Shown here in pieces: positions 1 through 64,000 of a DNA stretch of 64,000 nt; the first letter of the stretch is position 1; every line of letters begins with the position of its first letter. Both the position numbers and the translations under genes were made by a program. The DNA lies in the NCBI GenBank assembly GCA_038496445.1, contig JALMLS010000288.1, positions 62,001-126,000 of the forward strand, read 5' to 3'. The DNA comes from Trichosphaerium sp. ATCC 40318 (taxonomy: Eukaryota; Protista; Tubulinea). The notes under the pieces are model-generated. The model searched no databases. It saw nothing but the letters and a program-made list of their open reading frames with translations, and was not told where the DNA came from.

Positions 1-2684
1 ATGTATAAGCTGGGAAATACTTCTTAGGAGGGCGTTGGAGTTCTCTTTCAGTATTAAAATGAAACGACATCTAAACAAGCTTAGGTTAGACAAAGAAGAA
101 AACAAACAGAGAAATTTGAAGAAAGAAAAAAAAAAATCAAAAAGAAGATTTTTTTTACCTTTATACCATCCTCACTAACTGTTCCAGTACTTGACCCAGA
201 TCCAAAATGATCAACCATTGCAGCTGGTAAAGGCAAAGACTTATGTCTTACCCTACTCTCCTCGAGAGAGGGTTTTGGCATTTTCTTTGATAACTTCCTT
301 GAAATAGCTTTTTTTGGCATAGCATCTGTTGCAAATGAGGCAGTAGTAGCGGCAGATGCTTTGCTTTTTGAGCCTCTTCTATTATGTGTTTTACCATTAC
401 GCTTTTGTCCTTGTCTCTTCTTTTTCTTTTGTTGATTCGCTTTCACGTTAAGTATATTTGCTTGATTTCCAGTCTGTCTTCTGTGTTGGTGGTAATCATG
501 AAGACGTTTAATTGTTAAACTCAAGTAAGTTGTCTCATTATTCTTGAGAGTATTCTCAATCCAAGGATGCTAAAAAAACGTGAAATTAGAGTCTGTGTTT
601 TCAGCCTTTTTTTTTGTTTTTTTTTTTGAAGTTTGAAATAAAACGTACTTGGAGTGCTTGTGTTGCTGTTAAACGGTCTTTAGGATTCACTTGCAATAGC
701 GCATTTACAAATTGTTTGGCTTCAGCGCTAATATGTTGCCTGTACAAATAAATTAGACAAAAACCCAACATTCCATTGCAACAATGTTTCTCATTGTTTT
801 TTTTTCTTAATTGCTAATTATCGGGCCTTGCAAAAAAAAACGTACCAATCATCGTGGCGCATTACATATTCGCCTCTTTGAATTTGTTGGAGTATTACCT
901 GGTCTGTAGAGCCAAACCAAGGCGAGTATCCCGTTAAACTGTAAAAGAGTGTAAGTACAGAAAAAAAAAACGGCGGAATTACAGTAGTCTAAAAAGTGAA
1001 AAAAAACCTTTTTTTTTAACGTACAGTACATAAGTTAGAACACCTAAACTCCATAGATCAACGCATGAATCATAGTTCAATGAAGTGAACACCTCAGGGG
1101 CTAAAAGAAAACGCGTGAGAAATTGACAGACGCGGTTCTTTCAAAAAAAATAAAACGAGAAAAAAAAACGAGAAAAAAAAAGGACTCACCAACATATTCT
1201 GGAGTACCACATACTGTACGTAGTATACCATCTTGTTCATAATTTTTTGCAACGCCAAGATCTGAAAATAACAGTTAACATTTCATGTAATAAACCGTTT
1301 AAACTGTTCTTCGCTTTTTTTCCGTACCTACGATCTTGAATTGCCCATTTGATACTAGTACATTTTCAGGTTTCAAGTCTCTGTGCGCAACAGAGTGTTT
1401 ATGCATATAAGCAATAGCAGTAAGTAGCTGTTGTACAATCTCTGCAGCTTTAGTCTCATTATAAGACCCATTTTGTGCTATTAAATCAAATAACTCTCCA
1501 TCAGGTAACCTAAGTAATAAGTATCAATAATCACGCAAATATTAACCGATAGACAAGTAACAATATTGGTTTTTGGTAACCAAAAAAAAACCAAAAAAAC
1601 AAAAACAGTATTTTCGAAGAACACGAAAACCGTGGTTTGTCACGCGATTTCTTGGATATTCCGTGGAGTGTCAAGAGTACGTACAATTCTAGAATCATGT
1701 AGATATGATCATCTGTTTCATAGACGTCATATAATTTGACAATATTAGGGTGCTTTAGTTGTAATAGCACTTGAATTTCACGGTACACGAATTTCAGTAT
1801 CTCTGGGTCTTTTGGTTTTCTAATAACCTTTACAGCAACCTCTTCATTAGTTACTTTGTTAACACCCTAGAATTACACAAAAACGTAAGCACTCAAGCAA
1901 CAACAAGTCAAAATAAAACTAAAAAGTCCTTTGGATGAAGGCATCATACCCTCTTTACTGTGGCCATGCCACCTGTGCCAATAACTTCTTTGAGGGTGTA
2001 TGCATCCTCTATTCTGTGCTCTGTGATGCCTATTGGACGTATTGAAGGCTTTTGTCCAGGACGCAGTGTCGTGTCTTTGACTGTTCTGTGTTTGCTTGGT
2101 TTTACCAAGTGTAGAATACTCGTTGCTGATTTTACACGTCTAAAGTGTGATGGCTCGCGTGTAACAACTTTTTTTGAATGCATTGGGAATCTTGGTAATG
2201 ATCCTGGCCCGTTTTTGTATTTAGTGTCGTCTAGCTTTATAATAAGAGACTTTGTGAGGTGTAGCGACTGATTTTGTTGAGCAATTGAATAAAACATTTG
2301 AGAGAAGCCCTCTACGGAAACGCCAGTGCTTCCACTATTTCTGGCACGCGTATCAGAACGTGCTGCTAATTCGATCAAATCTATGGAAGTTTAGAAAGTA
2401 AAAACGGTGTATAAGTACTCAATAAAGCGTTTGAGTGAACCCAAACGAGTGTATGGGGTTTTTTTTGTCTTTTTAAGGGGTAAACTCCTGTAAAACGTAC
2501 AATTGGCTAGATGCTTATCATACTGTACCAAAGCAGCATCAGCAAAGTCTTTTAAGAACTTGTGCGCTTGCTTGCGAGAAAGCAGTCCAGTATGTTGTGT
2601 ATCATACCGGCGCCATATTTGAGCGAATTGTTGAGTGCCTACTTCTCTGCCTGGTTTTAATTCTCTGCACTTGTTATTACCCAT
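1..2684 (-). CDS. Multi-exon CaMK-family Ser/Thr kinase with N-terminal EF-hand-like region; 3' end runs off the window
   Basis: Spliced exons give IGTGGMATVKR (Gly loop), VAVKVI, REIQVLLQLKHPNIVKLYD, HRDLKPENV, DLG, YGTPEYVAPEV, DLWSLGVL, RLTATQALQHPWI. N-terminus MGNNKC with loop DTQHTGLLSRKQA; long basic C-terminal tail. Confidence 0.9.
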
Positions 2685-3190
2685 ACTTGTACAATTTTTC
2701 AATTATACGCGAGGTTACGATTCTTGAGTGGCTTACGAGGTGTTTCGACTGCTTTTTTGTGATTTTATTTTACATGTGCAAAAAAGGTAATGGGTGTAAT
2801 CGTCATACACCTTCTTTGCACGCGTTCGCTTATGACGCAATAAAAAATCGCTATAAGCTCAAATTGAGCGTTTTTGTAAAATTAAACCATACATCTTTCT
2901 GTGACATAAATGATTACCCCAATTGCAAGTTAAGACGTGAACCAAGTTATACCGCTAGTGTATCGTCCAAGGAAACACAATAGAAAATAGTATTCTTAGG
3001 TCCAACATTATTACTTCGTTGTGTTAACGAACACAAGCCAAAATGCATAATAATGCGCTCATCACCAAGCCACCGCTCCCTACTATCCACTGTACTAATT
3101 TTGTTCGGCAGAAAAGGGAAAAACAATTCAATCACCACTGTTGTTTTTGGAATGATTATTTAATTGTTTTTGTACATTATAGTGTCGCAT

Positions 3191-3607
3191 TTAAGTATGC
3201 CAAGTAGGTTTATCAGGATAACTGTTTCCAGAAACAAAGTACTCTTGAAAAAATTCTCCAGCTGTAGCAGGATGCCATATTTCATCATTATCAATAGCTA
3301 CAAGCAATTCCTTTAAGCTAGGCTCTTCAGATACGCTTTCAAATATTGCTTCTATTTTCTCCTTTGTGGATTCAGGCAAATCCGCTTTTAACAATTCTTG
3401 CTGTAGTTTATCGTGTTGTATACGAGTAAGCGCGAACTTCATTCTACAAAGTTGCAACACGTTAGTTAATCACGTTAGTACAAGTTTGACGTTCAAATAA
3501 ACGAAAAAAAAAGAGAAAAAGTGTCACCTGTTTAATCTTGTCCGCATTGTGCGTTCAACGTTTGCGTGGTATGCGTGAGCGTTAATACGTTGTGCGTATT
3601 GGTACAT
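3191..3607 (-). CDS. Small hypothetical protein, two exons (~110 aa)
   Basis: ATG at 3607; GT-AG intron ~3444-3527 with CTAAC branch point joins MYQYAQR...TRLNR in frame to MKFALTRIQHDKLQQELL...KPTWHT*. Confidence 0.5.
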
Positions 3608-4308
3608 TCCGTATCTAAGAAGCGCGGTTAAAGCGTATTACAGCCAATAACGTTTTTTTTGTATTGAAGTAAAGGTAATCCAACTTTGTTTCGATTGGTA
3701 GCCAGTCTCACTCAATAGAGGCTGAATTTACATAGTTTGGGTTTTATAACGTACGATGCAGTTACAATCGCAGCCACGGGTATCAGAAGCTACAAGAAAG
3801 TCAATATAAGTGATTTTTCTACAATTTGGTACTTTTTGCCACAGAAGACCGTAGTAGGCCTGTGAACCGGCTTTCATAATCGTTTTCTGTGCGCCAGTGG
3901 AAGTTGTGACAGTTTCTAAAACTTCTTTCGCCCATCCCCTTTGAGCGAGTTTCAATGCTTGCCTATGCGTAGCACGCCAACTGGTAGTCCGCTGACCAAA
4001 CATTGCGCTAAAACAAGTGTTTAAAATCACTTTGCTGTTGAATTTAGCAGACTGACTTCTATTGCCTCCAACGGTTTGGTAAAAGTCCTCCTGCCTGTCA
4101 ATAGGCTTTGATCAACAACTCATGAAGTGGATGTATCAGTCGAAAAAATGTACGTGGTGTTTATGTGTCACGTGAACAATCAAAAACTTTTTGGAATTTC
4201 CGCACAGAAGGGTGATTGCAAGCGCTATGCTATGAAAACGGATTTTATTGTGATTTCTGAACATTAACGTCATTAATTAAAAAGTTACACTGTAACATTT
4301 ATTCTATT

Positions 4309-5701
4309 TCAAATGGAGTTTTGAGGCCTTCTATTCATTTGTCCACACATCATACCAGGAATCTCACATCTTCGTGTTTGCGAGTTACCCAAGTGACAAC
4401 AAGTATCAGTTCCTCCATTTCCATCTATTAAACCTGTCTGTGTAGGAGGAAGCGGGAAAAAGCCATCAGAAATGATATTGTCGTCACCTGATCCACCTTT
4501 AAGGCCACCCAAGTTATTCTCATATGAACTCCACTGAGAAGCGTATATCCAGTCGTTTCCACCACCGCCTTGAACATCTTGGAGATTGGCATATTCAAGC
4601 ATCATGCAGTCATCTTGTCCGCCTCCTGAGAAAGAAAAAAGTTATGAAACTGTTTATTTACTGGATAATTGCATGCACCTTTAATTTCACCCACGTCTCC
4701 AATATAAAACGAGATGCAGTCCGAACCAGGACCACTATTGATATCACCCACGTAACTTGGGTATCTTCCAATATCACGTTTTTCTGTGGTGGTCATTGAA
4801 AAGTGTGATTCAAGATCTTGGTCTTCTTCTGGTGAGTTTATTTCTTCAATTCCAAGATCCCTCTTAGAAACACCAAGGATTTCTCTTATCTCCCGGTGAT
4901 TATCGAAATAAATAAAGTTGTCAATGAAAATAGAGTCATCACCTGGTCCACCCAGTATTTCGGAACCCCTAAGAAGAAGTGAGTTGGCATGTGGTGCAAT
5001 AACTTGTAAAAAAGTCGTACTTGTTCTTCATACTAAAGAAATACATAAAATCATTTCCTGATCCTAGATCAACATCTTTCACCTCAGCGAGCTCTCCTTT
5101 GAGGCAATCGTCTCCAGAACCTTTAAAAGTTTAGTGTTTTAACAGTAAAAACGAAAGGCTAACACGTGACTTTACGTACCTAAATCAATGTCGGATGTAA
5201 CTCTAGAATACTTTGACAACTGGACAACGTCGTCACCACGCCCAGTGTTGATGATACCATTGATTACAGTTCTACGCCCGACAAATATACAATCATTACC
5301 ATTGCTTCCAATGATGGAACCATAGAATTGGACTCGTGGTGCAAAGATAACGCAATTTGTAACTGAGTTTAGACGAACTAAACAAAATCTTAGTACAAAA
5401 ACTACAAAAAAACACAAAACGTACTGTTTCCTTCAGGATGTTTTTTCCTGAAAATCATACAGTTAGGTCCTCGGTTGATAAATCTTCGCCAGCAGCTCAG
5501 TTCAGCATCAGAGAATACAGATGCATTACAGTTAGGGCATGGCGCATACTCATCTATGAATTTGTTTGCGGAAACAGTCGCTAAGTGAGCACGTGAGCGG
5601 AATGAACTGTGTTTGGAGAGCGTTTAGTTTAGGCTTCCATAAAACGTACATAAAAAAGTAACTAAGAATACAGCTAGTACTATCGCTATTACGTTAGTCA
5701 T
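4309..5701 (-). CDS. Secreted protein with ~10 RTX/hemolysin-type Ca-binding-like nonapeptide repeats (6 exons)
   Basis: Signal peptide MTNVIAIVLAVFLVTFLSTVSA. Repeats GSNGNDCIF, TGRGDDVVQ, LGSGDDCLK, LGSGNDFMY, GGPGDDSIF, SGPGSDCIS, GGGQDDCMM, GGGGNDWIY, GGSGDDNII, GNGGTDTCC. Five GT-AG introns keep the frame. Confidence 0.75.
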
Positions 5702-6341
5702 GACTTGCTGTGTTGTTTCGTATAATTGTGTTTTATGATCAAAGAAAGTAGTTGTGAACAAGTGAATCACTACCAATTTACTGCTGTAAAAATCTCGCAA
5801 AGGATCTTCTTGCGAAATCATCTAGCTTGTCAGTTGATAATTTAACAAGATATGAAAGTAACAACAAAAAACTGGTAGTTTCGAATTAACTCCAAGTTTC
5901 CATAAAAACACCATAGACAAGACCACATAGACCTGAGGTAAGCGTGGTAATATGAGATATCACGTAATAAAAATTCAGAAAAAAACTCACTAAAGCAACA
6001 TTACCAAGCATAGCAATGGAAGACAACGTTTAGTTCTGACCTACACTATTTACGTGCTTTCTAGTGGCATGACGCGACATTCTCAACTACTGCAAGTACT
6101 AGCTTAAGGTGCTAGAAATCCTGTAGTGTAACATCTTCATGACCGAATTTTGTAGCTATGTTTCTCGTATTCTAAGGGATCACACGTGCGTGGCGACAAA
6201 AACCCAAGAACTTACCCTTCAATTTTAAACGTGTAAGTGACTACGTTGTCTTTAGTAACACATGATTGTAATGGACCTTGAAGCTCAGTGTTACGTATAT
6301 TTGTTTAACAAAGAGTTTTTTTACGTCTATGTTCCAAGTAA

Positions 6342-7319
6342 CTATGGTAAACCTGAGACATTTGGAGTTTTGCACGGATTTTTAAAAAGTACTGTAAGCG
6401 CTTTCCCTGTAACATTCACACATCCTGATATTATAATGTTGTGTACATCTTCTGCAAGTGCCTGTATGCTTACATCTGTTACATCCGTATAACTAAGATC
6501 AATAGTATGTACACCAGCAAGAAGCATTACACTTTCATCAGTAACCTTTAAAGAAGCAAGGCTAATTTTATGAACACCGACAAGTTCTTTTACTCCTTCG
6601 TCAGTTATAGGAGAAGAACGTAGATTCACATCATATGCACCCGCTATATACTTCATTCCTTCATTAGAAATATGTCTGGTATTGGTAAGAGAGATAGTAT
6701 GAACTCCACTTAAGTGCTTTAAGCCTTCATCTGTTACAACAGTGTATCCAATGTTTATCGAGTGTACTCCTTTTAATGACTTCATCCCTTCATCTGTTAC
6801 CTTTGTGCCATAAAGATCTATTGTATGAACACCTGCCAATGCCGACAATCCTTTGTCAGTTATAAAAGTGAAGCTTGCATACAAAGTGTGAATGCCAGAA
6901 AGTGATGAAAACCCTTCATCTGTGATGGACGTGTTCTCTGATATATCAAGTTTATGTATTCCTGCCAGATAGGCTATACCCTCATTAGATATGTAGTCAT
7001 CATTCCACAAGGCAGAGACAGACTTAGCGCCAGAAATAGCTTTCAGAATTTTGTCAATTTTTTTCTTGTTGTGTGCCATCAGCAACGAGTTTTTAATTAT
7101 CGCAGGGTGTTCGCTCAGTGCTTGAGCGTGCTCTAGGCATGTTATTCTGACCTTTTCATAGCCCGTAACGTCATTAATGATAGTGTTAAATAGTTTACAA
7201 GAAAACGACAGTTTCTTCTTTGTTTCATCGTCTGCCGTACTACATATCAAGACATTAATCTCTGGAGGTATGCTGTTTACTGTTAGCGTTGAAGCAGGAG
7301 TCTCTGGTTCCAGTGACAT
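6342..7319 (-). CDS. F-box/LRR protein (intronless, 325 aa)
   Basis: F-box-like VNSIPPEINVLICS...CKLF, then 21-22 aa repeats LxGVHxIxLxxTxVTDEG. Confidence 0.85.
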   Translation of the reverse strand: MSLEPETPASTLTVNSIPPEINVLICSTADDETKKKLSFSCKLFNTIINDVTGYEKVRITCLEHAQALSEHPAIIKNSLLMAHNKKKIDKILKAISGAKSVSALWNDDYISNEGIAYLAGIHKLDISENTSITDEGFSSLSGIHTLYASFTFITDKGLSALAGVHTIDLYGTKVTDEGMKSLKGVHSINIGYTVVTDEGLKHLSGVHTISLTNTRHISNEGMKYIAGAYDVNLRSSPITDEGVKELVGVHKISLASLKVTDESVMLLAGVHTIDLSYTDVTDVSIQALAEDVHNIIISGCVNVTGKALTVLFKNPCKTPNVSGLP

Positions 7320-7793
7320 TAATGGGCTTTAATACCTTCCAAATGTACAGTCGTTCGCTGTTAGCACCCACTATTAATGTTCGCTAAACCTACTCTGCGC
7401 AGCTTAATGGAATTCAAATAATGATTTTGGTGAGTAGGTGCAAAACACTGTGATTCTTCAGCGAAGAAGAACATATCATTGTGCGCAGTTATGATATTCT
7501 AAACAAAATGGCGATATGTACAGAGTCTAGTAGTTTCAAGAGGGTACGCGTGGAGCCTTGTATTGCATCACATATTGAACAAGCGCCCATGTAAGTACCC
7601 ACCAAAAACAATTAAACTTTTTGTCACATGTCCAACATACTTTGATGCTACAATGTTGGAGTAGCACCCACGTGTATTGACTTGATATAGCACAATGGAA
7701 TAGTCCCTTTTCACATTTTTTTTTTATGGTTGATTGTGCTGGACTAATTTTCTTTGTTCAAGTGACACTTTGTATGCGCGCCTGACCGTTGTT

Positions 7794-8059
7794 ATGAATG
7801 ACGAAAAAGAGTTGGAGGTAATTACCCGCGCATTGGCGTTTTCGTTAATTATTTGACAAAATAGGCGCTAAAAACGCTTCGTGCTACGTTAGAAGCTACA
7901 AATTTTGTAATGGAACGAATGATTCAAGATTTCGAGACGTTAAATGATAACATGAACGAACAAGCCAAGATAAACGCTAAATGGTCTAATTTTCTCACTG
8001 GAGGAGCACCTGACGTTAATAACGAAGAAAACGGTGAAGTAGACCATATGGAGATATAA
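7794..8059 (+). CDS. 72-aa coiled-coil protein resembling DASH/Dam1 complex subunit Dad2
   Basis: Exon 7794-7817, GT-AG intron 7818-7864, exon 7865-8059: MNDEKELEALKTLRATLEATNFVMERMIQDFETLNDNMNEQAKINAKWSNFLTGG...; the ELExLKxLR...ME...TLxD...WxNxL pattern matches my recollection of Dad2. Confidence 0.55.
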
Positions 8060-8398
8060 AACACCAATGACAAGCGCAAAAGTTGTTTTCACGCGAATCA
8101 AGCTGTAACCGGCGTAAAACAAGAAGATATAACAGCGCTTAATTCAATACGCACTAGCCTTGCTATAAAGTCGTTGTAGTCAATCAAAACACGTAATAAA
8201 CCTCGACTGAGCGTTTGAATGACGCTTTAAACTTTACAGAACCCGAATTGGGAATTCCTGTTTGCTTGGCGAGACAGTTTGTGAGCATGCAGTCTTGGAA
8301 GGTTGCGTACTTGTGCGAGTTGTGCCTTCGAATAGAAATAAGCCAATTTAAGTTTGTGTACTCTAAAATAGTTCTAAATAGCTCCAAACTTTCCGGCA

Positions 8399-11300
8399 AT
8401 GCAAGCCAAGGAGATTGGAGTGAAGGATTTCGTCCTATTGGACGAAATTAGCGAAGACGGTACGATTCTCGGCCTACGCTGTATACTTACTGTGGCCTTT
8501 AGCGACTTATAATAACCTGGAGAAACGTTTCAAAGGAGACTCGATATACGTACTGCGCGTTTAAAATTCTCGCTACTTGTTAATCGTTTTTATAGACTTA
8601 CATCGGTGATGTCGTAGTGTCTGTTAACCCTTACAAGGTGCGTAAATGTATCTGTACTAAAACCTAACTTGCGGCTATGAAGGAAATTGATATATTTTCC
8701 GCAAAACATGTCAATGAGTACAAGGTACGGCGAATAGAGTGTTTTTGTGACAACTGAGTTATAAAAAGGGAAAATACAAATATGAAAAGCCACCCCATAT
8801 GTGCGTCCATCCCTTATCAAGCGGTTAAAACTAAAACAACTTAGCTTTGCGCTTGCAAATGACGCTTATCGTTTCTTGTTGAAGAATCACGAAAATCAAT
8901 GTATTATCATCAGGTACATCCTCTATTATGCTTTAAACGTCTTTTAATAATAACATAGTGGCGAATCCGGTGCAGGGAAAACGGTACTAGCCGTTTTAAG
9001 AAGAGATTTTCCATATTTGTTGAACACTTCTAATTTATTTTAGTATGCATCAAAGATGATCATGTCGTACATAGCAAGGGTATCTACTAGTTCAGAAGAT
9101 GTCGATAGGATAAAGAATTTACTTTTACAAGTGCGTTAATCTTCTTACGGACCATAAACTTTCCATTGGGATTTTTTTTTCAAATTTTTCAGAATTTTTT
9201 TTGTTTTGGCGTCCACGTGATTGATAGTTTAATTTAATAACAAAAAAAAATTCGTACGACATGTGGATGCCTTGATATGAGTTTGGTTGTACTAGACAGT
9301 ACACAAATGCGTCCACATGTTTTTTTTTATTGAAATTATAATAAATTGAATGCTCACGTGATATTTAAAGTCGAATCCAATTCTGGAAGCTTTTGGTAAT
9401 GCAAAAACATTAAGAAATGATAATTCTTCTCGTTTTGGAAAGTACATGGAGATACAATTCGAGTCTACTGGCGCTCCTGTTGGCGGTACTTAGCATTTGG
9501 TTTTTTTAAACAGTTTCTAAAACTCACTGTTATAAATAGGACGTATCACTAACTACTTACTTGAAAAATCACGTGTTGTCAAACCTGGACAAGGAGAGCG
9601 TAATTTTCATATTTTCTATCAGCTCCTTCAAGGACACTCAGATTTACGTACGCGGTTAAGACACCTATCTTTAAGTAATGATCTCGATGTTTATGCCTTT
9701 TCCTATTTAGGGAGTTTATACCTGGGCAACGATCCTTCGGCTTATAGATACCTACAAAGATCTGGGTGTTATTCAGTAGACACCATAAACGACCAAGCAG
9801 ACTTTAAAGTGTTAACAGTAAGAACCTAGTTCCTTGAGTTTTATTTTTTGTTATGCTTCTTTTGAAGACTTATTCTCTTGTTTTTTATAGTCTGCAATGA
9901 AAGCTTTTGGTTTTGAAGAAGAAACCAAGCAGGCAATCTTCAAGGTTATTGCTGCCATTCTTCATCTTGGGTAAGCTCTTTTTTTTCATAACAAAGTAAA
10001 TAAAGACATACTGATTTTATCATTGCTAGTAACATTGAGTTTGAAGACGCTCAAGGAGATCAATTTCAAAACAACGTAACGATCGTAAACGAAGATACCT
10101 TGGATGTTATTGCTGATTTATTACAATGCGATCGCAAGTGCGTAACAAAAACTCTAAATTTTTTTTTGTATCTGTTGTGTTGTTGTTTCACCTCGTAACC
10201 ATTTCTTGTTTAGTGCTCTCAAGAGAGCTCTATCTTCTCGCCAGTTATCCACCGGTGTTAATAGACGTATGTCTATCATCAACGTACCTCTAGATGCAAG
10301 CCAGGTTAGATAAACAATAAAGCATTTTGCAGCAAGAACTTAACAATTGAGTTATTAGGCAGCATTCACACGTGATGCACTTGCTAAGGGCTTGTACTCG
10401 AAATTATTCAGTTGGCTCGTTCAAACACTGAACGGGCACATCAAGTGTGATAGACAAGACGAAAAGCTAACCATTGGCCTGTTGGACATTTACGGCTTCG
10501 AAATCTTTGAGGTAATTACAAAAAAACCCAAATGCAGAGTTTGTTCGTCTTGTTAACTCTCTTTTGTAGAACAATAGCTTTGAACAATTTTGTATCAACA
10601 TGTGTAATGAGAAGCTACAACAGATATTCATCGAATTGACACTAAAGAGAGAACAAGAAGAGTACATCCGTGAAGGCATTGAATGGACTAAAATTGATTA
10701 TTTCAACAACAAAATTATTTGTGATCTTGTTGAACAAGTACGTCTTTATTAGAATACACAGTAACTTATATATGTATTAGAAGCGCCCTCCTGGTATTAT
10801 TGAACTAATGAACGAATGTGGATGGGTCTCTAATTCGACAGGTGCGATTTCAAGGCACTTGGAAGCTAGTTTTGTTAACTCTTCGTTCAGACAAGGATTT
10901 GTTGCACAAATTCGATGGACAATTCGCAAGACATGCTCACTACGAATCATATGGCACATGCAGAGATAAAACAATTCCTTTTGATGCATTCAGACTGAAG
11001 CATTATGCAGGAGACGTACGTACATTACAACAAATCCAAAATTCAAGAAAAAAGGAAGATGACTTTTTCTCATTTTTTTTTAAAGGTTGTGTACAATGTT
11101 GAGGGTTTTCTTGATAAGAACAAAGATACTTTCTTTAACGACTTAGTTACTGCAATGCAAACAAGTCAACATCAACTCCTCCATGAGTTGTTCCCACAGC
11201 AAGATAACGTAAGTGTTCTATAGAACTTATTTTTTTTGTTCCGAGCCATACTGATCATCTGGTTAGACTTCTAAGCGCAACAAGAGACCAGAAACAGCTG

Positions 11301-13370
11301 CAACTCAATTCAGGGCAGCCCTTACAAAGCTTGTAGACAAGCTATTAGAGTCTAACCCTCATTACATCCGTTGTATCAAACCCAATGTACGGGAGGTTTT
11401 TTGCTTTTTTTTGATGTTGTGAAGAAACCAACTTTTTTTTTAAAGGACGAGAAAAGAGCTTTTCAAATGGATGAAGAGAGAACAAGACATCAAATAAAAT
11501 ATTTGGGTTTGTTTAATACTTAAGCCCTTCCTATTGTTCTTACGATATCAATCAAGGTCTTGTGGAAAATATCCGTGTCCGTCGCGCTGGATTCGCTTTC
11601 CGTCAACCATACGAACGCTTTGTGCAGCGGTGAGTACTTTTTTTTCTTCACGGAAGGATATCTTCTTTGTAGCTAATAGCTATGACTTAGTTACAAGATG
11701 ATTTGCAAAGCAACTTGGCCGTTTGTGAAGCAAGGTGATAGAGAAGCAGCTGTTGCTATACTAGAGGTAAACCATAAAGAATACTTCAAAAACAATCAGA
11801 AGAAGAAGACTAATTTTGAACTTAGTCTCAAGGCGTTTCATCTGAAATCTACAGACTTGGAAAAACAAAGGTGTTCCTTCGTAAACCACAAACAGTACGT
11901 CACATATAAATCAAGATATTAGCGTACATTGTAGCTAACATTTTCGGTAAGTTGTTCCAACTCGAAGAAGCCAGAGAAAGAGAACTTCCAAGGTTGATCA
12001 CTATTATGCAAAAAACACTCAGGGCATACATGGTACGCTCCTAAAAAATACCATGTTTTGATGTTAACTATCTTAGGCAATGAGTAAATGGAAGGAGAGA
12101 AAGGCTGCAATCAAAATATCACTGATGTATCGCAGTTACAAGGTTAGTTTCTTTTTTTTTTCGCAATTTGGGTTTTTATTGACATGTCCATCAAGGCCCG
12201 CAAGTATATCTCAGATATCTCAGATACCTTCAAGGATATCTTGAATGATCCTATGCTTGGCAAGAACACTCAGTGGCCAACACCACCTACTATATTGAAG
12301 CGGAGTGAGGAGATGTTGAAGAATATTCACATGTACTGGAGGGTAAACAATTCATCCAGCAACATTGCATTTACTAAATTTTATTAGGCTCGTAAAATGG
12401 TCACTGCGTTATCAGTTGATGAACAAGGGTTTGTAAGATTAAAGATATTAGGATACGATATATTCAAAGGCAACAAACCTTGGTGGTACGTCAGATCGAG
12501 AACAACAAGTTTTTGTTTTTCTTCAATTTTTTTTTCACAACTAATTGGTTTTTTTGCAGTGTTCCTCGCAAGTTTGAATCGGATTACCTCCACATGCCAT
12601 CGAACCCAAACCAAAAGAAATACATTCAATTCATGCAAGGCTTTGCTTCTAGATACGGTACGCTAATGGTACCCTACTGTTAAACAAATCTAATGGTGAT
12701 CGTTTGTAGGAGATCAACAGATTCTGTTTGCAGACTATATGAACAAAGTGAACCCAAAATCAAAAGTACAAAAACGTGGTATCATCGTTACAGAACAGAA
12801 TGTTTACAAGCATGATCCAAAGAATTATAAGGTAAAGAAGGTTGCTATACCTATACAATCAATCACAGAGATATGGTAAGTTAAGACGACCAAAAAGAAA
12901 ACAAAACTTAGTGGTCTAATTTTTTCTTTCCGTTTAGCTTAAGCCACCAAAAAGATACTTTTTGTGTCGTAAAGTTCGATGGAGATTTCAGGGATATGGT
13001 CCTTAATCTTACAGCAAGTGGTGATGAAAGATACTCTGAATTCGTTATCATGCTCGTGCACATCTATAACCAGATAACAAGTATGTAAACACTAACAATC
13101 ACTTCCAAAAAAAAAAAAAAAAAAAGAACAGAAATGTTGTTAACTCGCTTTTTAGACAAGGACTTGCCAGTTACCTTCAATGATACGTACGCTTCTTCAA
13201 TTTAATATAATTATACTTACAGTATATGTAGGATTACGTACAATAACTCGAGGAAGAAGGGAAGTCCTGGCACTGATTGCAATGTGACTATTCAGTCAAA
13301 CCCAAAAATGACAGCAACTGCGTTTAAGAAAGGAAAAGGAAACTCCAACTTTGTCTATTTCCCAGGTTAA
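8399..13370 (+). CDS. Class I myosin heavy chain, short-tailed (motor, IQ, TH1; MyoE-like), many exons; start approximate
   Basis: [23 protein letters not shown] (P-loop), [71 protein letters not shown]; TH1-type tail ending [11 protein letters not shown] with no SH3. Confidence 0.93.
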
Positions 13371-13702
13371 CTACGCTTTATTATTTTAACTAGTAGTATC
13401 CAGAGACACACAAGTACAAAAAAAACTGCAGCATTTAAAGACACTTTTTGTAGAAACCCAAATATAATAAATAACTATTCTATCGAACACGTGTTTGATA
13501 GCTTGTTGATCTGGTTCGGCAAAAGTTGTATTGATACAGTGTTTGGTAATGACTTGGTACAAACAGGGTGTTTAGCTAAGTAACACATTGGAGGGTTGTT
13601 GTACTTGTATAATAACGTATGGATTTATTAAAGGGGGGTTGATATTAAGTCTTAATTACTAATAATCAAACAGTTTAGTATGAAGAGGACGTCCATATGA
13701 TT

Positions 13703-15211
13703 CTAGAAATACACATAATTACGCAACTGGCCATTGTAATGCCATTCCTTACAATGTCCTTGTAGCTTGCCTTTTACAAAATAAGCAATTGTATGCACTA
13801 TCCCATTATTGTGCCATGACTTGTATTCTCCTTCAAGGGTGTCGTTGACATAGTGACAACGCACACTCAATTCACCATTTTCGTACCATGAACTGCATTC
13901 TCCGTTATACGCATTATTGCAACAATTACACTGTTCTTTCAACTTCCCATTTTCATACCATGTTGTGTATACACCTTGTAATTCACCTTTGATGTAATTA
14001 CAGTGCTGTTTCAATTTCCCACTTTCATACCATTTTTGGTATTCTCCTCCACGTGTGCCATTTATGTAGCTATACCTCTCTTTCAAGTTGCCATTTTCAT
14101 GCCAAACGTTGTAGATTCCATTTTTCTTATTGTTAACATAGGAACATTCAATATATTTCGTTCCATTCGTATACCACGACGTATAGGCTCCTTCTTTCCA
14201 ATCTTCAATGTAAAAAGCTTCAACAAATTTTTGACCGTTGTTATACCACTTTTTGTATTCCCCGTGTTTCTCATCATGAAGGTAAAGACAATGTGTCTTA
14301 ATTTGTCCGTTGTCAAAAAAAGATTTACATTCACCATTTCTTTCACCGTTAAGGCAAATGTTGTCTTTCTTTAAGGTACCATCATTATAATACTGTCTTT
14401 GTCTACCACTTTGCTTATTGTTAACATAATATAAATGATGTAACTTCCCGTCAGACAGCCAGTGCTTGAATTCTCCCTCATATTTATCATTCCTTATAAA
14501 ATAATGGTACTCCATGTTACCATTCTGATACCACTTTTTATACTCTCCTTCATTTTTACCATTTTTATACTCTGCAAAGATCCATGGTTGACCGTTCATT
14601 TGACAATTCTTATGCTTTGATTCCATCTTATTGTTTCCATAAACAAACTGCCCGGACCTTGTACGTTCATACCAACTCTTGTAAAATCCTTCAATCTTTC
14701 CTTTTGAATAGAACGCTAGTTCTCTCATGCCACCGCTCTTGTACCACTCCTTGTACTCTCCTTCCAACGAGCCTTTAACATAAGAACCATGTACTTTTAA
14801 TGTACCATTCTTATACCATGTCATGTACATACCTTGCAACAAGTCGTTCTCAAAGAAACAGTTAACTTTCAGTTGTCCATTTTTATTCCATCGTTTATAT
14901 TCTCCATGACGAAGTCCGTTTTTCCAATATTGTTGACACGTGTTTTGAGATGTAACATTGTACAGCACCCATTTATTATGTTTCTCAAAGTTATCATCAA
15001 AACGAGTTGTCGTTGCTGCTTTCTTGGATAGCAAGGGCCATTTTATGTACGTTTCAGTGTCTAGCTCCATAATATCAAGTTGAAGCTCTACAGGAAGCTG
15101 TAACAATAAGTTACAGTCTTTTTTTGGTGTATTGGGCTGTGTCTTTGAAGGTTAGTACAGGTGGTATACACGGTCAATACAAAAGTTTTTTACCTTGCTA
15201 TTGGTTGTCAT
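13703..15211 (-). CDS. F-box + MORN-variant repeat protein with 5' mini-exon
   Basis: Exon 15194-15211 (MTTNSK), intron 15143-15193 (GTAAAA...CTAAC...AAG), then in frame ...LLQLPVELQLDIME and ~17 repeats of GEYKxWYxNGxL. Confidence 0.85.
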
Positions 15212-15331
15212 TCAAATGTATTTCAAGCTGCCGGCTGTAATAAATCACGTGACTTTTGTATAAAAAAGAAATTAAATAGTCCATCTTGCGTCAATAAAAA
15301 ATTAAGGTCACAAACCGTCTTTTTTTGCTCT

Positions 15332-15480
15332 TTGGCGTTCATACGATTACCCTGTCCTCGTGCTCAGTAACAGAGAAGGTATAAAAGGTTTATCTGGTGT
15401 TCATACAATTGATCTTGGAGGAACTTTGGTAACAGACGAAGGTGTCAAGCCACTTGAGGAGTTCATACAATAGCACTTCA
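15332..15480 (+). pseudogene. Orphan LRR-repeat fragment of the F-box/LRR family
   Basis: Degenerate GVHTITL...VT(D)EGIKGLSGVHTIDLGGTLVTDEGVK..GVHTIAL with frameshifts, no start and no F-box. Confidence 0.75.
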
Positions 15481-16890
15481 TGATACTTCAATTTCAATGT
15501 ATTAAAACCTTAAGAGATATTTGCAACGTGTTTCCAGCTTATTAATAACATGAAAACTTAACATTGTATTGATATTATTGCTTTAAGGCTTTGTAACACT
15601 GCCAGATATTAACTATGTAAATTTAAAAAAATGGAGGATGGGTTTTTAATCACGTGATAAACAATGCTTGGATGTGTTGCTAAAAATTGTAGACTGACCA
15701 CATTTGAAATTGTGAGGTTTTGTTCTTTAGAAACTGGACTTTGTTTTAAAAGCCAGGCTGTTTCAAAACATGAAAGAGACGAGCAGTACTATTTCGATGT
15801 TATACTAAACACCTGTAATGTGTACCTCTAAAAGTAAGGAACTTCCTGTAACTGCGTTTGGCAACATTAAGTTTTGCATTATTTTGCTCTGACTCTACAG
15901 CATAGAAATTGGGTTCTAGTGATACCTAGTACCTGTTTGTTCACCAATAGTTCATGAATTGCTCTAGCTACTTTATAGCGTCAACAAACCACATAAAAAA
16001 GTTTCAACACAGGCTGTATGACAACCAAGTTGACTAACAACTTCTTACACGTGTTTTATCCAACGTAAAGTAAAACCTGTGTGATTCTTCTGTGACATAT
16101 TATAAAATTGTTCACTGCACAAAATTGCCTGTATTATAACTAGCGTTCAACTTTATTCACATCATCAAATAATAATTTTCGGTTCTTGTAATCCAAGAAT
16201 TTCGTTAAAAATAAAATAAAAAACTAACTAAACAATTTCTTGTTCACATCAAAAATATGATGAAAAAAAACACCACAAAAATAAAACCGAAAACTCAAAC
16301 CGCCAAGTATTTAAAACAAAGTTGCGTACACACACAAAGTCAGAAAATGATGATGCTATGGCTTTTTTCAACGAAGTGAACAAGTGATCTAAAACATGCT
16401 ACCTAGCTTTTTTGCGTATACGACGTTAAGTTTTGCACACAAACACAGATCTGCGTTATGGTAAAAAAGAAAAAAAAAATTAATACCTGCAAGCCCTGCA
16501 AGTATTACGCAAGTCACCAAAAACTTTATCCACCACACTAGCATTACAAAGAAGCGAAAACAAAAATCTAGACGCTTCAAAAAAACGTTTTCTCAGTCTC
16601 TACCTTGCTCTTCATTCCTGCTGTTACGGAATACTATACGTACTCATAAGTGAGATCCCATACGCCGACTAATACCAGAATTGGTACCTGAGTGCTACGC
16701 CTAGTTTTGAACAAATAACTCCGGAAAAATCACGTGTTCATTTTCCGCAGATTTAAACCAAAGACATCCAAGTAAAGAACGTAATGAACAAGCTCTACTA
16801 CTTTAAGAAACTAAAAATGTGAGAAGAAAAAACCGTGGGTGCACAAGAAAAGAGCTCATTTAGTACTAGCGAAGAAAAGGGTGACCACAG

Positions 16891-17379
16891 ATGTCCAAAA
16901 AAAAGCACCCTAAAATGATACCTTACAAGCACCTAACAAGACATTGGCGTTGTAATCCACAAAGGAGAATGGAAGGTAGTAATGCCACAGCATGCTATTA
17001 TACATTCTCTCTTGATACAAGAACTGGTGAGACGACATATTACGAGCATCCATATTCGTGCAGTGAAATGGTTTGTTCTGACTTTAACGACAACAACTAT
17101 GATGAAGATCGCGTCAATAGGTACGCCAAACGTCTGAGGATATATTACAAGCGTCTAAATCTTGTTAGAATAAATAGAACGAAGATGTATCATCAACACT
17201 TTTCGGCAACAGATGATCAAACCACAGCACGCTCTATCAATTCGACTGGAAATGATCGCTTTGTAAATACAGCCAGACGAATTTTGACTAGAAGCCGATC
17301 AGCTGTCACAGGCCAAAACTTACAACGTATGGACGTAAGTTACTTACTAGACGATGGTGAGCGTAGAAATTCCTTTTGA
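16891..17379 (+). CDS. Hypothetical basic protein (162 aa)
   Basis: ATG-initiated ORF with K/R-rich N-terminus; no recognisable domain; upstream exons possible. Confidence 0.4.
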   Translation: MSKKKHPKMIPYKHLTRHWRCNPQRRMEGSNATACYYTFSLDTRTGETTYYEHPYSCSEMVCSDFNDNNYDEDRVNRYAKRLRIYYKRLNLVRINRTKMYHQHFSATDDQTTARSINSTGNDRFVNTARRILTRSRSAVTGQNLQRMDVSYLLDDGERRNSF

Positions 17380-17688
17380 TGATTTGTACGAGATCAAGCA
17401 ATTTCAAGGTTCAAGTCGTGTAAATGGCGTACTTTTACCTCGCTGCAGCCGAATCGTATAAAAACGCAACTGGTGACCGCTGCCGAAAGAAAAAAAAGCG
17501 GAATTATTTATTGAATAAAACACTTCGAAAAGAACACGTGATGTTCGAACGGTTTGTTCATCATTTACGCTACAATTAGGTACAAAAACAGCCAACGCAA
17601 TTTTAAAAGGATAATCTGAAACAAAAAACAGAGACATGGAGTTCTACAGAACAAAGTTTATAAAAAGAGGTAAAAATTATACATTATT

Positions 17689-18705
17689 TTACTTCTCCTC
17701 ACACCACTCGTTCTCTTTTCGGACCTTAGCCTCTTCTTCAGGGGTAAAGTCGTTTTTGATGTGGAATACTTTACGAATCTCTTCGACGCTCTTTCCTTTC
17801 ATCATGTTGACAACAGTTTTACAACCGAGGTCCAATAGTGGTTTGATATCCAAGTAATTGGCGGCCTAGAAACGGAGGAGTTAGCCAAGGAAACCAAAAA
17901 AAAATTCAACAAACTTTAAGAAAAAAGACGACAGAGAGTTAAAAAAAAACGTACCAAAATCAATTCAAAGAGCATTTCTTGCTCAACATTCATGAAATCT
18001 TTATCCCATTTGACGATGGTGAGTTTTCCATCTTCGTCAGTTTTGTTCTCGTCAGTTCCCTCCTTCTTTGTTTCGTCGTTTGCGGAAGGGTGCTCTACGT
18101 GCCAGTTACAGTACTCGATGACCTTCTTTAAAATCTTTCCGCTGACATTAGGGAGAGGAATGGCTGTGTCGCCGTCAGTGTCCAAATCTAAGCGAAAGTA
18201 AGCGATTTGTAGAGCAGGGTTTAATTCAGCAAACTAGAGTCGCAGCAAAAGCTCAATTTGTTCTTATTGAGGTATTTAGAAACGCAAAATTACCTTCCAA
18301 CATGTTTTTAATGGTGGTGCTCATCTGGGCGACCTCTGGGGATACGTCGTACGTCTCTTCATCAGAGGATTGCAATTTAACTTGGTTACCTATGAAGCTG
18401 TTAGCGAAATTAAAAAGCGGTTCGGTTTTTGCAAAACTTTGTAGAAGCAAATAGGCTTCTAATGGATCAATTAAATAGTATCTACCCTTGTGAGGCAATC
18501 GATGAAGTAATTTGCGGGTTTGGGCACCAGGAACGAACGATCTGCAAAAAACAGATCCAGCTGCGTGGCACAAAATAGGAATAACGGCGTAAAATTACAA
18601 CAGTTTTGGACTGCTGAGGTTAATTTTTACAAGAAGAAGCCGTGGAAAACACAAAAGAAAAGCAAGCCATATTGTGTTCGAAAAGTATAATGTACCTTCG
18701 CTCAT
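17689..18705 (-). CDS. SKP1: S-phase kinase-associated protein 1 (SCF adaptor), 4 exons
   Basis: [15 protein letters not shown]...[32 protein letters not shown]...[46 protein letters not shown]. Confidence 0.96.
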
Positions 18706-19290
18706 GTTGTTGTGTTGGTTATTGAAACGATATTTTTGTTCTTTGTTAAGTACGACAAGTAAAATTTAAGTGAAAGGGGTTTGGTTGGTCCTTTGTCGTG
18801 AGTCTTTATGGAAGAGGCACTGGTTTTTCAATAACCACACAGATGATTTAACATTCACAGAAACTAGGCGTTTTTGCGCTTTATAATAAACCTAAGTGAC
18901 TTCACTTGATCAAAGACGCCTACTTACGACAGCGCCAGTTGTTGTACCACATGAACTTTGCTAACTATGTCGATAGTATCGCACAGTTAGAGAATTTTGT
19001 GGTAACCAAAATAACCCTCTTCGCAATAAATCTTGGTTGGTGTCTGTTTTCGCTTTTTCCGCTCTTACAGATCTGGGAAATGATTTACAATACTGCAACG
19101 ACCTGTTTCCCTCTGTTGCTCCATTCAACGTTGTCACGTGCCAATAACCGGTGGTTGCTAGCGGTGTTACACAAGCTGCTCGCTTGTGCAGTACATAAAC
19201 AAATACAAGCAATGTCACTCTGAGAAATTTCGGATAATTTCAGAGTTGCCTTAATGCGTTTTGTTCTAGCTTTTTTCTTTAGCCTTCTCA
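18706..19290. promoter_or_regulatory. Probable bidirectional promoter between divergent SKP1 and eEF1B-gamma
   Basis: Head-to-head ATGs at 18705 (-) and 19291 (+) with 585 bp between them. Confidence 0.45.
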
Positions 19291-20934
19291 ATGGTATGTA
19301 GCAACCCCTGTGTATTTCTTTTAACGTATTTTAGGAATACTACACACGCCCTAACGACGCACGCGGAAACAAAGCCTTGATCGCCGCCCAGTACACTGGT
19401 GCCGACCTCGGCGTCAAAGCTGACTTCAAATTCCCAGTTGGTTGCCGTAACAAGCAATTCAAAGGTCTAAACCCTGTTGGAAAGGTAAATACAGGATCAA
19501 ACTTACAGATCTCCAACGTGTCTCTTTCTCATGCTGACGGTTGTAGGTTCCTGTCCTCGTCACCCCAGAAGGACCAATCTTTGAGTCTAACTCAATTCTT
19601 CGCTTTGGTACGCAAAAAAACAGACAATTATTATTTATTTAATTAACACAACTCTAGTCGCACGCGCTGGCAAGAAATTGTACGGTTCCAGCGACTACGA
19701 AGCCTCTTTGGTTGACCAATGGTTGGACTTTGCCCAAAACGAAATCCAACTCCCTGGTGATGCTTGGTTGTACCCAATCTGGGAATACGTACCAAACAAC
19801 GCTGAGGTAACCCATTCACAACAACAAAAGACTTTTGTTTTTCTCATTTTATTTCTAGGCCACCAACAAGGCTAAATCTGATATCCGCAGAGTTATGTCT
19901 GTCCTTAACGGTCACCTCGCTACCCGCACATTCGTTGTTGGAGAGAGACTATCTATCGCTGATATTGGTCTCGTATGCGCCTTATACCCACTATACGTTG
20001 AGGTACGTTAACCCTGAGACTCTTTAACGACCTTTGTGACATGTTGAATTTTTTCTTACTCAAACTCTCCAGGTTCTTGACAACAAGACCCGCAAACCTT
20101 TCGGTAACGTAAACAGATGGTACAAGACTTGCATCAACCAACCAGAATTCAAGAAAGTCTTGGGTACCCTCGCTTTCTGCGAAAAGATGCGTGTAGCTCC
20201 AGCTGCCCCTGCTGCCGCTGCTGCTAAGCCAGCTGCCAAACCAGCTGCTGCTCCAGCTAAGAAAAAGGCCAAGAAAAAGGACGAGTTTGCTGAGCTCCCA
20301 AAAACAAACTTTGACCTCGAAGAGTGGAAACGTATCTACTCTAACCAGGACACAAAGACTGAGGCTATGCCATGGTTCTGGAAAAACTACGACGCCGCTG
20401 GCTGGTACGTGGATACAAGCCCAAAAAAAAAGAGTTTTTTTTTTGAATTTTTTTGTAATTGATTGTCGTTTTTAGGTCTTTGTGGTGGTCTGACTACAAG
20501 TACAACGATGAGTGTGAGAAACTCTTCATGACAAGCAACTTGATCGGTGGTTACTGTCAACGTTTGGATCGTCTCCGCAAATACGGATTCGGTAACTTGT
20601 TGATCTTCGGAGAAGAGCCAAAACTCGAAGTCTCTTGCGTATGGTTGTTCCGTGGAACCAAGGTCCCACAAGTCATGAAAGATTGTGATGACTCCGAGAA
20701 CTACACCTGGAAACAAGTACGTGGTTTTAGAGAACAGAGAAACAAATTTTTTTTTTTGATTTCGTCATTTCGTCTTTTTTGTGTAAATCCTATCTACGCG
20801 CTTTTTTCTTATCGTTTTTTGAATAGGTCAACGTTGAAGATCCTAAAGAAAAGGCTCTTGTTGGTGACTACTTTGCATGGGAAGGTGACTTCGGTGGAAA
20901 AGTATTCAAAGATAACGGAAAAGTTTTCAAGTAA
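19291..20934 (+). CDS. EEF1G: Elongation factor 1B-gamma (GST-like N-domain plus EF1G C-domain), multi-exon
   Basis: NPVGKVP, IFESNSILRF, VDQWLDFA, TFVVGERL, Ala/Pro/Lys linker, FDLEEWKRIYSNQDT, WFWKNYD, FMTSNLIGGYCQRLD, DYFAWEG...KVFK*. Confidence 0.95.
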
Positions 20935-21166
20935 ACTACTTGCTGTTTTTTTAAACTGTCAGAATAAATTTATCTGCAATCACCTCGTTCTTAATTGTTG
21001 TGACCCAATTGTTTGTTACGTGTTGAAGGAAGGGAAAAGCTGCTCAACTTCAGAAATGGATTGACTCAGTTTACGTCTTGTTGAGCTTGTTAATGTTCAA
21101 TGTTGACATTTAACTACAGATGATGGTCACCTAGCGGTTTTCTATGCGTTGGGTGCATTATTACGT

Positions 21167-24100
21167 ATGATTTCAGTTAGATTTGTACAGACACTATCTA
21201 AATCACTATTTATCTGTAAATATAACACCAAAGGTACGCTTAATGCGTGTTTCTCATTTGTACATGCCAGAATAACTAAACTAGTTACATCATGTAAAAT
21301 ATCAGTTCCAAATCGCGCCTACACGATTTTACTAGCAGATGACACTTTAGACGCGCCTGTCAAGGCCAAATTTGACTTTGTAACCGATTTTCTTTCAACA
21401 GAGCGTTACGAGTACGTCAATACCTCCAGTAGGTCATAAATACATCTGTGTTTCTATTACGAGACTATCGTATCCTTTAAAAGCGAACTTGTAAATAAGT
21501 TGCTTTAGCTTCGTTGTGAGACTCCATTTTGTATCTAGTATTGTTTATTACGTTTCTCACGTTATTTAAAAGCACGCCAGGACATGTCATTGATGATCAA
21601 AGACGTCATTTCAACAGAGCTGCAAAGATTGCAAATATTAAAACTCTAGATGGTTGGTATGCATGTACAGCAAGGGATATGATAAAATATGGATTAAAGT
21701 TAATCATGTTCAAGTAAGTAAAGTAGTCACGTGATAGCTTGTCACTGAGATAAGAGTCAAAGAGCTCTAATGAAGAAAGAACTTGATTCTCATTTTTAAT
21801 AAATATAGGTACAATCATTCAGTGTCAAAGGCGTTGAAGACTATATTTCCTAAATACTCTTGGCAAATATGGCGATTCAAGTACGTTGCGGGTTATATGG
21901 CGTATTCACAGTGCTCATTTGTTATAGAAATGCACCTACAGGTCACTGGCATGATAAAGTCAATCAAAGAATTAAATTCAATAATATTGCTGAGGAACTT
22001 GAACTCAAAGTAGCAGATGATTGGTATAATGTCACGTGGGATACTATTAGAGAATATGGAGGACGTGGAATAATGGCTGGGAGGTACACAGATAGGCTAA
22101 AGCGCCATATTTAACAACAAAAAACACGCAACGCAAGAGCTATTTTCTTCATTTTTTAGTTAATTAATCGACTTCGTCTTAACTTTCTACCTCTCAGATA
22201 CAAAGACTCTATCTCTGTTGCATTGAAGGCAATATATCCAGAATATACATGGATTGACTATGACTTTACGTATGTTTCCTCGTAATCCATCATGTGGATA
22301 TTCTTTAACAAATCACCTAACTTTTTGAGGTTATTTATAGGAGTGCTCCAGCTCGTCATTGGCATAAGAGGAGTAATCAACGTGAAAAATTTGAAGACAT
22401 ATGCCGTATCTTGAAAATTAAAACAGCTGATGGATGGACTGAAACATCAAAGATTGATCTTTGCTGGCTTGGAGCTCAGCCTATAATGAACATGTAACGC
22501 AATCCAATATTTTTCTGAGTTCAAAGAATCACTTTTTTATTAAAATTAAACATGTCACTGTCATCTTGTTGACAGCAATAACATAGATAACTCACTTTTT
22601 GTATTTATAGGCATAGTAACTCAAAGATTAAGACTCTAAAGTATGTATTTCCTGAATACAATTGGGATCTATTGAGGTTCAAAAAGTACGTAGGATTGAC
22701 ACTGAGGGTGTTCACTTTTGTTTTTTTTTTTTTTGGTTTTAAAGATTTGTTGCTATTGACAGTGCACTTACTGTTTTGCATAGGTCTGTGCGGGCAAGGG
22801 TGGTGATAAAACCAAGATTAAGTCGTTCATGGAAAAGGAATGCACGTGCTAGAGTTGAGGAGGTTGCTGAGTTGAGGAACATCAAGACTTGCTCAGATTG
22901 GTATAATGCTACTCATAGTGATATCGTACAACTGCGTGGTATACTACCAAAGTAAGTAAAGTAAAAAAAAAAGAAGAAGAAAAGAAAAATAGACCCTGAG
23001 TACCAGTACCATACGTTCGACTAAAATTTTTTTTATCAAGGTTCCAACGTTCTTTGTTTGTGTTGTTGTCAACTCTTTATGATTCCTTTAACTGGGAGCA
23101 ACAAAAGTTTATTGTATTGTACGTTTATGTTTTAATAGCATGCAGTTATGTTCTTATTGATTGTTTAGTCATGACTTGCAAAAGAAAGGAAAGAACTACT
23201 GGCATGATCGTCAGACTCTTCGTCAATTTTTTCTATGTCTAGAAAAACCTCTTAACATTGACCACCCTGAGATGTGGTATGTATAATTCTCATGTCACTA
23301 CTAGCGTTTAAATGATTCTATTTATACTTATGGAACGTAGGTATAGAATATCAAAGAAACAGATAGATGAGTATGGAGGTGGAGGTGCTTGGAAGTATTT
23401 TCCTCAAGTTTTAGAAATCATACATCCGCAAGTCAAATGGCGTTGGAAAAACTTTGCTGTAAATACAAAAAGATCTTTCCAAAGGTACTCAATAAGAACA
23501 TCTATATACACACTCTTATAAGCAACTTAATTAACACATTTGATTTAACCTAAGGTCGTTGATGAAGGCAGTTGAGGAACTTTTTCCAAATGAACTAGTT
23601 ATTGAAGAACATGTTATTGGTGTAAGAGATTCTACTGGTACGTCACCATAAATATGTTGTTCTATATAAATATACTCTCTTTAATTCACATATACAATAG
23701 GAAGTGTACTTACAGTTGATGTGTTTGTACCAAAGTACAATTTGGCGTTCGAGTATCAAGGTTATTCTTTTTTATTACAAACTATGAGCGTTCTCCTTGG
23801 TCATTCTCAATTCTTTATAGGAGAGCATCACTATCATGATGTGTTTACCTACGGACCACCAGCTGCTGTATTTGGGATGAGAGACTCTGAAAAGCAGTTC
23901 CACTGCAGAGAAGCAGGTGCGTTATTGAAAAACTGCCTTAACCAAAATTAAATTGCTCTTGGATTCATTGTTGCGACTAATTGTCGACTGTATCGTTCAT
24001 CTCAAAAAAGTTTTACCTGAACATCCAATCCAACACTCGGTTTTTTATAATCACGTGATTTCCTATTAAACAAAAAAATCACGTGATTGCCAGATTCTAT

Positions 24101-24445
24101 ACTAAAATGTTGTTTTTTGTTCATCACGTGCGTTGACTAACACGTATGTTTTAATTTCCAGATATTACCCTTATTCCTATACCGTACTGGTGGAATCGCA
24201 GTGTTGATGTACTCGCTGCTACGATTAAACATTGGAAACCATCCATGAACTTTGACACATCACCTGCATTCAAGGCACTATTAACTCCTCAGTCTTCATT
24301 GTACGACAGAGAAGGTATGTCAACCCCCTATCTTTTGCTTCTTGCTTTTTTCAGTAAGAGCTTATTGCTTATCATGAATGTAGGCTTATTTGCTGGGAAG
24401 AGAATAATGATGCCAACATCCCAGCAACATATTGTAATGAAGTAA
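21167..24445 (+). CDS. Trp-rich ~70-aa tandem-repeat protein with C-terminal PD-(D/E)XK/DUF559/RAP-like endonuclease-fold domain; multi-exon, start uncertain
   Basis: Five repeats of pattern W.D..N.R..F......I...D.WY......I..GG....Y..S...LK.I(F/Y)P.Y.W...F, then LTVDVFVPKYNLAFEYQGEHHY...RDSEK...CREA.ITLIPIPYWW. Confidence 0.8.
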
Positions 24446-24789
24446 TAAACTACTTTGTTATTCAGCGTTTGCACTGTAATGGTGACATATTTTGGTTGAA
24501 ATGTTGCCATTGGGTATGTTCAAGGTTTTCATATTAATGACCCATCACGTATTTCTGTGCTGACCTGTGGGTCCCTTGAGGGTAATTGAATGTATCAATT
24601 GTACTGACAGTGCCTATTAAAAACACGTGCTTGTAGAGTTTGTACAGGTTTTAGTAAACAAGTTTTTGGTTTCCAGGACAGATTCCAGATGAAATGTTTC
24701 GTATCAGCTTCCATTTCTCATTGGCTTTAGCAACGGCTCACGACTTCGTAGATGTTGAGAATCAGGTGCGATATTGAGACACTGAATTC

Positions 24790-25650
24790 TCGCATCAACA
24801 TCAAATCATCTTGTTATTTTCTTTCGGAAACTTCCAGAAGAACACACTCTCATTGCTTTCCATTAGCTCAATAATCCAAAATACTGTTTTACATCGATTG
24901 TATCCAAGAATTAAATTGTGGGATAACGCAAAGGTGTAGCGTTTGTCGTGTTGTTTAGACTGACTTGAATTGAATTTGATTGTATTTTAAGCTGAGATAT
25001 TGGTGTTGTATTGCTGCTAAACACATGATTATGGTGGTTCATTTTAGATAGCACCCATGTGAATTTCTGCTGTTAAAATCACACCAAGTACTCCAACTTA
25101 TTCGAACTTTCATCAGGCACCAATCCACCACGAATGAGAAACGTAGGCTTTGTGCGTTACGCAAAGTACTCCGAGATGACATATCAAGAATAGCCTGTAC
25201 TCTAGAAGTGCTACCTGTGCTCATACTAATCAATAAACTAAACATGCTCATAAAGTACCAAGGCGATCCAGACAAGGATTTACTATGTTTAATACCTTGT
25301 GTCTTTGAAGCTTTAATCTGTACTTCTTCAATAGAACGAGAGAACACTGTCGTAGAGCTTGGAACACATGTATCGATATCTTGAGATGCGCAAAGATATA
25401 TCCACCAACATTAGCACCTCGGACAACAGTGGCACAAACAACATATTCACCTTACTCAATGCAAAATTGCACTGCTGAAGACGCCTATGTCCTTGTTGCG
25501 CTTGGATTTAAACCTGAGGTTTGTATCAAGGAAATGAAGTTTGTATCCAACAATGTATCTAAATAAAACGTCTTCGAGAACCTTGTGCCCCAGTTTCATT
25601 CTATTTTTTGTACATACAACGACAACGTTACAATAGCACCAGTGATAGTT
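24790..25650. repeat. Degenerate dispersed repeat; inverted homologue at ~55420-56375
   Basis: Shared blocks, e.g. tatccaagaattaaattgtgggataacgcaaa (24901) vs its reverse complement near 56258, and caatccaccacgaatgagaaac vs ~55825. Confidence 0.75.
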
Positions 25651-25780
25651 CTCAAACTTGGGTCCAAGGATAGTTTTCCTTGCTCTGGATTTTGCTTTTT
25701 TATCAAGGGCAGCCACAAAGTTGATTAGTATATGTCCACAATTGTCCTACATCCAACGTACTGTGGGAAATTCTAATAGT

Positions 25781-26702
25781 TTATTGTTTTTGTTTGTTCA
25801 TGGTAAGATTTACAATACTACTAATAAGATAAGAACAATGGCCAGACATCTCCTCACGTTTTTTCTTTTTAATATTAAGTTGAAAAAACACTGTAAGCTG
25901 AAATACACGTGGTGTTGAAGAATTGGCAACACGTACTTCTAAGCTTTTACCATGAAGAGATAACATTTCAGGAGGTTGACAATCCTCTTGTGACCTAGGA
26001 TCATACAAGGAAAAATCGGTTGTGGTTGGATCTGACATACCAAAACAGGCAGGTACTTTGTATGTATGTACATCTCCAGGGTTAAGTGTAATATCTGAGT
26101 CACGTGGCCTTGATGCGTCAAAATGAATGGTTCTATAATTTCCTAGATACCCACGAGGATCTGTCACTCTAGGATTCCATACATATAAAGCATAGCCTAC
26201 TTCAATACCTGTGGGCTGTATGATCTCTGGTTTGTTACCAACATTTTCAAGTTTGAGTTTGAATAATATAGTATCACCGTTATGTACGTGTTTTATCACA
26301 AGTCAACTCAGCAATGATGTTTGGAACAAGTTTGTTTCTGTACTTTTCTTTCCACGTGATTGGTTTTAATTTGTATGCAATAGGTGGTGCTTCAAGTTGT
26401 ACAAACTGTTGCTTGGTATCACAGTATGTATACCTCATTAATTTTTTCTGAATAATCACGTGGATTGCAGACTCTATTTCTTCAGCACCCTTACCCCATT
26501 TCCGATGGTACAAGCCTCGATAAATATAATCTGAGTTGTTTCGTATCATATCGTCCAGAAAATGGTTTGATTGTTGTAGCGAAGCTAAATCTTGCCATGT
26601 CATGCCATTTCTCACGATAATAATCAAAAGAATCTCAACAGGTATTGACACCAAGGATTGTGATGAATTAGCTAATTCTGAGGTTGAACCTTTAACTGAC
26701 AT
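25781..26702 (-). pseudogene. F-box + Ig-like beta-sandwich gene split by a 1-nt frameshift (pseudogene or assembly error)
   Basis: F-box LVSIPVEILLIII in ORF 26280-26702. One A fewer in gataaaacac (~26292) gives a continuous ELTCDKHVHNGDTILFKLKLENVGNKP...LNPGD. Confidence 0.65.
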
Positions 26703-28083
26703 TGCTTTGTAGTTAAGGGTAATTTACTGATTTCCCTTAAGTGCAAAGCAGTTAGTGCGGTTATACCTTTGCCTGTAATTTGTTTATAGTTGGTCAAGGT
26801 TAGGTAGTAAACATCTTTCAATTCAGCTATCCAATTACAGACATTGTGTACTTTAAATACGGATGAGGTATTTTAACTATACTCTGTGGAGTTTTTTTGG
26901 TTGCTCCTAGGACTTGTACTACGTCGTTTATATCAGTTCTAACATTGCATATAAACGTATTTATGTCGATATCAACATGCGCTCTCATTGAGACATAGCT
27001 CAGAAGAAGATAGCACGTATAGTTCTATTTAATTTGTTCAAAAAAAAAGTTGTGGTTTTTGTCTTTTCACGTGTGCCTGTTACACCCTTTAGATAGAGCT
27101 TTTGTTAAAGTCAATGATATGGTCAAAATATCAGTCATATTTTGGTTTTTATAGGCCAACAGTCAACGCATGAATGATAGATTTTGTACAATTCCGTTTT
27201 TTCACATTTTCAAGTTGCAATTGCTGTTTCTTGTAAGTTTATAACTGACCTTATACTGTAATGCGAAGACATAAGCATCTAACTTGACCGTAGGCATTAG
27301 CGTTGATATAGAAGACATGCCTTTGTTTCTACAACTTTTGGAAGTACTTTTTCTAAATCAAATTCTTTCTCAATACAACGCCTTATATATTCTGATAGTT
27401 GAACCACTGTCTTTTTTTTATCTGAAAACTGACAAAAAAAATCACGTGACGATGGACAGAGATAAAAAGAAAATTGCTATTAATAGTATTACTGATAAGC
27501 CTAATGAACTCCCACAACATGTTAAGAAAACATTCCAAGCTAGGTACTGACGCTACATTCACAGTTTCGTAAGCGTGCATAAAATGGTATTTATCTCTGA
27601 TAGCGAAGTTCAGAACAATACCCTCAGTGTAAAAATTGACACTAACAAGCGACTGTACAGTACGGTACATACTGGTAGATTGTCAATTCATACACCAAGG
27701 TTGTATTGCGTGATGTGTAGTTATTTTAATATCTAAAGACTTCAAACAGCTTTATATACGCGCCACAAGTTGCTGTACGCTATTACGAGTACTTGCCATG
27801 CAAAATAAAAACAAATTCACAAAGAACTTCCTTACAGTATTTCGAAGGGTCTTGATATTGCCGTGTTACAGTAACCGCTATCCCAAATAGTTAAAAAAGC
27901 AACGAGGACCAGAGTTTGACTTTGGAATTACTGTAGATTATCAAAGTCTCTTCTAACGCGCTAGTGGTCTGTATTTAATTGCAGATACTACAATAACAGC
28001 ATCCTCCCTCAATTCAGGTACTTTGATAAAGCTCAAGGCAAAAATCACTAGGATAGTCTTTATACTAGATCTATAATTTTATT

Positions 28084-29794
28084 ATGCAGCGTTGCGTACC
28101 TCTTTCGTTAGTAAGCACGTTTTGGCGCTTATTGTGACCTTATTTCTGTTTAAAGAAATTCCTGTGGCACCATAAGCACCACAAGTCATCCAAGCATTCG
28201 GTAGTAGCAAAATAACTAAATACAATAATTTCGGCTTTTTTTTTATTTCCAGTACTAATCAATTTAAACAAGGCTACAAACCCCCTCCGCGAAGTAATGG
28301 AAGGTGACGAGGACGATGACGTTTTATTGCCCCGCGAAAGCAATTCTCCAAAACCATTGCGCTTATATCCTTTCCAACGCTTTTTTATAGCGATACTTGT
28401 TGTTTGACAACCAAACGATGATCATTTGATCACTTTTTTCTTAACTCGCTCACTGCAGAAGACGATTCTACAAAATCAGACAAGAAACGTAAGGTAGACT
28501 CGCCTACTTTAATAAGAAAGGCACAGAACAAACAACAACATAATAATAACAAGAAGAGTCGCTTAAATCACCTCAAGTACGTCTTATTTATTGAGTAGAA
28601 CACCCTACCAAGTGTACAACACATAGTGACCGTTATCTGTAACTTTTTTTTTTTTTAATACTCTTGGCTTAAAATGGCTTTATTAGCATTATTACGTTTA
28701 ATGACGTTATTTTAACGTTGATTTAGAGGTGCCAAGTACGAGAAATTTAAGTCTCAATCGACAGCGACAATGTTCGTTGATAACACAATAAACAAGCCAG
28801 ATATACAACAAGTACGTAGTTTAATAAGCTTGCTACTATCACACATGAAAAAAAAAAGTGTAAAATGTAAGCACTAGGTCATCGAATGTATGGCTACAGC
28901 TCTTGATATTGCTGTACGTGCTGGCGCAAAAGATGGAGAAAAAGCCACTTGCCCTGAGGCACGTCTACTACTGCGATTTTTAGCCTTTTTATTTTTTCTG
29001 TTTTGATAGTAGTGATATCTACGACCCTGCTGCTTTTTGCTAGTGACGAGCCAGTCAAGTATTCACCCTTTTTTTTTTGTAGATTTTTAGCGAGAGAGTT
29101 CATCCTTTAGATGCTGGTGTGGATTTAAATAATCCTCCAATGAAGTTATACATTGAGATATTTTTGGGCGTCGTGTTCAAGGTAAGTTTTGTTGTGGAGC
29201 TTATGTAAACTACACGTGTTTTTTTTTTCCTTTTTGGAAAAACCCAAAATTATGTCGTTTACTCTAAGTGTAGGCGGCTCAACTTAGTGGTGAATGTGGT
29301 GTCATGTGTATGGCATATATTGACAGATTATTAAAAGTCCAAGATCTAGCATTACGCCCATCCAATTGGCGTAGAAGTACGTCATCTACCCGAAATATAT
29401 TTACCCCTATACTTGTATCTACATTTTTTTTTCTGACGTTTTTTTTCTCCAAGTCGTCTTGGGCGCCTTAATGATGGCATCTAAGGTTTGGGAGGATCAA
29501 GCAGTATGGAACGTTGATTTTATTACTGATGAGACGTTTCCAAACCTTGATGTAAACGACCTTAACGCCCTAGAGAGAGAATACCTCAACTTTATCCAAT
29601 ACGACGTTAATTTAAAGGCTGGAGAGTACGCAAAGTACTACTTTGAGCTAAAAGCGCTATTACCGCCTCATCATAACACTCTTTTGCTTCAACCGTTGAG
29701 TAAGGAGGAAACTGATAAGCTAGAGAAGCGATCACACTCAGTTACTGATGCCGAGGTTCGTGCTAAAACGAAAAATCTGCGTGAGACGCTTTAA
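28084..29794 (+). CDS. CCNY: Cyclin Y-like protein, multi-exon (5' exons tentative)
   Basis: SQSTATMFVDNTINKPD, FSERVHPL, AQLSGECGVMCMAYIDRLL, PSNWRR, LMMASKVWEDQAVWNVDF, LNALEREYL..IQYDVNL...YAKYYFELK. Confidence 0.85.
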
Positions 29795-30400
29795 GTAGTG
29801 ATTATACTCTCCAAGTAAAACTATAATGCACTCTTGATGCCCAGTTATATATTTGGTGGGATGATCGGTCTCGTGTTTTTATTGGCTCTTTTTTGTCACC
29901 CTTGCAAGTGTGCCTCTGGATGGTCAAGGAAGTTCAAAAAAAAAAATCAAAAAAAAAACAAAAACATTTTCTGGAATGGTTGTTTATTCTTTTTTTTTTT
30001 CTACATGTCTTTGTGCTTGTAGAACAAAAAATAAACAAAATTGGATTTGCTTTATTTTTATGGTTGTGATAGTGATAGGACTGTGCCATAGTCCAACCTT
30101 TTTTGGAGACATTTTTGAATTTGGATTTCTATCAATGAGCAATTCGTTTTGATGCAGCGCTGATAAAAAGACAGTAGTGTGTAGACAAGCTGAATGATGG
30201 GGTAGGTGTAACACATGTCACAAATACTTGGAAGTGTTTGGCTATTAATAGATAATTGTGGAGGCTATTCAGTCTGGTATTTTTCATTTTCTCTTGTTGA
30301 TCAAAAAGTCGCTTTAAGCATACTGTCATTTTTACTGCTTCATTTCGTAATGAACCAAACTACAAAGCATCTATCTGTTAAATGGCACTTTTGTAAAGGG

Positions 30401-30650
30401 GCCATAGTTTTTTCCGAATCCGAAAACAAAAATTCGAAAAAATAGAATTCGTAGAAAGATGCATAGCTAGGGCAGTCCACTAAACTACAAAGCGCCTGGT
30501 TCACTTACGGTCGGATCCTCGCTGTGCTCGGAACTAGAACCCGACCTTCGCTCACATATAGTGATCCATTGGTGGGTATAGGCATTCGGTTTTTGCATCG
30601 AATTCTATTTTTTCAAATTTTGTCTTTCGAAAAATTCGGAAAAAACGTGG
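30401..30650. mobile_element. MITE-like element, copy 1 (~50-bp imperfect TIRs)
   Basis: Left ccatagttttttccgaat...cgaaaaaatagaattcg is the near reverse complement of right cgaattctattttttc...attcggaaaaaacgtgg; near-identical copy at 52242-52467; no ORF. Confidence 0.75.
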
Positions 30651-30733
30651 GTCCGTTTGCAAATAGTCAAATAAAGTAATTTTATCACGTGATCTTTACC
30701 AATAACGTAATTCGTCATCTTGCCTCTTCAACC

Positions 30734-31940
30734 ATGTTAAAAAAAAACTTCTACATCAAATATCAAAGGTAGGCGCAAACTATTCTATAACCTATTCTAA
30801 CCTCACAACAGAACACAGAAAAACTTATTAGACCTCCCTACAGAGATGTTAGCTCATATTTTGCATCAAACAACAATAGCACGATTTGCAGCTTCTGAAA
30901 CATGTCATCGCCTTTGTTCTATCATTCGTGACATTATTGGATACTATGAGGTTTTTATTACAGGTATATCGCAAGCTAGAACAGTTTTGAAATATCCAAG
31001 TACTCTACAAAATACCAAAATCCATGGTAAACGCATTTGTAATGGTATTGCTAAATTATTTGCTGGTGTTCGTGAGATTAATCTTGCTGGTTGTGAAGTA
31101 ACAGATGAAGGGGTAAAAGCACTTTCTGGTGTTCATAAAATATATCTTTCTTTCACTTCAGTGACAGATGAAGGGTTGAAGGCGCTTTCTGGTGTTCATA
31201 CAATTGATCTCAAGTGTTGTAGTAGTGTTACAGACAAAGGGCTAAAAGCACTTTCTGGTGTTCATACAATTTATCTCAGTGGTTGTAGAAATATAACAGA
31301 TGAAGGGTTGAAGGCGCTTTCTGGTGTTCACACAATTGATCTCAAGTGTTGTGGTAGAAGTGTTACAGACAAAGGGCTAAGAGCACTTTCTGGTGTTCAT
31401 AAAATAAATCTTTCTCACACTTATGTGACAGATGAAGGTATGAAGGCGCTTTCTGGTGTTCACACTATACATCTTTGTGGCACTTCAGTAACAGATGAAG
31501 GGTTAAACGATCTATCTGGTGTTCATACCATATATCTTTCTTATGCTTCAGTAACAGATGAAGGGTTGAAGGCGCTTTCTGATGTTCATACAATTGATCT
31601 CAAGTGTTGTAGAAGGGTTACAAATGAAGGGCTAAGAGCACTTTCTGGTGTTCATAAAATAAATCTTTCTCACACTTATGTGACAGATGAAGGTATGAAG
31701 GCGCTTTCTGGTGTTCATACTATACATCTTTGTGGCACTTCAGTAACAGGCGAAGGGTTAAAATATCTCTCTGGCGTTCATACCATTGATCTTTCTAACA
31801 CTTTGGTAACAGATGAAGGGTTAAAGGTGCTTTCTGGTGTTCATGAAATTGCACTCATTGATTGTAACAAATTAACACTTGAAGGGATAAAAGCAGCTCT
31901 TTCTCATGTTAAGCATGTCATAACTAATTTACAACATTGA
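30734..31940 (+). CDS. F-box/LRR protein with 5' mini-exon and 13 LRRs
   Basis: Exon 30734-30768 (MLKKNFYIKYQ), intron 30769-30811 (GTAGGC...CTAAC...CAG), then RTQKNLLDLPTEMLAHIL (F-box) and LSGVHxIxLxxxxVTDEGLKA repeats. Confidence 0.88.
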
Positions 31941-32275
31941 CATAGCATATCTACTGTTTACCAAGATACAAATATAAACTACTCAAGTGAAAATCTGTCA
32001 AACCTCCAACTGTACCTGCAAATCTGTTCTTTCTTGTTTTTCTCTGCAAACTTGCATGGACAATAACAACTTTTTTCAAAATCACGTGCTACAAAATGTA
32101 TCTAGGCATCATAATACAAAAGAACTTATGGCTGGACTATGTAATAAATATATTTTGAAAGGGTCATCAGGTAGAATTGAAGGCTTTCAATTACAAGTCA
32201 ATCAAACTCCTTCCGAAAATTCAGTTAAATTTCAAATTACAAGGTGGCTATTTATTCGTGCAGGCCAAAGCACAA

Positions 32276-33232
32276 ATGGCAAAAAACGGAACCAAGATTA
32301 CGGTCAATGTATTATTTGAAGGTGAAAGTCACGTAGTATTGGCTTCTGTCGGCGACACAATGGAAGCACTCGGTAAAACAATAGAAACAACTCTGGAATC
32401 GAAAATAGAGCATTACCAAGTAGTTATAGCATCGTACGACTTATTAGACCGTTTATTATTACAACACTGATTGTAGCGAAGGGTGAGGCGATATAATGAT
32501 TCCGCCGAAGGAATAGACACTAGACTATCACTGAGGGATAAAAATAAGATATTCTTGGCGACCTGCAGCTTCAAAACGTTCTACCAAAGTACTTCAAACT
32601 TTTTCTCAAAAAAAAAAACGTTCTTAGATCCTTCCTGACTTTCCAATGTTTTTAGATTTATTGAACATGTTCATGGGTATTACTGATATGTCAGTGAAGC
32701 TAGAACATAACTTCCCAATCGCTGTATTTGGTACACTTCGTCAGAATTGTTGCAACAACTATCTGATGGGTACACCATCTTATCAACAACAAAAAGACGA
32801 ATCAAACGTGCGCACGTGGCCAGAAGATATTAAATACAATTATCAAATGAGACGACGTGGTTTTTTGACAAACTTCCAAAAGGTTCAACTCACAGTATAT
32901 TATGTACAACGCAAACAAGTTCCATGTGATATTTTTTTTTATGATAAAGAAAACTTCACTTTGGCGATTCCCGAAATCGATGAACTTGAGAGCTTCCAAG
33001 GACGTGATATGAAAGCTTTAAAGCAAAGAATAGATAGTGGCAATGATGATTATTATTGGCGTACTCTTGTATATGTTCATCTTGCGCCAGAGGGAGTTTC
33101 AGAAGAAGAAGTTTCGATGAAACGATTGGACAACTTCGAAAAATACCTTGCTGGATTTACACTGATTTGAAACAAAACAGTCAATGTATTAAAGGTAAAA
33201 CTGGTGAAATAATATGGTTTCCTGGCATGTAA
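32276..33232 (+). CDS. Ubiquitin-like N-terminal region fused to gamma-glutamylcyclotransferase (GGCT/AIG2)-like domain; frameshift near 33140
   Basis: ITVNVLFEGESHVVLASVGDTMEALGKTIE (UBL-like); PIAVFGTLRQNCCNNYLM and IDELE...YYWRTLV (GGCT-like). One extra A in the A5 run restores IPCWIY...WFPGM*. Confidence 0.55.
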
Positions 33233-33564
33233 GCGTTTCAAACTATGTTAGAACTTAATAAATGGCGGCCAATAAAAGCCAACTTGTTATCATATGTTAC
33301 CCATCAAAGCTCACTGTGTTTTTTAATCACTTTTTTTGAAGGTTCAGGACTATCAATGTTATGTGTCGTACCACAGCTGTCAAACATACTTCCATACAGG
33401 ATCGACCCCTGTGTAAGGATGACTGTTCATTAGTCAGGTTCTCTTTTTAGGTAATTGGAGTCCAGTGGTGTAAAGTAGACTAATAACATCATTACAATAC
33501 AAAAAGTATGGTTAATGACAATTTATTACGAAACATGTATTAAGGGTCATGATGCTGTAAGTAC

Positions 33565-34605
33565 TTAGCACAGATGTACGTTCAGACATTTAGCTTCCAG
33601 AGCTTCTATACATTTTTTTGTAACTAAGGATCTAGTTAGATAAACTGTATGAATGCCATCAAGTACATCAACCAATGTCTTATTAGAGATACTTTTACAA
33701 CATTCAAGGTTAATAGTATGAACTCCTTTTAGTGCTTTTAGGGTGTAACCTTTAACTTTGTTACAGCCAAAAAGGTTAATATTGTGAACTCCGCCAAGTG
33801 CTTCAATACCTTCATCAGTCACTTGAGTGTATCCTAGGTTGATTTTATGAACGCCTTTTAAAGCCTTAACACTTTCATCTGTGACTCGTATACAACCAAA
33901 AAGGTTAATACTGTGAACTCCAGACAATGCCTTAATGCCTTCATCAGTCAACTGGTTACAACCATAAAGGCAAATGGAGTATACGCCTTTAAGTGCTTTG
34001 ATGCCTTCATCTCTAATTTGATTGCAGTTTTCAAGGTTTATAGTATGGACGCCTTGAAGCGCCTTTATACCTTCATCTGTCACGTGGTTACAATTACCCA
34101 AATCAATTGTTTTAACACCTGCAATTTCTTTCAAATCATCATCACTTATTGTACCCAAAAACGGTTTTTTAATGTTACTGCATCCAGCAAGTAAAGAGAA
34201 TAATGTATATTTTGGGTTCATAGCGCATAATACTATAACACTATTATTCATTATGCCGTTGTACTGTCTTATCTTTAAGATATCTGGATATCGCCTGAGA
34301 TATACTTTTTTATATCCAACAACTTGATGAATGATATCAGCCATCAAATGACATGACTGAGCAACTGAGAATCTATCCTTTGACTCGGTATGACGTAGAA
34401 TATTTGAGATAACTTCAGGAGGGAAATCCGTTACATTTTGTTCGTTTGCTGCTGTCAATTGGTGTCTTTTTGTAAAAAGTTAGTCGAAACGCAATGTCAC
34501 TGGTACGTACTCTCTTGTTTGTTGTTGTTTGGGTAATTTAAAGTCTAATTGAGGTAGGGTGTGTTGATTAATTGTATTTGACGTTGTTTTAGCGTGCGCT
34601 AGCAT
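33565..34605 (-). CDS. F-box/LRR protein with upstream exon (start uncertain)
   Basis: Intron 34466-34510 (GTACGT...CTAAC...AAG) joins ...LPKQQQTRE in frame to HQLTAANEQNVTDFPPEVISNIL (F-box), then ALxGVHxINLxxCxxVTDEGIK repeats. Confidence 0.85.
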
Positions 34606-35065
34606 AAACTTGTTTATTTGTTGTTTAAGACTCTTGTTGGAATTATTTATGATAGTCTCGAGTTGTGCTTTGAACTTTTGGTCTTGTTTTGCTACAAAAA
34701 CCGCATCCGTGTTACCCTTCCTGTTGTAGAGAACTTTTTGTAATGTAGTTGAGTACAAATGTTCGCTTAGGAACAAAATATTAAGGCATATGCCGTAGTA
34801 CTAGGAAATTCCTGATGATAATTTTCATTCGATGAAAAAGTTTATAAAAGCCAAAGTCATTTTAATGGTGTTTACTATACTATTTTAACATTGTTTCACG
34901 AAGAAACAGTTTCAACGCAAAAGTGTTTTGGGCAACGCAAATACATTTCACTATATCTGAAAGGGTGTACCACAAAACTGGATACCCAATTTTATATCGG
35001 CATGACGCGCAACTGAGACATTTCTATGCGTAGATAAGGAGTTACATCGTTTATTGTCAATTGAT

Positions 35066-35307
35066 TGTAAAAAGTTAGTCGAAACGCAATTCATTCACGT
35101 ACTCTCTATTTTGTTGTTTGGTAAAAGTCTAATTGAGGTGGTGTGGTTGATTAATTGTATTTGACGTTTTTTAGCGTGCGCTAGAATAAACTTGTTTATT
35201 TGTTTTCGACTCTTGTTGGAATTATTTATGATAGTCTAAGTTGTGCTTTGAACTTTTGGTCTTGTTTTGCTACAAAAACCGCATCCGTGTTACCCTTCCT
35301 GTTGTAG
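35066..35307. repeat. Degenerate direct duplicate of 34472-34728 (upstream exon and intron of the neighbouring F-box/LRR gene)
   Basis: Shared runs gttagtcgaaacgcaat and agttgtgctttgaacttttggtcttgttttgctacaaaaaccgcatccgtgttacccttcctgttgtag, with small deletions in this copy. Confidence 0.85.
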
Positions 35308-35619
35308 TATTTGAGTACTTGCTGTAATGATATGCCAGGGAAATCCATGAGTGAATACTGTATCTGAGAAGAAACAACAGCCGTGTCGACTTAGGAACAA
35401 AAAGTAATTAAGGCACTTATTCTTTTGATAAGAGTGATCATGACAGCGTTTACTCCCTATCTACGAAATATGGTTACTGTAGAACCTTATAAAATGCGCT
35501 CAACCGTCAGCCTGAAGGCCTTGGGCTAATATATGGGGTATAAATACAAGTGATTGCACGTGATGAGTGAACATTAAGTCAACATAAGTGTAAAGTGTAT
35601 GTTTATTGAGGTGAGATGG

Positions 35620-38600
35620 TTAAAATTCTATTTTTGAACCACGGTCGAGATCATAGAGATTCCAATGATCTGCACCGTTTCTTGGAGTTATTGGACCACA
35701 GCCATTACAGCAAGAGTGTTTGGTTGCGCAATAGCAGTTAAACCATTCAGTTCCGCCTGTCCAGACAACATCTGAACAGTCTGGATCACGTGCAGCTGAA
35801 AAGGCGCAATCACCTGGAAAATGACGACCTGCCCAACGTTCATATCTACCACGCATAAAGAGCTGCTTGGTACAAATGCTCTTGTCGCCGCATGTTGCTG
35901 AATGAAATGAACATCTCTTCGTTTTTCTTTGGTTGATGAGTTTCGGAGGATTAAAAGGAGGCGTTGTCACTGGCCTAATAGAACAATCTCTGCAGTCATT
36001 TGTTAATGGCCATTGAGGAATACGTGTCACGTTTTTGTTCAAGTTCATGGCGTTGCATGAAATACATTGTTTGCCATGACGCCAAGGAATATCTTGATGA
36101 GGTTTTTCGGCTTCAAAACCAGGAAAGTTTCGTGTGTTTGCTTTGATGTAACAAGTCGATCCATAAGCTGGATCTCCTGGTAGAACAATTTCGTATCTGC
36201 CAAGTGTTTCAGTTGGGTTTCTGCTTCTAACTGTATAGCACATGTCAACTTCAGTGAGGGGCTCTTTGAAATCTCTCCTGTTAATAACTGATTTGCACCA
36301 GTCCGGAATAATGTCAGCTTCGTTTGTGAACTTATTGCTGACTTCTCGTTTCATTACCACAAATCCACTACAAACACTCGCTGTACAGTTACGCTCACAA
36401 TAGCCTAGGTTATTATACACAGATCCACATCCTAAATAGTGTCAGCACTGATGTATATGTTCAGACGATAAGACAAAAGTGACCAATTTATACATGTGGT
36501 TTAGAATGACAGCAGGTAAAAACGTACCTAAAATTGCACGTGGATTTGGGAAGTAGCAATGATCGATTCTACTAAAGGTAGGTGTAAGTGATACTGGTAA
36601 ACCATTGAAAAAAGGTATTAAAAGAGATACGCACAAAAAGCTGCTCGCGCCAGTTGGCAAACCATAAAGATGTTGTACTGGGTTTCGCACCAAGTGTACA
36701 TCAATACAATCTCTGTATCCGCGCCAAAGCCACTGAATAACATATCCTCCTAGTCCACCTCTACCAGGCATCTTAATTTTAGCCATATCAACATCGAAAG
36801 GTCTGTGGGTAAAATGTGGGAACTTGAAGATAGCTTCGATCCATGGCATTGAAGGGTTGGTGTATTCAACAAAAGCGTCTTGAATCAAGTTGCTCTTATA
36901 CTTAAACAGTTTTGCATCACCACCCCATACTCCGAAAGCTTCTGGTCTTGGAACGAAATTCGGCGAATTTTCAGCAATAGCAGGTTCATAGAAATCGAGA
37001 CGGTAGTCTGGACCATTACGGTTTTGTAGTCTTCTGTGGTATACAGGAACTGTTTTTTTTGCATTGTTTGGAGCTTCTCTGATGTACTTCTCCATCAAGT
37101 CGAACGATACTTCCTTTAATCTAGGCTCATCCTTTTCGTGTACAAAGACATAGTAAGAATCCTGTGTATGCCCTGTTGACCATTCAAGCTCAAACTCTTG
37201 ATTTAAACCAACTTGAACATGAGGAGCTGAGAACAAACGTGGAGGACAAGGTGTATCTGTGCTGGCTACGTTGACCGCTCTACTTCTACTCGTCATCCAG
37301 TTATGAGCCAAAGTTCCAGTAGGCATCAGAACAAGTGCCAGTAGTGATAACAGCAACACCATCGAGAAATTCGTCTTAAAAGCCTTACCAAACACAAAAA
37401 TAGCGAACAACATCATAAGAGTTGAAGCACTTGACTTTGATGCAGGGGAGGTAGCAGCCGCTCTAGCACCAATTTGAGTTTGACCAGGTTTAGCAGGAGG
37501 TAGAGTTCTACGTAGACACTTGCACATTCGACGCCTACAACAAAAATAAGCAAGAAACGTCTAAGAAAAAACCCAGAAATTATGAATGTACCCTTCTCTG
37601 GATCCTGCCTTAGCATCGCATGTCATAATTCTTCCACTGCATCTTGTGTCATCGTAATAGCACATATTTAGTATACTTGTGGTAGCTCCGGTTTGTACGC
37701 AGTTGCTCAGGTAAGGAGGGAAACAAACAAAGTTGCCTTCTTTTTCTACTAAGCTTTTGATTCTATCAGGGCTGTTGACTCTTTCCATATGCACCCTGTC
37801 ACAAGATAGGTTCTCTCGCTCACAACGTTCTGTACATGACTCTCCTCTCTGTTATAAAAAATTAGAAACAGCACATCTTAGTCACGTGGGTGTATTTTAG
37901 CGTACGTTTGACCTGAACCATGTTGTTGTAAGTTTAGTCTGTTTAGATTCTCTGAGCTTCAACGGACCATCAGATCCATTTGGCCACCAAAAAGCGCCTT
38001 CGTTTGCTTCACCTTGTTTGATCAAAGCGTGGAATGTAACAGTGCCAGTGCCCTTAGGAGGCGCACGCCATTTAAATGTTGTTGATACAGGCTTCAATAT
38101 ACCACCATAATGCATTAAACTTTGGCGACATCTGTGATTGTCTGGATATGGAAGCTGAAAAAGCGCTAAAATAACAACTTAGCAAAAAAGATACAAAAAA
38201 AGAGCAAAACCGCAAATGGGATCACTTTGGTTACACGTGCTGGTTATTTCCAAAATACTTACGTGTATTGTCGTCAGGTAGAATCCATTCACCAACTCGA
38301 TCTCCTCTTGGCCCTTGAGCATACATGAGCAGGCCTCGGTACTTGTAACTGTAGCTTGTAATGTCGAGAGATATATCCATAATTGTATTAGGAATATATG
38401 CAGTTAGCTTGTTGTCTTCGCTTCCAGCGTATGTTATATATTTATCTGAGGGCACAACCTTTGATGCCCAATGCATGTACGGTACAGGATCAGCGTTACA
38501 AACAAGTCTATCAATTCTGTTGTTCCTTCCAACCCTTCTCCAATCTTTTGGATCGCAACCCCAACGACTCGCTGAAGCGTCACAGTCGGGTACACTAGAT

Positions 38601-38671
38601 GTCGGTCTTGAGGCGGAGTAAGCAAGGGCTATGAGACTGAAAAAGAGTAAAGTATAGTACACCGTAAACAT
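35620..38671 (-). CDS. Secreted multidomain (poly)protein: signal peptide, Reeler, Cys-rich domain, hydrophobic anchor, internal signal peptide, LPMO-like domain, PAN/Cys-rich tail
   Basis: In-frame GT-AG joins at 38263/38165, ~37906/37848, ~37592/37534 and ~36529/36431. Reeler motifs YRGLLMYA, VGEW, MH...K...FKWRAP..GTGTVTFHA. LPMO-like HNWMTSRSRA...PCP...WSTGH...YVIQWLWRGYRDCIDV. Confidence 0.8.
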
Positions 38672-40983
38672 CCTTTAAGCACGTGGCTGACTATTAGCGA
38701 TTCGAACTTGAAATAAAATAAAAGGATTTACCTCACTGAGTATGAGAAGTTGCTTGCGTTGTATGACTATTTTGAAATGACTTATGTACAACCACAAAGT
38801 ATGTGCACTGCTTTAAGTAACGCGGTTACCTACTCGCGAGTGTACTAACACTAGCGAGAGCATTTCTTTTTCTCTGCGAACGGCTACGATACTGTTTTTT
38901 AGGGAGCATACAGCTATTTTTGTTTGAACAACACGTGAATTGTGAACAAAAGTATTTCGGATATAGTTTTACCGAGAGCGTGACTAGCGCAAAGTTAAAG
39001 TTTATAAACTGAAGATTTATGTCCAGGTATGCTTATTACAGGTACCGTATAAAACCACGTGACAGATTAACTGTTCGGAGGTAAACTTGCTTTACTAAGA
39101 CTCTTAGTCTATCAGCAGTGTATCCACAGTGCCGTAATAAACCGTACAACTATATTCGCACGTACTTTCGAGTGTGAGTTAAAATTGTGTGTTGGAACTT
39201 TCTTTCTATTATAACTCACCTTTTGTCTTTATAATTTCTACTACGAGTGTTGGTATTCATCTACAACTCGCAAAAAAGTGTAGGTACCAAAAAGGCCGAA
39301 AATTTACGGACATTATAGTGTGAACAACTTCGAGAGTGGAGCAATCCTAACGCGATAGTGCCAGATTTTGGGAAATATTAGAAAACCAGTGAACACTAAG
39401 TGTTTTTTTGGGCACGGAAATAATGTTAGAACACTGGTTCTGGTGTAAGCGCTAGGCGTCTTAGAGTAGTTGATTGTTCCACCAAAACTCAGGGATTACC
39501 CATTTTAAACAAGCTGATGGCAGGGCTAGATAGTCAGGGCGAACTTCTTAGGTCGGAAAAAAGAAACCCCAACTCACATTCATCTTCGCTCTCCTTTTTT
39601 TTTCAACACTTGTGCAACATAAACTCGCTCTGCTGTTCACTTGTAGAAAAAGAACTTGTACATAACAATCAGTGCCACTGTTGCGACTAAGTTGAAGAAT
39701 AGCAATTTTATTTATAGTGTTATCTTCTACAGCGATACGTATAAACTCTTGACATTGTTGTGTAAACGTCAGAAAAGCGAAGTTTCCTTGTTGAGAATAG
39801 AATTAAACACAGTCTCGTTTTCAAAGGAGATTATAACTCTGGATAATTAAAACAATGTGATGTTAATAGGCACTGGTTCGTTAGAGAATATGATGTTTAG
39901 ATTGTCGAATGTAGCATTGACAGGAAGTGTCTCAACAATTGACGTGATGACTAATCTAAATACCACAGGTGCTATCGTACTTCAAGATGGCTGTAAAGCT
40001 GGTTCCACTGGATGAGGTGTGCGTGAGAAAACGCCACTTGATTCATCATAAAAGATAATATTGGACGTATTATCTGCAAACAACAAAGTAACCTGCTGAA
40101 GATACCGAGTTATTAGACGCCCTCTTCGAACGGTTATGCTTCTGAAACACGTACTGTAACTACACTCTGAGTTGTCCTATAAAGCACTCAATTCAGTTAT
40201 ATTAGAACTACCTGGGGTATTCTGCGTATATGTTATCAAGAAAAACGTTCTAGAAACAATGTTAAAAGTCATCAAAAGGTTTCGATCTTGTACTTTGTAG
40301 GCACGGATTGTCAGTTTTGGTCCTTGTTCTGCAGAAACGACTAATACATGTTCATCTATTGCTGTTCCTAGTGCAAGAACATAAGATACATGAGGGGTTT
40401 AAGTACTAAAAGCGTTTTGTATCCCTAAAAAAAAAGGCTACTATGGCACAGTTTTGTGATTCCTTAAACGCATCTACACCGGTGTAGATTTGTACTTTAA
40501 TCTAACAATTTTTGTTATGGTACTATCAGTATCCCCACGTTACACGAGGCATCGCTCAGCTAAGAGTCTGTTTTTACAGAACCAAGTGATACAAGAGAGG
40601 TCGGAATGTTAAGTTTTCGTTTTTCAGCTAACCCAAAGTATCGAAATATCCTATTAGTGCATCTTTGTGGGTTAAGATGAAAACGTCACGTGCTTGCTAC
40701 TAATCAGGAGTTACCTTGAATTCTTCAGGGTTGAAAATAGGTGCTACACTATGAGCATAAGGTACTACACATTGAGAGCGGCAGGTACAACTCCTGTGCA
40801 AGCCCTTTGTTAGCAACGATGTATGTGCTTACCTTAAATTGGGTCATTCAGTACAATACAGTCTGTCTAAATGTGATCATATTTAGTGTAGAACTTTGAC
40901 TTAATTAAGCTTTGTTACTTAGTTTCAAAAAAGCGATACTCTAAGCCAGCAACCAGCTCTCTAATTTTTGATACGCCTGTTGA

Positions 40984-41676
40984 ATGGAACAAAACAGATC
41001 GATGGCGGATGTGTATAGCTGTTTTAACGTTTTACATCTTCCTATGGAGATACAACTTGATATTATGGATCTAGACTTGGAAATATTCACAAAGTGGCCA
41101 CTGTTATGCAAACGTTCAGCATTTACAACAAGATTTGATAGTGAGTTAAATAAACACGGTAAATGGAAGACAAAAAGAAGAAAGTACAACAGATTCTTTA
41201 TTTCTCATTGGGAACATGGTAGACTTCATGGAGGGTACATAACGTACATAAATGGGCAATTGGATGAACTAACCACTTTTGTACATGGTAACCAAGAAGG
41301 AGAGAACAAGAGATGGTATGATAATGGTCAATTGAAGCAGCTGTGCTACTATCTTAATAATAAGCGGGAAGGAGTCTACAAAGATTGGTATGCCAATGGT
41401 CAGCTGAGGTCACAGTGGACTTATATCAATGGCAAACGGGAAGGAGATTGCAAAGGGTGGCATTGTAATGGAAAGTTGCGAACATTGTGCTACTACAATG
41501 ATGATTCACTTGAAGGAGAGCACAAGAAGTGGTATGATAATGGACAATTATATGAATTGTACTGTTATGTAGATGGCATAAGGCATGGGCAGTTCATATC
41601 ATGGTACCGTGATGGTCTTCCACGTGAAAAGGGTATTAATAAAAATGGGGAAGAAATATCCGTTACCTTTCTTTAA
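40984..41676 (+). CDS. F-box + MORN-variant repeat protein (intronless, 230 aa)
   Basis: VLHLPMEIQLDIMD...KWPLLCK (paralogue of 13703-15211); repeats EGxxKxWYDNGQL. Confidence 0.85.
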   Translation: MEQNRSMADVYSCFNVLHLPMEIQLDIMDLDLEIFTKWPLLCKRSAFTTRFDSELNKHGKWKTKRRKYNRFFISHWEHGRLHGGYITYINGQLDELTTFVHGNQEGENKRWYDNGQLKQLCYYLNNKREGVYKDWYANGQLRSQWTYINGKREGDCKGWHCNGKLRTLCYYNDDSLEGEHKKWYDNGQLYELYCYVDGIRHGQFISWYRDGLPREKGINKNGEEISVTFL

Positions 41677-42199
41677 TGTACTGAGCACGTGTATTAATTG
41701 TCCAATAAAGCAGCAATTTCAATACCAAACAAATTGCATTGTTCAAAGCTACTACTATTAATCCGACAAATACAACAAGAGCAGATTAGAAGAGAGCCCG
41801 TCTCTAGGCATGACTAAGAACTTTGTTGCAAAGTTACACGAAACACATAAAACAAAGATAACTTTCAGTAACCCCATGGACGTTTACTACAGCCTCTATT
41901 CTTTGGTATGGCCTATTTTGTGTTGCATATTATAAACTAGCGTATTATCACACTAGCTGTCTGAGTGCGGTGGAACCTTATACGACATTTGCCAACAAAT
42001 TGTAGCTTAAGCTGCCAGCCTTCGACTCCTTAGTCTCTATGTCTGTGGTTTGTACAATTTTCTGTCACTATTGCCCTAGTACCCAGCCAATTCTTTTTGC
42101 ATCAGAGCAAAGGTGCAAAATGGTCAGTAGCACCAGTGTAGTGCAAATAGCTAACAAAACTACAACTTATATACATTTCAACAGGAAAAAAGACGTATT

Positions 42200-42510
42200 C
42201 TTTAAGTAGCACGTTTTGATTAATCAAAACAATGCTGATATGGTTTCCGCATGTGTATATAGCTATCACAGCGTTTGTGAGAGTTTCGAAATGTGCATTA
42301 TCCATATTGGAGTAATGAAACTAGATTTTTCAGTGAAGTGAAGCGACATATACTGAAAACAGAAGTTATCATTTAGTAGCACGTTTTTTGAAACAAAACA
42401 TCGCCGATAAGGTTTCCACATGTGTAAATAGCTACCACAAGCCTTTGGGAGAGTTTTGAAATGTGCATTATCCATATTTGAGTAATTACAATAGAAATTT
42501 CAGTGAAGTA
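42200..42510. repeat. Two diverged tandem copies of a ~170-bp unit
   Basis: agtagcacgtttt...gaaatgtgcattatccatatt...cagtgaagt occurs at ~42205 and ~42375. Confidence 0.8.
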
Positions 42511-43125
42511 CAGTCTGTATCCCACAATTTATTTCTGAGAGTGTTTTATGGGTATAAAAAGAAACGAAAATGTTTAGGTAATTGTAGTAGTTGCAGTGTG
42601 TGCACCACGCGTGGGGCTTCCTAGCCATTTGGTCGAAAATATTTAAGGGAGTCCTCCGTCTAGCTTAGTGGGTGTATGCATTGCGAGGTGGAATTGACAA
42701 AGTTCCATCTTAATCCGACGTAGTGTGAAAGCTTGAATCGTTACATTAGCCAGCATGTCCTCGTAAGTAGCACGTAATTAACTTAGGAACTCGGTCTGGG
42801 CCAAGAAAATTATAAGGTCCGATACAGAGGTGAGTTCTGCCGTTAGGGAAAAGCTCTATATAAACTTTGAATAGGCGTTGTAAGGCAGCCTACGATCGTT
42901 CTTTTTGTTGTTGCTCTAAATTATGTTGTACCTGATTTTATAAGGTTTGTTTCAACTGAGTAAGTCATTGAACGCTGTTAAAAAATGCTATAGCATATGA
43001 ACACTTATAAAGTGTTTAATTACTGCTACAAAAACTAGCAGAACTTACAAGATGTGTCAGTTTTGTTAGTTCTTACACTTTGATACTTCTGCCAAACCTG
43101 TTGCAAACTTGAATGATACGGACAA

Positions 43126-43530
43126 TAGTGTTAAAAGATTCTTTATTTTGTCCTTCAAACCCCAAGCTCAAATTTTGGAGATGCCGATTACTCTTTGCAA
43201 TTTGATATTTAAATTGGAAACAATAAACCTACATTGCTTGCAACAGAGTGTTGCATTTATGAAGTTCGCTAGCTACAATACCTACAAATACTGATCCTCC
43301 CAAAACAAAGCCGCCAATAGTAGAACTACAATAGTTCTTCAACCAGGTACACCTAATGCTCTCATCTCAAGAGTCAGCGGGATCTCAAAGAAGCGGATTT
43401 GAGATACAAGACATTGCGAGTGGCTCTTCTTAAATGTACGACCCTGGTTCGTTTTTTAAATCTTTCTTTAGCTTGGTTAGATGCTTATTTAGTACAATAG
43501 CTTGTCAAGTCCTAAAAGAGGCCTTTGGAG
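43126..43530 (+). repeat. Diverged direct copy of ~44630-45000
   Basis: Shared gagtcagcgggatctcaaa..gaagcggatttgagatacaagacattgc and tctttagcttggttagatgcttatttagtacaatagctt. Confidence 0.85.
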
Positions 43531-43599
43531 TATAGTACTGTGTGAGATGAGATAAAATGGTGGGTACTATGTTCTCTGTAGATTACTTTCAGAATAGTC

Positions 43600-43770
43600 C
43601 TCAACTTCCCTCTAAAACAAAACAGTTGAGGTATTTACAAGGAGCGTACGCTCTCAAAATCAGTGATATTAGAAAAGTAGACTTTACAGACTTTAGGACA
43701 GTCAATAGAATTGACTTTAGCTTTTGTCACTTACTGACTGATGACCATCTTAAACAACTTTCTGGAGTTT
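43600..43770 (+). pseudogene. Inverted internal fragment of F-box/LRR gene 47012-47695
   Basis: RYLQGAYALK..DIRKVDFTDFRTVN.IDFSFCHLLTDDHLKQLSGV, near-identical to the reverse complement of ~47286-47455. Confidence 0.85.
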
Positions 43771-44579
43771 TTTAAAATCTGGTGTTTGTTGTTTGTAGGA
43801 GCCAATGGACGATAGGGATCTAACGGGTTAAACCGCATGTAGCTTAAAGTGCATAATTTACTACACAAGACGACATAGTTCTGTTGCCAAAATGATGTGT
43901 TCCACCCACTCCTTTCTCTACAAAGAACAAGTGTTAGCTTCAATGTGACACTCACTTGTCATTGATTAATGTAATGAAAGTCTTGTCATTGAGGAAAAAA
44001 AAAAGAATAATGTAAGAAAAAAATCACGTGCTGCATGCTCAGTCGAAACGAAGAAGAACGTCACTCTGTCACCGTCTTCCTGTTTTTGTGTAAATGACCA
44101 TACATACTGGTTATCAGAACTCATCTTATCCTCAATCTGTACATTTGTAATATCCATCATTGAGAATGTATTTATTGCCCTCTCATGGTTTATATTCTAG
44201 AAAAACAAACTCTTAGTCAAACATTCATATTAGACCCACAAAAAATGCACCTTGTAATAGGACAACGTTTCAATTCCCAAATCAAAATAACGTGTCTTCC
44301 ACCGTTTAACCACGTTACCTCGTTTTACAATATACCCTTTCATTGGTACAAGCTTGTAGCGCTAGAAACACTCCGGTTAATACATGAGTTGTGCCAAATA
44401 AGCGTAGTAAGTACTATCAACTACTTAATTCGTGCCTTGTACAGTGAGCTCTTATTTGTGACATCGTAATAGACTGTATTTAACGTCCTCACTATTTTCA
44501 TCATTTTAATTGTCTTAACGTTATCTACAATAAGATATACAAGCTCTGGCGGCAACTGAAGAGCATCCTTACACGACAT
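43731..44579 (-). CDS. F-box + PH domain protein (multi-exon; first intron predicted GC-AG)
   Basis: MSCKDALQLPPELVYLIVD (F-box) ...SSLYK|RYKLVPMKGYIVKRGNVVKRWKTRYFDLGIETLSYYK|NINHERAINTFSMMDITNVQIE...|KERSGWNTSF (PH beta1-beta2 motif and C-terminal Trp helix). Confidence 0.65.
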
Positions 44580-45577
44580 GGTAACTACAATAATAGAAAC
44601 CATACGAGTCAATAATATTCAGCAACAAGTAGTGTTAAAAAGATTCTGTGTCCTTCAAACCACCAAGCTAAAACCTACATTGCTTGCAACAGAGTGTTGT
44701 GTTTATGGATTTTGCTACCTGCAACACCTACAAATACTGGACCTGATCCTCCCAAAACAACAAGGCCACCAACAGTAGAACTTACAATAGCTTCTCAACT
44801 AGATACACCGAATGCTCTCACCTCACGAGTCAGCGGGATCTCAAAAGAAGCGGATTTGAGATACAAGACATTGCTAGTGGCTCTTCTTACACGTATGACC
44901 CTTGTTCGTTTGTAAATCTATCTTTAGCTTGGTTAGATGCTTATTTAGTACAATAGCTTTTGTTCCTTGAGAGGCCTTGGAGTATGGTGCTGTGCAAATG
45001 AAATAATATGTTGACTACATATTTTGTAGGTTCTTATCACTGTGATAGTACGAGCAACTGAAATTGAGGTTTTGCAAACACTTTTTTGTTTAGTCAAAGT
45101 TGTAACGACATTTTATATATCCGCCTTGGCTGTTAAAAAGGATAGTGCAGTCAGCCATCTACAAGATTTTTGTAGTAGCCTCACTGGGTCGGAAATAACA
45201 AGACGGCACTTGCTGGAGGTTTTGCACAAGCTTTGAAAACCGTAAAGGCGTATTGAATTCAGACACATAAAGATATTCCAGCGTGGAGCAGTATTGTAGA
45301 CATTTGAAACGATTAGTACAGCCACGTTTTTTACCGAGTTCTTACCAAAATGGCGTTTATCATAAGATTCACTCTTTTTGAACGTGTCAGTGAATTTTGA
45401 GCGTACAGACTAATTCACGTTTGTTGTCTACATTGCATACAATTACCGCATCTAGTGGCAACTTCGTAGCATTGTTTAGAGCTTTGAATTCTTTGCTGGT
45501 AATTTAGTGATTTTACTTATGTAGTAATTTTACAAGCAACATTGTGCCTGATATAATAATATGTGCTACCACTTATT

Positions 45578-46756
45578 TTAACATAACCTCAAGTTACACA
45601 CACAAAAGCGAGGTTCATATACAAACCTTATTACTGGTAAGTATTCTGTATCTGTGTAAACAAAAGCTCCATCAATAGCATCAATTGTAACATTCTGACA
45701 ACTTGTAACATTAATTATTCTGACACCAGTTAATGCCCTAACACCATCATCTGTAATATTACACTTTGCAAGGTTAATTGTATGAACACCAACCAACGCT
45801 TTGACGCCTTCATCTGTAACTTTTGTCTTGCAAAGGTTAATTGTATGAACACCAGCTAGTGCTTTAACACCTTTATCTGTAATGTGTATACAGTATGATA
45901 AATCAATAGTATGAACACCTGCCAATGCTGTAATACTCTTATCAGAGACATAGTCACAACGCCTTAAATGGATTTCATGAACGCCAGCCAGCGCTTTAAC
46001 ACCATCACCTCTAATATCATTATAGCTTAAACTAACAGTATGAGCACCAGCCAATGCTTTAACACCTTTGTTTGTAACATCACAACTGTCCAAATTAATT
46101 ATATGTACACCTGCTAATGCCTTAGCACCTTTATCTGTAACATGTTCACACCCTTTCAAAAAAATGGTATGAACTCCTGCCAAAGGTATGATGCCATCAT
46201 CTGTAATGTGTACACATTCTGTTAAATCAATAGAATGTACTCCAGCCAAAGCTTTCACGCCATCATCTGTGATGTGTTTACATTCTGATAAATTGATTGT
46301 ATGAACACCAGCCAAGGCTTTAATACCTTCATCTGTGACATGTATACATTCTGATAAATTAATTGTATGAACACCAGCCAATGCTTTCACACCATCATCT
46401 GAAATTTGTATACATTCTGATAAATCAATAGTATGAACACCTGCCAATGCTCTAACACCATTGTTGGTAATATCCTCAATTCCTGATAAACGAATTGTAT
46501 GGACACCTGCCAAAGCTTTAAGAACAGCATCATTAGCACCCCATAAATTAATAGTATGAACACCAGCTAAGCAGCTAATATTATCATCAGATACAAGTGT
46601 ATGACAAAGATTGATGGTGTGAACGCCAGATAAAGCTCTAATACTGTCATCTATTTTTTCAAGTCCCCACAAATTTATCTCATGAACACCAGCCAGTGCT
46701 TTAATACCTTCATCTGTAAGGACTGTGTTACAAGATATATCAATTGTATGGACACC
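45578..46756 (-). pseudogene. Headless LRR array (~17 repeats) lacking ATG and F-box
   Basis: The open frame starts right after TAG at ~46757 with GVHTIDISC..., mid-repeat; repeats ALAGVHTIxLSECxxITDDGVK. Confidence 0.7.
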
Positions 46757-47011
46757 CTAGCGAAATACCTTTACGAATAGAATACCGAATCTACGCCAGA
46801 ACGTAAAAAGTTGGAAATAGTCGAATATATTCCGATTCGGTTTTCAGAGAAGAGCGACTGTGAAACTGAAAGTTGTTGGCTTTTTGAATCACCAAGTGCT
46901 TTTTGTTCATCCAAACCATCTCATACGTTTGCACATTCACATTTTGTATGACATAGAGTGGTTTAAAGCCCTATATTGAGTGAGTTTAAGAACTACGTTT
47001 TAGCGGTAAAA

Positions 47012-47695
47012 CTAAGTCACAGTAAGCCTAACCACACTTTTGTTGTTTGAAATTGTGACAGTGGTGACGTTTTTTTTGACAATTGTGTGAATACCAGATA
47101 ATGCTTTGAGAACATTGTCTGTAATACATGGACAAAAACTCAAATCAATTTCATGAACGCCTGATAGTGATTTAATACCTTTTGCTGTAACACGTGTGCA
47201 AAAGCTTAAGCCAATCGTGTGAACGCCAATTAATGATTTAATACCTCGATCTGTAACCTTTGTTCCATTTAATATGATTTTATGAACTCCAGAAAGTTGT
47301 TTAAGATGGTCATCAGTCAGTAAGTGACAAAAGCTAAAGTCAATACTATTGACTGTCCTAAAGTCTGTAAAGTCTACTTTTCTAATATCACGTGTTTTGA
47401 GAGCATACGCTCCTTGTAAATACCTAAAGTGTTTTTGTTTTAGGGGGAAGTTGAGTACTATTTGAGTTGTCTTGATGAGATGTGGTGATTGTTTGTAAAG
47501 TTGTTTCAGTTCTTTTTTCGTTTTAACCAGAGTAGTTGCCCTTTTGAGTTCATATCCCAAGTACTGTGTTGCTACATTTGATAATATTTTACACGTACAT
47601 ACAACTGAATGCATAGATAACGTTGAAACAAATTGTAGAACGATAATTATGATTTCTACAGGAATCTCATCAAAGAATGCGCTGTTTGAGTTCAT
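47012..47695 (-). CDS. F-box/LRR protein (short)
   Basis: MNSNSAFFDEIPVEIIIIVLQF...VVCTCKIL, then ~5 LRRs LSGVHxIxLSFCxxxTD. Confidence 0.8.
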   Translation of the reverse strand: MNSNSAFFDEIPVEIIIIVLQFVSTLSMHSVVCTCKILSNVATQYLGYELKRATTLVKTKKELKQLYKQSPHLIKTTQIVLNFPLKQKHFRYLQGAYALKTRDIRKVDFTDFRTVNSIDFSFCHLLTDDHLKQLSGVHKIILNGTKVTDRGIKSLIGVHTIGLSFCTRVTAKGIKSLSGVHEIDLSFCPCITDNVLKALSGIHTIVKKNVTTVTISNNKSVVRLTVT

Positions 47696-48062
47696 TTTAC
47701 TTTCTAATACTAATAATAGGAGAGACGAGTAGCCACGTGTTATTTGTAGTTTTACCAAGTGTTCACTTAACGTTTAAACGATTTTTGAAAAATCACGTTT
47801 TTTTTTTTGGTCTTGCCACAAGTGGCGACCTTGTGTAAGATCTTTAGAGAGCTTTAATTACTTGGACGTGCATAAGGTCAAATCCTTTCGCACGTCATAC
47901 TCCCATTCTCGTTTCCTCAATCCCACCTGCCCTGAAACTATTCTCAAATCCGCTTCTTTGAGATCCCGCTGACACTTGAGATGAGAGCATTCGGTGTATC
48001 TAGTTGAGGAACTATTGTAAGTTCTACTGTTGGCGGCCTTGTTGTTTTGGGAGGATCAATCC

Positions 48063-48978
48063 GAGGCCGGCTTAACTGCCCGGTGAATGCAGCTTCTCTT
48101 CAGCATATCTTTTATTTTACACCTTTAGGTTATCTCTACACTCTCCAGAGCCCTTTACGCCCATGATGGGCCCAAAGCACTCCTGCGCACACAGTTTAAT
48201 GCTATAGCTCTGTTTGACATGCTAAAGTACTTTTAGTCACACCGCTGGCCTTTCTTTTGTATTTCGTTGGTAATCTGATTTAATTCTCTATTCTGCTTTT
48301 ACACGCTAAAATCAACTACACTAACTCGATTTTACCTTTCTCACCGCTTTTTAGCAACAAACTAACTTCCTAAAGGAACACCTCACTATTTCTACGTCTA
48401 CGGCCATTGAACATGCTTGTAACTCAAACATTATTAGCAGGTAATGAAACTAGATGTCAGTGAAGATAGCAAGGTCAAATTTTTGAAATAATTTTTTTTT
48501 TTTTTTTTTTGGTACTTCCTTTTCGTATAATCACGTGCGCAATGAATATGTTTCCACAAGTGTAGATAGCTTTGCTATGAGGAACATTTCTTTTTTAGCT
48601 GGGACTGGACCATTTCTATATGCACTTGAGCAATACAGTAATTAAACGGATAGCAACAAATTGTCCATGAAAACGTTAACCTCAGAACTGTAATCAAATT
48701 GCTGACCATTAATAGAACATACGCATATGCCGGACGACAAGGTTGGTTAAAAAAAAAATGGGCAAAAGAAAAGAAATTGGTATGTAAACACTTTTGGAGA
48801 TTTATTTTTACTTTAGTTTTATTTTCATCTGTACGATTGGTTCTGTTCCATGACATGATGTCCTCCTGTAACTTTCTGTACACGCATGTCAATCTGTAAG
48901 TCGTCTTCCATGTAAACCCCCCTATATGTAATAAAGTAGGCGCTAGCGCGCTGCCTCTTGTTCTAAAAAAAAAAAAAA
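48063..48978 (+). mobile_element. Retroposed (non-LTR, TPRT-type) insertion with poly(A) tail and 19-bp TSD
   Basis: gttttgggaggatcaatcc at 48044-48062 and 48979-48997; A14 at 48965-48978; AATAAA at ~48930; single-copy empty site in the left arm (~44740-44760). Confidence 0.85.
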
Positions 48979-49156
48979 GTTTTGGGAGGATCAATCCAGT
49001 ATTTGTAGGTGTTGCAGGTAGCAAAATCCATAAATGCAACACTTTGTTGCAAGCAATGTAGGTTTTAGCTTGGTGGTTTGAAGGACACAGAATCTTTTTA
49101 ACACTACTAGTTGCTGAATAATATTGACTCGTATGGTTTCTATTATTGTAGTTACC

Positions 49157-49900
49157 ATGTCGTGTAAGGATGCTCTTCAGTTGCCGCCAGAGCTCGTATA
49201 TCTTATTGTAGATAACGTTAAGACAATTAAACTGATGAAAATAGTGAGGACGTTAAATACAGTCTATTATGATGTCACAAATAAGAGCTCACTGTACAAG
49301 GCACGAATTAAGTAGTTGATAGTACTTACTACGCTTATTTGGCACAACTCATTTAACAAGAGCGTTTCTAGCGCTACAAGCATGTACCAATGAAAGGGTG
49401 TATTGTAAAACGAGGTAACGTGATTAAACGATGGAAGACACGTTATTTTGATTTGGGAATTGAAACGTTATCCTATTACAAGGTGCATTTTTTGTGGGTC
49501 TAACATGAATGTTTGACTAAGAGTTTGTTCTTCTAGGATGGCAATGGGTATATTCTCAATGATGGATATTACAAATGTGCAGATTGAGGATAAGATGAGT
49601 TCTGAAAACCAGTATGTATGGTCATTTACACAAAAACGGGAAGACGGTGACAGATTGACGTTCTTCTTCGTTTCGACTGAGCATGCAGCACGTGATTTTT
49701 TTTCTTACATTATTCTTTTTTTTCCTCAATGACAAGACTTACGTTACATTAATCAATGACAAGTGAGTGTCACATTGAAGCTAACACTTGTTCTTTGTAG
49801 AGAAAGGAGTGGGTGGAACACATCATTTTGGCAACAGAACTATGTCGTCTTATGTAGTAAATTATACACTTTAAAAAAGCTACATGCGGTTTAAGCCCGT
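49157..49900 (+). pseudogene. Inverted duplicate of the F-box + PH gene, apparently frameshifted
   Basis: Same F-box and MKGCIVKRGNVIKRWKTRYFDL exons, but altered sequence after the acceptor at ~49536 shifts the next exon's frame. Confidence 0.6.
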
Positions 49901-51140
49901 GATAATTTAATGTGCATTCAGCTCCAGAAACGAAGAGCAAGGTAAATAAAAAATGCAAGGTTGGGGTAGTACAGTCGAAATCACTTTTACATAATAATAC
50001 ACTTTAAACGCTACATGCGAGTTTGAGAACACCGCCATAAAGCTTATGACCACTGTACACGGAAAGTCTTTCTTTTGCAAGTGAATTAACATGATGAAGT
50101 GTTACCATGGTTTAAAGTACATTTATTATGTACCTCTTTGTCACTAGTTTAGTGCCTATAGCTCTAATAGCTCTTTTTTTATTGTAGGCTTTGTATAACG
50201 TATGACTCGAATCCAAGGTCCTGATACTGTATTACCATTTAACACAACTCTTGCAAAGAAAACCTCCTTCAGATTTGTTATGACAGCCCCACAGTGGGGG
50301 GAACAATAGGTATACTATATAACAAAATAGTACACTTTTGTGTAGTTCACTGTACTATGCAGCAATCACAGTTACTTTCAAGGTATTCAAGCCACATCGT
50401 AAGTATCATTTGTCGATGTTTTTAACTCTTTATCCTCGTACATTGATTACTCATACATTTGATCAACAAGAATCAAAGTTTTTCCCAAGTGGAAGCTATC
50501 AAGTAACATTTACGTCACCAGCAGCAATACGTACAATTGATACAGGTAGTAGTCATAACTGATGGTACAACAACGTAATCTGCACGCTACTAATCAACAA
50601 TTCAAGCGCAACCTCACACATACTCTTTAGGCTATCATTTGATAGAAGCTCTGTATTTACCAAAGAGTCACAAGGAAAAGAAATGCATCAAGCTCAACTT
50701 GTTTGGTATAATAGTCACCACTGCTTTGCTTCTAAATATAAGTTCACGGATGACGAAAGTTGCAAGGCAATTTTGTTCTTGTTTTGATAGAAGTCACGTG
50801 ATTATAACAATCCTTAATCAATAATCTGACTATGAAGGTAGCTAAATATTGTACAATAAAGTGGGTGTTTGAGCCATGTCGTTTACCATTTACGCACTTG
50901 ATGGCTAATGTTGTGCTGTACATTTCTTACGCTATCATTAAGTATATTTGTAGACTATGAAGGTCCCTTGCAACAGCCACACATCAATTGCTAGCCTGGA
51001 CCTAATTTACATATATGACAAAATTCGGTTACAAGCTCAAACCAAGAGAGGGTGACTTACGGCCAATTAAGCTGAACACAATTATTAAGCGTCAAACTTA
51101 ACTCTTACGCCACAGTGCTATTGCGTAAACAATAAAACAA

Positions 51141-52076
51141 ATGGAACAAAGGCTAAACACATCAATTATACACCAATACGACAATAATAGCATCAATAGT
51201 ACGTTCGATCTTACAGCACTACCAGTTGAAGTTATCGTTCATATTATGAACTGCGGCAAGTTTACCCTCCGTTCAGCCCAAACGTGCCATTTCTTGCATG
51301 ATATTATCCATAAACACGTCGGTTATGGCAAAATATGCGTCGAAACTCAAAACGAAATATCTATGCTTTCCGGAAGCCCTCTGCTTAAAAATACAGCAAT
51401 TCTTTTCAGGACAACCTTCAAAGACAATGTTACAGACAGTCAACTACACTTACTTCAAGGTGTGAGAACTATCGACTTGCGTCGCTGTAAACAAATAACG
51501 TATGATGGTGTAAAGGCGTTAGCTGGTGTTCATGAAATTGATCTTGGCTACAATCAACTAATAACAGATGAGGGTGTTCAAGCGTTATGTGGAGTACACA
51601 CAATTGATTTATCATTCACTAATATTACAAACAAGTGTCTGAAAGCTTTAAAAGGAGCTCATACTATCAACCTGGGGTATTGTGAAGGAATAACAGATGA
51701 TGGTGTCAAAGAGTTGGCAGGTGTAAAAGATATTGATTTATCAGGTACTAAGATTACAGATGAGTGTTTGCAGGCATTATGTGGTGCAGATAGGGTTATA
51801 TTGCAACGCACAAACATCACCAACAAAGGTATGAAGTTATTGAAAGGAATAAGGATAATTGACATATCATTTTGTGAATATGTAACAGATGAAGGTGTTT
51901 CTAACCTTGATGGTGTTTCAATGCTATTTGTAATGTACTGTCCAAATATTAATGGTGAAGGTTTACTTGGACTTAAGAGTGAGACGTCTGTGTTCTGTAA
52001 AGTTGATAAATTAAACCCAACAGTGGTTGAGACACTTGAAAGTAAGGGTGTAGATGTCTTTGAAATTTATGGATAA
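51141..52076 (+). CDS. F-box/LRR protein (intronless, 311 aa)
   Basis: DLTALPVEVIVHIMN...AQTCHFL (F-box) plus LRRs; AATAAA just after the stop. Confidence 0.88.
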   Translation: MEQRLNTSIIHQYDNNSINSTFDLTALPVEVIVHIMNCGKFTLRSAQTCHFLHDIIHKHVGYGKICVETQNEISMLSGSPLLKNTAILFRTTFKDNVTDSQLHLLQGVRTIDLRRCKQITYDGVKALAGVHEIDLGYNQLITDEGVQALCGVHTIDLSFTNITNKCLKALKGAHTINLGYCEGITDDGVKELAGVKDIDLSGTKITDECLQALCGADRVILQRTNITNKGMKLLKGIRIIDISFCEYVTDEGVSNLDGVSMLFVMYCPNINGEGLLGLKSETSVFCKVDKLNPTVVETLESKGVDVFEIYG

Positions 52077-52241
52077 AGAGTAATAAACTAATGGTGTTAG
52101 AATGCTTTTTTTATCACAGAAATCTTGAGTATTCTGAGCGACAGTGCTTGCAAGATAGCAATGAATTACTCCTACTATGCAGTGCCCTTCTTTGACAACA
52201 GCTGTACTAAATAAATTTGATAAACATGCTGTATTTCGGAG

Positions 52242-52467
52242 GCCATAGTTTTTTCTGAATTTTCCAAAAACAAAAATTCGAAAGTGTAGAAAGATGCATA
52301 GCTAGGGCAGTCCACTAAACCAGAAAGCGCCTGGTTCACTTACAGTCGGGTCCTCGCTGTGCTCGGAACTAGAACCCAACCTTCGCTCACATATAGTGAT
52401 CCATTGGTGGGTATAGGCATTCGGTTTTTGTATCGAATTCTTTCGAAAAATTCGGAAAAAACGTGGC
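52242..52467. mobile_element. MITE-like element, copy 2
   Basis: Near-identical core to 30401-30650 (gatgcatagctagggcagtccactaaac...ggtgggtataggcattcggtttttg) with the same terminal inverted repeats. Confidence 0.75.
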
Positions 52468-52549
52468 ATCAATTACACTTGATATCTATGAATACTGAAC
52501 ACAAAGAAGAGGCTTCTTGTTTGTAATTTAGAAGATTTTATTTAAAGCT

Positions 52550-54419
52550 TTATCCTTCTAGAATGTTTTCTTCTTGTGTTTCCTTAGGTCCTAGTGCAGC
52601 ACGCATACTCTTCATTAAAGTATACTCTGACGTATCCATTGAAGTGTCAAACGCAAAAGCTCCAGCAACATCCATTTCAACAGCATATTTGGCTAGAAGA
52701 AAAAAAACATAAGATTTTTAGTTTACACTTCTTTGGTACCTTTTAGGTCCAATGTTTGTTCGTTATCAAACGTAAACCATATCCCCTCGGATGTGTAACC
52801 AATCATAGATTGTGATTTTGGGTCTTGGAACCTATTGAGGGCGTCAATAATCTTTTTTTTTGAAGACTTTCATCGTACAATTGAGGATTTTGTGCCATTA
52901 TTTCTGTATACATGAGCGTTCCACATTGTTTAGAAGACTGACCAGGGGCACCACCATATGTGTCTTTAAACGGACCGAAGCACGCTGTTGAAAAAAAGAG
53001 ATTAGTACACGGTAAATGAACAAGAGTTGTCGTCCAAGTACCATTTTGTTTTTGGGCTGGAATACCATATTTCTGCCATGCTGTACCGGAAAGACCTGGT
53101 ACATACCACGAGTGACCGTAAAGAGCGGTTCCAATCATAATTTGGCTCTTAGGTACTCCAGAAGCGATGTAACCTAATGCAAATTAAGAAAGAAACATGG
53201 AAGCATCAGTTAAAAATACCTGTGATTGTTGTGTTTACTGAGTCGAATTGAGCTGGTCCAGACATTGTAGGGTTATACAATGGGCTGTTAGCACCTGTTA
53301 TGCTTGCAGAAGCTATATCGGAGACACTAAAAAAACCAGTTAACATAAGGACGTTTTTGAGTGAGTAAAACAATAGACGGTAGGTAACATACCTGTAATC
53401 GTATGTCATCACGTGCCACTTATCAATATATTGGCTCATTTCTTTCAAGTCAAAGTCAGCGTACTTACTATGATCAGCTTGGCCAGCTACTGTAATAATC
53501 TTGTCACTACCGAGACCCTGTGTACAAGTTAGCCAAAAAGAAGTAGCATTGATTCTTACAGCGCGAAGCTCCTTTACGAATTGTAAAAGATTATCAGAGT
53601 CTTGTGGACAACGACCACCAGCGTCGTGTATGCTTTTGAAGTAAGTATCTGTTATCTTGACGTAGTTTGTACGCGCAGGAGAGCAAGGGAACTCCCAATC
53701 CTAAGTGAACATTAAGAAAGGTTAAAACATTCAAAGTCACGTGCGATATCAATGCCATCAAAGCCATGGGTCTGTAAGAACGACTTCGCGGATGATATGA
53801 ACGCTTGACGATTAGCGCTTGTGCTACAAAAACACAGTTAGAAAGAGCAAAAACGAAGTTCCAATTAACGAAAAACTAATCTGTACCTAACCATGTCGCT
53901 GAAATAGCGAGAAGGAAAGTTCCAGCCTCCAATACTGATTATAACCTTGAACCCAGGGTTTTGCTGCTTGAAAGCCATAATCTACAAAACAATTAGTAAC
54001 TGCTATATTGAGTAGTTTTACGCACAGTCTGATAGAATTGAGGGTCGTCTTGCTCTACAATTTCGATTTGAAAAGTCGAGTTATCAAATTTTGCGAACGC
54101 TAAACCGTTTTTTAGTTTAATGGCGTTTCGAAACACGTGATGTGGATAACGTACCATAGCATAGGTAGTCTAGCGAAGGAATAATACCTGCTAGTTTGTC
54201 TGGTCTATAAGGGCCATAAGGAGGGCTATGATATTGGGCCCAGTTTGCAAAGTAAGCTGCGAACTGCTTACCATCTATGAAAGTGTTTGAGAAAAGTTAT
54301 CAAAGTAAAAAACTTGATGAACTTATTTAAACACGTGTTTTTATTTTCAAGGGATACGTACCAGCTTGGTATGAACATAGTACCACTGTTAAGAGTAATA
54401 TAGCTAGTGTAGCTTTCAT
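52550..54419 (-). CDS. Secreted GH18 chitinase, multi-exon
   Basis: Signal peptide MKATLAILLLTVVLC; YFANWAQY, YAFA, ISIGGWNF, catalytic FDGIDIDWEFP, HVMTYDY, IMIGTALYGHSW, WFTFDN, AGAFAFD. Confidence 0.92.
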
Positions 54420-55419
54420 TATGTTGTTGTAAGCGGAATGTGATGTGTACTTTGTTGCTTAAAAAAGAGTGTGACTTATACAACCAAAAAAGGTAGCACT
54501 GCTATAATCACGGGTCTTGTATCGTTGGTATGATATTGACTACCGAAACTATTTGTGATCCACAAAAATTTATGGTGCACAGTTATTGCATGGTGCAAAA
54601 ATAATGGTGTAAAAAAGTGTGTTTTGCCGATGCTGCGAAGTTGGATATGACAAGGGACTTTTCGTGGACGAACTTTGAGGCTTGTTATCTATATAGAGAG
54701 GAGCGTTGTTTCAAGTCTCTAAGGCGTTTAAAGATTTAAAGAAATGACATCACCTTACTTTTTGCTTCGGTGTAGTTTCACTTTGGTTCCCCAACTTTGT
54801 TGTTTTGACGGTGTGGTTTGTATTTTATTGCTGACACTACTTTTGGTATCTTGCATCACACATGCCATGTGAACACTATAGTCCATAACTTACGTAAAAT
54901 TACGACAGCAATACGATCATGAAAAGTTGAAACTAATACTTCCAGGTCAATGAGTGAAACCATTCTATGCAGATGTAAAAAAACGAAAAATACTAAGACA
55001 CGTGTCTTACAAATTGTTTTTAAATGCTGACACAACATAGGTTAAAAAGACCCTTGTCGGGGTTAACAGCAATATCATAAGCGTATTAGCAAATTACCTA
55101 CCTTCTGTTTAATGCTAGGGATGTACTTTATATTTTGTTGGTACTTTAGCTGAAGTAGGGATAGCCTTGATATTATTTCTTGGCCATCTTAACACTGTCC
55201 AGGGTTAATGAACGATTCAGTGTTGGAATACTGACCACAATGTTACCCCAGGGCATATGTATCTCAGTAGGCTGGCTTCTACTCTGAGAGTAGGCCCGCT
55301 ACCGTCCTTGCTTATAAGAATATTCGAACGTTTATGTAATTTGTTGATAATAAATAAAAAGAATTTCTTGGATTTCGATAAATACTGGCGCCTATGAAAA
55401 TTTTGTATGTTCGTTTACA

Positions 55420-56375
55420 TTAGGTAAATTTGAGGATAGTTTGATGTATGTTGGGGCAAAGGTTTTCTGAAGTGCTACTGTTGCTGGATATGTCTTTGCG
55501 CAGTCTGACTTGTATAGATACATGTATTCCAAGCACTATGACAGAGTTCGCTAGTTCTATTGAAGAAGTACACAGACTAAAGCTTCAAAGTAAATCCTTG
55601 TCTGGATCATATTGGTACTTAATGAGTGTCTTTAGTTATCGTTTGTTGATGGAAGAGATTAGTATTATCGATGCACTTTTTTACGCATTGAACATATTGG
55701 ACCTGAAATGACACTATTATAAGCTAGCGCTATTCGTAGTATGTGAGCGCTGGTATCACTGATAGAGTATGCAATGGCCTTGATATGTCATCTTTGAGTA
55801 CTTTGTGTAACACAAACCCTCTGTTTCTCATTCGTGGTGGATTGGAGTCCGATGAAAGTTCGATTAAGGATTACTTGGTGATTGTAAGCGCAGAAAAAAT
55901 TCCCGTAGTGCTTTTGTCTTACATAAATCATGTGGTCTTTGCAGCAATATTTATATAAATATCAGCGAAACGAGTACACGTCATACTTACAATATTTAAC
56001 AAGCAGCTGTAGTTACGTGTATTATATCAACACTTGAGCAGCAATTACAAGACTGCTACTCATTGATCCTACATTAGACTTCATGTTTCATCGGGGTGCA
56101 AGAAACATAGGTAATCTACTCATTCACAAGACATCCCCATCACCTCCGCACATGTGCATTATCACCACGTTCAAATACAACAACAATATCTCAGCTTAAC
56201 GTGGATCAATTAATTCAAGTCCTCAAACAACACGAGCGTGACAAACAGCTGTAATTTTGCGTTATCCCACAATTTAATTCTTGGATACTACACTCGATGT
56301 AAAACAGAGCTAATGGAAAGTAATAAGTGAAGTTTCTGAAAGAAAATAACAAGATGATTTTGACGTTGATGCGGT
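55420..56375. repeat. Degenerate dispersed repeat, inverted homologue of ~24790-25650
   Basis: Blocks such as agtaaatccttgtctggatc, gttctattgaagaagtac and ttctcattcgtggtggattgg match the reverse complement of the 25 kb copy. Confidence 0.75.
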
Positions 56376-58091
56376 CTCTCGAAGAATCGTACCTGACACA
56401 AAGTCTTTTGAGAAAGTAATTTATTTTTTTTATTGTACATTCAAGTTTTTGTTTACACCTGAGTTAGAGTGTTCAATAAGTTTTTTACGCGCATTAGAAT
56501 TGCATTTTACGATATTCTTGATACATAGTAATTCTATTATCTCAAAATCTAGAAATACATTCGCCTTTTAAAGGTTTAAAACGCATTTATAATCTGAAGA
56601 AAAGCAGCCAATTTTTTGATCACCTGAACAGCGAGGCAACTTTGAATATACCTTCCGCTTACGTCACTTTGTAGTTGCTATGATTGTTGAGCAAAGTGTT
56701 GTAAGAAAATTTTGTGATTAGTCACATCCGTTTACTGCAGTGGGCGTGTATACAAAGTGAGTGGATGAAAAAAATAGCATTCGCTATTGGCAAATAAGCC
56801 TTTAAAGCTAGGTTATGTGGCAATCTCTTGTGATACGTACCAAAGAGTTAGTAGTTTCTCTTGCGTAAGAAAATAAACAAACACCCTCTCTTGGTGTACA
56901 TCAGCGATGAAGAGACATTAGTCCTCATCAAGCTGCACACGCTAGTTGCTAAATCAACAAGTGTTGCACAGCCAGCTAATATCTTGTGACATATTACTGC
57001 GGTATTTTCCTATTTCTTACAACCCTCTGTGTACCCGCGGTAGTCGGTATTGTCAATGAAGGAGAATGTGAGGACAGGAACATGAAAACAGTTTTTGTTG
57101 GGAGGAACATTTAAAGTGTCTATCAGGTATGAGAGTGACTGTGTTGTTTAGCAAGCACTCTCTTCTGAATCACATGTTTTTATCACTGCTTCATTGTTGT
57201 TGTGCGGTATAGCTACTATACAACTACACTGGTTTCTTTCAAGAGTATGGAAAAAGTATTTTCTTTTAAAACTTCATACTGCAACTTGTGATACTGCAAA
57301 CAAAAGATCGTTCTTACAGTGAGAGCGACGTCAGGCAGTCTTAAAGTATAACTGCAAATACTGCAATGTAACTTGAACATAGCGCACTTCTTAACGCCAA
57401 GGGGATCCTGATACACGGGAGCAGAAAAATCATTATAAAAAACTTGAGATTTGCGGCAAGAAAGCTGTCGCTGTGGAATTGATAGCGCTGGCAGGTATGA
57501 GAGCCTTGTTGTAAATACTGCGATCCTACAAGTGGGATATTTAGTGCACTTGGACTTGGACTGAGGATGGGTACTACAAGAAAAAGTGTGGCGTAGTCAC
57601 TTTTTGCAATCTTGTTTTTTTTTGGTTTTGAGAAAAAAGCACTCCCTTTGAGATTGCTATTGTTCTCAAATTTTTGTTACCAACAATTACACAGAGTTCA
57701 TAGAAGTTATTCGGGTCGGCAGAAGAGCGAAATTATTTGTAAAATCAATAGTTCACTGAACACATTGAATAGACACTAAAACACGCCAAAAACAACCTCA
57801 AAACTCTTCCACGTGTTCATATTTTAATAGTTAACAATATTGAGATATTTTTAATACAGCGTATCACAATACCAATGGACTATTGGGTTTTGTATTTTTT
57901 TTCGTTTAAAAACCCGATACAGCTGTTTATTACATAGTATTTATTCTCGTTTCTTTTTTTCACTAGCGCGAGAATTGTTTGGTTTTTTTTTTCTTTCGTG
58001 CACACGTGCTTTTAAGTCAACATTGTTGATCATTCACCAATAACCCTCAAACAACAAACAACAGCTCTAGTTTACGCAAGCCCCTCCACTC

Positions 58092-58838
58092 ATGAACTAT
58101 TCATCGATTCTACTCTGTCTCTGCTTTTCATTAGCACTGGCCTTCAACTACAAAGCCATTACTATCAACGCTCACAACACTTGTTCTGGCTGTCGTAAGG
58201 ACATGCATGCCGGTGAATTTGTGTACTGCGATGGTTCTGTTCCCGGATCAACGGTAACACACTGCAGTTGGGTTGGCGGTTCTGGAGAATGTTCCTTCCC
58301 TCGAGATACCTCAGTTACAAAAGCTCAATGTGAACAACTATGTAATGCAGACGACCGCTGTAATTACTACACATCCTACTACGGAAGTGTATGCAACCTA
58401 TTCTACATGACCAGCTGTTCAAACGATTACAGTCAAGCACCCGGAGATACATACGAGAAGGTTACTAGCGAGAACACAATGATAATGACAAAGACAAAGA
58501 GCGGCCAATACCATGGAACAAATGCTCCAATTAAGTACCGATATGCTTACACCGATGGAACCTACTCTCCTTACAGCGCTGCTCTCGAAGATCCCCGAGT
58601 CAACGAGTTCCAATCAGGTGCTGTTGATGTATTCTACATGGTCGCACCTGCAAAGAACAAAGACAAGACACTTCAAGGTGTTGAGATGAAAATATTCGCA
58701 AACGATGGCTGGGAGTTCTCAGAAGTTCAAATCTTTAACTCTTTTCATTTCTGTTGGAAAGGCGATGCTGCTATCCACCCTCTTACTACTGCAAGTGTTG
58801 TACTGCCTCTCAACGGCGATTGTAATGCCTGTACCTAA
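58092..58838 (+). CDS. Secreted Cys-rich protein with PAN/apple-like and PLAT/LH2-like domains (intronless)
   Basis: Signal peptide MNYSSILLCLCFSLALA; TKAQCEQLCNADDRCNYY...CNLF (PAN-like); TK...GTNAPI...NEFQSGAVDVF...DGWEFSEVQI (PLAT-like). Confidence 0.75.
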   Translation: MNYSSILLCLCFSLALAFNYKAITINAHNTCSGCRKDMHAGEFVYCDGSVPGSTVTHCSWVGGSGECSFPRDTSVTKAQCEQLCNADDRCNYYTSYYGSVCNLFYMTSCSNDYSQAPGDTYEKVTSENTMIMTKTKSGQYHGTNAPIKYRYAYTDGTYSPYSAALEDPRVNEFQSGAVDVFYMVAPAKNKDKTLQGVEMKIFANDGWEFSEVQIFNSFHFCWKGDAAIHPLTTASVVLPLNGDCNACT

Positions 58839-60263
58839 GCGCACATATCGCTAAAAGTGCTTTAATAAAGCCCCCTTCACGTTCCATGTTTTTTTTTTCA
58901 AATTAGAATTTTGTGTCAAGCAAAAAATAACCTGAAGTCACGTGATTATTTTGAGAATTGACAACAAAGTTAGGTAGATGCATATTTGTCTTTTTAAAAG
59001 ATGCGGCAAGTCTGTGTTAGTCTTAATGCGGCTTTTACAATGCATCAAGTTGTAGAGAAGCTGTTAAAAAAAGTTTGTTAGGTGTCTGATATCAACATAT
59101 CTTTTCGATTAAATACTCAATCGCCTATCAAACAGTAGATGTTTTGAATATGTTTCAACCATTATTCTTTGAATCGCATATAAATGTTGGATTTGAATTA
59201 CAAATTATTCGTTTCTTAATTAAATGTACTAATAGTCAACATCAAACATCACTTCAGACGTTTTACATTTTGTTCGCTATTTACTGTTCAGTCATCTAAA
59301 ACAACGATCTGGCTCTATCCTCTCTTTCATCCTTATTGTATAGTACACCATGCCTTTACGTTCTTGGTTTATCAGAAAGTTAGTTCCTTGAGGAAACATG
59401 CCAACTCGTATTCTTTGACTAGCGCTTATTTTTGGTGTTAAAATTCGTATTTCCGAAACAATAACTGCTAGCGAATCTTGTACATAATTCCACTGCTTCA
59501 ACGTCAATGTATCCCGTTAGATAGTGTATTGACGTACACTTACTCTACTCGCAATATTGGCGCTATTCCTTCACTCTCCTCACTTCGTAACAATTGCACA
59601 TAACTTTTCCTTTACTAATAATCTTGATGACGAAGCAGGTGACGGGTATGTTAACAACAATCTTCAAACTGATAATGATGCTTTCCTAATCACGTGATAA
59701 CATTTTAACCGTTGGCATACCCCAAAACTACTCACAAGGATATCTCCTATTACCTAGTGATGTCAACCCAAATTTAATATTAACAAATCCTGATGCTTCA
59801 TTAATTAATGCTCCATACATTGTTTTAATCAAAATAGATGTTGTTCTTCGCTTTGGAGAATACTAGGATGGAATAAAACTATTGGTGATGGCTGTTACTT
59901 CTTTGGAGAAATCCTGTTGCTCCAGAAATACAAACTAGCTCATTTACAATTCTTTTCTCGTCTGTCTCATTTATTAGTTTAAACACCGCTAATTGAGTCT
60001 TATAGTTATGATCCTGTCACTAGACATTGTACCTTTACAACAGCAAGGGGAAGATGAATACCTAGTATCTTTTATAGAACTCAATGGGCTTCCAATTCAG
60101 TGCACTTATGTTAAAGTTGTTTACTATAGAATACAATAATAAAATATTATTCAAAGTGAGAAAATGATTGTAAGTACTTTGCTCTTTTCTTTTATTTTTA
60201 GTTGTCTTACATTGTTCATATTCACAGACAAAGGATAAGAATGATATAGGCCTCAATATTAAT

Positions 60264-61253
60264 TTAGTACATATTTACGCCCTTACTTTCAAGTGCAGTA
60301 ACAACTGTCGTCTTTAATCTACTAGCAGTGCAAATCACTTTGGTCAAATTATTAAGCCCAAGCAAACCATCACCATTAATATTTGGACAGGACATCATAC
60401 ATAGCATTGAAACATCATCAAGGTTAGAAACACCTTCATCTGTTACATATTTACAAAATGATATGTCAACAATCCTTATTCCTTTCAATAACTTCATACC
60501 TTCGTTGGTGATGTTTGTGCGTTGCAATATAACCCTATCTGCACCACATAATGCCTGCAAACACTCATCTGTAATCTTAGTACCTGATAAATCAATATCT
60601 TTTACACCTGCCAACTCTTTGACACCATCATCTGTTATTCCTTTACAATACCCCAGCTTGATAGTATGAGCTCCTTTTAAAGCTTTCAGACACTTGTTTG
60701 TAATATTAGTGAATGATAAATCAATTGTGTGTACTCCATATAACGCTTGAACACCTTCATCTGTTATTAGTTTATTGCAACTAAGACCAATTTTATGAAC
60801 ACCAGCAAATAGCTTTACACATTTATCTGTGACCCCTGTTGATGCCAAATTAATCTCTTGTACACCAACCAACGCCTTTACATCATCATACGTTATTTGT
60901 TTACAGCGACGCAAGTTGATAGTTCTCACACCTTGAAGTAAGTGTAGTTGACTGTCTGTAACATTGTCTTTGAAGGTTGTCCTGAAAAGAATTGCTGTAT
61001 TTTTAAGCAGAGGGCTTCCGGAAAGCATAGATATTTCGTTTTGAGTTTCGACGCATATTTTGCCATAGCCGACGTGTTTATGGATAATATCATGCAAGAA
61101 ATGGCACGTTTGGGCTGAACGGAGGGTAAACTTGCCGCAGTTCATAATATGAACGATAACCTCTACTGGTAGTGCTGTAAGATCGAATATACTACGATTG
61201 ATGTCATTATCGTCGTATTGATGTATACTTGACGTTTCTAGCCTTTGTTCCAT
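60264..61253 (-). CDS. F-box/LRR protein (intronless, 329 aa), recent paralogue of 51141-52076
   Basis: Identical F-box/linker protein segment; one extra LRR (GVQEINLASTGVTDKCVKLFA). Confidence 0.88.
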   Translation of the reverse strand: MEQRLETSSIHQYDDNDINRSIFDLTALPVEVIVHIMNCGKFTLRSAQTCHFLHDIIHKHVGYGKICVETQNEISMLSGSPLLKNTAILFRTTFKDNVTDSQLHLLQGVRTINLRRCKQITYDDVKALVGVQEINLASTGVTDKCVKLFAGVHKIGLSCNKLITDEGVQALYGVHTIDLSFTNITNKCLKALKGAHTIKLGYCKGITDDGVKELAGVKDIDLSGTKITDECLQALCGADRVILQRTNITNEGMKLLKGIRIVDISFCKYVTDEGVSNLDDVSMLCMMSCPNINGDGLLGLNNLTKVICTASRLKTTVVTALESKGVNMY

Positions 61254-61384
61254 TTGGTTTATTGTTGGTTTGCGTTAGTAACAGCGTTTGACTAGCTTAA
61301 AAGCCAGAAGTTTAACTTAATAGCCACTTAAGTCGCCATTTGACGATCTTGGCAGGAACCAAAGTAGGTTAAGTACATAGCTGA

Positions 61385-61440
61385 TTATGGTATCAGAGCA
61401 CTAGCTGGCGTTCATTCGCGTATGGTACTTCAGTTACACA
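61385..61440 (+). pseudogene. Single orphan LRR-unit remnant
   Basis: gattatggtatcagagcactagctggcgttcat...tatggtacttcagttaca reads DYGIRALAGVH...YGTSVT. Confidence 0.5.
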
Positions 61441-61687
61441 ATTGCTTGGCTACAAAAAAAAAACAACCAAAATCCTACCAGTATATCACTACATAGTGCG
61501 ACAATAAAATTAAAGCTATTAACAGCTACAACTGGCAAGAGATTCAAGTGGAATAAAACCAACTTTTAAATAATTTTTTACGTTTTATTTTTATAACCGC
61601 AAATGTGAAGGGGGAGGAGTATGAGTCCTCAAAAAGGGAAAATATCGAGAACCCAATCTAGTTTTTTTTTCGCTTGTTGAAGTTTTT

Positions 61688-64000
61688 TTACAAATTACTT
61701 GGTGTCCCTTCCGACTCTTCAAGTAGTTTCTCCTTTTCAGTAGTATGATTCATACTTGTTTCACTATTTGAGTCATCAGACGCTGTTTGAGTTAGATTAA
61801 GTTCTCCCAGTTCAATAAGAGGCTTATTCCTTCCAACACCAAGTCTGTCCGCCTCTTGAAGAATTTGCCAATCAGCAGGGAAGTACTGGCGTTGTACACT
61901 AAAAAAAAAACATCAGCACACACAACCAAAATACATTGGCACAAAATAAATACCAACCAAAAAAAAATAAATCACGTGTTCGTACTTGCACCAAAACGAA
62001 AAAAAAAACGAAAACAGAAAAAAATAAGAAAAAGTTGAACTTCATCAACCACGTACTACATGAAACATAGGTCAATAACAGCTGTCGCTGTAGGTACCCA
62101 TACAATATAGAAATAGAAGGAACCAGCTGTGAAAGATCTCAAAGTTACCATAAGCAAGCTAGGAACCAGATACGTAAAGTCATTCTCAACCCATAACATA
62201 ATAACATAAATGACGATACTCAAAGCCAAACCAAGCCACACAGGCCATGTCCAGTGCCTTGAAACAAGTAAGAAACTTTAAGAAAAACACGAGGTGTAGT
62301 ACCGAGTAATCAGGAACATTTTAGTGTGAACCATAGCAAGACCAGCTGTGATGACATAAACACCAACAACATATAAGCCATTATCAGCTTGTCCGTTCTC
62401 TTGTAATGAACCAATACCACCAAAGTATATTAGGAAACTACCAAAAAGAACCCATGAATGTACTATAATAGTAATGATCCAAACAGAGAAGGTACGCCAA
62501 TTAAGAATACCTATTGATGAAGTTTAAAAAAAAACCAAGAAAGGCAGGGCTTGTTCTTTCAAAGAACCAGAAAAAAAAATTACAAAATGAGTGGTACCTG
62601 CGCGATACTCTCTTGAAGCTTCTGGGTACTTATATATAACCTTTGGTTTAATATCTTGTTCAAATAGAGCATATAGGAAAGGAGAAAGAGACGTGAGAAT
62701 AACATTATACCCAGCAATAATCCAATCTTCATAAAGTGTCTAAAACACAAAAACTTAGTTTAAAAAACGCTTATAACTTCCTTTGACAAGTCAAAGATGA
62801 TCATACCTGTCCGGAGAAGCCACTGAACCAAGCAAAGTAGAGCTGAGCAAGGAAGACTGATAGATTCTTATAAAAACTATACTGGATAAGTCCAGCGTTT
62901 CTAAGTAAACTGTATCGTCCATGTTTCATTACTAGAGGTACTAGATGTCTTTTTCAAAGAGTAAAGGACGAAACAACATTTAATAAGCAAAGAATAAAGG
63001 GACAAAAAGCCGCGCTTAAAAAGGATACTTGAATTCGCGTATAGCGTAGTCAGAAGCACGTGCAGATTGTGTTCCTTCTTTACCAAAGATACCAACACCA
63101 ATATGGGCTTGCTAGAGACAAATACAGTTAGATAAAAAAACCTTGCAGATTGTGAAGAAACATTTTTTCTTTCAACAAAAAAACAGAGATCGTACTTGAA
63201 TCATGGCAACATCGTTTGCACCATCGCCAACAGCAAGGGTAATAGTTCCCTTAGCTCCTTTACGAATCATTTTAACTACATTCGCTTTTTGCTTAGGCGA
63301 AGCACGGCAACAAATAACAGACTTTGAGCGAAGTCCCAAGTCCCTAAATTCGTCCCGGTACTTAGCCAATGCAAATACCATTGCGTCTCCATCAATAATA
63401 AGAGCAATCTCTCCAAGTTTCTATAGATGCAATAATAAGAACATGACTATAATACTTTTTTGAAATATCACGTACTTTAGCTTGCTTGAGACCTTCTTTA
63501 AGTTTGTCTTGTACTACAAAAAAATTAAATTTCGAAAAAAACTTCAATGAAGGAAGTCCTTACCATCAGACTCTTTTTTGCACTTTGTTACTCTGCAAAG
63601 AGCCAAACCTGAAGGAAGGAGCTTGCATGATGTTCCAATATTAATAGCAGTCTCTTCTTTATCACCTGTAATCATCCAGACCTTCACACCAGCCTACAAC
63701 AAATACTTAGCCAAAAAATCCTCTTAAAACAACAAGAAACTGAAGGCTCTTTCGTTTCGTACCTCTAAAAAGAAGTGTAATGTCTCTGCAACCTTATCCT
63801 GTAATTTATCTTCAATAGCAGTAGCACCAACAAGCTCAAAGTCCTTCTCTAGAAGTTTCCAAGCCTGTTTTTTGGCTTTTTCACGCCCTTCAAGCAAAAG
63901 AGAAGCGTCCTTATATTGCTTAATATAAGCCTGATACTCTGCCTCGGTCCAACTCTTTTGACAAAGCAATAGCGTACGCAGGCCCTAAACAATACTAGTT
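61688..64000 (-). CDS. P4-type phospholipid-transporting ATPase (flippase), C-terminal part; 5' end outside window
   Basis: [94 protein letters not shown] segments. Confidence 0.95.

Follow-up and report, generated by a model that had tools for sequence, protein, structure and literature searches.

The gene at positions 35620-38671 on the minus strand of the window (the whole 64,000-nt stretch of Trichosphaerium sp. ATCC 40318 DNA analysed here) raises the question of whether a single cellular mRNA can give rise to two secreted proteins, a Reeler-domain surface protein and a candidate histidine-brace protein of the LPMO type, through an internal signal peptide. All features described below are located on the minus strand. 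A six-exon splice model (38671-38263, 38165-37906, 37848-37592, 37534-36635, 36571-36528 and 36431-35620) yielded an ORF of 2682 nt (893 codons plus stop) with zero internal stops, interrupted by five introns of 97, 57, 57, 63 and 96 nt that all begin with GT and end with AG. The continuous ORF that an earlier note on this DNA had obtained by splicing by hand was borne out, with the 893-aa frame being collinear from end to end with intron-free, transcript-derived homologues. The single intron given in that note (37591-37535, 57 nt) proved correctly placed and generates the in-frame junction SREG/RRMCKC on splicing, but is only one of five. No gaps were observed at any of the exon junctions in the alignment to intron-free homologues, and a 976-aa metatranscriptome protein is collinear with residues 3-893 of the spliced product. 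The sole minus-strand AATAAA within positions 35,600-38,711 (35602-35607) lies 13-18 nt past the stop codon, so that none is found between the Reeler module and the downstream module, which begins with the residues HNW and is referred to as the HNW domain.

Translation confirmed the order of modules that had been proposed, from the signal peptide through to the His codon at 37305-37303. The protein starts with an N-terminal signal peptide (MFTVYYTLLFFSLIALAYSA, 38612-38671) that has its hydrophobic peak at residues 9-15 and an equivalent leader in homologues. It is followed by a Reeler-like module (residues ~25-223, 37906-38599) spanning the intron at 38262-38166 and assigned by homology to Pfam-positive relatives. 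The Reeler domain postulated in the earlier note was not recovered above the cut-off from the window itself, as the exon-2 piece alone matches Pfam Reeler (PF02014) weakly (13.4 bits vs a cut-off of 21). The assignment as Reeler-like is based on homologues that pass the cut-off (P0008 with 36.3 bits, P0029 with 34.2, P0109 with 40.2 and P0187 with 35.3) and align with the N-terminal module of the window protein (E 1e-20 to 1e-61; P0008, P0029 and P0109 at E 1e-30 to 1e-41). Apart from this match and chance matches, Pfam searches with the separate exon translations returned nothing. The N-terminal partners of some homologues contain plastocyanin-like cupredoxin or DOMON domains. Downstream of the Reeler-like module, a Cys-rich domain (residues 224-315, 37516-37848) spans the intron at 37591-37535, ends in RRMCKC and retains its Cys positions in homologues. 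In P0014 and P0109, a weak Pfam match to the C-terminal end of Glyco_transf_18 falls in this region. A Ser/Ala/Pro-rich linker identified in the translation (residues 316-345, 37426-37515) leads up to the internal junction.

At this junction, a hydrophobic stretch of 10 residues (LMMLFAIFVF, 37390-37419), resembling the tail of a GPI signal or a short stop-transfer segment, is followed by a basic loop (GKAFKTNFS, 37363-37389) that is equivalent to the n-region of an internal signal, and then by a signal-peptide-like segment of 19 residues (MVLLLSLLALVLMPTGTLA, 37306-37362) that ends in TLA and has its predicted cleavage site after Ala385. With regard to a possible GPI signal, an S/A/T/G-rich stretch is followed by the short hydrophobic core, which is not C-terminal in the translation product. 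The HNW domain has 411 representative homologues (clusters at 50% identity), the best 150 of which were scored at the junction. The motif H(N/Q)W...R was carried by 126 of them, directly after an N-terminal signal peptide in 36 cases and internally in 90. Position -1 is occupied by A, G or S and position -3 by A, V, T, S, C or G in every one of the 90 internal copies, 97% of which show a hydrophobic core before the His. A second hydrophobic stretch is located upstream in 76-83 of the 90, and the loop between the two stretches, with a median length of 8.5 residues, contains more K+R than D+E in 82. The 14 residues that precede the first hydrophobic stretch comprise 21% S, 14% A, 8% T and 8% G. 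This first core has a median length of 14 residues (range 10-16), below that of a typical membrane helix, whereas the internal signal has a core with a median of 12 residues and a c-region with a median of 5. Judged by these dimensions, the internal segment has the geometry of a signal peptide and not that of a membrane helix. Both the n-, h- and c-region layout and the upstream hydrophobic segment, as expected for a polyprotein processed by signal peptidase, are present at the level of sequence. A few homologues, such as P0045, lack the first hydrophobic stretch and are not explained by this simple topology. To our knowledge, the production of two proteins by way of an internal secretion signal is rare for cellular genes.

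A search among homologues for the combination of a hydrophobic pair with HNW had been suggested; the full in-frame order of Reeler module, short hydrophobic stretch, basic loop, signal-peptide-like segment and HNW recurs in 78 of the 90 internal-type proteins. Homology to the Reeler module was detected in the upstream part of 78 of the 90, which are less than 50% identical to each other. The predicted internal-signal layout was thereby confirmed as common to about 80 distantly related sequences of microbial eukaryotes and as not attributable to chance. The tree of the domain shows at least 11 switches between the N-terminal and the internal form, with close and well-supported sister pairs consisting of one of each. 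The fused homologues include ORFs from Trinity transcripts of Flabellula baltica and Cavostelium apophysatum and one MMETSP0437 transcript. An uninterrupted, intronless fused ORF of 1245 aa was found on a 20-kb genomic contig, and the metatranscriptome contigs that encode fused homologues only slightly exceed the length of the ORF. In the internal copies sampled, the internal signal does not open with a Met, which makes their separate translation impossible. Most family members originate from protist transcriptomes and metatranscriptomes, with only two amoebozoans and one acantharian as named sources of relatives. The short introns and the exclusively protist nature of the named relatives mark the window as non-human DNA. 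The Trinity ORFs of F. baltica and C. apophysatum stem from cultured amoebae. No description of the HNW family or of the Reeler-HNW fusion was found in open-access text.

The HNW domain (residues 386-600, 36661-37305) was delimited as a candidate histidine-brace, LPMO-like domain on the basis of the 411 homologues, an AF2 model and profile alignment against AA10 with hhalign. Its first residue, His386 (codon 37303-37305), is the predicted residue 1 of the released chain and pairs with His1 of AA10. As had been anticipated, a His directly after the predicted cleavage site was conserved in 129 of 129 aligned domains, a count that has to be read in the knowledge that the HNW motif had itself served to select these domains. 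His431 (domain position H46, 37168-37170) in the sequence WSTGH, the candidate second brace His, is located outside the selection motif and was likewise invariant (129/129). The candidate axial Tyr, Tyr582 (domain Y197, 36715-36717) in GYRDCIDV, was Tyr in 119 and Phe in 6 of the 129 domains. Cys405 (C20, 37248-37246) and Cys585 (C200, 36708-36706), which together span positions 36706-37248, covary, with both being Cys in 94 domains, neither in 28 and only one in the 7 mixed cases; a disulfide between them would tie the N-terminal segment to the last strand. The 36 free-standing relatives have the same His directly after an ordinary N-terminal leader, in which position -1 is small and position -3 either small or short aliphatic. 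By prediction only, removal of the signal peptide would expose this His as residue 1 of the mature chain. Downstream of the domain lies a C-terminal Cys-rich region (residues 609-893, 35623-36634), which spans the introns at 36634-36572 and 36527-36432, occurs in fused and free-standing homologues and gave no Pfam match. The window copy ends without the last ~70-residue Cys-rich tail (CCS...GPPC) seen in homologues, and neither tblastn nor three-frame reading of positions 35,700-34,400 detected a downstream exon encoding it.

Whether the HNW domain is LPMO-like, as the earlier note had proposed, was assessed by comparison of sequences, profiles and structural models. No Pfam family reached its threshold for the HNW domain, no LPMO family did so in any of the 62 members searched, and neither phmmer nor profile searches returned a relevant match among PDB chains. 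The search of a protein collection with the family profile retrieved further family members only, none with an LPMO Pfam domain. A word-indexed protein search with region 75-297 of the 361-aa exon ORF gave no matches, not even to the window's own protein, so that this collection probably lacks the window genome. The AF2 model of the domain, which is beta-rich with two helices, reached a pLDDT of 91.3 and a pTM of 0.89; prediction from the single sequence was unusable (pLDDT 31.7). The structural check suggested previously thus provided a confident model, but Foldseek detected nothing at E<1e-3 in PDB or BFVD, and AA10 LPMOs (9i1u_A, 5wsz_A) and fusolins (4yn2_A, 4yn1_A) appeared in PDB only at E ~0.07-0.08 with TM values of 0.2-0.3. 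The outcome for BFVD was similar. Both groups were over-represented among the weak PDB matches, in which the top positions were taken by generic Ig-like sandwiches (PrgB, the Grhl2/p53 DNA-binding fold and the N-terminal domain of GH123).

Profile alignment was performed with hhalign against 108 AA10 domains that were confirmed as Pfam LPMO_10 and whose diversity is limited because they had been fetched by an N-terminal motif pattern. The overall alignment (P 2.3e-4, probability 45%) placed His1 on His1 and Y197 on the axial Phe of the AA10 motif aFY.viDV, with the C-terminal segment giving P 1.4e-5 and a probability of 80%. The controls were all worse, with reversed profiles giving P 0.56 and 0.17 and 30 column shuffles never falling below 0.03 and 0.012. 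For the second-His segment, the best local match puts H46 on the second His of AA10 and is not significant when taken alone (P 0.19); for the N-terminal segment alone, 1 of 30 shuffles scored better. The sole LPMO-family match among the 62 members was that of P0030, which aligns over positions 52-131, the part containing the second His, with Pfam AA9 (PF03443) at E 0.0047 and 17.3 bits, below the cut-off of 27.8. The claim of an LPMO-like domain draws on the profile match to AA10 and on the pattern of His1, second His and axial aromatic residue; Pfam, PDB and Foldseek gave no significant match. A distant relationship to LPMOs is partly supported, being favoured by the sequence profiles. Since no LPMO-family match exceeded the threshold, an assignment to AA9 or AA10 would not be justified; the domain would at best represent a separate family that is absent from Pfam and distantly related to both.

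Taken together, the gene probably encodes a precursor that signal peptidase splits in two, the one part being a Reeler protein that stays anchored and the other a candidate histidine-brace protein from a hitherto undescribed family. The N-terminal signal peptide would bring the Reeler-like and Cys-rich modules into the ER, where the short hydrophobic stretch would stop translocation and leave the basic loop in the cytosol. The second hydrophobic segment, which has the size of a signal peptide, would restart translocation, and signal peptidase would then cut after Ala385 to produce a downstream chain with a free His start (HNWMTS...). This chain would consist of a beta-rich domain with the invariant His1 and His46 and Tyr/Phe at position 197 in an LPMO-like layout, would most likely bind copper via a histidine brace and may have oxidative activity. 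The Reeler product would remain on the membrane, either through the hydrophobic hairpin left behind or through a GPI anchor attached at the Ser/Ala-rich site before the first stretch.

Three other explanations were weighed against this one. If two adjacent genes or transcripts were present, a Reeler gene would extend to ~37,390 and an HNW gene would begin with Met367 (37362), and splicing by hand would have created the continuous ORF. In the window, the internal signal indeed opens with a Met, and a consensus-like donor (G/GTAAGG) is located at 37389/37388, but a stop codon, an AATAAA and a spacer are all absent between the modules. The earlier note had named two separate transcripts as the finding that would speak against its reading; instead, the same in-frame fusion was found in 78 of the 90 internal-type homologues, assembled transcripts included, and the sampled copies lack that Met. 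A search for free-standing N-terminal modules also turned up four proteins only, two of which are truncated fusions. The existence of two genes is accordingly rated as highly improbable, and a single ORF and a single mRNA that spans both modules are strongly supported by the sequence evidence. A scan of the junction for bacterial promoters and terminators was discarded as irrelevant, the gene being eukaryotic.

The remaining alternatives accept the single ORF and differ in the fate of its product. In an uncleaved membrane protein, a hydrophobic hairpin would hold both the Reeler and HNW modules outside the cell, and the conserved His would be internal and serve a role other than that of an N-terminal brace. 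Two adjacent hydrophobic segments with a basic loop between them would also be expected of a helical hairpin, and Foldseek gave no significant LPMO match. Such a protein is considered quite unlikely, given that the two cores (median 14 and 12 residues) are short for membrane helices, that a 5-residue c-region follows the second core and the residues at -1 and -3 fit in 90 of 90 copies, that cleavage is the default for the 36 relatives with their His after an ordinary N-terminal signal peptide, and that the N-terminal and internal forms are close sisters on the tree. It is also conceivable, albeit unlikely, that the domain is released His-first without being a copper LPMO-like protein, and is instead a beta-sandwich domain for binding or adhesion or holds another ligand or metal. 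Its likeness to LPMO motifs would then reflect convergence or a distant ancestry without shared chemistry. This notion is in line with the generic Ig-like sandwiches among the leading Foldseek matches, the Pfam LPMO families that all stay below threshold and the overall hhalign probability of less than 50%. It is opposed by the H1/H46/Y(F)197 pattern, by the collinear AA10 profile match above all controls and the AA9 match, and by the cupredoxin and DOMON domains in some partners.

The preferred reading, signal-peptidase cleavage of a single precursor, can be extended to a more specific form that is regarded as possible, if somewhat doubtful. A GPI signal and an internal signal peptide, placed back to back, would yield a GPI-anchored Reeler partner and, in a 1:1 ratio to it, a soluble copper monooxygenase belonging to a new LPMO family, as a natural cellular counterpart of viral glycoprotein polyproteins. 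Signal peptidase and GPI transamidase would together release both products. At the cell surface, the Reeler-type partner would position or power the enzyme, in a family that is widespread in free-living protists, and partners with cupredoxin or DOMON domains could act as electron donors in some lineages.

The resemblance to characterised copper enzymes is incomplete. Like AA10 LPMOs (Pfam LPMO_10), exemplified by the chitin-binding protein of Serratia marcescens (locus L045), the predicted mature chain is His-first after its signal peptide, starts with H-x-x-x-x-(S/P)-x-S-R, carries the second His in a W..T(A/G).H....Y(Y/F) context and has a C-terminal hairpin G.(Y/H)(V/I)(I/V)..W...(Y/F)..C/v.DV with the axial aromatic residue. 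In contrast to AA10, its second His is situated 45 instead of ~85 residues past His1, the long loop that precedes this His in AA10 is missing, and an insertion of ~130 residues with two helices follows it. Moreover, the HNW domain is hosted by protists, is followed by a large Cys-rich region and has no Pfam LPMO_10 or significant Foldseek match. Fungal AA9 LPMOs are similar to P0030 over the second-His part, but the score is below the cut-off and limited to one member, and does not denote family membership. AA9 enzymes have Y-x-x-C after the axial Tyr, a motif also present in the HNW domain. The fungal X325/Bim1 proteins, which are LPMO-like copper proteins with an extracellular domain of the histidine-brace type, suggest a possible role in copper handling rather than polysaccharide cleavage. 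They may be alike in the association of such a domain with a GPI-anchored surface protein; in X325, it is the brace domain that carries the GPI anchor and its precursor is an ordinary one, whereas the anchor-like signal described here belongs to the upstream partner. Reeler-DOMON-cytochrome b561 proteins (FRRS1/SDR2) are comparable in that Reeler and, in some HNW members, DOMON or cupredoxin modules are found beside the candidate copper domain; they differ in that cytochrome b561, DOMON and cupredoxin domains are all absent from the window protein. In the pair formed by cellobiose dehydrogenase and LPMOs, the DOMON-like cytochrome of the former acts as an electron-transfer partner of the latter, and by analogy it may be speculated that the Reeler, DOMON and cupredoxin modules serve as extracellular electron-transfer partners.

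With regard to the junction, the closest parallels are viral envelope polyproteins (flavivirus prM/E, bunyavirus Gn/Gc and alphavirus E2/6K/E1), which are cleaved by host signal peptidase at internal signals and have the same series of stop-transfer segment, basic loop in the cytosol, internal signal and small-x-small site. The plan is also alike, as one translation product gives two lumenal proteins, with cleavage being predicted in the present case. Unlike these polyproteins, the genes described here are cellular, intron-containing protist genes that combine a Reeler-type surface protein with an enzyme-like domain and do not encode virion glycoproteins. A GPI-signal-like element in the middle of a protein, with a small-residue site, a short hydrophobic stretch and a second secreted protein after it, also occurs in the DAF-hGH chimera, in which an internally placed GPI signal directs anchoring and the hGH signal peptide could replace the hydrophobic domain (Caras 1991; PMC2288913). 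That chimera is an artificial construct, whereas the arrangement reported here is natural and conserved, with GPI addition being putative.

If the preferred reading is correct, the HNW proteins, with 411 clusters at 50% identity, form a large family of candidate histidine-brace copper proteins that had not been filed before and would extend LPMO-type chemistry to groups hardly studied for LPMOs and raise the question of the substrate, be it prey walls, polysaccharides of cysts or tests, or copper taken up by the cell. Cellular genes would then be able to use the internal-signal device of viruses to make two secreted proteins per mRNA, and would have kept it across ~80 diverged lineages, with many interconversions with the ordinary form that has an N-terminal signal. 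The constant pairing with a Reeler-type module, sometimes with cupredoxin or DOMON, would offer a testable way into two matters, the still obscure function of Reeler domains and the redox partners that LPMO-like proteins have in nature. A second product of this predicted kind will be missed by gene-calling and secretome-prediction programs that search for signals at N-termini only.

The window gene occupies positions 35620-38671 on the minus strand and was modelled with six exons (38671-38263, 38165-37906, 37848-37592, 37534-36635, 36571-36528 and 36431-35620). Joined, these give an ORF of 2682 nt (893 codons) free of internal stops, and all five introns are of the GT...AG type, with lengths of 57-97 nt. 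Intron 37591-37535 and the junction ...SREG/RRMCKC were reproduced by splicing and translation as the earlier note had given them, and translation likewise confirmed the order of features it had described, from the signal peptide to the domain opening at His386 (HNW domain). The N-terminal signal peptide (38671-38612) is followed by a module of ~200 residues, a Cys-rich domain with RRMCKC at its end and a Ser/Ala/Pro-rich linker. After a first hydrophobic stretch of 10 residues (LMMLFAIFVF; 37419-37390), the loop GKAFKTNFS and an internal signal-like segment (MVLLLSLLALVLMPTGTLA; 37362-37306), the HNW domain begins with HNWMTSRSRA (His386, 37305-37303). It contains a second His in WSTGH (37170-37168) and the Tyr of the motif GYRDCIDV (36717-36715); a further Cys-rich region of 285 residues lies C-terminal to this motif, again on the minus strand. 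The best HMMER match is collinear with the window protein over residues 3-893, and six intron-free homologues align to it with no gaps at any of the five exon junctions. The C-terminal Cys-rich tail of the relatives (DPxC...CCS..C...GPPC) is absent from the window protein, which ends ~70 residues before them, and no exon for it was found in the 1.2 kb downstream of the gene. A consensus-like splice donor, G/GTAAGG, is present within exon 4, where the first hydrophobic stretch ends (37388-37392, minus strand); if used, it would alter the reading of the junction, and splicing at this site finds no support among the homologues.

With the domain starting at His386 as query, a full HMMER search for homologues matched 411 representative proteins at E <=1e-3 and 220 at E <=1e-10. 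Many long matches align from query residue 1, the His itself, which corresponds to position 320-400 of a protein of 900-1400 residues, and other family matches start at query residue 15-25. Fused homologues derive from independent types of source: they occur on contigs that scarcely exceed the ORF (e.g. a 2931-nt gene on a 2994-nt contig), among the Trinity transcripts of two amoebae, Flabellula baltica and Cavostelium apophysatum (labelled as a complete ORF in C. apophysatum), and in an MMETSP0437 transcript. The fused homologue P0045 is an unbroken ORF of 1245 aa (L003:10001-13738), set among compact neighbouring genes on a genomic contig of 20 kb. A single ORF on one mRNA is thus documented in relatives of the window gene. 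For the window gene itself it is the only consistent reading, because no stop, spacer or poly(A) signal lies between the modules; the sole minus-strand AATAAA within 35,600-38,711 is located 13-18 nt past the stop codon. The earlier proposal of a single spliced gene is therefore supported by the continuity of the window ORF together with transcript-derived and genomic fused homologues.

The junction was analysed in the best 150 of the 411 relatives, requiring H(N/Q)W with an Arg no more than a few residues further on. This motif was found in 126 of the 150, at most 45 residues from the N-terminus in 36 proteins and internally in 90. A His right behind the predicted cleavage site, whose conservation the earlier note had made a point of, is kept in all 129 domains of the family alignment, the rows having been picked by the HNW motif itself. 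Among the 90 internal copies, the residue at position -1 relative to the His is Ala (72), Gly (10) or Ser (8), position -3 is invariably A, V, T, S, C or G (90/90), and a strongly hydrophobic core lies within -22 to -4 in 97%. With a median core of 12 residues and a 5-residue polar end, this second hydrophobic segment has the dimensions expected of a signal peptide and not those of a membrane helix. A further hydrophobic stretch lies upstream of it in 76-83 of the 90 copies (median core 14 residues, preceded by a Ser/Ala/Thr/Gly-rich stretch), and in 82 of the 90 Lys plus Arg outnumber Asp plus Glu in the intervening loop. In the internal copies inspected, the internal signal does not open with a Met, and their downstream part could therefore not be translated alone.

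A FastTree phylogeny of the HNW domain was calculated from 33 complete forms with an N-terminal signal and 82 internal forms. Parsimony required 19 switches between the two arrangements, at least 11 of which are forced by well-supported branches. Close sister pairs with one N-terminal and one internal member (P0028/P0029, P0068/P0085, P0034/P0037 and P0150/P0177) differ in their leader sequences, and the short forms are therefore no truncated assemblies of the long ones. Most simply, these patterns are read as a functional equivalence of the internal segment and the N-terminal signal: the internal segment would be removed to leave a mature chain beginning at the His.

In the proposed mechanism, the N-terminal signal would bring the Reeler module into the ER, where the short first hydrophobic stretch would halt transfer and leave the basic loop in the cytosol. 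The second segment would then restart translocation, and cleavage by signal peptidase after Ala385 would free a soluble chain with the His at its start. The Reeler product may either retain the hairpin or exchange it for a GPI anchor attached at the Ser/Ala-rich site; a GPI signal at an internal position is functional in a DAF-hGH chimera (PMC2288913). We infer cleavage, anchoring, copper binding and activity alike from sequence features and comparison. A minority of homologues lacking the first hydrophobic stretch do not fit this simple topology; P0045, for instance, has one hydrophobic segment before the HNW domain and a highly charged linker in place of the other.

The HNW domain found no matching Pfam family or PDB chain in sequence searches. 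Conservation was determined in an alignment of 129 HNW domains, numbered from His386 (H1). Every domain has His at position 46 (H46), and position 197 is occupied by Tyr in 119 domains and by Phe in 6. W3 and R9 do not vary either, partly as an effect of the selection motif, which contains both. Cys20 and Cys200 occur together in 94 domains and are both missing in 28, with 7 mixed cases; their covariation is best explained by a disulfide that would link the N-terminal segment to the last strand. A confident AlphaFold2 model based on a 62-sequence alignment (pLDDT 91.3, pTM 0.89) comprises about eleven strands and two helices. Foldseek returned nothing at E<1e-3 in PDB or BFVD; the weak matches are Ig-like sandwiches, and the top 50 PDB matches include two AA10 LPMOs and two fusolins (E 0.07-0.08, TM 0.2-0.3).

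For comparison with AA10 enzymes, bacterial genes with an AA10-type N-terminus were taken from a genome collection and 108 distinct mature domains were aligned, three members of the set being confirmed as Pfam LPMO_10 (145-170 bits). The profiles were compared by hhalign, with a reversed profile and 30 column shuffles as controls. The whole HNW profile matched AA10 with P 2.3e-4 and a probability of 45% (reversed 0.56; shuffle minimum 0.03), pairing His1 with His1 and Tyr197 with the Phe in the aFY.viDV motif of AA10. The last 40 residues gave P 1.4e-5 and a probability of 80% (reversed 0.17; shuffle minimum 0.012). The first 24 residues matched best at AA10 positions 1-23, with a P of 0.005 that was beaten by one shuffle, and residues 25-62 placed H46 on the second AA10 His with a P of 0.19, which alone is not significant. 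A single family member, P0030, shows a sub-threshold match to positions 52-131 of Pfam AA9 (E 0.0047). The HNW domain thus has the His, His, Tyr/Phe layout in common with AA10, with detectable collinear profile similarity, but belongs to none of the existing LPMO sequence families. The earlier designation as an LPMO-like enzyme stands in part: the His1/H46/Tyr-Phe layout and the AA10 profile similarity speak for it, and the lack of Pfam, PDB and significant Foldseek matches speaks against it. We regard the domain as a candidate LPMO-like protein that resembles AA10 in layout and profile and may do so in fold, and consider a histidine-brace copper site its most likely function, with somewhat better than even confidence.

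Homology to the N-terminal module of the window protein (approximately residues 8-320) was detected upstream of the junction in 78 of the 90 internal forms, and seven of the other 12 are N-terminally truncated fragments with fewer than 115 residues before the His. Free-standing copies of this module were also searched for; no more than four proteins came up, and two of these are truncated fusions. Its earlier assignment as a Reeler domain is supported through homologous modules that exceed the Pfam cut-off (22-40 bits); the match of the window protein itself stays below threshold. In some homologues, further domains follow the Reeler module ahead of the junction: DOMON (P0014, P0024), a plastocyanin-like cupredoxin (P0187, P0009) or thrombospondin type-1 repeats (P0109). 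Cupredoxin and DOMON domains are extracellular electron-transfer modules, and their presence in some partners would fit a redox role of the Reeler/HNW pair, without proving it.

Full-text searches of the open-access literature retrieved no description of the HNW family and nothing that ties an LPMO or histidine brace to Reeler domains, internal signal peptides or amoebozoans, and Pfam (2025 copy) holds no model for the family. The chemistry that the HNW domain would share with LPMOs, if confirmed, is of a known kind, and processing at an internal signal is already known from viruses; new here is the combination of both features as a conserved cellular gene family.

The window has a G+C content of ~37% and is DNA of a microbial eukaryote, not of human. 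Most of the remaining long ORFs are LRR_6 and MORN_2 repeat genes that lack introns. Repeat-protein genes are located at 6342-7319(-), 30846-31940(+), 33565-34458(-), 45578-46672(-), 47012-47758(-), 51141-52076(+) and 60264-61253(-), as well as at 13703-15106(-) and 40984-41676(+). They are intronless and have a similar N-terminal leader in common, one group containing LRR_6 repeats of 24 residues (GVHTIDLS...) and the other MORN_2 repeats. Surrounding the intron-containing window gene, they look like a lineage-specific expansion. The ORF at 58092-58838(+) encodes a Cys-rich protein of 248 aa with a signal-peptide-like N-terminal leader and no Pfam match. Just downstream of the window gene, an intergenic stretch contains a perfect 69-nt direct repeat (34661-34729 and 35239-35307, spacing 578 nt), whose flanks also appear duplicated in translation. 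The LRR genes at 51141-52076(+) and 60264-61253(-), which lie ~8 kb apart in opposite orientation, share 81% protein identity and differ by one 21-residue repeat unit, which points to a recent inverted duplication.
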